DNA of 63,416 nucleotides, the filler included, from Chrysochromulina tobinii (taxonomy: Eukaryota), in NCBI GenBank assembly GCA_001275005.1. It is 5 parts of 5 records of this genome, joined end to end, with 100 filler letters (N's around TTAATTAATTAA, not from the genome) between each part and the next. Parts side by side here need not be neighbours in the genome. Positions count along the whole stretch, not along the records: positions 23,153 to 34,127 come from JWZX01001327.1; 4 more parts are not named here. One strand, 5' to 3'. Made by a program: the position numbers and the translations under genes. The notes under the pieces were generated by a model. That model had not been told where the DNA came from. It searched no databases and saw only the letters and a list, made by a program, of their open reading frames with translations. Positions 1-63,416 of the stretch are shown piece by piece. Every line of letters starts with the position of its first letter. Within the stretch, counting starts at the first letter, position 1.

Positions 1-40
1 CCCACCGCGATGTAAGCCTGGTCTAGCTTTAGCAGGGACC

Positions 41-137
41 GGGTTGTCGCGCTCACCAGGCTGCGTTTGTGTAGCTTTGATGAACCGCGGGGTTGTCGCG
101 CCCACCAGGCTGCGTTTGTGTAGCTTTGATGAACCGC
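41..137. repeat. Tandem duplication of a 49-bp unit (2 copies)
   Basis: gggttgtcgcgc[t/c]caccaggctgcgtttgtgtagctttgatgaaccgc at 41-89 and 90-137, one mismatch. Confidence 0.85.
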
Positions 138-620
138 AATTCAACGTTTCAACGCGCGACCAGGTTTACCACGAGCTTCCTGTGGTCGTGTGTCCCGTGA
201 ACGTTAACACGACAGACGCGACAACCCGTGTGCTGTGTGTGGGTTAACTTGTGGGTTCTTGTTCAGGCTGTGAACGCGCCCCGGAACGCGCTGACGTTCC
301 TCGACGTGGAACAAGGGTGTGAGCCGGACGTGACCCGGTCCAGGCTACCCCTACCACTCGGGTGTGTGTTCGGCTTTGGTTCCTCCCAGGTGCTCCTCAA
401 AGTCATGAAGCCACTGTGAAGGAGGTAAACAGTCACAACACCACGCACGCACCCCCGGCAACAGTCACGCACGCGTGGAGCAAAACCTCCGGACCCACAC
501 AAGCACGGGACCATCCCCCCCCTCGCCCTCGCAACCCACATATTTGTGTGTCCTGAGGCCTTTGACCTTACACACGTCAGCATCCCTCGTACAGACTGTA
601 TCCCGAATCAAGCGCGCCCC

Positions 621-2009
621 TCACCTTTCAACATCTTTCAACAACGTAGTCGCCTCAGTGGCTGCTGCTGGTGCTTGGTTCGTCTGCTCTGCCGACTTCG
701 GGCGCGGCGTCATACACTGGCGGTTTCGTCCTTTCTCAAGGAAGAGGAAGGCGCAGATGATGAAGGGGACGGCGACGACGGCGGCAATGCACGCAATTGC
801 AAGCTCCGCGGGCATCGACGGCGCCAGGCATTCACCTTCCTTGGTGGCGTTGATCAGACTGACAGAGTGCAGCAGGTCGGGCTCCGCTTCCAGACTCAAT
901 CGAAGCATCGCAGCGACGTTCGTGGGAGTTCCCAAGGACGCAGTACAGGGCGTGGGCACCACCTTCGGGATGCACGGCTCGTCGTAGTAATCGTCGAGCT
1001 CGCCCACGCAGTTGCGCTCCTCAGCTCGTAGCTTGACCATGTCGGTGTACTTCCAGGCCTTGGCATTGAGCACAGTTTTGACAGCGCGCTTGCTGTTCAT
1101 GTCCGCATCAACCAGGTAGTGAAATGGGCAACCGATGGCCGTCGACGAGCGCAGGGTCGTCGGGTAGACTTTGGGGTCCAGCTCCTCGCGCGTCAACCGC
1201 CACGCCAGGCCGATGACAAAGTAGCACGACTCGTCGGATTTGTCGCGGTAGCTCCGCTCGTCGCACAAGGAGCCGACAAGGTCGGATCGGTTCAGATTCA
1301 TCGCCCACTGCAGCGAGCCCATGGTCAGCGCATCGCGAAGGTGAGAATGCCAACGGTTGACGAAGGTACTGTTGGCTGCTCCGTAGCGATCCGACGACCC
1401 TGGCGTGCCCCTGGGGGCCGGCCCTGGCGTGGCGATGGCGAATGAAGACATCGTGATAGGCTCATCGGGGCCTACTTCACCCTCAGCCATCGCGAAGCCC
1501 TGCACTGCGGAGCTTGTGGTGTTCACCCAGTGCTCCACGGAGCGAAACGGGAGCATCGTTGCGTCCAAGTACACCCCGCCGTACTTGTTCAGCGCCTCGA
1601 GCCGATACCAGTCGCCCTTGGACTGGTACCCAAGCGGCGCCCCGCTCATCGGGGTGGGTGGAGGAGAGAGCCCGTAATGTAATGCCGCCGTGGAGGATGA
1701 GATGATGCTGAGCGACCAGGTGGGATTGAGTTGCCGCATCCGGGCGAAACACGCGGCCACTATCTCTGGGTATGTTCCATCGCCGCCCACCTCCCAATAG
1801 GTCCATAATCTCTTCGGCACACGTTCGGCACGAGGTCCTAATACTTCCGCATTGTGGTTGAATGGGTATAGTGGGGGGTCGGGAGGGGGCGCGGGCGGGT
1901 ACGCGTATTCTTGAGGCAATAGAGCCAGGTTAGAGGCCGACTGCCATGGCAAGCTGCCTGTCTGCCCCATTTTTTGCTCCCAAATAAGGCAACATGAGTT
2001 TTGCAGCAT
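621..2009 (-). CDS. GT32-family (DXD, capsular-polysaccharide-synthesis-like) glycosyltransferase with C-terminal transmembrane helix
   Basis: Motifs VPKRLWTYW and KGDWYRLEALNKYGGVYLDAT; hydrophobic AIACIAAVVAVPFIICAFLFL near the C-terminus; start codon uncertain. Confidence 0.8.
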   Translation of the reverse strand: MLQNSCCLIWEQKMGQTGSLPWQSASNLALLPQEYAYPPAPPPDPPLYPFNHNAEVLGPRAERVPKRLWTYWEVGGDGTYPEIVAACFARMRQLNPTWSLSIISSSTAALHYGLSPPPTPMSGAPLGYQSKGDWYRLEALNKYGGVYLDATMLPFRSVEHWVNTTSSAVQGFAMAEGEVGPDEPITMSSFAIATPGPAPRGTPGSSDRYGAANSTFVNRWHSHLRDALTMGSLQWAMNLNRSDLVGSLCDERSYRDKSDESCYFVIGLAWRLTREELDPKVYPTTLRSSTAIGCPFHYLVDADMNSKRAVKTVLNAKAWKYTDMVKLRAEERNCVGELDDYYDEPCIPKVVPTPCTASLGTPTNVAAMLRLSLEAEPDLLHSVSLINATKEGECLAPSMPAELAIACIAAVVAVPFIICAFLFLEKGRNRQCMTPRPKSAEQTNQAPAAATEATTLLKDVER

Positions 2010-2177
2010 GCATGCCTCCGTCTACAGTCGACCGTACCGACGGGAGTAACCTTTGTACTAGCAAGAGGCAGCCATTAACCTACTACCTGCCGGCTTTCAT
2101 TCACGATTGCATTAGATCACACTCTGTGCACAAAAAAGGATGTCGCTCGAAGTCGCCACAAGCATTCCAGGTGTCGC

Positions 2178-3206
2178 ATGCCGCCAGCTGCACGATATGG
2201 GACAGTGTCACAGGAGGCCTCCGAGATTACGCTCGCCGACGAGCCCACTGTGGACCTGAGCTCGGGCGGCCTGAAGCGCAAAGCCGACATCCCGTTCGGA
2301 TCTCCAGTTTGGATCGCCGAAACTCTCCAGTCCACGATTGGCAATGCTCAATGGCGTGCGGACACGTTGGCGCAGATTCATCACGAAGTGAATACCGCTC
2401 AATCGAGGGCATCGGCATGGTGGGCGGGTGCCACGCCGGAAGAGCGCGCAAAAGCCGGCGGCGCTTCTGGCGTGATCCTCCTGATCCTACTGTGGCTCTT
2501 TGGCGCCTTTTCCAATTCCGAAGAGTTTGCACAGACCTCGGCGGTGGCGGCGCTGGACGCGAACGCGCTGCGCTTCGTGCAGCTGCCGTGCTTCAGTGGC
2601 TCGTGCAATAATTGGATGTTTCTTGCGGGCATGAGTAACGCGAGCATCTTGTGGACAGATGTCGAGTGCAACGCGATCGCGCGCAAGTTTGGTTGCGGAG
2701 GCTGCAAGAGCCCTGCGGAGGATGCGCTCTATGCACCCTTCGGCGGCTCGGTGCGTGGGCGCGTGACGCTGTGCCCCACTGACACGCCCGCGCCCGGTCG
2801 TATCGAAGTCATGAGCGAGGGCAGTGCACTCGGCCGCGGCACATACACCGCCATCGGGTCGCCCTCGTACGGGCCGGAGCAGCTACGTCTAAGCAAGTTG
2901 CCGTGCTGGGCGTCGGCGCTGTGCGATATCTACTTGCTCGAGAGCGACTCTCACAACTTTCTGAGCTCCGACGTTGCGTGCAACTACTGGTCGGCTCACC
3001 TCGGGTGCGCACCCCGCTGCAAGACGGCGGCCGAAGTGACCGCTGATGTGCGCCTGCAAGCGTTCACGACGCACCTGCCGCCTGGCAGGCCCAAGACGGG
3101 GCGTGTGACGGCGTGCAGCAGCAACCGCACTGTCGGTATGTCGGCCACCTCGGATGGGATCACGTACACGCTGCATCGCGAGACCTTCTGGTCGCGGGAA
3201 TCGTGA
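2178..3206 (+). CDS. Uncharacterised type II membrane protein with two tandem Cys-rich ~105-aa domains
   Basis: TM segment GVILLILLWLFGAF; internal repeat LR...LPC...C...DV.CN......GC...CK..AE...GRVT.C...G.TYT occurs twice. Confidence 0.7.
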   Translation: MPPAARYGTVSQEASEITLADEPTVDLSSGGLKRKADIPFGSPVWIAETLQSTIGNAQWRADTLAQIHHEVNTAQSRASAWWAGATPEERAKAGGASGVILLILLWLFGAFSNSEEFAQTSAVAALDANALRFVQLPCFSGSCNNWMFLAGMSNASILWTDVECNAIARKFGCGGCKSPAEDALYAPFGGSVRGRVTLCPTDTPAPGRIEVMSEGSALGRGTYTAIGSPSYGPEQLRLSKLPCWASALCDIYLLESDSHNFLSSDVACNYWSAHLGCAPRCKTAAEVTADVRLQAFTTHLPPGRPKTGRVTACSSNRTVGMSATSDGITYTLHRETFWSRES

Positions 3207-3972
3207 TTCTGAGGTCGTGGCGAGAGCTAGTGCTGCGCGTGCGGAGCGGCGCCGCGCGGCGTGCTGGCGGCGGGGCCGCCCGCCTCTGCCGGCCGCGGGT
3301 CACGTTGCTCGTTGGTCGTGCAGCCTGAACGTGGAGGCCACTGTGTCGACAGTGGAGTGCGGTCACGGCCGTCATCGGTTTTCCTGGACGACGGTGTTGG
3401 AGCCGTCCTTTGAGACGCGGTGCGCGGTGGAGACAGTGGTGCTGAGGCCTGAGCGCTGAGGTGAGCCGCGGCCCGCGGGGGGACCGCGACGAAACTGACT
3501 GAACACCTATAAAAATGGTGTGCGACAAAACGTATTGCGAGTATATTGATCGTCGACGACGTAACGGGCCGCGCCATACCAACTCGCAATTATGCGACGG
3601 CGGGAGCGATACCGTCCGGTCGCGGGCGGGGGACCCACGCCATGCGGGGACCGCCGCGGTCGCCGACCGTGCGTGTGAAGGTGTCGATCCGGATGCGACG
3701 CATGATGCGACGCCGGGGGGCGAAGCGAGTCGCAGTCGACCGGACTTGATACGGGGCGGCAGCTCTGTGCTTTCCCTCTCGTCGAGCACCGATGTGCGTC
3801 ATAGCCACACACACCAGTGCGGCTTCGAAGTGCGGCTTGGGCTGCGTGCGGGTCCACCATGGCCCTTTGCTCCGAGGCCTCCGGGTCCGCGCTGACTGCC
3901 CGTTAACTGCCCGCAGCATTACAATCGTGACCCGAAGTTGGATGTCGGTGTCAGGTGGCACCGTCGATGGTA

Positions 3973-5562
3973 TCAGCTCCAATCGCTCCAACCTCCAGGT
4001 GCCCCCTTGGGCGCATCCGCCCTGCGCGCGGCGAGGCGCGCCGCTAGAGGAGCTGAGGCGCTCCCGTCTGCGGCGGGCGCCTTGGTGACCAGCGGCGCAC
4101 TCGAGACGAGGCGAGGCTGCTGCGTCACTGGCTGCAGGGCCGAAGACATGAGTTCGTGCAGCGCGTGGTCGTCCGCCCATGCTGGCTGCTGGTGCTGGTG
4201 CTGGTGCTGGTGCTGCGGCCACGTCTGCTCCTGCAGGTACTCTGGCCGCTTGCGGTCCTCTTTCTTCATGCGCTCGCGCCGCATGAACTGTGCAAATTCA
4301 TGGTCGCGATCCTCCCGCGTTGGCGCGCGGACCAGCTCGATCGTCGCAAAGTCATACCGCGCCGCCGCGCGCTTTGCCGCCTGTGCAAATAGGGCGTCAC
4401 CCCTTGCTTTTTGACGGTCGATGTCATCCGCGCGCAGTGCCGCCTGCGCAAAAACAGCATCCTGCCTGCGGGCTTGCTCCCTTTCGTCAGCCTGCCGCCG
4501 CCCAGCTCGAGCCACCACCGAGTCTGCCCGCTGCGAGCGGCGCGCCTCCTCCTCCTCCTTCTGCGCTGCCAACTCAGCGCGTCGTTGCGCTGCTCGCTCC
4601 TTGGCAGCTTCCTTCAAACGAGCCTCCGCCGCCAGCCGCGCCACCTCCGCCTGCTCGGCCGCGTGTCGCTTCTTTTCCTCGGCCGCAGCTCGCTCCTTCT
4701 CAGCTGCGTCCGCGTCGTTCGCTTGCTCCGCGCGCGCCGCCGCCGCCTCCCGGCGCCTCGCCGCCGCCGCCTGTGCTGCGCGCCTCGCCGCGTGCGCCTG
4801 CCGCCGCGCTTCGTCCGCCGCACTACGCTCCGCCTCGTGCTGCATCCTCTCCTCGTCCGCTTGGCGCTTGCGCTCCACCTCCTTCTCCTTGAGCCGCGCG
4901 TACATCTGGTCCACCTCCTTCAAGCGCTCCTGCTCGAGCTTCGCCTTCTCCGTCGCCGCCAGCTGCAAGCGCAGCTTGGCTGCTCCAGCCGCCAGCCTCG
5001 CCACCTCCTTCTCGCGCTCCGTCGCCTCATCATCCGCCGGACGGGCTGCGCTGCGGCTCGCGCTGCTCTCTCGCCGGCGCGCTCGCTGCACTGAGGGTTT
5101 GGACTCATCATCATGCGCCGCCTTAGGCGCCGCAAGCGTGCCCTGGGCCGCCTTAAGGAGCCGGGCCTCCTTTTCATCTGCGCTCTCGAGCCAGGTGGCC
5201 TCCAAGGCTTTGGCCAGCGCATCACGCCGAGACAGGGTTTCATTACCACGTGGCGTCCCAGCGTCCTTGGCCAGTGGTTCACGCCGAGGCAGGCTCTCTA
5301 ACCGTGGCATATCGGCTTCCTTGCGCGGAGGGCGTGGCTTCACAGCTTTGAGGACCTCTTTTGGCGGAGGCGCCGGCAAATCCGACATCAGTTGCGCTGC
5401 GAGCTCGTTGCCCTTCTTGTCCGAGGCGTGCAGCGCGCGCAGTGCTGCGATCTTCTCGGCGAGCTCATCGTCGTCGTCATCGTCCATCGTCATCTTGGCC
5501 GGACAACGCGGGGAAGCAGCCATCGGCGGTTGGACGACCTTGCCCATCTCGGCGCGATTCAT
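3973..5562 (-). CDS. Uncharacterised coiled-coil protein
   Basis: 529-aa ORF rich in A/E/K/R with coiled-coil character; divergent from the gene starting at 5700. Confidence 0.65.
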   Translation of the reverse strand: MNRAEMGKVVQPPMAASPRCPAKMTMDDDDDDELAEKIAALRALHASDKKGNELAAQLMSDLPAPPPKEVLKAVKPRPPRKEADMPRLESLPRREPLAKDAGTPRGNETLSRRDALAKALEATWLESADEKEARLLKAAQGTLAAPKAAHDDESKPSVQRARRRESSASRSAARPADDEATEREKEVARLAAGAAKLRLQLAATEKAKLEQERLKEVDQMYARLKEKEVERKRQADEERMQHEAERSAADEARRQAHAARRAAQAAAARRREAAAARAEQANDADAAEKERAAAEEKKRHAAEQAEVARLAAEARLKEAAKERAAQRRAELAAQKEEEEARRSQRADSVVARAGRRQADEREQARRQDAVFAQAALRADDIDRQKARGDALFAQAAKRAAARYDFATIELVRAPTREDRDHEFAQFMRRERMKKEDRKRPEYLQEQTWPQHQHQHQHQQPAWADDHALHELMSSALQPVTQQPRLVSSAPLVTKAPAADGSASAPLAARLAARRADAPKGAPGGWSDWS

Positions 5563-5699
5563 AAAGAATCACATGTATCGTGAGACAGTATGCTGACACG
5601 GCACGTCTTCGGTGTACGAACAAATTTTCGCAACCTGTCCGTCTCTGTGGGAATTTTGGATCTATTCGGAAGCGTTCGGCCTCTTCGAGCGCCCGAGCT

Positions 5700-8600
5700 A
5701 TGGCCGACCCGGCAGGCGGCCCGGCGCTCCTCTCGGGGCGCCGCTACCTGCTGACGTACGCGGCGGATAGTGCCTCGGGCCTCGGGCTCGCTCGCTTGCT
5801 GCTGCATCGTGGCGCGGACGTCATCATTACGGGCGCGACCCAGGAGAGCGCCAAGGCGGCCGCCGCCCTGCTGAATCAGGAGGCATCGAGCAGCACGGCA
5901 GCGATGGGCACGGTCGAAGGGCTGGCGCTCGACCCCTACAACTTGGAGTCGGCTCGCCGCTTCGTGGCCGACTTCAAGCAACGCAAGCTGCCGCTGCATG
6001 CAATCGTGCATGGAGCCATCGAAGAGGCCGGAAGCAAGAGCCATTTGCCCGTGGACTTCCCGTCCGGCGCTGACCGCGCGCTCACGGCCAACCACCTGAG
6101 CGCCTTCTTGCTCACGCAGCTTCTGCTCCCGCTGCTCATCAAGAGCGGCGCCGCGCGCATCGTGCTCAGCTCCGACGCATCGCACGCCTCGGGCGACTGC
6201 GCGCGGCTGCGAGCCCTCTTCGCCAACGGCGAGGTGCGCCGGGCGCACACGCCGTCCATGGCGGAGGCGGTGGGCATGGCGGCGACGGGCGCGGGAATTG
6301 GCGCGGTATGGCACTCGCTCACGAGCGAGGATGCGCGCCGCTCACTGCAGGCGGCCGCCGATGCGAAGCTTGGCTGCCTTCTGCATGCGGTGGAGCTGCA
6401 CCGGAGGCTGAGCAAGCACAAGCTCACCCCGCGCAAGGTGCGCGTGGTGGCGGTGCTGCAGCCAGAGGCGCTGCTCGACGCACTCACGCTGGAGCTGCCC
6501 GAGCACCTTCTCCTCTACGCGCCGAGCGCCGCCGCAAGCGCCGCCGGTGCCGCGAGCGGTGGAGCGGCCCAAACGGACAGTTCGGGTTTGGTGCATGCAT
6601 CGGGTTTGGAGCATGCGAGTGCGGCGGCGCGTGACGCGGCCCTCGCGGCGGAGGCGTGGACGGCGACGATGGAGGTGTGCGCGCAGCCGAGGCCACTCTC
6701 TCCCGAAGAGCAAGCGCTCACGGACGCGGAGGCTGCCGAGGTGGCGCGCGTCAAAGCCGAGGCGGCGGCCGCAGCCGCGGCCGAGGCAGCCACAAAGGCG
6801 GCCCTGCCGCCGACCCCGCGCACTCTCACACGCGAGCGATTGCTCCTGCGGGCAGAGGAGGATAAAAAGAAGCGTGCGAGAGAGGCCAAGGAGGCGAAGA
6901 AGGGCGGCAGCAAGCGCGGTAAGACTACTGAGAAAGGCACGACCGGTGGCAAGAATGGGGCCGCTGCCGCCGCCGCACTGGCCGCCGCAGTTCCGGCCGC
7001 CGCGGCGCCGGCGACGAGGCGGTCGGCGAAGCCGGTGGGCATGGCTGCGAACACGAAGGCGCAAGTGAAACTCGGCTGCGAGGGGCCGCCGCCTGGCGTC
7101 GTGCCCAGCGATGGCGGCCAGTTTTGGGTCGACCCTCTCGAATGCCTCAGCCGCCTGCCTGACAACCCCTTCGTGCAGCTCACTCCGCCGAAAGACGTGC
7201 CGCCGCCGGTCGAGCTGCCGCCACCCAGCCCGCCCAAGCCGTTTAGCCCGCTCGCCAGCATGGCCGACACCGACGCCAGCGATGCCGCCTACTACGCGGC
7301 GACAGCGGCTGCCGCCAAAGCGGCTGCGGCAATGGCCGTTGGGGGCAACGGCCTGGGCGGCTTTGTCAAGCTCGGCGACTTTGGCAGCGTGGCGCGGGCC
7401 GCTGTGGCCATCCAGGGCAGCGCGCCAGCACCGCCGGCGCCGTCACCGCCGCTCGACGACGACGACGAGACAGACGTGGGCGTGGCCGAGGACGTGGACG
7501 AGTCCGGCTCCGAGGCGCAATCTCCCGAACAGCTGCGCGCAAAGCTACGCAGTGCTATCCGCGACGTCGGCGACGCCACGCGTACGGCGGGGCGTGGCGT
7601 CTCGTTCTCGGCGGACGATGTGGAGGCCACCTCCGCTGAGGAGGCTGGCAGCCTGCTCACGGATTCGGATCGCGCGCCGTCGGACCTCGCGCCGTCGGAG
7701 CTCGCGAGTGACCTGCGCCGGGCGACGAAGGCGATGAAGGGCTTCCAGTCATCGCGTGCCGAGGAAGAGCGGCGCAACGCCTCGATGCGTGTGCTCGCCG
7801 TCCTCCAGAATGCGCGCACCCTCGTCAACCAGTGGAACTTGCTCGCCGAGAACACGACCGGCGGCGGCTACATATGCCCCCCCCGGACGCGCTGGTGCGC
7901 GGTGTTCGCCAGGATGAGCAAGGCTTCGCCAAAGTGCACAAGTCCATCCAGCAGCTCGAGGCGATGCTCCTTGCCGATCCGCAGCATGCGCAGGCGCGAG
8001 CCCTGCGGCGGCAGCTGCAAGCCATCGTCAAGGCCGATCACGACCGCGCCGTCGTCTACGCGATGAACGCAGCCAAGTCCGTGCACGAACGCAAGCGCTT
8101 CGACGCGTACATGATCGTGCGCGTCGCCCCTCTGCTGGGCCGGCGCTGCTTCGTGCCCGTCGAGGTGGTCAACGTGCCCGTGACTGCGCAGGCCGAGCTC
8201 CTCAAGGGACCACTTGGCGGCAAATCGATGGAAGGCGTGGTGCTCAAATCCGCGGGGGGGGGGCGTCGTGTGGGTCTACATCTTTGCGGAGCTGATGCCG
8301 TTCCGGCTATGGATGGCGGACGTTCAGGGCTGGCTCTCGCGCGAGGATAAGGAGGAGCTGGGTCTTGTGCATAGGGATCTGACGCCCTACCTCGCGCAGG
8401 GCGCCCTCGATGAGAAGAACGGCTGGTTGCCGCCCGCGCCACTGCCCGACCTCGTGCAGCAGGCAAATGATGCCGGCGCGCCGAGTGACGAAACGCCGGC
8501 GCCTCCGCCCAACCGCGCTCTCGCGCCGTACTGGGCGTCAGTCGCGTGCGCGCAGCCGCCGCTCGTACGTTCCGGCTGCGGACTCAAGACTGGCGAGGTG

Positions 8601-10472
8601 GGACGACTCGCGCTTGGGAGCCGCGTGCACGTGCTCGAGACCATCGACACGGACGAGGGTATGCGGCGCGCGCGCGTCGCACTCGAGGGCACGCCCGACG
8701 TCGACTACGGCTGGATGACCGTGCTCACCAAAGACGGATCCGCCAACCTGCGCGTCCTGCGCAAGTCGGAGTGGCCCGTCTCAGCCAACCCGGCGGCCGA
8801 CGCGGCCGACGGTGGCGGTGGCGGCGCGCCAACCGAGCAGTTCGCGGGACCGACCTTGCGGCAGCAGACTTTGGAAGGCGATGCGAAGCTGCTCGGTGTG
8901 GCGCGCGTGTCGGAGCAGCTCAAGGCGCTCTACGGGCAGGCGGGCGGCCTGCCAGCCGCTGAGCCGACCCCGAAGGCAATCCCTAAGGGGACCCCGAACG
9001 GGAAGACCTCTACGAGCAAAGCTGCCGCACCTGGGAAGCTCAAGGTGGCCAGCACGCCGACGATCAAGGCTGCCGGTAAGAAGAGCGGCGGCACGCCCGT
9101 CCTGGTCAAGCCCCCCAAGACGACGCCCATAGGCTCGAGCCGAGCTGCCAAGCTCTTGGGCGCCGTTGCCACGGACTCGAAGCTCGTTGCCATCAACAAG
9201 GAGCTCGTGGCCTCTGATGAGCCCAAGGCTTCTGCGCCAGCTTCGCCTCTGCCACCAACGGCTCCGCCTCTGCCGCCATCGGCTCCGCCTCTGCCCTCAG
9301 CGGCCACGCCCACCTTTATGGCAGAGGCGCTCGCGACTTCGTGGTCGGCCTCCGTGAGCGCCGCCGCGAGCGCCCCCCTCGACGAGGCCGGCGTCGTCAA
9401 GAAGGCCAAGATGGCGGCGGCCACCCCGACCGAAGAGGTGAGTGCCACCAAGAAGGGAAAGAAGGCGAGCGCCGGTACCGGTAGCAAAGCGGCCAAGCCG
9501 CCCAAGGCGAAGAAGGAACTCTTTGAGGCCTCGAGCGCGACAGGCAACGCCAGTGATGCCGTGGTCAACTTGTTCGACGCTCTCGGCGCGAACGGGCCGC
9601 ACGACGTCGGCGCGAGCGTGCACCGAGCACCGGTCCAGGTGCCGGTGCCGGCAGCGCCGCCGCCCGAGCCGCGACCGCCGCCGCCGCCGTATGCGGAGGA
9701 GGCATGGGAGGCTGACGAGGCGGAGGCGTCGCCCCACGGCCCGCCGTCGCCGCCAATCAAGAGCTCGCGAGGCCGGCCGCTCTCCGCGGCCGAGGCAGCG
9801 GAGGTTGCTGAACTTCAGTCCATGGGTATTGGGCGGGGCCGAGCTACGCCCAGAGCTACACCCAGGGGCGAAGCCACCCCCCGGGCGGCGCTCAAGGCAA
9901 CTCCCAAGAAGAGCGCCGGACCGGGGCGGAGCGCCGACGCGGCATCGCCATCCCTGACCAAAAGCAAGGCTGCCAAGGCTAAGGCTGTTGCGACCGCGCC
10001 TAACGCGCTCGCCACGCCCGCCGTGCCCGCCACGCCCGCCACCCCCGTGGTGACGACGAACACGCCGGGCAGCGGAAGGTTGGCTAAGCTGAGCCTTGGC
10101 AGCAGCCTGGATGGGCCCCTCGCCATCCGGACGGAGGGCAGCCTCTCGACGCACACGACCGAAACGACGCCCTCGCCCAACGACATGTCCTCCGCAGTGA
10201 ACGAAAAGAAGAAGCCCGCAGCGGCTGCCGGCGCCGGCGCCGGCACCAAGAAGCCGATCGCCACCTCGCCGACTGTCTCGGTGAGCGCGGCGGCGACCAG
10301 GGCGAAGGCGGACCAAGCGAGGGCCCTCGAGATCAAGGCGGACCAAGCATGGGCCGTGGAGGCTAAGGCGGCTAAGGTGCCCATCGCCAGCTCGGTCGAT
10401 GCGCTGATGGCGCAGCTCATGGCCCAGGCGGCGGCCGAGATCCGCGGTCAACAGAGCCCAGTCTTCTCTTAA
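5700..10472 (+). CDS. Long protein with degenerate N-terminal SDR (retinol-dehydrogenase-like) domain, SH3-like domain and low-complexity tail; broken by two homopolymer frameshifts
   Basis: SDR-like motifs SGLGLARLLLHRGADVII, ANHLSAFLLTQLLLPLL, ARIVLSS, AKLGCLLHAVELHRRL. Coding-like sequence passes from ORF 5580-8066 to 7832-8350 at C8 (7877-7884) and to 8214-10472 at G10 (8254-8263). SH3-like segment PPLVRSG...GWMTV. Confidence 0.6.
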
Positions 10473-10705
10473 AACGTTGACGTCGGGACACAGAAGAAGC
10501 CATCGAAACGCCCCTCGTCATGGGAACGGCCCGCGGTTCAAAAATCAGACATAGTTGCTCTTTACTCGGACATGTCAGTGTCGGTGGGAGAGCGGTCGAC
10601 GTTGAGCCCGGTTTGGTTCCCGTGTAGGGGCATCTGGGAAAAGACGCAAAAGGCAACGGTTGCGAAGGATTAGTTTACTAGTGATATGAGCATCTCCGGT
10701 TTTGC

Positions 10706-12163
10706 ATGCAACACAGTCAGTCAGGATTCCAGTCACGAATCAGTTTCTTCGCGGTCCCCCCACGCCACGAAATAGGACACAACCATGTTGTCGTGGCTTT
10801 GAAGGCCTTCAGAATGGTGTGTACGTCACTGCTGGCCCTGCTGCTAGTCACCGATTGGCAACTTTACTCTGCTTTGCCTGACGCTTCTGATGTCAGCCTG
10901 CTCCCCGCGCTCGTCATCTCCAACTCTGAAGAGCGCTTTGAGCGCTCAGCTGCAATGCTGCGCACTTTCGGCTTTGGCGCCATGCACTCACCAGCAGCTT
11001 ACGTGAACATGACACCGACGTGTGGAGGAACCAACGGCCACAGACTCGCGCTCCGCAAGGCCTGGCAGAGGATTATGGACGAGGACCGGGCAATGGCCGT
11101 ATTTGAGGACGACGCCGTCCCAGCAACAGGCGTGGCGCGTTCCGAGATCCATGACTACATAAACGACTCTGCAAAGGACCATGATCTTATCTGGCTGGGA
11201 GGAATCGGGCGCTTGGGCAACTGTCATGTGAAGATGGACACGTGTTTTCAGACTCGAATCCTCGGTCAGAAGGCGAGCAACACATTCTACACCGATCATG
11301 CTCGCTGGGTCACGCCGCGCGCGGCCCGTATCATGCTAGGATGCACTCGACCCTGCATCAAGGAGAAGGGCTGGGGCGTGGATTCGATCGCACGCGCTGT
11401 CTGCCGCGTAGGCTTGCACGGCGCCAAGAACACCACCTGGCGCCAACGCACGTTCATCACCTTGGCGCCGCTTGCACGCATGGAACTTCCTAAACTTGCC
11501 ATGAGCATCGTCAATCATTATTGCCTACCCTCCGTGAAGATGGACCTGCTGCATCGCGACCGCACGCCGCTGCGCTGCCGGCTGCCACCAGAGAGTCCAG
11601 CTCAGAGAACATCACCCAAAGAGCGTACAGCACTGGGCAGTTTGCAACGTGTGTCGAGCTCGCCGCTGGTCTCCATTGGCTACTTTTGGCAGAAGCAGAG
11701 CAACACCTCCTCCGCAAATGAGCAGCTCCGTGAGAAAATCGCCTATGAAACCTTTGCTGTGCGCGTGCTGAACACAACGATCGAGCACACACACGCATGC
11801 CACAGCAAGCACGTGATGCACCGCATGCTCATGAGACCGGGCAGCCAAGCCGAGCTCACATCCAAGTGTGAAGCCCGGTGCATGCAGCGGCATGGGCAAT
11901 GCGCCGCCTTTGGCACCGGCCGCAACCGATTAGGCACGCCTGTGTGCTCGCTCTTCAAGGTGTGCGGTGCACCTGCGGCAACGCCCCACCATGAGTCCTC
12001 CGAATCCACGCCACCCAGGGCGGAGACGGAGAAGCAGGAGGATGATGCGCCGGCCGTGCACTCCATCCTTGAAGCGTCCATGCCGCTGACCACATACAAG
12101 GATCCTGAGATCAGCAGTGAGCTCGTGCGATACTTTAGCGTACGGCAGCCGCAGCTCACGTAG
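10706..12163 (+). CDS. GT25-like glycosyltransferase (likely start ~10814, signal anchor MVCTSLLALLL)
   Basis: VISNSEERFER, GHRLALRKAWQRI, MAVFEDDA and DLIWLG match the GT25/LPS-biosynthesis pattern. Confidence 0.65.
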   Translation: MQHSQSGFQSRISFFAVPPRHEIGHNHVVVALKAFRMVCTSLLALLLVTDWQLYSALPDASDVSLLPALVISNSEERFERSAAMLRTFGFGAMHSPAAYVNMTPTCGGTNGHRLALRKAWQRIMDEDRAMAVFEDDAVPATGVARSEIHDYINDSAKDHDLIWLGGIGRLGNCHVKMDTCFQTRILGQKASNTFYTDHARWVTPRAARIMLGCTRPCIKEKGWGVDSIARAVCRVGLHGAKNTTWRQRTFITLAPLARMELPKLAMSIVNHYCLPSVKMDLLHRDRTPLRCRLPPESPAQRTSPKERTALGSLQRVSSSPLVSIGYFWQKQSNTSSANEQLREKIAYETFAVRVLNTTIEHTHACHSKHVMHRMLMRPGSQAELTSKCEARCMQRHGQCAAFGTGRNRLGTPVCSLFKVCGAPAATPHHESSESTPPRAETEKQEDDAPAVHSILEASMPLTTYKDPEISSELVRYFSVRQPQLT

Positions 12164-12560
12164 CTCTTGTGTAGCTCTTTTGTGTGTGGACTCGATAGGT
12201 ACTACGCTTCCCACGGTCCTAATCCCGCGGATAGGTCTCAGGTCGTGGGCTTCGAGGAGGTCAGAGGGAAGGGGGAGGCGACCGAGGACCATGGACCGAT
12301 ATCGCTCTGAATCAAAGTTGAAAGTAACGAGGAAATTTCGCGACAGCTCACACGTAGACGAGGCGACTCTGCTCTCTGGCGTACTTTGGCGCCTTTTTGC
12401 TTTTTCGTTTTCTCGCGGTAGCCGTTACCCGGCCCGCTGCCGCTCGCCGTACTGTACGGCTGTCGTGGTGAAAAATACACGCATGCAAGTATTACAAAAG
12501 GTACAGTAAAAGGGATGCGTCCGTGAATGTTATATTTTCGAGGAACACATATCCGGAAGC

Positions 12561-13802
12561 ATGTTTTTGCGAGATCCTGCCATGATCAGCACGTCATTGC
12601 AGACTCTCTTGCTGTTCGTCACGGCCTACGCACGATTTGCGCATGCGCGCAGTAAACTTCTCGATGACCCTCGCGAGGTTAGCCGCCAACGTATGTTCTG
12701 GATAAATCTGCTGACGCCACCGGACGTTGTGAAACGTCTGCAGCACGCTGCAGGCATCGCGCTCTCAAGGGAGTCTTCGTGCGTCCCAACAGGTGGGTTG
12801 CTACTGACATATTCGAATGAATATCACGCGCCTTTCATGGAGCTCACTCGCCGAGGGCTCCACCGGAGCAGCCCGGATTGCAACGTCCTGCTTCGAGCCG
12901 TTGCCGTCTGCTTTGGCCACAGCAACAGCAGCATTTGCGTGCAGGCGCCAGCGGCTGCGGCGAGCGACCATCGGAAGCGGCAATATCACGAAATCATTTG
13001 GATAAAGTGGAACATTATTGATTTTGTATTCCAAGTGCCAGGTTGTGAATTTGTCTTCTTCTTTGACGCCGACGTGGTGCTCTTCCAAAACCCATTCCTC
13101 GCAATCGAGGCCGGGCTGCACGCCCCGCTGTCTCAGCTTGACTTCGGCATCATGTACCAACCCACGGGCCCTTGGGAAGGCGCTGTTGTGCGCCACCCAG
13201 CGATGCCAATCCCTGCACCGCCATCGCAAACTGCTGGCGGCGCTGCGGTGCTTCATAATCGTCGCCAGCATGACGCGGCCTCCAAAGGATACGGTCGTCC
13301 CATTTGTGGAGACGTGACCACGGTTCACCGAGGGCATGAGGTCAATAGCGGGCAAGTGCTCCTTAGAAGTCGCGATCTCTTGCGAATCATCGTGGACGCA
13401 AGGCCACTCGTTTTTCATGCTAGCAGCCAGCTTGACCAGCAGACTGTGAGCAAGATCTTGCGGCTGCAGCAGACCAGAAGATCAGTTCAAACCTCGAGAA
13501 CCGTCAGCACCGCCAAGTTGGGATCTGTGAACAAATCGCTGCCGTTCTTCAGTGAGCGTAACCGCTATCATGCATGTTTGCTGCCAGAGGGCTTCACGGA
13601 GCACTGCTGGTGCCGCAATAACGTCACGTGCGCAGTGGACAGCTGTTCGATGGTCAGCTATCACGCTACGTGCCTCTCGACCTTCTCGTACAAGTATGCA
13701 GGCGCCCTCGCTGCAATTGAGCGTTTCGAACATCCAGCCTGTCAGCGCTGGCGTCTGAAGCATCCTTTGCGGCCTCCACGATTGAGAGAGGCATTGCCCT
13801 AA
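12561..13802 (+). CDS. Nucleotide-diphospho-sugar transferase (GT77-like)
   Basis: N-terminal signal anchor; IIWIKW, FFFDADVVLFQNPF (DxD), VNSGQVLLR, LDQQTV, YHATC. Confidence 0.75.
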   Translation: MFLRDPAMISTSLQTLLLFVTAYARFAHARSKLLDDPREVSRQRMFWINLLTPPDVVKRLQHAAGIALSRESSCVPTGGLLLTYSNEYHAPFMELTRRGLHRSSPDCNVLLRAVAVCFGHSNSSICVQAPAAAASDHRKRQYHEIIWIKWNIIDFVFQVPGCEFVFFFDADVVLFQNPFLAIEAGLHAPLSQLDFGIMYQPTGPWEGAVVRHPAMPIPAPPSQTAGGAAVLHNRRQHDAASKGYGRPICGDVTTVHRGHEVNSGQVLLRSRDLLRIIVDARPLVFHASSQLDQQTVSKILRLQQTRRSVQTSRTVSTAKLGSVNKSLPFFSERNRYHACLLPEGFTEHCWCRNNVTCAVDSCSMVSYHATCLSTFSYKYAGALAAIERFEHPACQRWRLKHPLRPPRLREALP

Positions 13803-14137
13803 GGAATATCTCAACCAGATATCTCCTGACCGAAGACGATTTTATGCTCCACCTCAGGCATCTCACTACTCACAAAGCGAAGTGTTACTCTGATCACTGT
13901 ATGCTATACTGCTATACGAACTGCGATCGTATTACTACCTGCGATGTGGTGAAAAATGGGTGAGATATGCGTGACATATGGGTGAGATAATTCAGTGATT
14001 GACAGATGACACAGATGTTCGGCGGTAATTGAGGCAGGCCGACCGCCTAAGGGACCGCCCAGGTACGCCCAGGCAGGCCCGGTTAGTACATAGTAGGCCG
14101 TTTTATCTACAGATACCACGTGGGAGGGCCGCTCTCG

Positions 14138-14234
14138 TTTTGAAAGAGGGGGCTTCTTCGCAAACGACGGAGGACGGTATTTTGAATTTTGTTTTTGAAA
14201 GAGGGGGCTTCTTCGCAAACGACGGAGGACGGTA
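14138..14234. repeat. Direct repeat, 42 bp x2, separated by 13 nt
   Basis: ttttgaaagagggggcttcttcgcaaacgacggaggacggta at 14138-14179 and 14193-14234. Confidence 0.85.
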
Positions 14235-14798
14235 CGGTCGTTAGGCAACAGTCCAAGTCCGAAACCGCGGCCCCTCGCCACGCACGGACACGCACACCGG
14301 TGACGGCGATGGTCGCCGCACGGACGAAACCGCGTGCTTGCATATGGACCAGTAACGTTCCCGCACTCAGTCTGGAGCGTGTGACGTATGTCTGCCAGTG
14401 TCAGACTCAAGATTCAGGGTCATAGTGCGCGACGGGTTACGTCAAGGGTTCGTCAGTGTCATCAACTAATTAAAATCTCGGAGATTAAATCTGAATAATA
14501 TACGAGCAAGCCAGCAAATACCCAACGTCGTCTGCTGACATGAGGCTCAGTGGCGAAGTGTGCTTCGAATTTTTCACGGGAGCACGTGCTGTTTTTCGCG
14601 CCTCGCTCGTGAGTGAATACTCTCGCGAGCCATGGACGACGACGATTTGCTTGACGATTCGCACAGGAGCTGCTCACGCACGGCCGAGGTCGAGTCTCTG
14701 AAGGCGACTGTGAATGCCGAGTGTGAAGAGCGCATACGACTTCTTTATGACTTCTCTCGACGATCGGTCGATCGCCATACTTCAAGGGGGCGCTCCCC

Positions 14799-15635
14799 TC
14801 ACGTACGCCTCGCCGCCGCGCCCTGGCTGGGTGCCCAAGGGTGCGGCAACGCTCGAGGCGCGAGGGAGACGGACTCCCGCCCGTGCACGACGCCGCGGCC
14901 TGTTGAGTGCCCGCGGTGAAGCGACACTCTGTCATCTTCGTACGACTCGTCGTCCATGGCTAGGAACCGGGTTGAGCATTTTACGCTTCTTGCCATATCT
15001 AAAATGGGAGGAAGTTTATCCTTGATAGCGCACCATTTGCGTTGGCACTGACGTGGATGCCACTCCAAGGTCATCGTGTGAATCCGGTTGCACAGCTGCC
15101 CACGAAAGAGCAGGGCAGTCAGCAATTCAAATTCAGAGCCTTCCACATCCAATTTCATCAGTATGCGTGCATCTTTAGGCTCGAGGGCATTCAGCCAAGA
15201 CGGAAAGTCAATTTGGGTGAGATTAACGGCAGTGAGATTCACGCTTTTAACGGCGTGTTGGCTGGGGTCCACCTGGCTGGAGAAGCCCCAATCATTGTGC
15301 TTTTTCTCCATTTCTGTATTCTTGTAGTAGAATGTGATCGAGCTGTTGCTGATTCCCACCGGACTGCTGTAAATCACCATGTCTTTGTCCTTGAAATTAT
15401 GTCGGAGGCTGACGTGTCGATCGATGTGATTCATATTTGGTTCGAAGCCTCGATAGCAAACGTGACTACGATCACGGCCGAACATTTGGTCCATCAACGG
15501 AACCATTTTCAAACTTTTCGGAAAGTCAGTGCCGTTGTACAAGAAATGTGCGTTGAGGCCCACGTTTGCACCTACGTCCAGAAAGATGTGTCGGCACGTA
15601 TGATGCGTTCCTCTTCCTGTGCTGTTGAGTTGCAT
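14799..15635 (-). CDS. FkbM-family SAM-dependent methyltransferase (5' end may extend to ~15948 via a frameshift or intron)
   Basis: IFLDVGANVG, GFEPN, LMKLDVEGSEF, MTLEWH; upstream out-of-frame ORF 15526-15948 contains a hydrophobic anchor. Confidence 0.8.
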   Translation of the reverse strand: MQLNSTGRGTHHTCRHIFLDVGANVGLNAHFLYNGTDFPKSLKMVPLMDQMFGRDRSHVCYRGFEPNMNHIDRHVSLRHNFKDKDMVIYSSPVGISNSSITFYYKNTEMEKKHNDWGFSSQVDPSQHAVKSVNLTAVNLTQIDFPSWLNALEPKDARILMKLDVEGSEFELLTALLFRGQLCNRIHTMTLEWHPRQCQRKWCAIKDKLPPILDMARSVKCSTRFLAMDDESYEDDRVSLHRGHSTGRGVVHGRESVSLAPRALPHPWAPSQGAAARRT

Positions 15636-16080
15636 TTTTGCGTTGATCCTGGGACACAGATTTTGCTAGTGAGGACAGGATGTGGTGGCAACAGTAGCGG
15701 GGCTGGTCGAGACGCACCTCCCCAGCTCGGTTGCAAAAGAGGTCGCCACGACTAGCAAAAGCCTGCGTCAAAAGCATCATCCACCACGTGAGGACCATTC
15801 CCAAAGCAATTCGCGAGCTCGCGAGCACGCGCCACTCCGCAGAGCGCGTACCTTGCCAGCACGGACAGCCAGAACCGGAGAGCCATGGCGGACACCTCTT
15901 TGCGTATTTTGCGAACCTTGAGCGAGACAAAGGAGTAGTCCCCTCCATGTGAAATCAGCCCCTGGTGGCGGATTCTAGCTCATTGTAAAGATACGAGTCA
16001 CATCTTATCAATATCTTTAATCAGTGCATCGTGCATGCAAATGCCTCGTAATGCTACATGTACCGAAATAATATTTTGAT

Positions 16081-17160
16081 TTGTTTTGTCAATATATAAT
16101 GAATGAAACCGGCCGTGGTTGGATTCTCGAGGGCGGTTTTCCGGTTGGACGAGGGCAGGCCTACAAACACGCTGGCATGGACAAGAGCTGCGGGCTTGCA
16201 GCCGGGGACCTGGAGCAGTACCATACACAGGGCTTTATCGCGTTCAAGCCCTGCTCGCTGGTCACGGGACAACTTGATGCTGCTGCGCGGTTCACATTGC
16301 ACCTCGCGGGTAAAGTCGCGCGGTCACTCAAGCCAATTATGCCCAAGCTCGGGGACGGCTACCACTTCCCTGAGCTTGGCATCACCCGCAGCTGGATTCA
16401 AGACGGTTTTATGAACGCGTGGAAGGAGAGCCAGGCGGTCCACGAGATTGCCATCAACGAGGAAGTGCGGCGTGCGATCGCACAGCTGCACGGTGGGCGG
16501 GTGGCATGGCCAATCCAGACGAAGAACTGGCTGATCGGCTCGATGACGCCCGCCCATGCCGACATCATCTTCTATGACACGCTACCGCGGCGCGGGCTCC
16601 TCGTGGGCACATGGGTCGCTCTTGAGGACATCAATGCCTCGGCGGGGCCACTCCTCATGTGGCCTGCGAGCCATAAAGCGAGCCTGTGGGATATGGAAGC
16701 AATCGGCCTCGCGCAGAATGCTTCCAAGAGCAAGACAGGCGGCGACACCGCTAACGACACCGCCGCTTATCCCTATGCGCGCTCCGGGCCCCTCCGCTCA
16801 GCGTACACCCGTTATGCGACTTCGCTGCACCGCAAGCTCCAATCGTCGAATCTTCCCCCGCCAGTGCCCATGCTCATCTGCAAAGGGACGATGCTGGTGT
16901 GGGCGGCAAACACCATCCATGGCGGCGCTAACGTGACTGATTTCACACGCACTCGCCATTCCATCACCACCCACTACTTGCTCGAGGGCTTCGAAAAGGT
17001 GTGGAACCCCCTCTCTTCCGTCGGTGCGTCCAAGCTCGTCGCAAGTGCGGCCGTGGTCATCCCTCACACGCAGACACCATTGGCGAAGCCGCTCACCGCG
17101 AGTGATGGCAAGGTCCCCGAGCGCATCCTCGCAGCCCACTGGCGCAAAAGAACTTATTAG
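16081..17160 (+). CDS. Phytanoyl-CoA dioxygenase (PhyH)-family Fe(II)/2-oxoglutarate dioxygenase
   Basis: HxD motif PAHAD, VGTWVALEDINASAGPLLMWPASH, distal His in TIHGG, TRHSITTHY. Confidence 0.85.
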   Translation: MFCQYIMNETGRGWILEGGFPVGRGQAYKHAGMDKSCGLAAGDLEQYHTQGFIAFKPCSLVTGQLDAAARFTLHLAGKVARSLKPIMPKLGDGYHFPELGITRSWIQDGFMNAWKESQAVHEIAINEEVRRAIAQLHGGRVAWPIQTKNWLIGSMTPAHADIIFYDTLPRRGLLVGTWVALEDINASAGPLLMWPASHKASLWDMEAIGLAQNASKSKTGGDTANDTAAYPYARSGPLRSAYTRYATSLHRKLQSSNLPPPVPMLICKGTMLVWAANTIHGGANVTDFTRTRHSITTHYLLEGFEKVWNPLSSVGASKLVASAAVVIPHTQTPLAKPLTASDGKVPERILAAHWRKRTY

Positions 17161-17403
17161 CCCCACCACTGCGCGAACCGAACGAGACTGATGATTTACG
17201 TTTAGAACACACGCAGCACGCGGCGACCGCAGCGCCGGCCCGACGGCCGAGTGTCGTTTACGTCTAGGACGGCGATTGATACGTCGGATGTAGCCTCATC
17301 CGGATCGTTGCCCCCCGATCGGCGATCCATCGGATTCCACCGCGCCATCATGCCTCGAATATGAAAACTGACGTGTAATTTTCTTTTTCTGCCCGCTTCG
17401 TTC

Positions 17404-19179
17404 ATGCCGTTGCCGCCAGTCACCAACGCATCGCTGAAAAGCTGCGCGGCGACACCCGTGCGCTGCCTCGACGGCCAGCCACCTGGTGCCGATTGCGACT
17501 GTGTGCGCATCAAGTGGCAGGGATGCGTGAGTGCGGGAAACTCTCTGGGCGGCAGAAACTTGACAGCTGGGTCGCTCACGTATTTCATCCGCAATGCAAC
17601 GCTGCTGCCATGTCTTTGGAACCGCACACTTGGCCGCTGCACCGGTCCGCCCATCATCATCCACAATGCCAGTCACGTGCTCAAAAACATCCAAATGGAG
17701 CGTGCGAGCACTTTGTACACCAAGAGCTGCGGCGCTCGCCCAAGATCTGACAACGTGTTCTGGCGGCAGAGGTGGGATCAGAGATCGCTGGAGCCCACGT
17801 TCAGGACGGGCGAGATGCTGCCCATGGCGGACGATGTCGACCTCGTACTCCTTGTCAACGAGTGGGGGCTGACAAGCATAGGCCACGGTGTCACTGACAA
17901 CCTATTCCCTATTGCGATGACAGCACATATCCTGCTCGGCGTGGCACTGCAAGCCATGGCTGCTTCAGCGGTCGGCGCTCGTGTGCGCACCTACGTGCTC
18001 GATAGCAACGGCTATGAGTCCGAGGCTATGCTTGCGACGGACAACGGATCGAACCGCCTCGCTGTCCCGTGGCATTTCATACATGGCATGCAGCGTACCA
18101 TTTTGGGCCATGAGCTCGAGTCCGCCGACAAGATACGGCCCGCGCGCTACCGCCGCATCGGCATCGGCTTTTGGATGGGTGCGCAGTCGGTAACTGTGCA
18201 CTTCCCCGCGCTTGGCCTCTACCAGCTGCGCCGCGAGGCCCACGCAGAATTGCTCTGGCGCGAGTTTGCGGCGACGGCGCGCGCCAACCTCGCCGTCGCG
18301 GATGCATCCACGGCAGACACATCTGCGAGCGCATCGGCGAGTGCCGGCGACATCGCTGCTGCTGCTGCTGCTGCGATGCACAGAGGCCCGCGCGCGAATC
18401 GCTACGGCGTGTGGCTGCGTCGACGTCCGGGACCTCACGACGGCGGAGCACAACGCGCTTGGACGGCGAGCCAGTACGCGGCTTTGCGCGCCGCCGCCTG
18501 CCCAGCGTCAGGCACGCCAGCAGGATCCCGGGGGTCCTTGGCAGTCCCGACGGCCACCACAAGAGCTGCAGCCGCTTCTGCGCCATCGTGCTGGCTCGTC
18601 GAGCAGGACATGAGCGGACTGACGCTGCAGCAGCAGGCGAACGCGATGCGCCACGCACGCCTCGCGGGATCCTTTGAGGGCTCTGGCTTCGTCAACATGC
18701 TCTTCATGCCGCCAGGTGGGGCCGTGCTCATCTTCGACACCGCGCAGCGCTGTTTGTGCGGCTTCGTTTGGGGCCCGCTGCAGTACCTCCATGCGCACTA
18801 CATCCACGCGCTGGCGCACACTCGTAAGCTCTCCGACGACCATGCGAAGGCCGTCGGCCATCTGCTGCACTTGGCGTGGCGCGATGGCACTGCGGCTGTT
18901 TGTAGGCACACGAGGAATGATACCAATCTCACAATCGTCACGCGTCCGCATTGTGGGCCGCCGACGGAACCCAATGTCACAGAGCCAGCCACGAGCTACG
19001 ATCGCACTGGGGGGTGTCGTGCCATCACGCAGCACGCCAGCCGCCGCGTGCCGGCACGCTCGCAGCGTCCGACTACGGGCGCCACGGCCTATCCTGAACA
19101 GCCAGCTGCAGTGAGGGCGGCGTGGGAAGCGGCGAGCAATGACGCACAGTGGGGCAACCCAGAGCCAGACCAGCCCTGA
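17404..19179 (+). CDS. GT61-family glycosyltransferase
   Basis: GHGVTDNLFP and LTLQQQANAMRHARLAGSFEGSGFVNMLFMPPGGAVL match the GT61 signature (H/E-G-A/S-G-L/F-x-N-x-L-F-M-P-P-G). Confidence 0.75.
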   Translation: MPLPPVTNASLKSCAATPVRCLDGQPPGADCDCVRIKWQGCVSAGNSLGGRNLTAGSLTYFIRNATLLPCLWNRTLGRCTGPPIIIHNASHVLKNIQMERASTLYTKSCGARPRSDNVFWRQRWDQRSLEPTFRTGEMLPMADDVDLVLLVNEWGLTSIGHGVTDNLFPIAMTAHILLGVALQAMAASAVGARVRTYVLDSNGYESEAMLATDNGSNRLAVPWHFIHGMQRTILGHELESADKIRPARYRRIGIGFWMGAQSVTVHFPALGLYQLRREAHAELLWREFAATARANLAVADASTADTSASASASAGDIAAAAAAAMHRGPRANRYGVWLRRRPGPHDGGAQRAWTASQYAALRAAACPASGTPAGSRGSLAVPTATTRAAAASAPSCWLVEQDMSGLTLQQQANAMRHARLAGSFEGSGFVNMLFMPPGGAVLIFDTAQRCLCGFVWGPLQYLHAHYIHALAHTRKLSDDHAKAVGHLLHLAWRDGTAAVCRHTRNDTNLTIVTRPHCGPPTEPNVTEPATSYDRTGGCRAITQHASRRVPARSQRPTTGATAYPEQPAAVRAAWEAASNDAQWGNPEPDQP

Positions 19180-19473
19180 ACTTTACCACGTATGTCTGTA
19201 ACAGTATAATAACAGTCGGTATAATAACAATAATAACAGTCGTTTGCTTTATTTTCAGAAGTCTGCAAAATGCCGTTGTCCGATTTGTTTGCATCGTTTG
19301 CGATGGATATGTATGAATGTGATCAGAGTGTAGCATGCAAGCATAGCAAAAGCATGCAACTTGCATGCAACTCTTCTTCACGGGAAGGGTTTGAAAGTCG
19401 TTTGCAGCAGTCGTTGATGAGCAACGTGGCAAGGCGCTCAAAAACCTGATCCTGGGTCTCTATACTTCGCAAA

Positions 19474-21321
19474 ATGCCATCATCTGACCTGTTTGCCGCG
19501 CTTCATCATGCGGCGATAGTCACGCCATTTTGCTCGACACCCTTTCACACGCCGAACTGCGCAGTGTGCGAACAGTACAAGTGCAGGCAACAGTTCGAGT
19601 ATAACAGTGTAGAGCAGCCTCTGGTCTTGCTGGACTGCATCACGACACCACCGGCGACATGGAGATCTGACTTCGTGCACACCTTCGTCGTAGCTGAGGA
19701 CGACCTTCCGCCTAACATCGGCGGATTAAGCGTGGACTGGGAGCAATACATTCAAGATGGTGGTGCAACGGCGAATCAGGGCGGCTGGTGGGTGCACAAG
19801 CCTCCAGGGCGGATCGCGCTGGTGGGCAGTGGCACATGCGGCCCGTTTTGTAATATCGCGAAGAGTGTGGCGCTGTACTTGGCAGGGCACTTCGGCCCTG
19901 CGCTAGACCATCTGGCCGTCGTGGACGTGGGCGCCGGCGTCGGCTCGTTTGCCGCGTGCCTGAGCTCGATGCACGGGGTCGGTACTACCATGTCCGTGTC
20001 CCCGTTGGAACCGGGGCAGAACGAGCACGGTGGGCAGGAGGCCGGTCAGACGTTCTTGGCTGCGCAGCGCGGCGTGCCGCTACTCATCGACTACGCTTCC
20101 AGTGACCGACAGCTGCCGCTGCAATCTGCGAGTGTTCACGCGGTCTTTTCTTGCTACGGCGCAGGTGGCGCGTTCAAAAGCCACCACTGGTTCTGGTATG
20201 AGGTGAGCCGTCTCCTCAAGCCAGGCGGGTTTCTGATCCTCGAGGGCCACATCAGATCACATACCAGCAATCCCGTTCCAAAGAACCTCACTCAGTTTTG
20301 CATGGTGCCGGCGCCGGCACCGCTCACCTACGAGAATCGCTGGTTCAATGGCAAGTGGATGAGGTACCGAGGGCAGCTCAGAGCATATCGCCGCCTATCT
20401 GTGCTAGAGTGCGACCTCGACGCCACCCGCGTGTGCCGAGAGGGACCGGCTCATCCTGACAAGGTGAGAGAGTGCATAGCTCCCGCTCGTCCCAAGCGAC
20501 GCAGCCACACCGCAGCAGCTCGTGCGGCCTGGCACCAACTCCTCGAGGCCATGGAGCCATGGATGCGTCTCCCACCTTCCGAGATCCAGAGACTCAAAGA
20601 GGATGACGAAACATGGACGCTTCAACCGCCCGCAAATACATCGCGAGAGCATCTGTTGCGCGTGGCGCTCGACGTCGTCCCCGTCCCGCCAGCGAACGCC
20701 TCACGAGCTGTCACTGTACTCGCCATCAACGCCACGGACACGGCATTCGTGCAGGCCTTGCGGGAACGGGCACTGGCGTATTGGGGCATCGAGCCAGCCA
20801 GCATCCGCCCGATGTGGACGACACCTCACATGCATGCAGCGAACTCTCTTGATGGCGCGCTCGTGCACTCTCCGTGCTTGCAGTCGTTCCCTTTCCACCC
20901 ACGCGCGTTCGACATTGTGCTAATCCCGAACGCGCTTGCACAAGTGGAGCACTGTGAGCGTGAATGGACGACTCAGAGCAGTCGCATGGCATCTACGCGT
21001 CCCAAGCACGAGCCCCGCGTCAGCGGCTGGTGGCATCTGATGCTGGAACTCCTCCGTGTGCTCCGTCCTGGGCCACTCGGGCTCCTGGTGCTGACAGGCG
21101 ATGCCTCCTTTGAGCTGCATTTTCAGGAAGGGCTGCGAAGGCTGCGAGCCGCAACGGGGCGTACGCCATCCCCGTCGGGCACACGGCGGCCCCTTGCAGA
21201 GCCGGCTGTAGATAGCTCAGCTGGAGTCCTTGGTGCGCTCAACGTGAGCATCCTCGGATGCGTCACGCGAGGGCCATTCTGCGCGTGCGTGCTCCGTAGC
21301 AAAGGGAATGCGCGCCGATGA
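19474..21321 (+). CDS. Double-Rossmann SAM methyltransferase resembling plant PMT/QUASIMODO2-type (Methyltransf_29)
   Basis: VVDVGAGVGSFAACL, TMSVSP, FLAAQRGVP, QLPLQSASV, EVSRLLKPGG; second half HSPCLQSFPFHPRAFD and LELLRVLRPG. Confidence 0.75.
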   Translation: MPSSDLFAALHHAAIVTPFCSTPFHTPNCAVCEQYKCRQQFEYNSVEQPLVLLDCITTPPATWRSDFVHTFVVAEDDLPPNIGGLSVDWEQYIQDGGATANQGGWWVHKPPGRIALVGSGTCGPFCNIAKSVALYLAGHFGPALDHLAVVDVGAGVGSFAACLSSMHGVGTTMSVSPLEPGQNEHGGQEAGQTFLAAQRGVPLLIDYASSDRQLPLQSASVHAVFSCYGAGGAFKSHHWFWYEVSRLLKPGGFLILEGHIRSHTSNPVPKNLTQFCMVPAPAPLTYENRWFNGKWMRYRGQLRAYRRLSVLECDLDATRVCREGPAHPDKVRECIAPARPKRRSHTAAARAAWHQLLEAMEPWMRLPPSEIQRLKEDDETWTLQPPANTSREHLLRVALDVVPVPPANASRAVTVLAINATDTAFVQALRERALAYWGIEPASIRPMWTTPHMHAANSLDGALVHSPCLQSFPFHPRAFDIVLIPNALAQVEHCEREWTTQSSRMASTRPKHEPRVSGWWHLMLELLRVLRPGPLGLLVLTGDASFELHFQEGLRRLRAATGRTPSPSGTRRPLAEPAVDSSAGVLGALNVSILGCVTRGPFCACVLRSKGNARR

Positions 21322-21627
21322 CCCCCGCAACCCCAACTGGAGCGGGCCACCCTACTCCCCAGCGGCCGGAGTTTGAGTTGGGCCTGTGTCGTAAATACTG
21401 CTCGCGCTGCGGCATGCATGCAAGCGTCTCTCCGTCCATCCACAGTTTGTGTTCGAAGTTTGTGTCTATGTGAGGACGAGGTCAGGTTCAATATTCTAGG
21501 AGACTCAGATGATAATTATCCATGGACGGGAGATAACAACGAAGGACGATATTATACAGATTTTCCTACAGATTTGAGATGAGGGCGTACAACCAACAAC
21601 GTGTTGATCCAGTGCACTGCAGGTCCC

Positions 21628-22854
21628 TCACCTGTATCCACTGCCAGGAGTGGACGAGGCTTCACGACCGGACAACATCTCGACGAGGCGGCGCGTCGTC
21701 CAGTGGCGGCTGCCGACCGAGCGCGCGACCAATCCATGCAAGCTCGTGATTTGCTCATGAACTGCCAATGCCTCTGCGGCATCCTTTCTCCTCTGCGCGG
21801 ACTTACCTGCCTTGCCCGCCTCGTCGAGCATCATCCAGCGTTTGTCAAGGTTGAGAACGTGCTGCTCGACCACGCGCTCCCACGCCCGGCCCGAGGCCAC
21901 ACCCTGCGAGGCTGGCCCCGGGAGCACTTGCTCTGCAGACCAAGAGCTCGAGCAGTGCGCACACCACCAGCGCGCGTCCGCCTCGCTCCCACGCGGGACA
22001 GCATAATGGACCGGCACGCCCGCCGCCGAGAAGGCGACAGGCTCGGGCAGCTCGTGCTCGCCGCGCGTGCGTGGGTGGCAGCCCGGGCATGGCACGTGGC
22101 GCAGCGGGTCGGATGGGTCAGTACAGCGCGAGCATCGACATGAGAAGCACTTGCTGCTGAGGAGCGCCTGTCGGCGCGCTGGCGTGGACATGAAGCCGCT
22201 GTAGTCGCCCAGGTAGTTGGTGGTGAGGCACTCACCCAGCGCCACGTCCCGACGCGCGACAAAGGAGCCGAGCCCGCTGTGGGTTTGGGATGAGTAGCGC
22301 ACGTTGGAGTCGCACGAATGCGCCATAGTGCACCCGGCTTCGAAGAGTGCGATCCGATTGCCACGAAAGCAATACCCATTGAGCTGGAAGATGAGGCACA
22401 CGCGGGTGAGCGCCGTGTCGGACAGCCTGCTGGCGGCAACTCGCCACGGTAGCTTCGCGCATAAAGCCACTTCACGCTGTGCATCGGCATACACCTCGTC
22501 GTATGCCAAAGTCCCACTCTCGCCAGCAAACATGGACAGCACGACGACTTGCGTGGTACGAGGCGCGCTGCAGAATTCGCGCAGGCACGATGTTGCCCAT
22601 CCTGGATCGTTGTTGCCATGATCGGCCGACTCGCCTGAAATTAGTGGCAGCTCATCCAGAACGATCTCACCTTCTCGGATCGTACGCGTGGCAATCAGAT
22701 GATATCCCAGTGCATTGCTATACCGCCGTTCCCAGGTGCCGATGCCGCGGGACGAGGATCCAAAGAAAGTCCACTCGGTTTGGCCGTCCTGCTTGCCGCA
22801 CGTGCATATGGCCGCGGCGCTGTCCCTAAAGCCGATCGCACCGACGTCTAACAT
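21628..22854 (-). CDS. SET-domain (SMYD-like) lysine methyltransferase
   Basis: GYHLIATRTIREGEIV, AHSCDSNV, ARRDVALGECLTTNY, post-SET CFSCRCSRC and further CxxC pairs. Confidence 0.85.
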   Translation of the reverse strand: MLDVGAIGFRDSAAAICTCGKQDGQTEWTFFGSSSRGIGTWERRYSNALGYHLIATRTIREGEIVLDELPLISGESADHGNNDPGWATSCLREFCSAPRTTQVVVLSMFAGESGTLAYDEVYADAQREVALCAKLPWRVAASRLSDTALTRVCLIFQLNGYCFRGNRIALFEAGCTMAHSCDSNVRYSSQTHSGLGSFVARRDVALGECLTTNYLGDYSGFMSTPARRQALLSSKCFSCRCSRCTDPSDPLRHVPCPGCHPRTRGEHELPEPVAFSAAGVPVHYAVPRGSEADARWWCAHCSSSWSAEQVLPGPASQGVASGRAWERVVEQHVLNLDKRWMMLDEAGKAGKSAQRRKDAAEALAVHEQITSLHGLVARSVGSRHWTTRRLVEMLSGREASSTPGSGYR

Positions 22855-23052
22855 GACGTTGACGCTCCGGTATGGAGCGTTGTCTTGAACACTTTTTTAC
22901 ATGAAGGGGGCCGAGCCTTCCTGTACAGTACCGTATGTCACCTTTACCTTCGAATTTCCTCCCGGAGCGCTGCATGCATTTCTCGTCCTTACATCCATAC
23001 AGTCGATCGCATTCGTTCTGAGAGGGGGGGGGGGGGGGGGGGGGGGGGGGGC

Positions 23053-23152
23053 NNNNNNNNNNNNNNNNNNNNNNNNNNNNNNNNNNNNNNNNNNNNTTAA
23101 TTAATTAANNNNNNNNNNNNNNNNNNNNNNNNNNNNNNNNNNNNNNNNNNNN
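23053..23152. other. Artificial contig linker
   Basis: N44-TTAATTAATTAA-N44, giving stops in all six frames. Confidence 0.97.
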
Positions 23153-23154
23153 CG

Positions 23155-23247
23155 ATGCTCAAGGTGGTCGGCGCGATGGAGATGGGTGGCGGCCTCTTCC
23201 AGGTGCATCTGAGGGAGGTGCCGCTCACCGTCGCCGTCTTCAAGTGA
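23155..23247 (+). CDS. 3' end of a truncated gene, possibly the C-terminal strands of a mono-ADP-ribosyltransferase domain
   Basis: MLKVVGAMEMGGGLFQVHLREVPLTVAVFK-stop at the contig start; the resemblance is from memory of ART C-termini and is weak. Confidence 0.3.
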   Translation: MLKVVGAMEMGGGLFQVHLREVPLTVAVFK

Positions 23248-23715
23248 GCGACGCCCGAGCACCTGTCGACGCCGTGCTGACGGGGCCGCATGGCGCATGC
23301 CGAGGGGCCGCCGCGTGCGGGGTGGGTCTGGGTGATGCCGCCTGGCAGCTCTCCGCCCGTGTGCAGAGCCATGGAAAGTGAGTGTGTGTGCATGACCGTT
23401 CCAGGGTGGGCCCGGTCGCCCGGTGCGTGGGCCGCGTTTGAGAGACTTTGAGGAGCGCGGCACACCATCAAGCATCATGCGTAATTTACAAGGTTGCGTA
23501 TTTGCGATCGTATCCGGGTCGACCGGCATGCAAGACTATACCGTATACGCGAACGCGCCGTGCGGAACGACGCGCGCGATTACCGAAGTTCGGTGGTAGA
23601 ACGAGTACAGAACATGCCGTGACGTAGCCGTGACGAAAAACTCCATGCAGCCGCTCCCACCGGTGGTGCTCAACACACACCCGACCTCAGCGGTCCTGTG
23701 CCTCCTCGCTGGGCG

Positions 23716-26700
23716 TCATGCCTGATTCGACGTAGAAGTACCGCCTGCCGCCAGGTTTCCCCCGGCGACGGCAGCGAAGATCGTCGAGCACCCCTCTCGC
23801 GTGTGCGGCGGCGTGTCTCGTCGCGCCGTGTCGGGCGGCGCCGTGTCGGGCGGCGCCGTGTCGGGCGGCGCCGTGTCGAGCGCCCCTCTCGCATGTGCGG
23901 CGGCGCGGCCAGCCGCCAGTAATGCCCGCCGTCATCAGCGATCATCAGCGCGGCTGGAGGGCGCCGTTTCATGTCGCGCCGTGTCGGGCGGCGCCGTGTC
24001 GGGCGGCGCCGTGTCGGGCGGCGACTCGCCGGGGTGCGCGCCATTGTGCATCGATCGGAGCCACGCGCCAAAGTCGCGCGTGCTCGGCGCTTTGAGCGCC
24101 TCCTCCCAGCCAGCCTTCATGAACCAGAGACCCTGCCGCTGATCGAAGACGACCTCGCCGTGAATGTGAACCGCCGAGCCCATGATGATCGACTTATCGC
24201 AACCGGCCTCGCCGTGCTTCTTGTCGCCGCACGGCATCGAGTTCGGCGGGAAGCAGTGCAATGCGTACGCGTGGCTCAGCAGATGGTTCCACAGCTGCCA
24301 CTTCTTCGTCTCCACCTTATCGTCCGAGGGCGGCTTGCTCGTGCCGTGTTTAAGGATGGGGCACGCGCGTGCCACGTGTACATGGGGCAGCACCACAAAC
24401 TTGCTCGGGTGGTACTCGGTGATGCCCCATGCCTTCGACTCGTCCGCAAACTTGGTCGAAAAGTCCGCAATCCCCTTCATGGGAGAGGGCGAATGCCATC
24501 GCACGTTGGCATCGTAGATCGCGTGGTTGATTGCCCATTGGTCGCTCGCCTGCCACAGCGGAACCAGAGGTCGCAATCAATGGTCACACTCATAGGGCAA
24601 TCAGCGGCCGCACCATGTGCGGCAGCACCAGAGGCAGCCGCCAGTGGCCCGCTGCGGGGTGGCCGCCGGCCGGCCTCTCTCGCCTGCCATCTGGGCTGCT
24701 TGGCATGCAATCAGCATGCAATCAGCATGCAATCAGCATGCAATCAGCATGCAATGGCCGGCCGCTCTCGCCTGCCATTTGGGCTGCTTGGCATGCAATC
24801 AGCATGCAATCAGCATGCAATCAGCATGCAATCAGCATGCAATCAGCATGCAATGGCCGGTCGCTCTCACCTGCCATTTGGGCTGCTTGGCACGCTTGGC
24901 CACGATGCGGGCTTGCGTATCACGGAAGATCTCGATCGTGCGCGGGTTGGATCGAACAAAGTAGAAGCCCGTGCAGATGGCGGCGCCCCATTGCTTGACC
25001 ATCGAGATAGGCCGTCCCCAGATGCGCTCACCGATGATATCGCCATCCTCGAGGAGTGGTGCCGGGCTGCGCGCTCACAATCAGAGGTCATCAGAGGTCG
25101 TCAGAGGTCATCATCAGAGGTCATCAGAGGTCATCGGAGGTCATCATCAGAGGTCACCTGCGTAGGAAGATCGCGTCCAAGTCGGCGAAAAGGACGTTGA
25201 AGCCGCTCTCGAGCACGCGCAGACCGAAGCGCTGCCGCTCGCCGATGACGTTGAGCTTCGAAATCATGACCTCGCCGCTCGCAACACGTGGCAGCAGCAG
25301 GGCGGGCGGCGCGTCGAACCGGTCGAAGATCTTGCCTAATTTGGCATCCATGGCGACGAGCACGAAATTCGTCACTTGGATCGAGCTCGCCGCCTGCATG
25401 CAATTGAGCGCGAGGTCGACGAAGTCATCAGAGGTCATCAGAGGTCATCAGAGGTCATCAGAGGTCATCAGAGGTCATCAGAGGTCATCAGAGGTCACCT
25501 GCATGAAATTGAGCGCGAGGTCGACGAAGTCGCCCGTGGCGAAGAGAAGAATGACCGTGTGGCAATCCCATGCGCTCGCGACGGCGCGATGCAAGACGCG
25601 GCGCGCCTCGGGCGGCAACTCGCTCGCATTGCCTCCCATCGCATCGGGCAGCGGCGCGAGTCGACTTCCCGCTCGCGCCGCGTGCCGGTGCGAGGCGCAC
25701 ACGGCCTGTGTCGCAGCGTCGTCCTGAGCGTCGTGCGGCGCTGCGCTGGGCGCCGGCCGTTGAGTCGCAGCGTCGCCCGACACGGCGCGAGCCTGCCGTT
25801 GAGGGCGATCGAGCGCATGGAGCGCTGCGCTGGCGCGGGGCGAGGGCATACCTGTCCGAGGGACAACTAGGCAGCCTGCTCGACGCCCCTTGCACCAGAT
25901 CTTGTCGATGTCATACGTGAGCCGGGGCAGCGCGGCCAGCATCGCCGCGCGCTCAGCCGCGCCCACCCCAGCGCTCACCCTAACCGCCCCGCCGCCCTGC
26001 GCCCAGGAGAGCGCGCCCGAGGCGCCCATCGCGGCGCGTCCGGCGCCGTGCGTGCAGTTCATCACATCTCCGGCTTCGAGAGTGCGCGTGAGCAGGTAGT
26101 GCGACGTGTACGGTTTGGCCGGGAGCACGGTCAGGTGCAGGAAGCACGCATCCGCGACCGACGTGCCCGTCAGTGTGGGCAGCGCCTTGGCGGCCGCGAT
26201 CTCGCGATCCGAGGTCGCGAGCACCCGTCGCACCTGTGGGGAAGAGGGGCGCCGTGGTGAGCGCTTGCATGCGAGGCAGGGGAGGTCGCGAGCACCCGTC
26301 GCACCTCGGAGCCAGGGAGATTGTAACTGTCGCCCAGGTGGTTCCACTCTCATCATAATCAAGGGAGATCGCACCTCGGAGCCTGGGAGATTGTAACTGT
26401 CGCCCAGGTGGCGCACGCACACGCCGCGCTGCCGTACCTGTGGGGAAGTGCGGCCGCGCCGTGGTGAGCGCTTGCATGCAAGGTGGCGCACGCACACGCC
26501 GCGCTGCCGTACCTGTGGGAAGGGCGGGCGCGCCGTGGTGAGCGCGTGCATGCAGGCCACGAGCGCGCACGCGCACGCCGCGCAGCCGTACCATCGCATT
26601 GAGGTACAGCTGGTCGCACAGGATGCGGCACTCGAGCTTCCGCCGGTCCCACCCGTCCAGCAACGGCAGGTGCGCCGACGACAGGACCATCACACCGCTA

Positions 26701-27518
26701 TTGAAGATGCGCACCCGCTTGACGGCCTCGGGCGAGCACACGCTGGGGAGCGTCGTCTCGAGCGCGTAGAGCGAGCAGAAGGCGCGCCCGTGCATCGCGT
26801 GCCAGCCCTGCTTGTGGAATCCCTCGTACACCGCGCCCAGCTCCTGGCACGGCGTGGCTGCGAACACGTCCGCCGCGTACGGCGAGACTAGCACGTCGTC
26901 ATCAATGAAGAGCAGCTGGTCGTACCGGCGCAGGTACCACTGCAGGAGCGGGAGCTTGATGAAGTGGGAGTTGGCGCCCGCCTGCAGCGTCGCATTCCAG
27001 CTCGCGATCGCCACGTGCGCGAACGAATCCACAACCACGAACTCGGCGCCGACGCGCCGGGCGTACGCCTCCATCGGTAGCCGCGTCACCGCAAAATGCG
27101 AGCGCTTGCCGATCGAGAGCGTGACGACGACGCGACGGCCGTTGGCGATGCAGTGGTGCTCGGCCTTGGGTACGCACGATGCCTCGCTCGGCGCTTGCGA
27201 CTGCGCCGCCGCCGCCACCGTCTCGTCCTCCTCGTCCCGCTGGCCTTGCCGCCTCTTCTTCCACTTCTTCTTCTTATGCTGCTTGCGCTTGCCGCCGATG
27301 GCACGGCCGCGAGTGGCATTGCTCATCCACGGCCGCGGCAGGGTGCCGACCTCGGCGCTCGCGCCCGCCTGCTCGCGTAGCGTGCGGTCGAGGTCGGGCT
27401 CCTGGTAGCCAGAGCTGGGGCCGATGGGGACCGGCCAGATGGGAGCGAGCAGCAGCCAGAGGATGGAGATCACGAGCACCGCATCCACCACGACCAGCAC
27501 GCGGCGCGGAGGCGACAT
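23716..27518 (-). CDS. Multi-exon two-domain glycosyltransferase (GT8/GT34-like plus GT77-like), type II membrane protein
   Basis: Exons 27518-26592, 26437-26375, 26233-25499, 25393-25158, 25066-24871, 24549-24030 and probably 23744-23716 (GC donor; otherwise stop at 23935). All splice phases are consistent. Domain 1: LLFIDDDVLV, IFNSGVMV, CDQLYLN. Domain 2: VLFADLDAIFLRSP, CTGFYFVRSN, SDQWAIN. Confidence 0.8.
23790..24025. repeat. 15-bp minisatellite (gcgccgtgtcgggcg) in two blocks, inside a probable GC-AG intron 23745-24029
   Basis: Repeated units; minus-strand donor G|GCGAGT at 24029 and acceptor GGCAG at 23745. Confidence 0.65.
24550..24870 (-). other. Spliceosomal intron with (TGATTGCATGC)n minisatellite and two copies of the upstream exon end
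   Basis: GT..AG; removal joins KWQ|ASDQW; 24772-24793 and 24684-24705 copy exon 24871-24892 (22/22 and 21/22). Confidence 0.85.
25067..25157 (-). other. Spliceosomal intron made of (TGATGACCTC)n minisatellite
   Basis: GT..AG; removal restores IFLRS-PAPLLEDGD. Confidence 0.85.
25394..25498 (-). other. Spliceosomal intron: (TGATGACCTC)n 5' module plus 33-nt copy of the upstream exon end supplying AG
   Basis: 25394-25426 matches exon 25499-25531 at 32/33; removal joins NFMQ|AASSIQ. Confidence 0.85.
26234..26374 (-). other. Spliceosomal intron containing a 60-nt copy of its own spliced exon junction plus the 3' module
   Basis: 26282-26341 equals exon 26211-26233 plus exon 26375-26411 (59/60); ends GCATGCAAGCGCTCACCACGGCGCCCCTCTTCCCCACAG. 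Confidence 0.85.
26438..26591 (-). other. Spliceosomal intron: two rounds of [downstream-exon copy plus 3' module]
   Basis: 26481-26512 equals exon 26406-26437 (32/32); 26565-26591 is an older copy (25/27); removal joins LNAM|VRQRG. Confidence 0.85.
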
Positions 27519-27797
27519 AAGCGGCGCGATACCCTCGCCACGGAGCACGCCGAGGGCGCATTCCGGCGTGACGATGCCAGAGATCATTCGCAAAAGCGTC
27601 GGAACCCATCTCGTCCTGGTACGCCTAAGTTTACTAATTTGACTTCGACTACATGTATCCCAGGCGTCAACCCCAAACATTGGCTCGATGACAGCTCGAT
27701 GAGTGTGAGGAGAATCGCGCTCACTCGCGTCCACGGACTGGCGCCGACGGACTGGCTCGTGTGCCGAGCGCTGAGCGGACTGCGGAGGCGGTCGACC

Positions 27798-28355
27798 ATG
27801 CTACTTGAGCTTGCGGTGGGCTTGGGGGTCCTATCACGCAGCCTGCTCTGGGCGCGCGACGCCGACTCGCCGTCCGACATCTGCGCCACCACCGTGCACG
27901 GAGGCATGCTGCTCGAAGCGCCGCCTGCGCTCGGGGCGCCATCACCGGGCAGTTACGCGCTCGACTGGGAGTACGGCGGCGACGCACCAGTCGCAGCACC
28001 CTCCGCACCCTTGCAGTCTCGCCTGTACCTCCCCGAAGAGCGCGACGCCACCTTCTGGGCGGGTTGGGCCATAGGTGCGGCACTCTCGTACATGCTCTTC
28101 CACGCCTTGCCTCGCTGCTGGCTTGAGCGGCGGCGGCGCGCGGCGGCATGCGTCGCCCGCCGCGTCGGCGACCGCATCGAGCTCCTCACGCGCCGCCAAG
28201 CCAGCAGCCAAGGATCTGAGTGGGTCGTCCTCTCCGAGCGCCTCGACACGAAGCACAAGGCGCACGACTGGGCGGAGCGTTACCTCGACCACATGATGAA
28301 GGGCGGCGTGTTCGTGGCGGCCAGCGTGGTCGTCAACCACGTTCCGGGCGGCTGA
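27798..28355 (+). CDS. Uncharacterised small membrane protein
   Basis: Signal-like MLLELAVGLGVLS and hydrophobic FWAGWAIGAALSYMLF; divergent from the glycosyltransferase gene. Confidence 0.55.
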   Translation: MLLELAVGLGVLSRSLLWARDADSPSDICATTVHGGMLLEAPPALGAPSPGSYALDWEYGGDAPVAAPSAPLQSRLYLPEERDATFWAGWAIGAALSYMLFHALPRCWLERRRRAAACVARRVGDRIELLTRRQASSQGSEWVVLSERLDTKHKAHDWAERYLDHMMKGGVFVAASVVVNHVPGG

Positions 28356-28774
28356 CGAGGATACGAGAGCTTAGGACGGCACGCGGGGCCTGCGGATGTA
28401 CTGGGAGGGAGAGAGATAGAGAGGCCCGCGCCGCCTCGGTCGCACGGACCACGGTCCGACTCCGCGTACTCGACGCTCGAGCCGTCGAGCACATACGATT
28501 CAAAGCACAGGTCGAGAAGCACTACGGTACGAGCCAGGTCGTTGATGGACAAAATCATGCATTGTTACTCCGATTCTCCCCCTACGCACTCTGTAACCGA
28601 CGTACATGTATTCTCTGTCACGCGCCCCCGTCGCGTGCGTCGCGCTTCACCGCACCGCACGGCACTTGCACGCGCCTATGCTGACTGTCACGCCCCGCCA
28701 CCCGCCAGCACTTGCGTGCTGACTGTCACACCGATAGCACTTGCATGTAGCACGATTATGAGCAGCGCATAGAC

Positions 28775-28837
28775 GGAACTGCTTCTCACCTGTGGGGAAC
28801 TCCTTCTCACCTGTGGGGAACTCCGTCTCACCTGTGG
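28775..28837. repeat. 21-bp tandem repeat x3
   Basis: ggaact[g/c]c[t/g]tctcacctgtgg; the minus strand reads TTCCCCACAG|GTGAGA. Confidence 0.85.
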
Positions 28838-28930
28838 GTGCGTCGAGAGGAAATCGATCGAGATCTGACCTCAGACTACGCCTCTCCACCAGAAGAAGGC
28901 TAACTCTGCAGCCGACGACATTGCAACTTG

Positions 28931-31753
28931 CTATGTCGTGCGCAGCTTCTGGCCGCCATTGCAGCGGTGGTAGGCGAGGACGTAGTCGATGTGCACGTAC
29001 TCGGAGTGGAAGAGAACAAACTCGCGGTAGCGATCGATCACCTGGCCCAGCTCGGCGATCAGCGAATGGTGGCAGATTGGTGGCATGACGCCCGGCACCG
29101 CCGAGAGCTCACGGAAGTTGATGGGGAAGATTTTCTCGCGAGTGTCCATCGAGGTGGCCGACTGGCCCATATGCTGCGTGCGCACGGGGAAGCCGAGGGC
29201 CGCGCGCACCACGAGAACGTAGAAGACGTCCTCCGGGTGGCGCATGGTTCTGCCATACAGCCGCTTGTGCAGCTCACTGCTCTGGTCCCACGCGCTGTCG
29301 GCGCTGACGTACTGATCCGTCTTGCCAACGTCCTCCGCGAGGTAGACGCCGTCGCCGAAGGCGGTGCCCGCGTTGGTGCCCGAGTAGCGCTCGTTCAGGC
29401 CCGTGGACAGCAGAGCTAGCAGCCGATCTGGGTTGGTGCCATGCAGGAGGATGACCTCATTGCAAGCCTCCGAGAGGGTGAAGCCGCGCACGCGATCCGT
29501 CTTCACGGGCAGGCCGGGCACGTAGGAGACATCCTTGCCCTTCCTCTCGAGCAGCTCGAGCTCCTGCTGCACGCGCTTCACGCCGGCCGTGTACCTGTCC
29601 AGGTTGCGTGGATGGTCGACCTTCCACGCACACGCGAGCTTCAGCGAGTCGTACGAGCCGTACTTTTTCGACACGTCCTTGCCCTTGCCGAGCCACTCTG
29701 GGCGCTCTGTCTGGAGCAGCGCCTCGAGGGAGCGCAGCAAGCGCGCATCGGTCTCCGGCAGAAGAGCCCGGAGGGCGAAGCCGTCCTCCTCCAGGGCGAG
29801 ACGAGCCTTGTTCTCGGCGGCCGGCTGTCCGAGCAGGCTGTGGAAGCCCCACGGGGTACCTGTGGGGAAGGGTGGCGCCGTGGTGAGCACTTGCATGCAA
29901 GGCTGTCCGAGCAGGCTGTGGAAGCCCCACGGGGTACCTGCTTGTCCCCACAGCGATACGCGCGCTGTGGTGAGCACTTGCATGCAAGGCAGGTCATCAC
30001 TGGCAATCAACGTACCTGGTTGTCCCCACGAGTTCCACGCGCGCTGTGGTGAGCACTTGCATGCCAGGCAGGTCATCAGTGGCAATCAACGTACCTGGTT
30101 GTCCCCACGAGTTCCTGGTTGTCTCCTTCGCGGCCGGCGCGTGGATGCACGATCCACACTTGTTGAGAAGGTTGTGGAAGAATGCTGCCCTGTCCTCCGC
30201 CTTCTCCGCCGCCTTCTCCGCCGCCGCCTTATCGGCCGCCGCCTTCGCGGCCGCCGCCTTGTCGGCCTTCGCCTTGGCCGCCTCCGCCTTCCAATCCCTG
30301 TTTCGAAGCGCACGGGGAACTCACGCTCTTGGCGCTATGCAGTGGCGCCCATCACGGCGCGTCGTCGCGTGCAATCAGGAAGCGCGAGGGCTTGCGAAGG
30401 GTGGTCGTGAAGATGGCAAGGCAGTCAGAGGCAGTGGAGGCAGCAGCGCCCTCTCCGAGGACGACGGCGTGGGGCGACGGCGTGGGGCGACCGAGTGCTA
30501 CTGATTGCTCGTGAGTGCTCGTGAGTGCTGCCTGATTGCTGCCTGAGTGCTGCCTGTGAGTGCTGCCCGAGTGCGCCCGAGCGCGCCTGAGCGCGCGCCT
30601 GAGCGTGCGTCGGGGCGCTGTCTGTGGCGCGGCCGGCGCGGCCAACCGCAGCCGCAACGAGAGTGGCCACCCAGGCCGCCAGTGCCGCCGACTCCCGGTG
30701 TGCCCATCACGGCGCGCGTGGCACGCGCCCCACTCGGCGGCAATCGTCGCCACGGAAGGAAGCGCAATCGCAAGGCACTCTCACGCGACGCAGGTCGGCC
30801 GTCGCGTCCTCTCGGCCGCATCCCGTGGCGAGTCGCCGCCGTTTGTTCGCCGTCGGCCAGCCATCCGCCGACGGCGTGTGCCCAAGACGGCGCGGCCGCT
30901 GCGTTCGAGTCGCTCTGCTCGTTCGGTCTTCATCGCGTACCTAGGCTCGCTCAGCAGGGCGACGACCTCGCTGTGGCCATTCTCCCGTGCGCAGTCGATG
31001 GCCGTATAGCCGGACTTGTAGCCAGGGACGTCTCGCTCGTCTTCGAAGAGTCGATCGGCGCCCCCTTCGAGGAGGCGCTTGGCGATCGCGAGGTGGCCTC
31101 TGGATGAGGCCTTCATTAGAGCTGTCTGACCGTAGGCGGGCTAGAGACACAAGAGGGGATAAGCGCGAGATCACTCTACGTAAGCAGACCCTTGGCATTG
31201 TGCTGGGAGAGGGCAAGCTCAAGACTTACATCCGTGTCGTCGACCTCGATCGCCTCGGTTTCGAGGAGGAGGCGGACGCACCCTTCGTGCCCTTTGTTTG
31301 AGGCCAACATCAAAGCTGTCCATCCGCCGTCCTGTGGCAAATGCAGCACACGCGGCGTCATCGAGTGCCAGAGCACGCGAGGAGCGTGGGCGAGCACGCG
31401 GGGGTGCGGCGCGCGCCATGCGACGAGGACGCGTGTGCCAAGCTCGGCAGGGCGGCGGGGTGGCGGCGCAGCCAGCGCGGCCGCGCGCGATACAGCGAGC
31501 TCTGGGGACAACGCGCCGTCTCGGGCGAGCGCGGCGGCGAAAGCAGCAGGGGACAACGCGCCGTCTCGGGCGAGCGCGGCGGCGAAAGCAGCAGAGGCGG
31601 CGAGGACGCGGGCGCCCACGCGAGGCACATGCGGCGGCGCACCTCAGGATTGTGCCAGTTGACGTTGCCTCCACGCTCGATCAGCCGCGTGAGCTCCGCC
31701 TCGTTGCCGTTCCTTGCGGCCTCGCACACGGCCTTGCCCATCGAGTCGCTCAT
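28931..31753 (-). CDS. Ankyrin-repeat plus PARP catalytic domain protein (tankyrase-like architecture), 5 exons, 514 aa
   Basis: Exons 31753-31643, 31331-31230, 31140-30941, 30297-30095, 29859-28931 (1545 nt, phases consistent, all GT-AG). Ankyrin motifs GWTALMLASNKGH, GQTALMKASSRGH, GYTAIDCARENGH. PARP motifs LLHGT, AFGDGVYLAE, REFVLF. Confidence 0.85.
29860..30094 (-). other. Spliceosomal intron built from repeated modules and copies of both flanking exons
   Basis: 30016-30036 equals exon 30095-30115 (21/21); 29901-29937 equals exon 29823-29859 (37/37); three GCATGCAAGTGCTCACCAC cores. Confidence 0.85.
31504..31593. repeat. 45-bp tandem duplication within intron 1 of the ankyrin-PARP gene
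   Basis: ggggacaacgcgccgtctcgggcgagcgcggcggcgaaagcagca x2. Confidence 0.8.
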
Positions 31754-32317
31754 CGCGTCCGCCGCGCTTATTACGCCCGCGCCCGCTCGGCCACCTGCGC
31801 ATTCGGGGGGGCACGCGCGGCTCCGCTGTGACGCTCGGGAGGCGGCGGCGCGCACTCCGTCGCAATGCGCATGCAGCGCGCCCATAGGCCCCTCGGAGCT
31901 CGGGTGGCCGCGGCGGCAGCCGTGTGGCGCGAGGGCGCTCGAAGCGACCACGGCGCGCAGTCGAGGCTGCCGCAACGCCTGGCTCCCGAGGCCCCGAGCA
32001 GCGTGGTGTGGGCGTGCGAAGCAGCGGGCGAAGCAGGCCATCGGGCTCGACGAGGGCATTGGGTAATGCGCGCCCGCACGAGGGGATTGCCGAACTCACG
32101 TCCACCGTGCTTTGGCATTGACTTTTGGAGGACCCACACCTGTGAAACGTTTTGTGCAACGTCTGTGAAGTGCCCGTGGGCGGCGCGCGAGGCGTGAGGT
32201 GGGCACTTGTACCTGGTCCACGTGGGCGAACCTCCAAGCGGGTGCCTCGCCGCTCATGCCACTCTGATCATAGGTGGGGGCTGGGGGCTGTGGGTGACAT
32301 TACGGTTTGTCGTTTCC

Positions 32318-32460
32318 TGCGTTTACGCGGTCGGGGGTGCGTATACGCAGAAACTTGTGTATACGCGAGGGGGTACGTATACGCACCCGCTGTGTATACG
32401 TACTACCGCTCGCGTAAACGCACCTACCCGCGTATACGCACCCGACGCTGCGTTTACGCG
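32318..32460. repeat. Intergenic cluster of GTATAC palindromes with a 14-bp inverted repeat
   Basis: gggtgcgtatacgc (32335-32348) pairs with gcgtatacgcaccc (32430-32443); five GTATAC sites in about 100 nt. Confidence 0.6.
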
Positions 32461-32917
32461 GGGACGCGACGAACGCGTCATGTGAGTCGTGTAATCGTGT
32501 TACTGTGATGTGTTCATGTGAAAATAGATCATAGTATTATAATAGTATTACGTTAACGGGGGGCGGCAGCGCGGCACGGCGGCGCAGCGGAGAAACGGGG
32601 AATTGAACCTCCGGACGGTCCGGCTCGCTCGTTCTCGTTTGGGAGGAAATCCTCGACGAGATGCGTCGTCGCGTGCTACGTTGTACGTAGTCCGCAACTC
32701 CGCATGCGCAGTACGGACGCCTATGTGGGGGTCGATACGCACTCGCTCGCTCCCGGCCATGGCTCACAGTGGCTCCCCCAGACGCCACGGCAGCCAGCAC
32801 ACGAGCGCCGCGATCCCCATCTGTCCCGCGCTCAATCGGCAGCGGAGACTGAACGTTCAGAGTGCGTGTGTGAGACTCGGAGGTGAGGTGAGCCCAGAGC
32901 CGCGAGTGCATGCAAGC

Positions 32918-34034
32918 TCACCACTTGTGCTCATACAGCTCTCGATATGGCGTGGGCAGGTAAGGCGAATCACGGCCGGGTGGCACCGTGTACATGCTCA
33001 GCTCGCAGTCGCCATATTGCCACGCCGGTTCGCGGCCGTCGTTGCCATCTGTGCCCCAGTCCTCGAGATCGCTGAGGAGCAGCCGCAGCCTTCCGCCAGG
33101 TCGCAGCGCCGTCTCGGGCAGCATGGCGCCCTTGTCGGGCAGCGGCGCGATCAGGAAGCAGAAGCCCTGCCCGAGCGAAGTGCGACTGAGCGCATCGGGC
33201 AAGTTGTCGAGCGCCGCGAAGGCCTCGTCAAGTGCATCGAGCACCTGTGGGGAAGGTATGGCGCCGTGGTGAGCACTTGCATGCGAGGTCCTCGTCGGGC
33301 GCCGCGAGCACCTGTTGATGATCCATGCACTGCTCCCACTGGCCAAAACGCTCCCACGTCCTCCCACTCGCCTTCGAAGCGGCCGTGCCTCCCGCAGCCT
33401 CGGGCGCCGCCGCCGCCGTTGGCGCAGCCGTCGCGTCGCCCTCAGCCAGTGTCGGCGCGATCACAAAGGACGAGAGGCGCAAGTTATCGGCGGGCGACTC
33501 GCCATAGTGCAGCCATGTCTTGGCGAGTGGCACCGAGAAGATGCCGCGATTGCGCCACCGCTTGCCGGCCGCATCGAGGTACGTATCGATCGTCGGGAAG
33601 ATGTAGCGCGGTTCGCCGTTACGCAGCACCAGCCCAATCGCCATACGAGCGCATGGCACCGGCAGGTCCGCAGGAAGCCAGAGCTGTTCAAAGGATGATG
33701 GAGGAACGAAACTGGCGCCCGAGGTCCAGTCGACGTCGGCTGCAGGCGTCGGTATGCGGGAGACAGGCACACGGGAAGTGCTTCCTTTGCCGTTCACAAC
33801 CCAAATCGGCCACGAGCTGCACGCCTCCAGCGGAAGGGTCTGCGCCTGGAAGGGCAGTGGAATTGATCGCGCAACATCGTCGAGCTGCTCCACACGCACG
33901 TTGCCGGCGCAGATTGAAATCCGGTCGACGAACCTGTCTGGCACAGGCGTATTCCAGCTCGTCGTTTGCAGCGCGGCCGACCCGTGAGCGGCGAGGCAGA
34001 CCACTACGAGCCGACCTCGCCAAGCATTCAGCAT
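32918..34034 (-). CDS. Uncharacterised protein with N-terminal signal peptide (possibly plastid-targeted), at least 2 exons
   Basis: Exons 34034-33312 and 33244-32918 join in phase 0 (HQQ|VLDAL); hydrophobic leader LVVVCLAAHGSAA. Confidence 0.7.
33245..33311 (-). other. Minimal 67-nt intron: decayed downstream-exon copy plus the 3' module
   Basis: First 29 nt match the next exon start at 22/29, followed by GCATGCAAGTGCTCACCACGGCGCCATACCTTCCCCACAG. Confidence 0.85.
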
Positions 34035-34127
34035 GTGGATTCATTCACAACACACCAACACGCACAGACCAAACTCAAACCAAGCGTGAAGGTCGAACAC
34101 CTCGCACACGTCACAGCCGCTTCATTC

Positions 34128-34227
34128 NNNNNNNNNNNNNNNNNNNNNNNNNNNNNNNNNNNNNNNNNNNNTTAATTAATTAANNNNNNNNNNNNNNNNN
34201 NNNNNNNNNNNNNNNNNNNNNNNNNNN
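34128..34227. other. Artificial contig linker
   Basis: N44-TTAATTAATTAA-N44. Confidence 0.97.
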
Positions 34228-34536
34228 GACTGCGACGACTGCGGCCCCGGCTCAGAGTTCCGACCGGCCCCGGGCCGACGGCACGTGGACCATCGTCACA
34301 TGTGGATTTGTGATACTAGTATGGTCCATCATGTCCTGTACATGTGTCATGTCTGAGTCTAGAGAACTAAAGTGTCTAAAGTGCGGTGTCTAAAGTAAGA
34401 AACGAGAAACGACAAACGGGGGTGGGGAAGCCGGCGGTAGCACTCTAAACATTTTTTGCGGACGCCGCACGACACACAATCGCGTCTTGCAGCTTGTCGA
34501 CGAATGCCTCCAGCGAGTTGCGGGACGAATTGTGGC

Positions 34537-35049
34537 ATGAAGGTGACCATCAAAAACTGGCACGCGGTTGCGAGCTGGACGTGGACTACGGAGGACGATG
34601 TCTGCGGCATCTGCCGTGCGTGGCTCAGCTCTCTGCCCGTCCTTTCCGAAAGCTTTGTACCTCGTTCCCGCGCTCCCTTACGTGCATCTCGTTGTGCACT
34701 CTCGCAGATATGCCACTCGACGGGTGTGCGCCCGGTGCGGCGGGTCCAGGAGACGACTCGCCTGTCGTTTGGGGCAGGGTGCGCTCTTTCTCTCCTCTCG
34801 CACACGACACCTTGCCCGCCGTTGCTCCGTGCCACTCACAGGGGCTGCTTTGCTGTGCTCACGCAGTGTTCGCACTACTTCCACCTGATGTGCATCACGA
34901 CATGGCTGCACAACAAAAACACATGCCCAATCTGCCGCCGAAAGTGGGAGTTTGCATCTGCACCCAAGCCGGCCCCGGCGACGCCTGGGACCCGGCGGCA
35001 TGGCGAGGGATTTGCAGTAGCAGAAGCGGCCGCACCCGTCGAAGACTGA
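34537..35049 (+). CDS. APC11: Anaphase-promoting complex subunit 11 (RING-H2), 3 exons, 110 aa
   Basis: Exons 34537-34615, 34708-34778, 34867-35049 give MKVTIKNWHAVASWTW...CGICHMPLDGC...PGDDSPVVWGRCSHYFHLMCITTWL...CPICRRKWEF. Confidence 0.92.
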   Translation: MKVTIKNWHAVASWTWTTEDDVCGICRAWLSSLPVLSESFVPRSRAPLRASRCALSQICHSTGVRPVRRVQETTRLSFGAGCALSLLSHTTPCPPLLRATHRGCFAVLTQCSHYFHLMCITTWLHNKNTCPICRRKWEFASAPKPAPATPGTRRHGEGFAVAEAAAPVED

Positions 35050-35397
35050 GTTTCATGGGGCGCGGCCTCTCTGCAGGACCTCTGTCGGGTGTCGCTCTCA
35101 TGTCGTCGGCGCGCGCGGGTGAGCGGTGTCGAGACAGCCCGATGCGACGGTCTCATTATATAATTAGCCGGCCCTATGCGGGGTACCCCGGGACATGTGA
35201 CACGACATCGCGTGTATGCTGTATCCGGGGCGACCGTCCAGGCTCCCCGGGGCGGCGTGGACCGCGGTACCCGGCTACCCCAAAAGCTCGCTAGTCGCGT
35301 AATAACCAGAAGAGTGTATAAAGCCCCATCTTTAAAATATGAAGCAGGCTGAAGAGCCTCTGATGAGAAGCTCAGCTACATCGAATGCTGTGGCACT

Positions 35398-35874
35398 TTA
35401 AGTATCAACCACTCTGGCGCGCTGCGCTTCCCTACGTTCATGAATGCCATCGTGCCTATAGACTGCACTATCGGGCGAAAGAGCAGACACATCCTGTTGC
35501 TCCTGCGACTTTTGTCGATGCGGCTCCCGCGCGTGAGACGGCGTTTTGAGCTGCACCAAGTTGATCGTCGAGAAGGCTGCAGGTGCCATCAGAGGATGTT
35601 CGCTGGCGAACGCCGAGTCGGAGAGAAAGAGCGCGGTGTCGGAGAACATGCTGTGTTGGCTGACTGCACGGCGCGCGATGGTGCCCGTGTGTCCCACGGT
35701 GAAGATAATCGCCATCAGCATGCCCGCCACAAGTGCGCATGGCACAGCAGTTTGCATTGCTCGATATCGAGCAAGCCTCCGATTGCCACCCCGTGGTTGC
35801 TCCTCTCTGGGAAGCAGGCTCATTTCCTCGTCCGCATTTGAGGTACGGCGCGCTGGTGAACCCCAGGACTGCAT
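35398..35874 (-). CDS. Uncharacterised small membrane protein (start uncertain)
   Basis: Part of ORF 35398-36030 with hydrophobic AVPCALVAGMLMAIIFTVG. Confidence 0.4.
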   Translation of the reverse strand: MQSWGSPARRTSNADEEMSLLPREEQPRGGNRRLARYRAMQTAVPCALVAGMLMAIIFTVGHTGTIARRAVSQHSMFSDTALFLSDSAFASEHPLMAPAAFSTINLVQLKTPSHAREPHRQKSQEQQDVSALSPDSAVYRHDGIHERREAQRARVVDT

Positions 35875-36300
35875 TTGAGATACGGACGGCTTGCTGCTGC
35901 TGCTCAGCACAACGCGCACACGCTCCGGACCCCAAGCACGAGGGCCTCTGGCGCTATGGACGGAGGTGTGGCCGGCTTTGGCGTCTGTTCGATCGCTCAA
36001 GACCGCCCTGCACCTGTGACCCTCTCCCAAAAAAGGAGCAATTTTGTCGGGTGTGAAGACTTTCTTACAAGTTAGACTGTCACGTTAACATGTTGCAAAC
36101 TTGAATGTGCTCATAAAGGTTTTGCTTGCGGACTCCAGCGATGTTTTGTGTTTATGATGGTGGTGGTGAAAAAGGTTCTCTCGGCGATAGAGGCAGCGCG
36201 ACAGGTCTGGGCAGACGCACAGGCCGACGCAGCTGCGACCGGCCAGCGGACACAGTTGCGACCCACAAAGCGCACCAAACCGCAAGCTTACGCAGACCGT

Positions 36301-37777
36301 ATGTCAGAAGAGCCTAACTCTGCATGGACCACCTTGTGGCCGCTGCTGCTCGTGGCACTCCTCACTGTCGTGGCGTTCCGCCGCTGGAAGAAGGCTCAGC
36401 GGCCCGCGCAATCCTTTGGCGCAGCGACACGCTCATTCGAGCGGAAATCTCCGCTGCACTGGGTGCTGCCAGCATTCCGGTCGGCCAAGGGCTCGCAACT
36501 CATCTACCATCCAGCATTCGGCTCCACCGAGCGCCGCGTCCTGGACTTCAACCAGAATGCTGGCTGCGCCATCTTTGGCCATTACCCGCCGGCTGCCCTC
36601 GAGGCACTCGGTGCGCTTGTCGAAGCCGGTGCGCCACTGCGGCTGCCGCTTGCACGTATCGCTGCCGAGGACGAGCTGCGCGCTCTGCTGCTTCGGCTTG
36701 CGGCGCCTGTGCTGAGCGACGGCGCTGCAGGCTTGGACAACCCACTGCCGGATTACGAGTGCGTGCTCGGCCTTCGCACGGGCGCGGAGGCCATTGACTT
36801 GGCGTTGTCTCTCGCTCTCATGTCGCCTCGGCCGGGCGGCGCGCTACTAAGCAGCGCGCAAGGCGCGACGGCCGTCGCCTCCATCTCAGCTCAGTCTGCC
36901 ACCGCTTCCGCCACCACGCCGCCGCCGATGCCGCCGCCGATGACGCCACTAATGCTGATCGTGCTTAACGGCTCATTTCACGGCAACGCGACGCGTGCCG
37001 CCTTTTCATCGTCGGCCGTCTTCCGCGCGCACCCTCAGGCGGCCACGCTGTGCGAGTTCGATGCACGCTACCTAACGCCCAACGCCTCCGCACGCGAGAT
37101 CGAGGCCGCGTTCGCTCCGCACGACCGCGGCACCGCGTCATGCGTCGCGATCGTACTCGAGGCCGAGCAGCATTTCGCCAAGTTCTCGTCTCTCAGCGCA
37201 TGCACGGCGCAGGCGCTGTGCGCGGCCGCGACTGCGCGCGGAGTGCCCATCATAGCCGACGAGATCTGGAGTGGCGTCTTCCGTACGGGACATTTTCTAG
37301 GCATCGAGGCCATCGCTCGCAAGGCACGCGAGGCCAGTGATGCCGCCCTCCCGTCAACGGCCAATTCGCCGGCGCCGTCGTCGATCGGGGCGGCCGACGC
37401 CGCACCGCCGACGCCACCGCCGCGTCGGCGGCGGCCCTCTCGATCCGCCGCCGCTGCATCGCTCGATCCGTCCGACGCAGACGAGGGTGGTCTTGCGGAA
37501 GAAGAAGAGGCCTCTTCTTCTTCCGAGCTGACGAAACTCATCCGCCCTGACATCGTTGTGCTGGGCAAGGGGCTCTCGGCGGCCCTCTGCAAGCACGCGG
37601 TGGTGCTCTGCAGCCGCTCACTGCTACCCGTAGAGAGCGTGCCTCCAATGCCCAAGGCCGTCGCTCAGCGTGTCGCGGCCGCCTCGGCCGCCGCCTTCCA
37701 GAAGGCTGATCTACACCTCGCCGCCTTCGCCCAATTGGGTACGCGGGAGCCCGTGCCGTCAGCCGACAGCGGCGACT

Positions 37778-37824
<47 letters not shown>

Positions 37825-40800
37825 CTGCAGGCCGATGGCAAGGGAAAGGCGACGGCTGACCGCATGCCCGCGCCCGAGTACGCGCCGCATCTGCGCCACG
37901 ACTTTGTCGTGCCGCGGCCAGTCGAGCCTTGCGCTCTCTGTTCGAGCTTGGCACTTGCATGCTTACGCACCGTCGACCCGCGCCGCACGTTGGCGCGCGC
38001 AGCAGAGGTGGCGGCGATCATGGAGCTCCATGGGGCGGCTGCGGCAGCGTGGTTGTTACCGGTTCGTGGACGTGGATTCTCTTACGAGCTCGAGCTGCGG
38101 GCCGTGGCCACCCTTGAATCCGATGGGCTCGCGGCCTTCGTGTGCGCACTCTGCTGGCTGTTCCTGTGGCACCGGGCGGGCGTGCTGCTGCTGCCGCGGC
38201 CTTTGCGCTCACCACGGCGCTTCCACGCCGAGTTGCCGTTACACGTAACCAACGACGAGCTGCGTCAACTCTTCGACGCGCTGCATGCGGCCGCCCTCGT
38301 CGCCGAGCGCCTAAACGCCGTCCTGGCGCCCATACGATGGCTGCTCGCGCTGGCTGCCGCTCTCGGCCAGTGGCGGCTGCGCAGGCGCGCGAGACGTGCC
38401 GGTGGCGCGCGCGCGGCGGCGGCGGCGGCGGCGGCGGCCATTCCGTCAAGGCTGGGGGGCGTTGGCAGGCCGGTGACGGGCGACCGCAGCCCGCGCTGCG
38501 CTATGAACCTTCTCGACGCGCTGCCGAATGGCGGTCCACCCGACGCGCGTGCGCCGTGGCCACCAACGGTCGCGTCAGATTTGAGTCTCAACGTGGACGG
38601 CGCGCGCCCCGCGCGGCTCGACCGGTGGCGCGAGGTGGAGGTGGCCCACAGGCGGCTGCTCGAGGCACGGGGCCTCCTGTCCGCCTATGCACGCGCCGCC
38701 GCGGAGCTCCTGATGATGGAGGCGTCACCATCGCATCGCCTGGAGGCCCCGCCGCTGCTCTCCGCCCCCGTGAAGGACCAGTGGTCTGTTTCCATCCACG
38801 AGAAGATCATACGCTTCCATCCGCGAGATGCGTCTGCATGGGTGGTCGACTGCTGTGCGGACCGTTCAACTTCGGTGCTCGGGCATCATCACCCGGTGGC
38901 CTTGCAGGCACTGCACACCTTTGTCGAATCTCGTGCACCCGCGATGCCCTTTGGGCTCCTCTTCATGAAACCGGCCGCAAAGGCGCTCGTGCGAGAGCTT
39001 GAGCTCGTCGCCGCCGCGGCCGAAGCCGAGGCGGCCGAACTGCCGCGAACGCCCGATGGCACACCGCTCGCCGCTGCCTCGTCTGAAGCAGGCAGCCTAC
39101 CGGTCGAACCACGCCGATGGACCGCGCGCCTGATGCACAGCGCGGTCGACGCAAACGAGGCGGCCATTCGGCTGTGCCTCATTCGGTGGCAGCTGTGTGG
39201 AGCTTTGGCAGCGGCGCCGGCGCTGACGGCGGCCGAGCCCCCTCTCCCTCTGAGGCCAATGGCCTGGTTTAAGCAGCGGGCGGCCGCAAGGGAGGAGGAG
39301 GAGTCGGCGGCGGCGGCAGAGAGCGAAGCAGCGCTGGCAGCGGCCCAAATCAAGCCGCCGCGGAGCCCCACTGACCCCAAGACCTTCTTGAGCTACGGTC
39401 AGATCCGGGCGCTGCTGCTGGCGGCGGAGGTGCCTGGCACCGAGCTCTTTGGCGCCAGCACTGTCGGCGCCTTGCAACGCATCGCGAGCTTGCGCGCTCT
39501 CGACCTCGACCATCTGGCGCTCGAGCATGCGGACGTGCTCGCGACCTCCGATTCGGAACTGTGCAGGAACCAACCGTCGGGGATGCGCAGCGCGGCAGAA
39601 TGTGAAGGGGACGCAGCTTTGGCGAGGGCGAGGGCTGCCATAGTGGCTGCCGAGGCCGAGGTGGCGTCTCTTGAATCCGCGCGCGCGGCCGCAGAGAAGC
39701 TGAGGGAAGACCACGAGGTTTGGAGGGGAGAGGTGGCGAGCACGGCGGCGAGCGAAACGCACCTGGGGCGCCTCCACTCGGAGATCGCGCATCTCCGCTC
39801 CGAGCTCGAAGAGACGAGCTCCTCCGCACCGCCGACCGCGCCAAGCGCAGCGCCGAGTGCCGCGTCGAGCTCGATTTCGAACCCGAGTCGTGCTAAAGAT
39901 GGGCTGAACCCCAACGCACGCCTTGCCGAGGAGGACGGCGTGTTGCATGGGCCCATGGCAAGCTCGAGCCCGGTGGCGGCAGCGGCGCCCGCCGCCACCG
40001 CGCCCTTCGGCACCGAGGAGCCGGTGGTTCCGGTGGTGCTCGTGGTCGAAGGGGCAGAGCACGGGCAGAGCTGGCTGCTTCGAGGGCTGCCAACGGGCTC
40101 GGTCCACGTGCATGTGCTGCCGGCGAGCGTGTACGAGGACGTCGAGGCACTGCCATGGCTCCTCGAGCACTTCACGACGCCCTCTTGGGCAGCGGGAGCG
40201 GGCGTTGCGGAGGCGGAAGAGGGCGCCGTCTCGAGCAGCTCGTTCTCGCCATCCCCGCTCTACACGCGCACACGCGCACCACCGGCGCGCCGGCGCTGCG
40301 CGGTCGCGGCGTTGCTCATTGAGCCGGTGAGTGGTCAGACGGGCGCTTGCCTCACGCCCTCCGTGGCCACGGCATTGCAGGCCGCGTGCGACGCGTACGG
40401 CGTGCCCATCATCAGCGACGAGACGCGCGCGGCGCTCGGCCGCTGTGGCCCGCTCCTCTGTGGTTTCGCTCTCGGGCTGCACGCGCACGTGGTGACAGTG
40501 GGTGAGGCGCTCGGCGCGGGGTACGCGTCTGTGGCGGCGGTCATGTACGACACGGACGCCTTCGCGGCGGTGCGCGCCTTCCCGAGCACCTCCACGATGG
40601 CCAACGACAACCTGGGCAGCCACATGGGCCTCGCCGTGCTCGCGGAGCTCCAGCGCACAGCCGCCGACGTGAGGCTCGCGGCAGAGCGCTTCGAGAGGGC
40701 TGTGCGGGGGGCGCTCAAGGGAAACCCCGCAGTGCGTGCCGTGCGCGGGCGCGGGCTGCTCCTAGGTGTGACCTTCTCGACGGCGGCCATGGCCAAGCTG

Positions 40801-41454
40801 CGCGTCGTCGCGGCAGAGGGCATCGAGACCGCCGTCGTCGGCGGTGCGCTCGGCGAGCGCGCACCGCCCGCAGCGCTGCTCTTGCATGTCTACCTACTAC
40901 GTGCGCACAGTATGCGATCCCGGCCGAGTGGTGTCGACCCGGCCACGCTGATGGTCGAGCTACCCGCCGTTGCGACTGACGAGTCGATCGCGCGCGTGAG
41001 TGCCGCGCTCAAGTACGTGGCGGACCTGCTGCGCCGCGAGGCCTTTGGCGTCGTGCTCGCGTGCTGGCTCATGCCTTGGCTGGGTGTGCAGTCCAGTACA
41101 CCCACCCGCAACTCGCCGCTCATGCTCAATCAAGCAGTCGAGCCGCTTGGCGGCGATGACGGCGATGATGATGACGAGATGGCGTCGGCTCATGCGAGTG
41201 CACAGCAGGAGGCGGCCGCGAAGCTGCAAGCTGTTGGGAGGGGCAAAGCTGATAGGGCTATGGTTGCTGACATGAAGGACGAGAAGGCGGCGGGAGAGGC
41301 GAGCCTGGCGAGCCTGGCGAGCCTGCGCACAACGTCGATGGCCGTGCAGCAGCCTGGCTGGGAGCAGGGGTCGCCCGGACCGGGCTGGATCGCCTGGACC
41401 AACCCGCGGGGTAGCCCAACAACAGCAGGCTGGGGGGCAGCTTATCGCATGTAG
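36301..41454 (+). CDS. Membrane-anchored protein with two tandem class-III PLP aminotransferase domains
   Basis: TM LWPLLLVALLTVVAF. Domain 1: VLDF..AGCAIFGH, TGAEAID, GSFHG, IADEIWSGVFRTG, PDIVVLGKGLS. Domain 2: VLGHHHP, ANEAAIR, AEHG, LIEPV, ISDETRAALGRCG, VVTVGEALGAG, VRGRGLLLGV. Confidence 0.8.
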
Positions 41455-41851
41455 GACCGCGTTACAACGTCGACATACAACATTGAACATAAAGACGTTC
41501 GGTTAGGATGTGCAACAGACTGCAGTGTGCAGACCGTATGGTGTCTCACGCACCGCCGGTGACCCCCCTCGCCTCGGCGTGCTGGTGCTGGGGTAACTGT
41601 GTGACGCGTCCTGTGTATGCGAAAGCCCGCCCATCTCGTTCGGGTTTGCAAAAGTCAGGCCCTAGGGTGGCGTGCGGGTGTACAACTAGGTCTCGGTCCA
41701 TGGAGGTCACCAGAAGCAAACTTTCCCTGGAATTCCCGTAGCCCAGCCGGACGAAACCGAACCGTGCAGCCCCCGCCCCGGTAGGAAGAGCCTCCAAGTA
41801 GTCCAAGGCTCAACACCCGCGCGCGGCGGCCGGGCCGCTGAGCCCTGTGTA

Positions 41852-44118
41852 CTATCTACTAAGCAGTACCTGCGGCCGAGTTTGCCTTTTGCTGTCGCGA
41901 ACCTCGAAGGCGAGCAGCACAATGGTGCACTCAAGGGTGTGCGGGTAGTCGGCGGGCGGCGGTGAGCCCCACTCGGTGGCACGTTGCATCAGCATCTCGT
42001 CATAATCCGTGGCGCGTGTAGTCCGCAGCTCTACCATCCACTGACCGCACTCCTCAGGCGCGTTCAGCTCCTCCTTGGTGGGCAGCGCCTTTTGCGCGGC
42101 GACGCGGCACACGGCCTCCATGAAGCCTTCAAAGGGCAGCACCGTATTCTTGAAGTGTCCATTGGGTGTTTGGGAGTCCTCGACGACCATTCGGCTCCAG
42201 CTAAAGCAGCGGAGCGAGTCTCGTTCGGAAACGTCGGGCCCGATGAAGTTGAGGTGCTTGAGGCTCGAGAGCCACTCGAGCAACGTGATGGTGGGCACCT
42301 TGTCGTGCACGAGCTTCCCTTTCGAGCCAAAACAAGCCATGAAATCGAAGATGACCCGCAGCTCAGCCTCGCGCCGGCATAGCACAGCACACGAACTCTC
42401 CTGGTAGCAATGGCAGCGACGGAATACATCCGCATCACGCGACACCGAGATGTAACGCGACTCCACGTCGACTGCGAGCAGCCTCTCGACAGCACACGAA
42501 ACATCTTCGATTCTTTCTCTAACCTTGTCGGTCAGCACGTACTTATTGATCGCGATGAGGACGATGCAAACGAAGAATTCGCTCACGCTGAGTGTGTGCT
42601 CTTGATCTGTAACTGGGCGCTTTCTGATCACGGACGAGTTGCTCCCTTCACGTTCGGCCCGCAGCCGCTCCTGCTTCTTGCCCAGAGCATCGGCACGAAG
42701 GAACATCTGATCGAAGTGCGACAGCTGGCATAAGTTGGAGGTCTTGTCGAAGAGCGCGCAGTCTACCACAAATTTGGAGAAGGCGTTCATGCCCACGAGG
42801 TCCAGGCTGCGCGAGAGCGATGCGGACTCCACGAAGACTTCGTGGAGCAACAAACTGTGCTTCCACAGGATCTCGCCCACTTCCTCAACCTCGTCCGGGA
42901 TCCCATCACCATCTTCGTCCTCGATACCATCGTCGTCGCCGTCGTCGTTTTGCATGATGATCTTGACGAGCCCCATGTCCATCGTCCGCTTCCAATCCAT
43001 TGCAAAGCGCTTCGCGCGGATGGCCTCCGTGTCAAAGTAATCGCCGCTCTCTGCCCACTCCAGCCGTGGCTCCCAAATGTTCTTAAGAGGGCGCGGCGCA
43101 TGCGAACGACGCGGATGGGAGGCTTCACCTCCAGTCGTCTCTCTAGTTCTACCGTCGTCTGCTGGGGGCGTTGGCGGTATGTATCGATTGCGGCGCACAT
43201 TGTTGAGCGAGTGCTGGAAGCGCACGTCGGTGACACTCGTGCTGAGCTGCCAGTCACCGTGGTTCCACCCATTGGTCGCATGCGCAAGCCGCTTTGAGCT
43301 CGCCGTGTAGGTGCGGTGCCTCGCATCCCATCGGCTGGCCGCCATCGCAGCTAACGTGTCAGGCGCCTCGTCCTGCAACGGGCGTGGCTTCATCAATGGG
43401 AGCGCGCGCGCGCCTTCATCAGCCGACGCTGCCACACATTCCCAGGTGCGCCGCTGAACCCAAAGTCGCTCCCGTCGGCTCCGCTCCCGCTGCCCCTACC
43501 ACTCGCGCCCAAAAGTGACGTCTGCGTGTTTGACCGATGGGCGCTTGGCATCGCGGCGAGGCCTGCTGACGCCGCCGGCGCCGTGTCTGACTTCGTCCAG
43601 TGCGCTTCCCATGAGCGCTTGCGTCCTTCAAGGCTGACATTGTCCACGTGGCTCTTGTGCTTCCGATGCGTTGACAAAACCGCCGCTTCTAGAACTCCTT
43701 TCGGGTGCCGAACATCATCCAGCATGCTCTCGAGAGCGCGCTCAGATGCGTCGAAGGTCCTCGCAGCGGCCAACACGGACATCACCTCCATGTCTGCATG
43801 CACGCGGGAGAGTATGTCTCCCTTTGACAAATCTGACCATGTTCCACTGCTGTGCACTGTTGGCACGCTGCGAGGAGCCGTGATGGTTGCTGGCAACAGA
43901 CCTTGTTTGGTGATGTACAGGCCCGCGGCGATGTCACGTTTCGTAGGAAGGCCAGCAGTAACGGGCCGCGTGGGTGGCACGGCCCTCGCACGATTCTTGA
44001 TCATGCGCATCTCGTCCTCAACTTGCGCTTCGACGGTGCTCGACGGGACCCGCGCGCCGACGGTGGTCACATCGGATGACGGGGTGGCGCCACGGAGGAC
44101 GTAGTCGTGTTGGCCCAT
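41852..44118 (-). CDS. Uncharacterised protein (degenerate EF-hand-like helical repeats); apparent frameshift at a (GC)n run ~43402-43413
   Basis: ORFs 43393-44259 (ATG at 44118) and 41852-43435 join as LMKARALPLMKPRP if one GC unit is removed; motifs DEDGDGIPDE, LSVSEF, FEGFMEAVCRVA. Confidence 0.6.
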
Positions 44119-44232
44119 AATGTGTTGACCAGGAAATCCAGTTGGTATGGAGGAAACATGAAAGAGAGAGACGAAACCGAAATTTCTCCCTCCCTCCTCA
44201 GAAAAAGTGGCTGCCCGAACGGAGAAAAAGAG

Positions 44233-44305
44233 TACCCCCGGAGAGAATCGAACTCTCAATCTCCTGATCCGTGGTCAGGCGCCTTGTCCATTGGGCCACG
44301 GGGGC
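44233..44305 (-). tRNA. tRNA-Arg (anticodon ACG)
   Basis: 73-nt cloverleaf: acceptor GCCCCCG/CGGGGGT, anticodon arm CCTGA-CCACGGA-TCAGG, T arm GAGAG-TTCGATT-CTCTC, followed by a T5 Pol III terminator. Confidence 0.93.
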
Positions 44306-44882
44306 ATTGCATATGAAGCATATGAGACAAATCAAATAATGTACGATAGACGTGTTACAAGGAACGAAAAGGCGAACAGCGATTGCAAAACGTTATACCG
44401 TTGGCCCGCTGTATAAAACAACTCTCGTTATCGAGTCCATGCACCCACACATCTACATGTAAATCGCGTTATGCGTCTTTGTTTCTGCGTGCGACGTCGC
44501 AAAACTGCGAAGTCCCCCCCCTCCGATTTCGTGGCGCACTTTTCGCTCAGGAACCCGAATCCGCCTCGAGCGCGCGCTCACATCATGATTTCAAAGTCAT
44601 GCCGCTGCAATGTCAAAACCGGCTGAGCTCGGGCGGCGTGGATGCACAAGCCCGCGTTACTCCACACCATTAAAGAGATGGCGCGGCCAGGAGAATCCGC
44701 GAGAGGCCGCCGCGGCGCTCGCCACGCTCACTGCTCGGTGAGAAGCACGGCGATGGAGCCAATCGACGGGCTACGCACCGAAACGTCGCCCATCGACGCT
44801 CCGGCACGCTCGCCCATACCATCCAACGCCACGCACCATGCCCGCGCGCCTCCGACGCGCGCGCCCCGATCAACCCACCCTC

Positions 44883-46161
44883 TTGACCGAGCGCGAGCTG
44901 GCGGAGGCCAACGCGCTGCGCCGCTCGCTGCGCATCCACGTGTACGGGACGGTCGTGCCCGCGCCCGTGGAGAGCGCCGAGGACATGGCCGAGCGTCATC
45001 GGCTGCCAGCGTAACTCCGGCACAACCTTCTCGAGGCGGGCTACCACGTGCAGATGCACAGGTGGTTCCGCTGCTCATCGGCGGGCGCGAGGTGCTCGCG
45101 TGCGCGCCGACGGGCCCGGGCAAGACGGTGGCGTTCCTGATCCCGATGCTCGCGTGGCTCGGCGCCGGCGCCGGTACGACGTGATGGTGTGCACGCCGCT
45201 GCGGCTGGTGTTGCTGCTGCGCAAGGGCGCGCTGACGCTCGCGTCGCTCGAGTACCTGGTGCTGGACGAGGCAGACAAGGTGTTCGAGGTCGGGTTCCTC
45301 GAGCAGTGCGACGTGGTGCTCGCCGCGTGCGATGGCGCGACGGTGCAGCGCTGCCTCTTCTCGGCGACGATGCTACCCGCGGTCGAGGACCTGGTGCACT
45401 CGGTGCTGCGGCAGCCGGTCAAGGTGGTTGTGGGAGAGAAAAACGCGGCGGCGGACACGGTGGATCAGTCGCTCGTCTTCTGCGGGCGCGAGGACGGCAA
45501 GCTTGTCGCGCTGCGCCAGATGGTGCGCGAGGGGCTGCGGCCGCCGGTGCTCATCTTCGTGCAGTCCGTCGAGCGGGCGATGCAGCTCTTCCACGCGCTC
45601 GTGTACGATGGGCTGCGCGTGGACGTGCTGCACGCGGAGCGTACGGCCGCGCAGCGTGAGGCGACGGTGAGCAAGTTCCGCGCCGGCCAGGTGTGGGTGC
45701 TCATCGCGACGGAGCTCGTGGCGCGCGGCATGGACTTCAAGGGCGTCTCGCTCGTGATCAACTACGACTTCCCGCAGACGACGACCTCGTACATCCACCG
45801 GATCGGGCGCACGGGGCGCGCGGGGCGCGCGGGCAAGGCGGTGACGTTCTTCACCGAGGCGGACGTGGAGCAGCTGCGCTCGATTGCGAACGTGATGAAG
45901 GCGAGCGGCTGCCCGGTCGCCGACTGGATGCTCAAGCTCAAGCCGATGGCCAAGGACGAGCGCCGGCGGCGCGCGGTGGCGCCCATTGCGCGCAAGCCGA
46001 TCGCGAAGCGCCCGCGCGCGGCGGCGGCGCCGGACGCGGCGAGCGGCGGTGGCGCGCCGCCGGATGACGCCGAGGCGGCCGACGAGGGCGAGGCGGCACG
46101 GCCACGGAAGCGCAAGCGGACCACGGGACGAGAGCGCGCGGCGCAGAGGGGCGAGCAGTAA
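44883..46161 (+). pseudogene. ROK1: DEAD-box helicase DDX52/ROK1-like pseudogene
   Basis: Motifs CAPTGPGKT, CTPLRL, LDEAD, FSAT, PPVLIFVQS, ARGMDFKGV, YIHRIGRTGRAGR. In-frame TAA at 45012-45014, frameshifts near 45058 and 45170, and the motif Ia region is missing. Confidence 0.8.
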
Positions 46162-46238
46162 AAACATAGAGAGGATCGAGTCATAGCATGGGCGTGTATA
46201 GCACTCTAGGACGCGAGTTTTTGAAGGACGCAAACCAA

Positions 46239-46302
46239 GGCGCTCGGCCGAGGCGCTCAAGAGCACGCCGGCGAGGCGTGCCGAGCGCCTCGGCCGAGCG
46301 CC
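46239..46302. repeat. Perfect 20-bp GC-rich inverted repeat (hairpin)
   Basis: ggcgctcggccgaggcgctc (46239-46258) and gagcgcctcggccgagcgcc (46283-46302), plus inner stem gcacgcc/ggcgtgc. Confidence 0.8.
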
Positions 46303-46327
46303 GGCACCCACGGGGCTGAGCAGGGGC

Positions 46328-46784
46328 TAGAGCACCCTAACGTTAGATTCGAGTTCTAACGTTAAGGAAGCGTTAATTTTTTTCCTTAACGTTGTTTCAT
46401 GTTAATGTTAATGATGAAAGGCTTGTTGTTGTTGAACGTTAATAACACTGTTTTGCACTTTTTCTTGTCAAAAAGGAGGTCAAAAAGGCCCCGAAAATTA
46501 CCAAAATGGGTCAAAAAGGAGGTCAACAGGGGTCAAAAATCTTACCATAGATCGCGTATGGGTCAAAACGCAGGTCGAATAGGGTAAAAAATCTTACCGA
46601 AAAGGAGGTCTTACCCAAAATGGGTCGAAAAGGAGGTCAAAAAGGGTCAAAGATCTACGGGAGTTGTTAATGTTAACGGAAAACCCTTAACGTTAACGAG
46701 TTGTTGTTAATGGTTCCTATTGTTGTTATGTTGTTAGTGTTAAACACTTCAACAATGTTTGGTCCTTAACGTTAGGGTGCTCTA
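46328..46784. mobile_element. Non-autonomous hAT-type DNA transposon (MITE), 457 bp
   Basis: 18-bp perfect TIRs tagagcaccctaacgtta / taacgttagggtgctcta; 8-bp TSD gcaggggc at 46320-46327 and 46785-46792; AT-rich interior with taacgtt and aaaaggaggtc repeats. Confidence 0.9.
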
Positions 46785-46959
46785 GCAGGGGCGGGGTGCG
46801 GCGACGGGTGCAGCCGAGTGCACCAGTGCATCGGCCCGGCGGTCTGATGGCCTAGCGTGGGTCTGATGGCCTAGCGTGAGGCGGCGGCTCGTCCGGAGCG
46901 CGCGGAGCGCCGCCGTGTGCTCGGAAGCGGGCGTGGTCTCGTCGTGGCGTGGGTGGACG

Positions 46960-47385
46960 TGGGGGTCGCGTCGGGGGCGCGGTGACGGTGCGTGGCGGCA
47001 CGCGCGCACGCCGGATCGTCGGTGGGCTCCGTCGCGGTGCGTCTCCTGTCGATTGGTTCGGGCGGCATTGGCTCGTGAGGCATTCGTGCGGCATTCGTGC
47101 GGCAGCTCGGAGGAACAAAAAGTGCGCACGCCGGATCGTCGGTGGGCTACGTCGCGGCGCGTCTCCCGTCGATTGGCTCGGGCGGCATGGGCACGTGAGG
47201 CATTCGTGCGGCAGCTCGGAGGAACAAAAAGGCGGGTCGCGTCGGGGGCGCGGTGACGGTGCGTGGCGGCGGGCGGTGTGGTGGGCGGCGTGCGCGCACC
47301 GCCGGATCGTCGGTGGGCTGCGTCGCGGCGCGTCTCCCGTCGATCGGCTCGGGCGGGGCGGCATTCGTGAGGCCGCCATTCGTGG
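46960..47385. repeat. Degenerate tandem subrepeats (120-170 bp period)
   Basis: Anchor cgccggatcgtcggtgggct at 47009, 47129 and 47300 with shared downstream blocks. Confidence 0.75.
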
Positions 47386-48371
47386 GACAGTCGCGGGCGC
47401 TCGGGCGAGGAAAGAGGCGGCGAGGATCAACTTGTGACGCCGCCGGTAAGTTTTGAAACGGTTGCAACCCTACCCCTCGCGTTGTGTCTCGGAATACTGA
47501 AAATTGCGGCTCAACGACGTCCATACCGATCTCGCGCGTGAGCAGCCCCGCAGGTAGTATGAGAAGAGAAGCGCAGTCGGCCGCTGAAAGGCGGCCGGCG
47601 CGTTTCGTTCTCTCCCTGCGTTCGGCGCAAAGACAGAGCGACCCTCGCGATTGCGGCTTCTGACGGCGGTGCGTGCATGCGCGACGCCCGAAAGAGGAAA
47701 GCTGTGATTTCGTGAGGTGTCGCAGGGTTTTCGGACCCTGACCACTGAGAGCTCCCGCGGCCGCCCTGTATGGGGCGTGCGAGCTGGGCAGCGCCTCTGA
47801 GGTAGATCGGAACAGTTACCCTCTGGGCAGCTTTCCTTGTGAGCCCTCGTATTGCGGCGCGCGGGTGTGTCCTGTCCACCTCTCGAGAGAGAGGCGTGGC
47901 CGGGTCGCTCTCGCGGCCGCATCGTCGGTTGGCGGTGGCGCCTCGAAGTGCGCGCGAATTGTTTGAGTTCGATCGGTCCGCAAGGGTCTGATCGTCCTCG
48001 ACCGAAGCGTGTCGCATCTGCTGATGCGCCTCCGCCGCTGAGCGACGGTGTCTCGAGTGGACGCTAGTTCTGCCGCTCGGGCTTGGGTGCGCTTCAATGC
48101 GCGTTTGGGCTCGGGTCGTGCGGGAAACGTCCTGCCTGGTGCTCCTCGCAAGAAGAGCGCCGGGCGTCGTGGGTGAACCTTCTCTCGTGCGTGCGATTTA
48201 GTTCGCACGCTTCGAGGAAAAACGCACCACCGGCAAGTCTCCGTTTCGCCTCGTCGTGTGGGTGGTAAAGACGGGCTCTTTTCTCGAGCCCTGTCTCGCT
48301 CCCCGCGTCGTGCGCGTGCGTCTGATGCTTGTGGGTTTGCGCGTGGTCTTTAGACCGTGCGCACTCTCCTC

Positions 48372-48471
48372 NNNNNNNNNNNNNNNNNNNNNNNNNNNNN
48401 NNNNNNNNNNNNNNNTTAATTAATTAANNNNNNNNNNNNNNNNNNNNNNNNNNNNNNNNNNNNNNNNNNNN
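48372..48471. other. Artificial contig linker
   Basis: N44-TTAATTAATTAA-N44. Confidence 0.97.
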
Positions 48472-50267
48472 ACCGCCGCGCCCGCCCTCCGACGCCGCCG
48501 CCCTCGACGCCACCGCCGCCGCCCTCGAAGCCGCCCGCACCCTTCATCCCGATGAGCGTGGGGGCCGGCCTCACGAGCGCCGCCGATTCACAAACGGGGA
48601 TGCTCATCGGTATCATCGCCGCCGCCGGCGGCGCGCTCGTTGTGTGCACCATCTGCCTATTCGTCTACTACCGCCGCAAGGCCAAGAGCAAGCATCGCGC
48701 CAGGACGGGCCACTCGACCAACTCCACCAAGAGCCCCACGAAGGGCGCCACCGAGCTCTCACGGATCGAGAGCCCCACGAAGGAGCCGATCAAGGTCAAT
48801 GTCAAGCTCATCCCCATGTCCGAGATCGAATTGGGCGAGCAGCTGGGCACCGGCGCCTTCGGCATCGTCTACAAGTGCACGTTCCAAGCCACCGCGTGCG
48901 CTATCAAGAAGCTGCACTCAAAGGAGGAAAAGTCGGAGAAGCTCATCCAGGGGCTCATGGACGAGTTCCACGTGATGAGCTCGCTCCGCCACCCGAACGT
49001 GCTGCTCACGCTCGGCATCGCCGAGGATTTCCTCGAGGGCTCCAAGGGCATCGTCATGGAGCTCATGGAGGCCTCGCTCGCCGACGTGCTCCACTCCTCC
49101 GCCTTCGATCAGTACGCCACGTGGGTTGGCTCCTTCTACTCCGTCGCCTCGGATGTGGCCAACGGCATGGCCTACATCCACTTCAACAACATGCTCCACC
49201 GCGACCTCAAGCCGGGCAACGTGCTCCTCGACGCTCAGTGGGTGGCCAAGATTGCCGACTTCGGCACCACCTTCGATGCGACCGAGAAGGCGGCGGGCTC
49301 GGACGGCGGCGACATCCAGGGCACGCCGCCCTACATGGCGCCCGAGATCGTGAGGATGGGCGTGTACGACAAGCCGGTGGACGTGTGGGCCTTCGGGTGC
49401 ATGCTTGCGCACATGAGCACCAAGCGCGCTCCCTACTCGTGGCTCACGCACATCGAGACGCCCAAGCAGCTCATCGAGGTGGTGCGCAGGAGCGAGTACT
49501 CGCCGCTCGAGATGATGATGGAGTGCGGCCCCTTAACCTGCCCCGAAAAGATCAAGCAGCTTGCCAAGAAATGCTGCCACCCAACGCCCTCGTCCCGGCC
49601 CACATTCAACGCGATCTCGTTCATGGTCACCGCCGCCATCCCCCAGGGCGCAGATCCGCGCCCCGTGGCGCGCATCAAGAACAAGCGCCCGGTGAAGCGC
49701 GCCTCGCTGGCAGACATCGTGCAGCAGAGCGGCGCCGAGAGTGATTCCGGCAGGTCGAAAACGCCCTCAGATGGGGATCGCGCCTTGGATATGCAGAAGT
49801 CGTTCCGCGACAAGTTCAGGGGCCGCTCCAAGAAGAACGAGCTCAGCACCTCGACCTGGAGCGACAAGTCGTACCGCGCGGGCAACACGTCGACCTGGAG
49901 CGACAAGTCGTACCGCGCGGGCAACGTAGAGACCTTCCAGTCCACGGTCCTAAACTCCACCTACGTGCCACATGATGGAAGGTCCACTGAGACCTACACG
50001 CCTGACAAGAATGCGCCGGAAACGATGCCCAAAACGGCCGGCAGCGGTGCGGGCAGCTCGAGTGGCGCTGGTAGCTCTAGTGGTGCTGGTGTGCTCGGCG
50101 CCACCGTCACGCCCGATTCGTTGTCCCGAACTTTTGGGAACACCTTTGGGAACACCTTTGGGAACGTCTTCGGGGCCACGCTCCTCACCACCTTCACGCC
50201 CGGCTCGGCCGCCTCCACGGCCGACAAGACCAAAGGAGGCGATGTCGATGATGAGACCATGGTTTAG
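48472..50267 (+). CDS. Receptor-like TKL-group Ser/Thr protein kinase, 5'-truncated by the contig edge
   Basis: Pro-rich stalk, TM MLIGIIAAAGGALVVCTICLFVYY, LGTGAFGIVY, AIKK, HRDLKPGNVLL, DFG, GTPPYMAPE, DVWAFG. Confidence 0.92.
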
Positions 50268-51480
50268 TTCCACGTAACCGAACGTCGGTGAAGTTCTGAG
50301 CTGCCAGCTCAGAACTCCTCAAGTGTGTGCCAGCTCAGAACTCAAGGGTGTGAACTCCTCGAGTGTGTGCCAGCTCAACACAGCTCTGAGCACGTAATGA
50401 ATCAGGGACCGGCCGCATATCATCGCATCGCATCTCCGAGGGGTTATGGCGTGTGCTACGCACGCTGACGGAGGCGATATGGCACCGGCCGCATGCAAGG
50501 GACTCCCGGGGATGACAGCCTGACTGATGAAAGCTCAGCAAAGTGCTCGCATGGAGGCGACACAGGCTTTTTCGTTGACCAACGTGTGCGAAGGAGGGGA
50601 TGAGTGCAACACAGGTGTGCGCAGTGAAGAGCCCCACAACGTGAAGGGGGAGAGGTGCGACCGACCTGGGGGAGAGGTGCGACCGACCGAGTGTGTCTTT
50701 GTGTGCGCGGTAGATTTCGCCGTCCATGTGCGGTGTGTGCTGTCCGCGGTGGGTGCGCGGTGTGCGGTGCACTGCGGTGTGCGGTGCTGGTGCGGTGTGC
50801 GGGGTGCGGGGTGCTTCACACTTCCAAGGGATGTTAAATAAGAAACACAAACAGCCCCGAGCGCGGAGCGCCGAGCCCGCCCGCGCTGCGGAGGACGGCG
50901 GCGCCTGGCGGGCGCCTCGCCTGTGCCCCGCCGCGGGTATCGCCCGCGTCCGCCTGTCCGGCGTCCGGGCTCCGCGGTCGTGGGCTGCGCGTTACCGTCG
51001 CCGGTGTATGGGCAATGTGGGGGCCGAGCCTCACTTACACTTTATAAATGGTTGCAAACTAGCGCGAACTTAGGAAACGTAAGGCCCGTCACCAGCGCGT
51101 CTGTCCCTCGTCCTCTGAGCGAGTCCCTTGATTGTGGTCGTGTGAAGCGCCGAGAGACGGTGACGTTAAGGCGGGTCGGGCGGTGTCGTGCGGTCACTGG
51201 TTTGACCCGCGGTCGGTTGGGAAGTCAGTTTTCCGGAATTCGGGTCGATCTGACCCGACCTTCTGTGAGGTGTTGCGCCCGTTAACCCATTAGAGATTAG
51301 TACGTTGCGCCATCGGGAAGTATGCGAATATTCTGGTGAACGATTTTTGCATTTTCTCTTACACGCTCCACTCCTGCGACCCAGACCTCTGACAGCCCTC
51401 TTACTACGTTACTAGCGCGTCGACCACCGCTGTCTCTGCGTATCAACGTGGAGAGGACGGACGCTTCGGACGCACCCCTC

Positions 51481-52184
51481 TCACAGCTCCACCTTGTAGG
51501 GCCGCAAGCCCTTCGGGCCGCTGAACTCCTCCCACGTCACGTAACCGTCCCCGTCCTTGTCCTCCCTCTTCAGGAGGCCGGGCAACAGCTCCGTGAGACT
51601 CGCGTTTCGCTTCTGGAGGTCCGCCAGAAGCTCCTGGTGGCTCAGCCGACCATCTCCATCGGCGTCTATTCCAACGAACACGTCGTCTTCAATTGGGGGC
51701 TTCTTGACGCTCAGCAGCTCCATGTCAAAATTGAGCGTCGCACCTATCGGAGTGTCGTTGCCGGCCAACACATCTGGTATGCCCAACGCAGGCGGAACCA
51801 CCAGGGTGAACTTGGCGCCTTGGCAGAGTCCGATGAGGCCCTTATCCCAGCCTCGAATGACCATGCCGACGCCGATCTTGGTTTCAAAAGCGCCTTTTCC
51901 AGGTGCGAACAGCGTGTCGAACTGCTTACCCTTCACGCCCGTGGCCGACGATTCATCCTACGACAAGATCATACGACAAGCAGTGAGAAGCAGCGGGTGC
52001 AGTGCTGGCTCGAGAAAGGGCTCGAGAAAAAGCTACGCACGATGGTTCCGATGTAGTGCATGGTTATGTTGTCACCACGCCGGACCTTATGGGCGGCATC
52101 ACACTCCTTGGGGCCGTCCTTGTGCATAACGACGAGCTCGGTGGCCGATGCGGCTGCAGCAAGCGCAATCAGCCAAGGCGGCAT
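51481..52184 (-). CDS. ER-luminal FKBP-type peptidyl-prolyl isomerase with EF-hands (FKBP7/14-like), 2 exons
   Basis: Exons 52184-52041 and 51957-51481; signal peptide, MHYIGT, VIRGWDKGL, DADGDGRLS, DKDGDGYVTWEEF, C-terminal KVEL. Confidence 0.92.
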
Positions 52185-52782
52185 TTTGATTGTGGCGCTT
52201 CAAGTAGGATTCCTCCGCCGGCTTCATATTTCGGCGGCTCCGGATTCTCCTTTTCGGATCACATCAAATACGCACAATCAACCCGACCCAGCCACGCGAG
52301 CGCCGGGCCACGTCACGAAAAAACGACTTCGCGAAACAAGTGATTGTCCGAAAACAGGAAACTCACAAACTCGTCTCTTTCCTCTACAATTTGTAGTCCG
52401 TCCCTCTAGAGACGCTGAGACGGCCAAATCGCCCCCATTGCACGCAGGGTCAGCTCATGAGCAGAGTCGTGCCGAGGTGCCGTCAAAATATGTGCCCAGT
52501 ACACGCGGCGTTTCGCACACGATGGCACGCTCAGAGAAGCCAAGCGAGGTGCCAAGCTGCCGAGCTGCTGTAAGATACGACTCCAGGTGAGTGAAGCAAC
52601 TTCTTCGAGACTCTGCCCGTCGGCTGCGCACGCGCCTGAACTTCAGTCTCCACATTTTTACCAACCGGACTCACCCAGATATTCCGCCTCGACCAGTACT
52701 TGGTAAATCTGCGTTCACTTGGATGGCCTCATGGACCTGGCGATTGATCGGCGACTTCAGCATGTCCAACTCGCGCAACACC

Positions 52783-54701
52783 TCAAAGTGCGGAACGCGC
52801 GCCGTGTATCTGGCGAACGCCTCCCCATCTGCACACACAAAACAGGCAGGGGAAGTCAGTTTTCAACGCGTTAGGCGCAGGTTCGTCGTGATACGCACAG
52901 AAGCGATGGGAGCATCGATTGAATGGCTCGATTTCGCTCTGTATGAATGGAACATGGGTGACGCCAATGTTGGTCCGCCATCGCTTGCCAGATGCATCGC
53001 CAGTCTGCTCAGCCGCCATCTCAAATGCATGCTCCAACGAAAACATGGACGTGTCCAAAAATAGCACATGGCTGAGCTGATCGAGGCGATCAAACGCCTG
53101 TCGAATGACTCCATCGCAGCCGACCTCGAGCATCGTCTTCTCCACACGCCTCGCACGATCGACTAAGCATCCAGTGATCTGCAACAGCTTGAGCCGCTGC
53201 GCAGGGCACAAACCGGCCAGGGCGGCTTCAAGCTCAGCGTATGGGGCGTCCGGAGCCACTGCAGCCACAGATTTGGCCGTCTTATCGAGGTCGGCAGCCC
53301 ACGTATGTTTGGAGCACGACCAACGCGACGACGCTGCATTCTGTGCTGGTGCATTGGCGCTCACGTCATTTGCCGCGAGCAGTTCCGCGTTGTGCCTGAG
53401 GAACTCGTGTTTCAACCGAAACCATCCTTGCTGTTGACGCATGTCCTTGGATGTCACCAGAGCGAGCATCAACTGTTGGCAGAGCAGTTGCCACGGCCCT
53501 GCAGAGCATACGCGGCCGTACCCTCTCTTCTCGAGCGGCTGGGCGTTCCTCGCCAGCCGTGATTCTAAACCACCAGGCGGTTGTAAAGCGAGAAACCTGC
53601 CGCCAGGCTTTGGAATTTCCGAAACTTCGTCGTCGATGCAAACGGGTCCCTCATCGTTGATCAGCTTGAGGGCGTCTTGGAACAAGAGCATCTCGGGCGA
53701 GAGCCGATAGTAGAGCTGACGAGGCACCGCGGAGGCATGGTGCCAATAGTTGAATTGAGAATGCGCGAGAACGAGCGGTGACCGAAGGATGGTGAAAGAT
53801 CGGAAGCGCACGTTGCGGCCTGAGACAGCTTCGTACTCTCTGATGGTGTTCAGCAGTTGTCGGGGCGCGCCCCTGAGATACGAGCAGACAGGGGGGGAGG
53901 GCAACTTGATGCCGTGAACGGGTTGCAGGCGGACGCGAGTTGTGAGGGCGCGTGCGCTCACCAATCGAGACCGCAGTGATGCTCCACAAAGATGCGCTTG
54001 AGGTTAGCCCTAAGCAACTTGATCAGTTCGCCTTGCACGGTTGGTGATATCTTTTCACAGTAGCCCGTCTTTTGCCACCTGTGCTGCTCGAACCACGATC
54101 GCACGACAGTGCCCGCCATCTTCTCCATATGCATGAAAAGGACCACTTTCTGAGGCTCGGCGAGAGATGCGGACCCGCGTGATGCACGCGCAGCAACGTG
54201 GCGCAGTGTGACGACTGGCGCGGAGAGGAATCCGTGATACTCGGTCAGAAGACGATCCATGTCACACGTAGCGTACCAAGAGCAGTCGCGTACTTCGGGA
54301 TTGACGGTGATGTAGTTGCAGCGTTCACACTTGGCGCATGCGTTCAGACACACGCGCACGGCACTTCGGAGGGAGCGTGCCGCTTGCATGGAGAGGCGAA
54401 TTGACCCACGCCCAGATGTTCGACACTCACGAAGCGATCCTGCGGTCGTGTGCCCACAGAAACCCTTCTTGGCGCCGTTGAGCCATGAATCGATGGTGGT
54501 GACGTTGTCGACCAGTAGCTTCTGGCTGATCCCGTCTCGCTGTGCTCCAACCCGCTCGTGGTCGTTGCTGCGGCCGCCACGGTCCTCATGTTGCTCCTGC
54601 CCACCAAACAGACGGCCAGATGAGGATGCAGGCGCGGCAACGCAGGCCAGCAGCACGAGAGACCAGAGCGCCGTGCTGACGCTCGGGGTGCCAGCAACCA
54701 T
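52783..54701 (-). CDS. Golgi sulfotransferase-like protein with N-terminal Cys-rich (PAN/apple-like) domain; intron 53873-53961
   Basis: Signal anchor; CLNACAKCERCNYITV...DCSWYATC; 5'-PSB-like FMHMEKMAGT; 3'-PB-like FTILRSP; splice restores GLDW-GAPRQ. 3' end uncertain. Confidence 0.7.
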
Positions 54702-54964
54702 CGCCGCCGCTGCAAGCCTCTGCGGAGACACCGTTTGCACCTGGAGTGGCCGCCTCACGGCGTCTCGAAATCGTCCTCGCGTTCGCGCAACGTGCTCGTT
54801 TAAAGTTGCTCGATTTCCATATTCGGGTTTGTGAATTGCTACGATTGTGGGGAAATTTAATGAACGGATAATCAGTGCCCCGTTCGTCTGTAGTGTTTAC
54901 GTTCACACAAGAGGAATCCTGCCTTCGGATCGACCTCGCGCGCCGCGCCTGGCGGGAGCGAGCG

Positions 54965-56974
54965 ATGGACGCACAGCAACAGCTCCAGAATGATGCCAAT
55001 CCTTCCGTGGACACATTTCGGGCTGCTTCCGGTCCAGACCCCGTGGATGCTGAATGTTTCACGGTTGTAACGTACAACATTCTCTCGTCGGCCCTGGCGA
55101 GCCCGGATTGGTTCCGCAATTGTGATCCTCGTGATTTGGAAGCCGATACGAGGCTACAACGCGTCTTGCACAAGCTGGGGGCGCAGGTTGAGAAGCGGGC
55201 CATCATCTGTCTCCAAGAGGTCTCTCGGGGCTGGAGCGGCAAGCTGCATGCCTTCTTCCAGCAGCGCAACTACACGTTCATCGACTCGCTGTATGGCGCG
55301 CAAGTCTCCGGCTACATGGGCGTCGGGCTAGCCTTCCCTAACGAACGGTGGAGAGCGGCTGACATCGACATCCAACGCATCGCCGACACCAAGGACGCAT
55401 GGATTGTTCCGGAGCGCGAGAAGGTGTGGCGGCCCTCGAGCTCCGAATCTCGCGTCGGAGATTGGACCTGCCCTTCGTGTGGCGCCCATGTGTTTGCCAC
55501 CAAGGTCGCGTGCTATCGGTGCCATGCGCCCAAGCCGGAGGTGGTGCCAGAGACGAATGGCGCTGCGTTGGGTGCTCCGTTGGGTGCTCCGTTGGGCGCG
55601 GGTCCGTTGGGCGGGGCGCTGTCGTCGCTCTGGGATTGGCTTCGCGCGCGGTGCGGAGCCGGGGCCATCGGCGTGAGCGGCAGCAGCGGAGCAGCAGCTG
55701 CCGCAAGCAGTAGCCTGGAGCACGACGATGAGCTTGCCCGTGCGCTACAGGCGGAAGAGTACGATCGCGGCGTAGGCAAGCCGCGCCGCGGGGTCGCCTC
55801 GAACGGGGCGGCGGAGGTGCCGGCGTGGTATGATGCAGCTCGTCGCAAAGAGAACACGATGGTCGCGGTCCATCTGAGCAGCACGAGCCACGAGCTTGTC
55901 CGCTTGTGGTGCGCGACCTATCACATGCCATGTGCCTTCGACCAGCCGAAGCTCATGGCGATGCATGCCGCGATGGCCATGCAGCACCTGCAGCGCCTCG
56001 CGGCCCCGATGAGCGTCCCTTGCATCCTCGGCGGCGACTGGAATCTCAAGCCGGCCGACCATGTGTACGCGCTGCTCACGACCGGAGCTATGCCCGCGGC
56101 GGCGGCGAGTGACGACGCATACCCAGCCCCGTGCCCCGAGGGTGACACGTGGCAACCCGATCTGTGCTGCCCAATGCGTAGCGCTTACCACGTGGCCCAT
56201 GGCCACGAGCCCGAGTTCACCAATTTTGCCCAGTCGATGAAGGATAGTGTGCCCTTCATCGACTGCCTGGACTACGTCTTCATTTCACCTCACGTGGCGG
56301 TGCGGAGCGTGCCGGCGCTGCCAGGGCGGGAGGAGGTGTCGGGCCCATTCCCCACGGCACTCGAGCCGTCCGATCATCTGCTCCTCTCAGTTGACCTCGC
56401 ACTGCCTGCCCTGCCCGACGGTTCGCATGCGACGGCGTATGCGACGCCACTGTCGGTGGCCCCCGGCGGCGATGCCTTGCCAATGGGCAGGGAGGGTGGA
56501 TATCTCGGCCATATCTCGGCCATATCTCGGGATGCCTTACCAATGGGCAGGGAGGGTGGAGGATGCGAACGGGGTGGTCGTGGAGGAGGCGGAGTGCGTG
56601 GTGGCGAGAGGGCCGCCGCCTCGGCGGCCCAAGATGCTCAACTGGAGGCTGCCCGGCGCGCCCAGCTCACCGCGTTCCTCCAACGGCCGGCCGACAAGTC
56701 CCTGAGCTTCCCTCCGACGCTCAACAGCTTCGAGCGCCGCCTCGTGCACTCACTCGCCGAGGAGCTCGGGCTGCTTCACATGAGCGAGGGTGAGGGACGT
56801 GGACGCTACATACGAGTCGAGAAGAAGCCGCCGCCGCCATTTAGCGGAGAGGGCCACCGCCTGGCCTCCGAGTCCGACCAATCCGCGGCCGCGGCAGAAG
56901 CGGCCCAAGTCGTCGCGATGACTGCCGAGGAAATGCGCGCGGCGCGCCTCGCCGCGCTCGAGAAGCGGTCATAG
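54965..56974 (+). CDS. CCR4/nocturnin/PDE12-like EEP nuclease with RanBP2 zinc finger and R3H domain
   Basis: VTYNIL, CLQEV, GGDWN, LDYVF, PSDH; GDWTCPSCGAHVFATKVACYRC; FPPTLNSFERRLVHSLAEELGL. Confidence 0.88.
   Translation: MDAQQQLQNDANPSVDTFRAASGPDPVDAECFTVVTYNILSSALASPDWFRNCDPRDLEADTRLQRVLHKLGAQVEKRAIICLQEVSRGWSGKLHAFFQQRNYTFIDSLYGAQVSGYMGVGLAFPNERWRAADIDIQRIADTKDAWIVPEREKVWRPSSSESRVGDWTCPSCGAHVFATKVACYRCHAPKPEVVPETNGAALGAPLGAPLGAGPLGGALSSLWDWLRARCGAGAIGVSGSSGAAAAASSSLEHDDELARALQAEEYDRGVGKPRRGVASNGAAEVPAWYDAARRKENTMVAVHLSSTSHELVRLWCATYHMPCAFDQPKLMAMHAAMAMQHLQRLAAPMSVPCILGGDWNLKPADHVYALLTTGAMPAAAASDDAYPAPCPEGDTWQPDLCCPMRSAYHVAHGHEPEFTNFAQSMKDSVPFIDCLDYVFISPHVAVRSVPALPGREEVSGPFPTALEPSDHLLLSVDLALPALPDGSHATAYATPLSVAPGGDALPMGREGGYLGHISAISRDALPMGREGGGCERGGRGGGGVRGGERAAASAAQDAQLEAARRAQLTAFLQRPADKSLSFPPTLNSFERRLVHSLAEELGLLHMSEGEGRGRYIRVEKKPPPPFSGEGHRLASESDQSAAAAEAAQVVAMTAEEMRAARLAALEKRS
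56471..56560 (+). repeat. 30-bp coding duplication flanking a 30-bp (tatctcggcca)n insert
   Basis: 56471-56500 vs 56531-56560 (29/30); insert 56501-56530. Confidence 0.85.
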
Positions 56975-57085
56975 CTTCACACGCCACACGCCCGCAGAGC
57001 GTAGATTTGTGAAGTCCCGGAAGAACTTCTCCGCGAGATGTTCACAGCTGACAACATTTACCCACCCCGCCCGCACCCAAGTACA

Positions 57086-57904
57086 ATGAGCGGTGAGACG
57101 CTCGCATGGATCGCGAGCTCAAGCGTGACGGGCCCCGAGTGGGTGCGGGCACGCGTCGTGGGCCAGAACGTCGACGGCTCTGTCGAGCTCAAAGCACTCG
57201 ACTGCGATGCGACCCATACGGCCGCGGGGTCGGAGAACCTGCAGCTCGTGAGCGTGCTTCCAGAGGACGGCGTTGAAGACATGACGCAGCTCGACCACCT
57301 GCACGAGCCGGGGCTGCTTGACAATCTACGCCACCGCTTCGTGCGTGACCACGTGTACACGTACACGGGCGAGATCTGCATTGCTGTCAATCCATTCAAC
57401 TGGCAGGTGAGTGAGCCGCTGTATGATGAGCACATGCTCATGCGCTACCGCGGTGCCGAGTTTGGCGCGCTGGCGCCGCATGTGTACGCTATCGCTGAGG
57501 CCGCGTACCAGCACGTGCGCACCGAGCAGCGCAGTCAGTCCATCCTCATTTCGGGCGAGAGCGGAGCGGGCAAGACGGAGTCTGTGAAGATCATGATGAG
57601 CTATCTCGCGCGGGTCTCGCGCCCTTCGGACGACGCGCCGAACGCGGTGGCGGAGCAGGTGCTTGCGTCCAACCCGCTGCTCGAGGCCTTTGGCAACGCG
57701 CGCACCTTGCGCAACGATAACTCGTCCCGCTTTGGCAAGTTTATCCAGATGCAATTCGATGGCCAGTTCCGGATGGGCGGGGCCCAGTTGCACATCTACC
57801 TGCTCGAAAAGTCTCGTGTGGTTCGACAGAGCGAGGGGGAGGTATGCTGCTGGCACGCGCGCCCCTCGTCCTCTGCAGAGCACTCCACCAGAGCACTCCA
57901 CCAT

Positions 57905-57954
<50 letters not shown>

Positions 57955-60900
57955 ACTCACCCACGATCAGTCTTTCTCCCAAGCGACACGTGTCCATATG
58001 CTCTCCTCCGCTCGATGCCTGCCCGTGTGCTCGCAGCGTAACTACCACATCTTCTACCAGCTGCTTGCAGGCCTTACGCCCGACGAGCGCGCCGCCTGCC
58101 GCCTTGGCACGCTGCAGCCTGCCGCCTTTGCACTGCTCAACCAGAGCTCGTGCATACGCATCGCTGGGCTCGACGACGCGGAGCAGCTCCGTCGCACCTG
58201 CGAAGCGATGGGTGCGATCGGCATGGCAGGGGCGGAGCAGGAGCTTGTGCTGCGTACGCTCGCGGCCGTGCTGCTCCTTGCGCAGATCGCCTTCGCCGCT
58301 GGCGACGATGCGGAGAGCACGCCCTCCTTTTTAATCGCCGCCGCCGCCCCTGCTTCCGCCCCTGCTTCCGAGCCTGCTTCCGCGCCTGCCGCCGCCCCTG
58401 CTGCTGCTGCTGTGGAACAGGCGGCCGCCACGGTGGCCAAGGGATGTGAAGCGCTCGCCTCCGTGTGTGAGCTCCTAGGGGTCGAGAGCGCCGAGTTGAG
58501 CGATGCACTCTGCACGCGCCAGCTTGTGACTCGCGACGACGTCGTGACGGTACCGCTCACGACCGAGCAAGCTCGTGACTCGCGCGCCGCCCTGACCAAG
58601 GCTGTGTATGGCCGGCTGTTTGCGTGGCTGGTATCGCGCTGTAACGAGCGCCTCGTGGTGGCGGAGCCCGCCGCCGTGGCCGCGAGCATCGGCGTACTCG
58701 ACATCTTTGGCTTTGAGTGCTTCCAAATCAACTCGTTTGAGCAGCTCTGCATCAACTTTGCCAACGAGGCTCTGCAGCAGCACTTTTGCGCCGACGTCTT
58801 CCGTGCACAGCAGGATGAGTACACGCGCGAGGGGCTGGCGTGGCTGCCGATTGCGTACGCGGATAACGCCGACGTGCTCGCGTTGCTGAGCGAGAGGCAG
58901 CCCCCCGGTGTGCTTCCACTACTCGACGAGGAGTCGTTCATTCAGAATGGCTCCGACACCAAGTTTGTGCACAAGCTACGTGAGCGCCATGGCAGCAGCG
59001 GCGGCGGCGGTGCTGCTGGTGCCGCTGGTGCCGCTGGTGCCGCTGGTGCCGCTGGAGGTGGAGGGGCTGGTGCCGCGGGAGGTGTCAGTCCCAGCCTCGG
59101 CACGCTGGCGGCCGCCCTCTCCAGTGCCGTTCACTTGAGCTTCCCGCGCACCGCACGCACCGCCTTCACCATCAAGCACTATGCCGGCGAGGTGACGTAC
59201 GAGGCGATCGGCATGCGCGACAAGAACCGCGACGCGCTCCACCCCGACCTGGCGCACCTGATGGCGCACGGCAGCCGAGAGTCGTTTGTGCGCTCCTTAT
59301 TCGGCGACGCTGGCGCGCCATCCTCACCAGCCGAGCGCGGCCGCCGCGCAGCCGACCGCAAGTCCGTCGCGTCACAGTTCCTGCAGCAGCTTGGCTCGTT
59401 GATGCGTTCACTCGAGGCGACGACCACTCACTACTGCCGTTGCATCAAGCCGAATCGGGCCGGAGTACCACGCGAGTTTGAGAGCGCCTACGTCGCGGGC
59501 CAGCTGCGCAGCGCCGGCGTGCTCGAGGCCGTGCGCATCGCGCGGCTCGCTTACCCGACGCGCGTGCCGCTGCGCGCCTTTCTCGCGCGATTCAAGGTGC
59601 TCGAGGGCGACACAGCCGCTCCGGCCGCTCCGGCGGCTCGAGGGCAAGAGGCTCCGGCCGCCAACGATGAGGCCTCGATCAAGGCGGCAGTGGGCGCGCT
59701 GCTCCACTTGCTCCTCGGCTCTCGGCCAGCCGCCGCCCACCGAGAGCATCCCCCCTCCGATGCGTCCGCCCCGGCCGTCGACGCCCCCAATGCGAGCACG
59801 TACGCTGTGGGGCGAACGAAGGTCTTCTTCCGCGCAGGCCAGCTCGAGAAGCTTGAACGTCGCCTGGCGGGCGCCCTCGGGCAGCGCGCGGCGACGCTGC
59901 AGGCGACCATCCGGCGGATGCTCGCGCAGGGGTCGTATACCAAGCTCCGCAGCTCGGCGCTCCGCATGCAGACGTTGCGCCGGCGGGGGGTTGCGTACTG
60001 TCGCTTTCAGCGGCAGCGGGACGCGGCGTTGTGCCTGCAGCTGGCGTGGCGAGGCGCGCGCGCGCGCTGGCTCGTCGCTCGGGCGTTAGCCGCGCGGCGG
60101 CTGCAAGCGCGGCAGCGCATGGTGTCATCGAGGGCTCGCTTTCGCGCCCTACGCGCCGCGGCGGTGTGCGCGCAGCGGCTCTGGCATGGTGTCAGGGCGC
60201 GTCGGACGGTCCGGGCCCTGCGGCTCGAGGCTGCCCGTCGGAAGGACGTCGAATGGCAGTTGGCCGAACTTCGGCGGCAGTTAGCCGAGGAGTCGGGCTC
60301 GTCCGCGGAGCTGCTCGCGACACAACAGCGCCAGTACGAGGCCGAGATGACGAAACTTCGGCACGAGGCGAGCACGGCGGGTGCGGCGCTCGAGCTGAGT
60401 GAGAAGGAGCGCTCGCGCGAGAAGCAGGAGGCAGCGGCGAGGCAGCTGGCGCTCAAGATGGAGGTGTCCGCGCTCAAGAAGGCGCTCGCGGCCACCCAGG
60501 CGCAGCTCCAGCTTGCCCTCGAGACGCGCGCCCTCGCCACGCTCCCGCCCCCTCCGTCGGCGCTTGCCGAGGATGAGGGCGCCGTGGCGGGCGCTGCCGA
60601 GCGGAGCCCAGCGTTTCAGCGGCGAGCGTCGAGTCCTCTACCGGTACCGCGGCCGCCGCCGCCGCCGCGGCCGCCGCCGCCGCCGCCACCCTCGGGCAGT
60701 GTTGTCGCGCCTCAGTCGCTCTGGGGACACAGCGCCCGTCGATCCAACTTGGATACAAGCACCAGCGGCGTCGGCGGCGGCACCGGTGGTGTCGGCGGCG
60801 GTGGTGTCGGCGGCGGGCAGGTGAACCAGTCGGCGGCCGTCGCGGCGCAGCGCTCCTCGCAAGCGCACCTGCTCCGATTGCTCCATCAGTCCGAAAAGGA

Positions 60901-61263
60901 GCGCGAGCAGCTCCGCAAGCAACGCGACGCCCATGCCGACGAGGCACGCCGCCTCGCTAACGCCGCCACGAGTGCGAAACAGGAGGCCGCGATGCTCCGC
61001 TCGCAATGTGCCGTCCTCAACGCCGGTGCGATGTTCACTCAGCCCGGCGGCGCCGGCGTGGGCGCGGGCACGGGCTGCGCCTACCGTGCTGCCGACTCCC
61101 TCTTTGCAGACGAAGCCGCCGCCCGCGCCTCCCCCTATGGCGAACCTGCGGCGGAAGCGCTCACGCCCATCATCTCCCCGTCGATGCAGCCGGCGAGGCG
61201 CCCTGGATCCATCATGCGCATTGGAGGGGGAAGCACTCCCCCGCAGCCGCCGCGCGCGCGCGG
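57086..61263 (+). CDS. Myosin heavy chain (motor, several IQ motifs, coiled coil), 3'-truncated; in-frame intron 57842-58036
   Basis: GESGAGKTE, LEAFGNARTLRNDNSSRFGK, LDIFGFE, NSFEQLCINFANE, RCIKPN. The 195-nt GT-AG intron with a (CT)n tract interrupts GE|RNYHIFY. Confidence 0.95.
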
Positions 61264-61363
61264 NNNNNNNNNNNNNNNNNNNNNNNNNNNNNNNNNNNNN
61301 NNNNNNNTTAATTAATTAANNNNNNNNNNNNNNNNNNNNNNNNNNNNNNNNNNNNNNNNNNNN
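61264..61363. other. Artificial contig linker
   Basis: N44-TTAATTAATTAA-N44. Confidence 0.97.
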
Positions 61364-61958
61364 ACAGCGATGTGTGTGGTCGCTGCTCTCGAGCACGAGC
61401 AGAGCGATGTGTGTGGTCGCTCTGCTCGGGGGAGAGCGATTTGTGTCGGGGAATGGGCGAAAACGGGGGCGTTCAAAGCGATTTTCGAGAGCGAAAACGG
61501 GGGAGCTAAAAAGGACAAAAGCAAAGCGAAACGGTGAGCAGAGCGAAGCGAAAGCGAAAACAGTGCGAAGCGAGGAGAGCGCGCGCGCGCGCGGAGCGAA
61601 CCACGCTGCGAGCAGAGCGACGAGCGCTCCGAGTCGTGCGAGTGCGTCAGTGCGCCGCGCTCCACCACGTGCTGCGCAAGCTGCGGGAAAGTCTGCGCGA
61701 GCGGGGACGTGGAGCACACCACGGATGACGGAGATACACGAGAGGCGGCTGGCAAGCTGCTGTGCGCCACGACACTGTCGTCATTCGACGCCGCCATCGT
61801 CACGCGACGGCGGCGTCTAATGACTTCTTTTGCGTTCCCTTCGGGGCGCGCGCCAATGGGCGCGTCTCTACACCTCCGACGCCCTCTGCGACGACGGCGG
61901 CCCGGCACCGAGTACGCAGACTGCACCTACGGCTCCGACTGCGCGGACTGCGGCCGAG

Positions 61959-62216
61959 CGCGTCTCGGGCATCATCTTCGTCGTCGACGCGGCTGATGCG
62001 TCGCGCTTCGACGAGGCTCGGCAGGAGCTGCACAAGCTGCTGAGCGAGCCGCGGCTGCGGGGGGTACCACTGCTCGCGAATAAGATGGACCTGCCCGAGG
62101 TGGAGGCTGCCCTCGGGGTGGCCGAGCGCGACCCCCGACCCGACGGAGCGCGCTGCGCCGTCCAAGGCGCGTGCAGCCTCTGCGGCGATGGCGTCGTGGC
62201 CGCGCTCGAGTGGTGA
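61959..62216 (+). pseudogene. ARF/ARL small GTPase C-terminal fragment
   Basis: GIIFVVDAADASRFDEARQELHKLLSEPRLRGVPLL-ANKMDL...GDGVVAALEW; no P-loop or switch region upstream and internal deletions. Confidence 0.7.
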
Positions 62217-63416
62217 CGTGTATCTCCGAGGTGCATCATATGCCTCTGCGACACTGATCATCCTGCCCGCCGTCTTCGGACGTGCTGCGGTCTCGAGATA
62301 CACGTGTTGTGCTTCGAGCAGGCCGTTACCGCCGATCCACTCCGTTGCCCGCATTGCCGCTCCTGTTTCGCCTGCCTCTTGCAGGGCTCTCAGTGTCGAG
62401 CATGTGTACGGACTGTGGCTGAGGGTGCAGCGAGGGCAGCTGCCATAGCCGCCGTGGCAGCTCGAGAGGCACAGATGGCGCTGGAGGTACGGGAGACGAC
62501 GGAGGAGGCTGGGATTCAGGCTGCAGCTGCGGAGGCCACGCCCCACCCGGCGCCTCTTCCTCGGCCTCTTCCTCGGCCTCGGATGGAGACAGCTCATCAG
62601 CCAGGCTTTGGCGCTCGCGCTCGGGAGGCACTCTTGACCGAGACGGCATCGGGTACGGTTCGGGCGGCCGTGCCAGACGTCGACCCGGAGTCAGCCTACC
62701 CACAGCCGGAGCTCCCACTCGCCTCAGCCGGAGTCCCAGCGGATTCCTCACTCGTGGCGGCTCAGTGGACGGCGATCGACAGAGTGGATGCTCTCCAGTG
62801 CGCCATCTCGCCGTGCTCTCAGCTGGCTCACGTGCCAGATGCCTTCCGTACGGATTGGGCACGGGCACAGTCTGAGGTCTTCGCTATCCTCCTCGATGGT
62901 TTCGCTCTCTGGAGGGCCTCTGGAGACCGATCTGCTTTGGATCGGGGCCTTAAGTGGCATCTTGCCCTTTCGGCTATCCTCCTTCGAGGCCGGCGTCGTG
63001 CTGGTCGTCGCGGTGACGCCGCCGTCGCTCAGCGCTTTGGTCACTGGCGTGCTGGCAGACGCGATCTGCTCGTGCGGCTGTGGCTCGACGACCGGGGGAG
63101 ATCGGCGGAGTACCGTCGTCTACGCGCTGAGTCTTCGACACCGGACCCCGCCGCCACGATCGAGCGCGTCCTTGAGCACATCGACGACGGAGAGCTCTCG
63201 CGGGCTCTGCGCCTGCTCCATTCAGCGGGCATTGCTGATGTTGATGAGGGTGTGCTCGCTCAGCTCCGGGCTAAACACCCGGAGCGAGGTGAGCCGGTGC
63301 CAGCAGCTATCGAGGGAGACTTCACGCGCCACCGCTTCGACCTCACCGAGCACTTTCGCAGGCTCCGCCGTTCGGCGGGTGCGGGACCTGATGGTTGCCG
63401 TAACGAGTACCGCACT
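62217..63416 (+). mobile_element. CRE-like non-LTR retrotransposon ORF (5' part, runs off the window) with N-terminal RING-like finger
   Basis: Open frame from 62217 to the window end, absent from the ORF track. CIICLC...TCCGLEIHVLC...CPHC, then GELSRALRLLHSAGIA, LAQLRAKHP, SAGAGPDGCRNEY, typical of the region just before the RT of CRE elements; the RT core itself is not visible. Confidence 0.7.

Follow-up and report, generated by a model that had tools for sequence, protein, structure and literature searches.

Six introns in three genes of Chrysochromulina tobinii consist of a 21-37 nt copy of the adjacent exon adjoining a short reused module, and a seventh contains the module only. These module introns are young, their positions being empty in relatives, and the module has likely spread by copying from existing introns in DNA repair and not as a classical transposon. 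The window, meaning the whole stretch of DNA analysed, measures 63,416 nucleotides and comprises five contigs with N linkers between them; all of the features listed in Table 1 lie on the minus strand of a single contig (23153-34127).

Table 1. Genes, module introns and intron units on the contig at 23153-34127.
Feature	Position	Strand	Description
Gene 1	32918..34031	-	348-aa product, matches no Pfam family; one module intron
Gene 1 3'-type intron	33245..33311	-	Downstream-exon copy 22/29 (decayed), core, pyrimidine tract, CAG
PARP-domain gene (PF00644)	28931..30329	-	Putative extent at 5' end
PARP gene intron	29860-30094	-	Two 5' units (copies 21/21, 13/21) and one 3' unit (37/37)
PARP 5'-type unit 1	30016..30094	-	GT module, core, upstream-exon copy 21/21 with AG at end
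PARP 5'-type unit 2	29938..30015	-	97% identity to unit 1 across 79 nt; exon copy 13/21
PARP 3'-type unit	29860..29937	-	Downstream-exon copy 37/37, core, CAG
Gene 3, glycosyltransferase-like (PF03407; weak PF01501 also in homologs)	23935..27518	-	923 aa, five module introns
Gene 3 intron	26438..26591	-	Two 3'-type units, 79 and 75 nt; copies 25/28 and 32/32
Gene 3 compound intron	26234..26374	-	5'-type unit (own filler, upstream copy 36/37), then 3'-type unit (copy 23/23)
Gene 3 5'-type intron	25394..25498	-	GT, decamer array, upstream-exon copy 32/33
Gene 3 decamer-array intron	25067..25157	-	No long exon copy; 5-nt match only
Gene 3 compound 5'-type intron	24550..24870	-	11-mer arrays; upstream copies 22/22 and 20/21; third segment 134 nt

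Copy scores were 21-37 in five of the six duplicated introns and 11 (ungapped) in the decayed sixth, compared with at most 9 in seven ordinary introns that were chosen by eye from other parts of the window. A better-preserved exon copy of the decayed gene 1 intron is kept in the close alleles P0136 and P0137. In the PARP-domain gene, the exon copy of the second 5'-type unit matches an older exon end present in P0092 and P0096, and the 3'-type unit is missing from P0092, P0186 and P0044, the ends of its module coinciding with piles of loose ends at 29856 and 29899. An initial annotation of this DNA had described separate 5' and 3' modules. Both types exist, but the PARP 5' and 3' modules hold the same branch-site core and are thus overlapping halves of one intron-like sequence. 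The exact restoration of the reading frame, which the annotation had also stressed, does occur; it follows automatically from the X-module-X layout, X being the duplicated segment, and is therefore no separate evidence.

The same layout was found at related loci. A direct repeat lies beside 183 of 250 core-module sites as against 15 of 738 controls, the 250 sites including tandem units and alleles and so not all being independent. At core sites the duplications measure 12-57 nt with a median of 26, under a score cut-off of 12 that hides shorter ones. For a second module, the decamer array, duplication was detected at 131/213 sites and at 5/1035 controls. Automatic calls divided the 250 core sites into 76 of 3' type, 28 of 5' type, 30 mid, 49 without splice register and 67 without duplication. 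A scan blind to the modules added 49 X-filler-X events in which the filler differs and often consists of reiterated short units. Copy length and module length trade off against each other (rho -0.63), with a period of 78 ± 8 nt, and one motif is carried by an estimated ~3200 stored metagenome stretches, redundant assemblies counted. The hybrid design first proposed for the six introns, in which a target duplication is joined to a half-intron module without terminal inverted repeats (TIRs) and by recent gain, holds at scale.

The modules of the 3' class have a fixed 3' end and a ragged 5' end, whereas those of the 5' class start exactly at GT and stop a few bases past the branch-like site; all of the exact-start 5' modules (12/12) are preceded by AG. 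Among unlinked loci the 5' module is ~95% identical (median, 43 nt), which indicates copying over long range of the kind that a mobile element shows. In 3'- and 5'-type units similarity did not reach both intron ends, one end being target-derived, although a few cases resemble whole introns (P0199, L010/L122). TIRs were absent from the module ends, which are ragged, among the 25 longest of 108 inverted pairs, and no terminal direct repeats were seen in the module alignments.

Several comparisons point to existing introns as the source of new modules. Module similarity was 0.62 within a locus (89 pairs) and 0.535 between loci (4282 pairs), a difference obtained in 0 of 5000 permutations, and within-locus similarity showed no trend with distance up to ~4 kb (rho 0.015). 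Flanks of at least 8 nt are shared in 11/259 within-locus pairs, representing five independent loci, versus 8/23979 between-locus pairs. At L077 the daughter module brings with it 7 nt of the parent's flank, after a 5-nt microhomology, and L114 is an inverted pair. The target flanks of full 5' modules have at least 7 nt in common with another carrier in 13 of 20 hand-chosen loci (1.7 expected); a first, unfiltered flank test was weaker, with 7-nt runs in 18/47 versus 4.5 and p=0.094 for the mean run. Microhomology at the left junction averaged 2.1 versus 0.46 nt in a small set (n=7). Targets begin like donor sites, with G at -1 in 61/74 versus 109/359, a pattern as compatible with selection as with microhomology. 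Some splice-less copies translate in frame, and those at one locus (L044) are antisense. Splice-less units have a length of 3n in 18/32 hand-chosen, hand-collapsed events (p=0.006), an excess confined to that set, since the raw class without splice site is flat modulo 3 (19/10/20) because decayed introns are mixed in. According to the available part of PMC7407515, the outcomes of alternative end joining include direct and inverted templated insertions and short tandem duplications. The module insertion first annotated needs refining here, since the evidence favours copying from existing introns over insertion of a fixed-ended element.

The mechanism that we favour, and hold to be probable by a modest degree, is microhomology-guided template switching at staggered breaks, which would copy part of an existing intron and duplicate the target, with selection retaining the spliceable products. 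Counting against it are the high identity of 5' modules at unlinked loci, the lack of a relation between within-locus similarity and distance, and the sense orientation of most copies. A broken or stalled DNA end would switch by microhomology onto an existing intron, copy 25-55 nt of it and return 12-57 nt upstream of its departure point, the repair route being perhaps Pol theta-type end joining or fork template switching. Selection would then retain products whose length is 3n or which make up a GT..AG unit of ~57-97 nt. The new junctions could feed back on this process: a 3'-type intron presents a CAG end and then a donor-like exon start, a 5'-type intron begins after an exon AG, and annealing at such junctions might set a new copy in exact splicing register without a transposase, while recreating the same junction for the next round. 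We suggest more tentatively, at slightly less than an even chance, that introns breed in this way without transposase, each new junction being the homology that aims the next repair copy at a cryptic splice site in register, so that half-introns spread genome-wide, amplify themselves and go unseen by current introner screens.

An RNA-templated origin, in which a reverse transcriptase (RT; non-LTR, or a repair polymerase acting on RNA) would take part of an unspliced transcript or of an excised intron as template at a staggered nick and leave a long variable duplication with a truncated module, appears unlikely to us, though it would suit part of the data. Copies are strongly biased to the sense orientation of the gene (52/54, 19/20, 13/14 and 16/21 among confident calls), a bias for which selection accounts in introns and less clearly in splice-less copies. 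Parent and daughter often occupy one gene irrespective of distance, and the fixed and ragged ends of the 3' class, together with the exact GT start of the 5' class and its stop just past the branch-like site, are as such copying might produce. On another contig, an open frame at 62217-63416, which we take to be possibly the beginning of an RT, provides a putative RT start, for which Pfam gave no confirmation. However, target-primed reverse transcription has one polarity and the two classes here are mirror images; the copies have neither poly(A) nor a tRNA-like head, and antisense copies (L044) and the inverted pair (L114) occur.

Less probable again is a non-autonomous HUH transposon, Replitron- or Helitron-like, that moves in trans and gives variable target duplications and a parent-derived fuzzy end. 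As described in the available part of PMC10288648, Replitron-1 of Chlamydomonas reinhardtii likewise has variable target site duplications (TSDs), inserts just past RG and carries parent flank at its fuzzy end; it differs in its length of 0.9-3.6 kb, terminal direct repeats and single polarity, and that part describes no intron-forming role. Variable duplications and a fuzzy end with parent flank are present here too. A Replitron protein has been reported in C. tobinii, and a 12-nt palindrome lies within the core and its usual left flank. A fixed end after RG in one polarity is, however, seen in the 5' class only, through the AG before its exact-start modules, and not overall: in the 3' class the fixed end is the opposite one and lies at a GT target, and splice-less copies have two ragged ends. 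The layout recurs with unrelated fillers, terminal direct repeats were not seen, and the predicted folds are weak (no shuffle control).

Other candidates were rejected. A viral carrier was dropped because the only match on a viral contig resembles a join of phage-type and algal DNA. A small RNA carrying the module, raised by the initial annotation, found no support, since Rfam gives only one tRNA in the window. A hairpin was set aside on weak folds, computed without a control, and a SINE or non-LTR retroposon on the reversed polarity of the 5' class and the lack of an Rfam match in the region and of poly(A).

Recent gain of the introns is supported by empty positions in relatives. None of the five gene 3 intron positions bears an insert in 12-14 homologs, two of which keep extra segments elsewhere and so look genomic, and among 34 distant homologs of gene 1, 24 continue uninterrupted across the intron position. 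PARP relatives form an empty-to-filled series to which different units were added stepwise, and filled and empty alleles exist side by side. Relatives' proteins thus cross the junctions without inserts, which answers the annotation's call for empty sites in related genes and removes the ancient, shared positions that it had named as a refutation. Its claim of repeated strikes on the same site is borne out by the PARP series and needs qualifying elsewhere, as part of the repetition is tandem amplification between direct repeats (two units in the L036 allele, one in L083). The contrary reading, that the introns are old and that local slippage, gene conversion or an extended branch-site consensus secondarily produced the exon copies and shared motifs, could draw on this variable unit number, on the 67 of 250 core sites without duplication and on a difference between L014 and L139 without polarised direction. 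It is already largely refuted by the empty gene 3 and gene 1 positions, the PARP series and the absence of copies from the seven ordinary introns, and we consider it improbable.

Gene 3 encodes 512 aa when unspliced and 923 aa with all five introns removed, and the spliced protein is ungapped at the first three junctions against 14/14 homologs and at the last two against 12/12. RNA contigs from two runs depart from the DNA at 26585, where the leftmost cut of the intron at 26438-26591 is predicted, and those from three runs depart at 24548, the predicted leftmost cut of the intron at 24550-24870. The RNA check proposed initially therefore gave support at one end of each of these two introns, joined-exon rows not being among the matches listed; absent RNA cover at the gene 1 and PARP junctions counts for nothing either way. 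An independent DNA assembly has 0 differences across 24550 and 26585, where the RNA contigs stop. Assembly artefacts or unspliced repeats, in whose favour stand the unlisted joined rows and the module sequence that RNA contigs also hold, are scarcely credible in view of this agreement, the divergence of the copies, the informative differences among other alleles and the conserved spliced protein, so that the artefact that would have overturned the initial annotation did not materialise.

Tandem duplication of an AGGT site is an intron-gain model in which the exon copy supplies a splice site. The present introns are alike in their exon-derived splice site and differ in that 25-55 nt of non-target filler gives the branch site and, in most cases, the other splice site too. 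The available part of Gozashti et al. 2022 (PMC9860276) lists internal duplication among intron-gain routes and describes introners, including families from Chrysochromulina MAGs, that draw one of their splice sites from a short TSD. They share with the present system the gain of many introns through a repeated sequence, one carried splice site with the other from the target duplication in either polarity, the lack of a TIR in the Chrysochromulina example, and introns at positions empty in relatives. In contrast, the introners described there have TSDs of 3-9 bp (4 bp in Chrysochromulina) and similarity at both ends; here the short TSDs of MITE-type introners were not encountered, duplications spanning 12-57 nt or about one third of the intron, and one core occurs in both polarities with ragged ends. 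Since the introner screen demands similarity at both intron ends (PMC9860276), introns of the present design would likely be missed. The core motif is absent from the parts of the introner supplements examined, whose tables may not include consensus sequences.

In the haptophyte Emiliania huxleyi, introner fam24 is described in the available part of PMC12130899 as 'co-opt 5' carry 3'' with '10bp terminal direct repeats'; compared by description only, it differs in its five copies and 10-bp repeats. The same part of that survey gives 0 introner families for C. tobinii. The annotation had allowed for a prior record in haptophytes, and introner families are indeed known there; the literature searched, chiefly open-access papers, contains no description of mirrored half-modules with long variable duplications. 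Daphnia neointrons, in the available part of PMC4202315, are alike in having the end of the neighbouring exon directly repeated at the intron's far end, a feature present here, in recurrent events per site and in a break-repair origin from staggered double-strand breaks. Their repeats are of 4-12 bp and the source of the insert is mostly unknown, whereas the filler here is a recognisable intron piece with a branch site; the Daphnia-type junction microhomology and local templates are suggested here by small or hand-picked sets.

The source of new-intron sequence is a long-standing question, to which the main answers have been introners descended from transposons and break repair whose filler has no known source. 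The present system unites both, combining a break-repair-like signature with filler traceable to another intron. If true, this is a novel way for a genome to gain introns en masse, and its share may be underestimated because screens need similarity at both intron ends. With repeats of this length, introns could also be lost exactly from the DNA. Public RNA and DNA runs of the organism make parent-daughter tracing and mutation-accumulation tests practical. Splice-less copies add short peptides to proteins, and C. tobinii proteins may contain translations of the module. The homologs bear the labels Chrysochromulina parva (PARP paralogs, 68-79%), Prymnesium, Scyphosphaera and Phaeocystis.

The module introns are real, recent and abundant. 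The window consists of five contigs with N linkers between them. All modules of the window lie on the minus strand of a single contig (23153-34127), where seven module introns are spread over three genes. The initial annotation had claimed that six introns duplicate 21-37 nt of the adjacent exon, and the sequence matches this claim, with each copy anchored at the splice site; the seventh has a module only, without a long exon copy. Such copies are absent from seven ordinary introns chosen by eye as controls. Computed splicing of all five introns from gene 3 yields a 923-aa protein that is gap-free over the first three junctions in 14/14 homologs and over the last two in 12/12. Labels on the homologs indicate a haptophyte.

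RNA contigs from three runs stop at 24548, and those from two runs stop at 26585, in each case continuing with letters foreign to that piece; DNA contigs cross both points without differences. Each stop is the computed leftmost cut for a gene 3 intron (see the table). Position 24548 is consistent with use of the outer GT donor, as an earlier cut would be expected from the inner GC donors. The proposed RNA check of the junctions was borne out in part: departure from the DNA at the predicted cut was observed at one end each of two of the seven introns, and the joined sequence was not among the matches displayed. Assembly artefact is largely excluded.

A comparison of relatives for empty sites, which had also been proposed, revealed empty positions in homologs of gene 3, gene 1 and the PARP gene. 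The gene 1 junction is uninterrupted in 24/34 distant homologs, the remaining 10 having no coverage or being divergent nearby, and in close alleles the exon copy within the intron is less decayed than in the window. PARP relatives display a stepwise series at one site: empty (P0114), a 5' unit alone, i.e., a GT module plus an upstream-exon copy ending in AG (P0092, P0096, P0186), a 5' half joined to a 3' half via the core, the shared branch-site motif (P0199), and three units (the window). The members of this series may be alleles or paralogs. At a second PARP site, a 3'-type unit (downstream-exon copy, core and CAG) is present in P0088, P0092 and P0096, and the window has an empty site there. 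The gene 3 homologs P0128 and P0134 have no insert at the covered window positions and contain extra in-frame segments elsewhere, which we read as putative retained introns in genomic DNA. At one shared other position these two proteins have differing in-frame inserts with what looks like a short exon-start repeat on the two sides of each, and their lineages may have intron-gain activity of their own. Among the metagenome loci, L014 is without an 81-nt insert found in L139, made up of a 34-nt duplication and the module, and the unit count is two in L036 and one in L083; both differences are unpolarised, because direct repeats permit exact loss too. Old introns with secondary repeats are largely excluded.

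The metagenome scan returned 142 stretches (~3200 estimated, redundant assemblies counted in) with 271 distinct core sites, 250 of which had full flanks and were used for the repeat test. Direct repeats of 12-57 nt flank 183/250 core sites compared to 15/738 mismatched controls, and in 80 of these 183 cases the repeat is perfect. Automatic classification assigned 76 sites to the 3' type, 28 to the 5' type and 30, chiefly tandem units, to a mid class; 49 lack splice register and 67 lack a duplication. The conserved module part is ~25 nt. Arrays of decamers and 11-mers, a second module family that was not selected for, have a flanking repeat at 131/213 sites versus 5/1035 controls. Since the full 5' module consists of two decamer-like units joined to the same core, the core and decamer families form one continuum. 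After removal of 18 redundant loci, 490 kb were scanned for direct repeats on either side of a filler without reference to any module, and 212 events were detected. The filler was of the core family in 100 events, of the decamer family in 63 and of another kind in 49, with the core share inflated by the choice of loci. Many fillers outside both families are reiterated short units. Similar events with other short-unit fillers occur at two places in the window, one of them on a contig lacking known modules.

Four results favour a model in which modules would be copied from existing introns by homology. First, same-locus modules are more alike than modules elsewhere (0/5000 permutations; 94 modules, tandem units collapsed). 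Second, some daughters carry flank of a neighbouring parent (11/259 within-locus pairs, at five loci, versus 8/23979 between loci); L077 has a 5-nt microhomology at the switch point, and L114 an inverted module pair. Third, in hand-picked loci with the full 5' module at unlinked targets, at least 7 nt of flank is common with another carrier in 13/20 versus 1.7 expected, an unfiltered pass giving a weaker result. Fourth, module copies without GT..AG splice register exist, so splice sites are not required for insertion; these splice-less copies are 3n-enriched (18/32) and antisense at one locus. We propose that a staggered break would be followed by template switching onto an existing intron; template switching is described for alt-EJ (PMC7407515). 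Each intron's junction would then guide the next copy into register, and selection would account for the sense bias, donor-like targets and narrow unit length. Against homology-guided template switching, long-range copies are near-identical, and module similarity does not decay over distance. RNA-templated copying of introns would likewise fit the sense bias, as well as the parents in the same gene, but does not easily accommodate the mirror classes. A Replitron-like source closely fits the 5' class (PMC10288648) but leaves the 3' class and the unrelated fillers unexplained. Copying from existing introns possibly proceeds without a transposase.

Introners carrying one splice site and obtaining the other from a 3-9-bp TSD are known, Chrysochromulina MAGs included (PMC9860276; review PMC11282704), and the screen of PMC9860276 demands similarity at both ends of the intron. 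A 2025 survey (PMC12130899) records an E. huxleyi family whose terminal repeats measure 10 bp, but no family in C. tobinii, and Daphnia neointrons have exon-end repeats of 4-12 bp with mostly unsourced filler (PMC4202315). The window module introns are introner-like in working but fail the introner tests of whole-intron similarity, short TSD and TIR. No account of the present design was found in the literature searched; supplements outside the search or subscription papers could hold one.

Features of the window, with coordinates along the whole stretch
Feature	Coordinates	Strand	Observation
Gene 3	23935-27518	-	glycosyltransferase-like
PARP gene	28931-30329	-	
Gene 1	32918-34031	-	348 aa
Module intron	24550-24870	-	leftmost cut 24548
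Module intron	25067-25157	-	module only
Module intron	26438-26591	-	leftmost cut 26585
Short-unit filler between repeats	23783-23905		
Short-unit filler between repeats	56471-56560		
21-nt units	28775-28840	-	three, 3' of the PARP stop codon; each has the module acceptor at its end, then GT
Inverted-repeat cluster	32316-32462		between two genes; many-copy, found in RNA runs
tRNA gene	44233-44305	-	
Open frame	62217-63416	+	weak RING finger; continues past window end

The end of the open frame appears to resemble the opening part of a non-LTR reverse transcriptase; no Pfam match to an RT domain was found in this frame. The inverted-repeat cluster is perhaps a small mobile element, and the 21-nt units may be very short units of the 3' type, located in the UTR. 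Algal module-bearing DNA was observed at the end of a 'viral' contig (L001:2700-3060), which is probably a chimeric assembly. In-frame splice-less copies occur at L007, L011, L012, L042, L057, L128, L129, L133 and L044 (the antisense locus), and would give proteins extra repeated peptides. Module translations were found in 23/235 fetched proteins, and splice-less copies may mislead gene annotation. The PARP domain of the window is one of a large family (148 matches) whose members are mostly intron-poor and differ strongly at the N-terminus, a pattern that suggests domain shuffling.

Follow-up and report, generated by a model that had tools for sequence, protein, structure and literature searches.

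Where new spliceosomal introns come from has been asked for a long time, and transposons that leave short duplications now receive most of the credit for mass gains. A stretch of Chrysochromulina tobinii DNA (the window, 63,416 nucleotides of five joined contigs, filler included) raises this question in a specific form: what is the short sequence that recurs at intron ends within one 11-kb contig, and how did introns in several genes come to share it? The exact core of this sequence, GCATGCANGNGCTCACCAC, occurs seven times, on the minus strand only (26254, 26461, 26535, 29880, 29967, 30046 and 33266), spread over three genes of that contig (A, P and C). All seven cores fall within the part at 23153-34127, with none in the other ~52 kb of the window. 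Allowing up to three mismatches yields nine matches against 0.47 expected, a count that 0 of 100 shuffles reached, which bears out the sevenfold recurrence of the original prediction. Other introns of the same host genes lack the core. An Rfam search of the contig gave a single chance match below threshold, and when viral contigs were scanned for it, the core turned up in one stretch, located at a contig end (L131). The host genes are:

24016..27587, minus strand: host gene A; homologs of ~900 aa contain PF03407 (nucleotide-diphospho-sugar transferase)
28931..31753, minus strand: host gene P; ankyrin-like N-terminus (by eye) and PARP domain (Pfam)
32918..34040, minus strand: host gene C; 5' end undefined, without a Pfam family

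The only named eukaryotic match to gene A comes from Scyphosphaera apsteinii, at 40% identity, and exon 2 of gene C had no homolog among the longer proteins searched. The motif had been described as lying always in the sense orientation, which holds for gene A as judged from its homologs and for gene P as judged from its PARP Pfam match and an RNA joint; the copy at 33245 is presumably in sense as well. This statement is qualified by a degenerate core with a 2-nt deletion on the plus strand at 32908-32924. The five complete copies terminate in CC(C)ACAG (at 26234, 26438, 26513, 29860 and 33245) and GT comes next each time. The claim that GT always follows thus stands within the window (5/5) but not outside it, where the 34 modules that depart from the search pattern used are followed by GT in 22 cases, by GC in 3 and by something else in 9. 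In complete copies 24-27 nt separate the putative branch A from the end, compared with 33-34 nt in two copies regarded as partial, and the CTCAC that had been placed about 24 nt from the AG is therefore in a fitting position.

The module of ~45 nt is only one of two pieces. Each complete module sits 3' of a copy of the exon that follows it, this copy being 13-50 nt long and beginning with GT. The intron consequently opens with a GT-led duplicate of the next exon's first bases, followed by a branch-point and acceptor module ending in AG, and module and exon duplication together form the whole intron. There is also a mirror type in which a GT-led filler comes first and is followed by a copy of the upstream exon end that supplies the AG. 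The acceptor part of the module had been recognized in the original prediction, whereas its donor half, the long duplication of the downstream exon, had been missed, and the two supposedly partial copies are really of mirror design. The units and related features are:

26513..26591, minus strand: Unit A1, 79 nt; GT, diverged copy of the downstream exon start and complete module to AG; stacked on A2
26438..26512, minus strand: Unit A2, 75 nt; GT, 32-nt perfect copy of the downstream exon start and complete module
26375..26437, minus strand: exon, 63 nt; its start is copied into A1 and A2 and its end into A3; ungapped against P0001
26305..26374, minus strand: Unit A3, 70 nt; coreless mirror type in which a 33-nt GT-led filler precedes a 37-nt copy of the upstream exon end (1 mismatch) supplying the AG
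26234..26304, minus strand: Unit A4, 71 nt; GT, 23-nt perfect copy of the downstream exon start and complete module
30016..30094, minus strand: Unit P1, 79 nt; of mirror type, with a GT-led filler, the core and an AG supplied by 21 nt copied from the upstream exon end
29938..30015, minus strand: Unit P2, 78 nt; nearly a copy of P1, its exon-derived AG end being degenerate
29860..29937, minus strand: Unit P3, 78 nt; GT, 37-nt perfect copy of the downstream exon start and complete module
33245..33311, minus strand: Unit C1, 67 nt; GT, diverged copy of the downstream exon start (20/27 nt) and complete module
25394..25498, minus strand: mirror-type intron with a different filler; GT, 10-mer repeats and an AG supplied by ~33 nt copied from the upstream exon end
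24550..24870, minus strand: 321-nt intron; 5' part with filler units of 11-mers, every one ending in ~21 nt copied from the upstream exon end

Three stacked blocks, together holding six of the seven cores, are missing from RNA contigs, with joints exactly at the predicted GT..AG ends. A1 and A2 are removed as a single 154-nt RNA joint (26430>26585; X1, X4), A3 and A4 as a 141-nt joint (X1, X2) and P1-P3 as a 235-nt joint (29855>30091; X1, X2, X3), with all three yielding the same product as GT..AG removal. Only 7-8 letters are common to both sides of these joints, so they are not collapses of long repeats. Joints 25392>25498 and 24548>24870, each present in 4/4 runs, likewise correspond to the mirror-type intron with the different filler and to the 321-nt intron. 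For the three blocks GT..AG removal restores the reading frame, as in spliceosomal GT-AG introns, and the protein is unchanged by removal of the units. The spliced peptide of gene A aligns with P0001 over 135 residues without gaps, spanning both junctions, and the product of gene P is 514 aa when spliced versus 237 aa with P1-P3 retained. C1 is probably spliced as well, as its removal links two open frames while its retention leads to a stop; no C1 joint is among the joints listed (15 of 45 for X1-X4, 15 of 52 for X15-X17 plus X5), and the same 15 of 52 include no convincing empty-site joint at the units of the window. With RNA joints ending at 26234, 26438 and 29860, the notion of a reused branch-point, pyrimidine-tract and acceptor cassette is supported, and we are highly confident of the anatomy and splicing described above.

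Metagenomes provide 118 distinct module sites in unrelated genes, which include WD40, JmjC, bromodomain, ferrochelatase and ABC genes by Pfam, and these introns thereby show similar sequence at many non-homologous sites, as do Introners in the broad sense. A site-specific duplication (median ~30 nt) above the 99th percentile of shuffled pairings is present at 97 of the 118 sites (2/118 in a reverse-complement control), with the alignment beginning at the first exon base in 86 of the 97; the other 21 sites have no significant duplication. Measured without gaps at 82 sites, by a method that is blind to repeats shorter than ~13 nt and leaves 36 of the 118 unscored, duplications span 13-50 nt (median 28.5, SD 7.6), or ~40% of an intron length of 57-94 nt. 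Duplication and insert length are negatively correlated (rho -0.56), in part artificially, since the two share a boundary. The footprint recurs in a second acceptor family, at 21 of 44 sites. Could these simply be old introns with an ordinary lineage-specific extended branch-point and acceptor consensus, whose duplications came later through unrelated tandem duplication or gene conversion? A conserved core with a varying tract (104 tract variants across the 118 sites) would suit this explanation, as would stacks that are plain tandem duplications of whole units (L015, L123). However, it leaves unexplained the start at exon base 1, the lack of the core in other introns of the same genes and a single-copy empty allele, and we consider it very unlikely.

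That empty allele (L008) is the counterpart of L057, which carries an 81-nt unit, composed of a 33-nt perfect duplication and the module, between flanks that have 26 mismatches in 1520 bases. Presence/absence at orthologous sites, a further property of Introners in the broad sense, is thus seen in one clean but unpolarised case among 12 aligned pairs. The empty allele does not fix the direction of change because precise loss between direct repeats or assembly collapse could produce it. Unit number also varies within L015/L033, L009/L096 and L040/L079. Young perfect duplications, old diverged ones and both filled and empty alleles are all present together, and recurrent intron gain is in our judgment very probable.

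As to how the gains occur, our main reading, to which we assign a probability of roughly 55%, is that new introns are made one at a time when a DNA polymerase moves from the gene template to the 3' half of an existing module-bearing intron and then back to the gene. Microhomology template-switch copying combined with selection appears the most likely route, with the odds about even that the switching occurs on DNA. Synthesis would extend ~30 nt beyond a GT within an exon, jump via a few bases of microhomology to the 5' side of a module elsewhere, copy through the putative branch point as far as the AG and re-anneal at the original GT, a step that would be eased by donors themselves being followed by GT. 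Selection would then retain cleanly splicing events that reach about 57-94 nt. Since every new intron could act as a donor, no master element would be needed, and the direct repeats would likely drive stacking and precise pop-out loss afterwards.

Several observations bear on this scheme. Among the 30 sites with perfect duplications of at least 20 nt, 29 different pyrimidine tracts occur and the 5' fillers are ragged, which suggests many donors. At the junctions, microhomology adds up to 30 nt where 6.3 would be expected, with 14 of 112 sites scorable, in a test that used 8 hand-picked upstream extensions and in which 5 sites contribute 28 of these 30 nt. Neighbours more often have near-identical modules (18% of 65 pairs versus 8%), which favours the scheme, but overall neighbouring modules are no more alike (mean edit distance 6.97 versus 6.83, p=0.49), which counts against it. 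The donor in the intronic copy is not improved (2 better, 3 worse, 73 the same). At L028 and L076 the module is followed by CT and the duplication starts without GT (by eye), which fits selection and not targeting of GT. Neither a donor-recipient pair nor an insertion event is among the observations.

A tiny SINE-like element mobilised by a non-LTR retrotransposon via target-primed reverse transcription would account for part of this pattern. Hallmarks of that process are a fixed 3' end, 5' truncation and variable-length duplications, and the fixed 3' end, the ragged 5' end with microhomology and the variable duplications seen here all match. Additionally, non-LTR introners are known, according to section 6 of PMC12130899. 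However, the modules end in CCCACAG with no poly(A) or simple-repeat tail, the diversity of tracts across all sites and within the young ones leaves no master sequence, no partner element was seen, and the fixed end of the mirror type is the 5' one. As target-primed reverse transcription by itself also predicts no strand bias, we view this origin as improbable.

A strand bias is clearly present. Antisense copies are near-absent (3/63 and 1/32 in two counts), and of 68 sites, 10 have Pfam matches on the strand of the module and none has them on the opposite strand. The original prediction had ascribed sense orientation to either an RNA- or spliceosome-linked insertion step or strong selection. 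The strong bias stands, but such a step is unneeded because same-strand template switching together with selection gives the bias too. The near-absence of antisense copies fits an RNA-linked route at least equally well. In such a route partial reverse splicing would join the 3' tail of a spliced lariat to a downstream exon where the sequence is splice-like or, alternatively, a reverse transcriptase would hop between introns on pre-mRNA; the cDNA would stop just past the branch point and be end-joined to a broken chromosome, duplicating the exon start. This would agree not only with the near-total sense bias but also with a fixed end that is exactly AG, or exactly GT in the mirror type, with stacking that is often at existing junctions, with a module that covers little beyond branch point-to-AG and with splice-like sites, given that AG precedes GT at 32 of 82 sites versus 124 of 1448 background GTs and that GTACG, GTGCG or GTGAG opens 48 of 118 exons versus 10% in the background. 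The same enrichments are nevertheless expected from selection for clean splicing, the module reaches at least 14 nt upstream of the putative branch A, and acceptor-less cores and tandem core arrays (L113, L097, L050, L054) show DNA-level copying. Reverse splicing is moreover described, in the accessible text of PMC3443670, as rare and observed only in a Prp22 mutant. Taken jointly, the two RNA-templated forms are possible but rather unlikely.

Equally tentative is a transposase-free, self-propagating cycle tied to the spliceosome, in which the branch-point-to-AG tail of any existing intron would be written into new splice-like sites with a ~30-nt exon duplication and in which, for the mirror form, the GT-led front half of an intron would be copied instead. 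If true, hundreds of introns would exist without a master element, each new one a donor, and the partial-reverse-splicing version would represent the first genome-scale footprint of spliceosomal retrohoming-like gain, polymorphic in living populations. Returning to template-switch copying, it is likely that new introns are made repeatedly through copying of a kind that would escape standard searches for intron transposons. The family gives exact introns from half an intron and a long exon duplication, without transposon ends. As young, old, filled and empty states coexist, gain, stacking and precise loss could be dated and polarised with population data. For these algae, the intronic exon copies may in addition confuse both read mapping and gene prediction.

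Among known systems, the closest in splice logic are the Introner-like elements of Symbiodinium and Polarella glacialis, for which the accessible part of bioRxiv 10.1101/2020.10.14.339549 gives 4-nt target site duplications (TSDs) in classes 4/5 and 8-nt TSDs in classes 6/8/10, with a like pattern in Aureococcus (PMC9860276, Fig. 2B legend). In these elements, as here, the insert brings the 3' splice site, while the donor is formed by the 5' end of the duplicated target and the mRNA stays as it was; like our modules, classes 4/5 also function in one orientation only. In contrast, their duplications are a fixed 3-8 nt per class, and 3-9 nt for known Introners in the sources available, versus a variable 13-50 nt here, and Symbiodinium elements have inverted repeats while ours have none, nor a defined 5' end or master copy. 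A conventional MITE-type DNA-transposon Introner would share this splice logic, but in 82/82 inserts the ends are complementary over a run of no more than 2-4 nt, the duplication length is not fixed as in a short 3-9 nt TSD and the 5' end is undefined. We therefore regard this origin as hardly credible, and it is refuted on terminal repeats and fixed duplication length, barring a longer parent element.

Introner family 5 from a marine Chrysochromulina sp. MAG is likewise from a haptophyte, lacks terminal inverted repeats and co-opts one splice site from the duplication (PMC9860276, Fig. 2C legend), and it resembles our mirror type. It has, as far as the accessible text goes, a 4-nt TSD and whole-intron similarity, unlike the 3'-module introns. 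Because the survey in PMC9860276 is described there as demanding similarity near both intron ends, 3'-module introns, whose 5' 13-50 nt are a locus-specific exon copy, would fail it, and this class of intron gain may thus be undercounted. Intron gain by tandem genomic duplication of an AGGT-containing exon segment, as presented in the available text of PMC3443670, is similar in that duplicated exon sequence gives a splice site and gain is precise. There both sites come from the duplicated AGGT, whereas here the acceptor comes from a shared foreign module and 50 of 82 sites have no AG before the GT. Other published gain models also place filler between direct repeats, and two of them copy existing intron sequence, but they involve short repeats, few cases or proposals, as opposed to one recurrent half-intron filler with long repeats at more than 100 sites. 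Searches of the openly accessible literature turned up no description of long-duplication half-intron modules, although unclassified families in the PMC9860276 and PMC12130899 datasets could include them. The splice logic of this family is the same as that of known Introners, and what is new relative to them is the combination of long variable duplications, no terminal inverted repeats and a ragged 5' end.

Module introns, in which a sequence of ~45 nt supplies a core, a putative branch point, a pyrimidine tract and the AG acceptor, are real, spliced, widespread and polymorphic. The original prediction was that their motif is used seven times, and the exact core does occur seven times in the window, far above chance and always on the minus strand. 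All seven cores lie in the contig at 23153-34127, with none in the other ~52 kb of the five contigs that are joined via N spacers. The five complete copies, which end at 26234, 26438, 26513, 29860 and 33245, are each followed by GT as anticipated. Read on the minus strand, every complete module is preceded by a copy of its own downstream exon sequence, and this copy begins with GT:

24016..27587, minus strand: gene A, with units A1 to A4; exon copy diverged in A1, perfect in A2 (32 nt) and perfect in A4 (23 nt)
28931..31753, minus strand: gene P, with units P1 to P3; exon copy perfect in P3 (37 nt)
32918..34040, minus strand: gene C, with unit C1 at 33245..33311; exon copy matching at 20/27 nt

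A unit of GT plus exon copy, joined to the module ending in AG, measures 67-79 nt, and its excision leaves a single exon copy. The partial copies P1 and P2 and the core-less A3 are mirror images, in which a GT-led filler precedes a copied end of the upstream exon, and this copy provides the AG. Abutting units form AG/GT stacks (A1+A2, A3+A4 and P1+P2+P3), and gene A holds two further introns of mirror design whose fillers are 10-mer or 11-mer repeats. Such intronic repeat fillers are present at 25030-25500, 24668-24892 and many loci; each holds a CTGAT branch-point-like word, they lie nearly always on the gene strand, and exon duplications are often present (the second acceptor family, CC[CT]TCATCAG). 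Intron fillers are absent from the contig at 1-23052, which is intron-poor, has lower GC in 12-18 kb and carries several sugar- or methyl-transferase-like genes (domains Caps_synth, GT61, Nucleotid_trans, PhyH, Methyltransf and SET). The sole named eukaryotic homolog of gene A is from Scyphosphaera apsteinii (40% identity), so the organism is likely a haptophyte.

Several other features surround gene C. A degenerate core with a 2-nt deletion and then an acceptor-like end lies antisense to it at 32908-32937 (plus strand), overlapping its stop codon; this core lacks a duplication and is unspliced in RNA contigs spanning the site. A 545-codon open frame that is also antisense (32546-34180, plus strand), with lower GC3 (0.59) and no Pfam match, is likely a shadow frame. 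Between genes P and C, an imperfect palindromic repeat region of raised depth in sequencing runs (32316-32475) is likely a dispersed repeat.

Contigs from mixed RNA libraries, in which the joined form is visible and neither strand nor level is, skip three intervals with minus-strand GT..AG ends: 141 nt (26227>26369) and 154 nt (26430>26585), each in two of four runs, and 235 nt (29855>30091) in three of four. At all three joints the product is identical to removal of the predicted stack, and only 7-8 letters are common to the joint ends, so the joints are not collapses of long repeats. Across both junctions, the gene A peptide after splicing aligns gaplessly with its homolog P0001, and these junctions are also gap-free against the four other aligned homologs. 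Spliced gene P encodes 514 aa with a PARP domain, while retention of the block gives a stop at 237 aa. No C1 joint is among the RNA joints listed; predicted removal of C1 joins two open frames. Downstream of the gene P stop, three 21-nt tandem units (28775-28838; on the minus strand, acceptor tail plus GTGAG) are unspliced in RNA contigs spanning them (sequencing runs X1, record 5, and X5, record 28) and are possibly module tails too short for splicing or a plain tandem repeat.

A metagenome scan gave 130 module loci, out of an estimated 1300 stored stretches, and these became 118 sites once repeats of one site were collapsed. At 97 of the 118, the upstream match to the site's own downstream exon exceeds the 99th percentile of shuffled pairings, against 2/118 in a reverse-complement control. 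Among these 97 duplications, 86 start at exon base 1 and 35 are perfect. Lengths show no preference for multiples of three (36/27/34). Ungapped measurement at 82/118 sites puts the duplications at 13-50 nt, the inserts at 37-72 nt and the introns at 57-94 nt. The claim that complete copies are always followed by GT holds in the window but not outside it; the search pattern required GT after the module, thus this feature is tested solely on 34 deviating modules, which are followed by GT (22), GC (3) or other bases (9). The sense orientation is supported as a strong bias, the best downstream frame having a Pfam match on the module strand at 10/68 loci versus 0/68 for the opposite strand, with duplicate loci, loci under 1 kb and loci with short downstream sequence omitted. 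Additional cores share the anchor's strand in 60 of 63 cases, and the second acceptor family is on the same strand in 58 versus 5 and has a duplication at 21/44 sites. A sequence search with unit P3 gave nothing similar. One core (L113:143-190) is an exception to the strand rule: it lacks an acceptor, has a 10-nt repeat flanking it and is oriented opposite to the complete module that lies 160 nt from it; in three other loci (L097, L050 and L054) acceptor-less cores form tandem arrays of 3-6 copies within single introns.

Among 12 aligned locus pairs, L057 and L008 differ by exactly one 81-nt unit between flanks that are 98% identical, L040 and L079 differ by three duplication-flanked units, and stack number differs in L015/L033 and L009/L096. 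The perfect duplications suggest young events. Direct repeats permit precise loss or assembly collapse too, so filled and empty pairs do not fix the direction of gain. No empty site was seen in sequencing runs X15-X17, where the module sequence of A4, P3 and C1 is present. High-depth contigs of these runs that lack a 178-nt repeat stretch (30444-30623) within the 643-nt intron of gene P may derive from paralogous copies.

Terminal inverted repeats (TIRs) are absent from the insert, whose 3' end is fixed and whose 5' end is ragged (0-22 nt of filler). Among 30 perfect-duplication sites there are 29 different pyrimidine tracts. Together, these features argue against one master element and for many introns acting as donors. 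Target-primed reverse transcription ranks third as an explanation and appears improbable. The 5' junction shows more microhomology than expected (14/112 sites scorable, against a hand-picked extension set). Near-identical module pairs are commoner in neighbours (18% versus 8% of random pairs), and the overall closeness of neighbouring modules is no greater than random (p=0.49). Target sites are splice-like, as expected under selection as well as under a spliceosome-bound step. An RNA-templated route is the second-ranked explanation and seems rather unlikely. We favour, at a probability of about one half, a route that we infer rather than observe directly: microhomology-mediated template switching on DNA would copy the module into a new site, and selection would then retain events that splice cleanly.

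The portions covered of PMC3443670 list tandem duplication, break repair and RT template switching among intron-gain mechanisms, those of PMC12130899 and PMC11282704 do not mention haptophytes, and those of two haptophyte genome papers (PMC4580454, PMC12480563) contain nothing on intron structure. We found no description of the half-intron plus long-duplication design in the literature searched, and supplementary datasets may list it unclassified. The part available of bioRxiv 10.1101/2020.10.14.339549 describes, in Symbiodinium, Polarella (classes 4/5, 6/8/10) and Aureococcus, Introners that bring their own acceptor and co-opt the donor of a target duplication 3-8 nt long. The available part of PMC9860276 gives duplications of 3-9 bp and reports Introner families in haptophyte MAGs, including one Chrysochromulina family with a 4-nt duplication; its screen called for similarity near both intron ends, which module introns lack. 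They differ from the TIR-type Introner and fall outside the operational definition, whereas they work in the manner of TSD-co-opting Introners. Module introns are a variant among intron-generating elements, set apart by the unusual length of their duplications.
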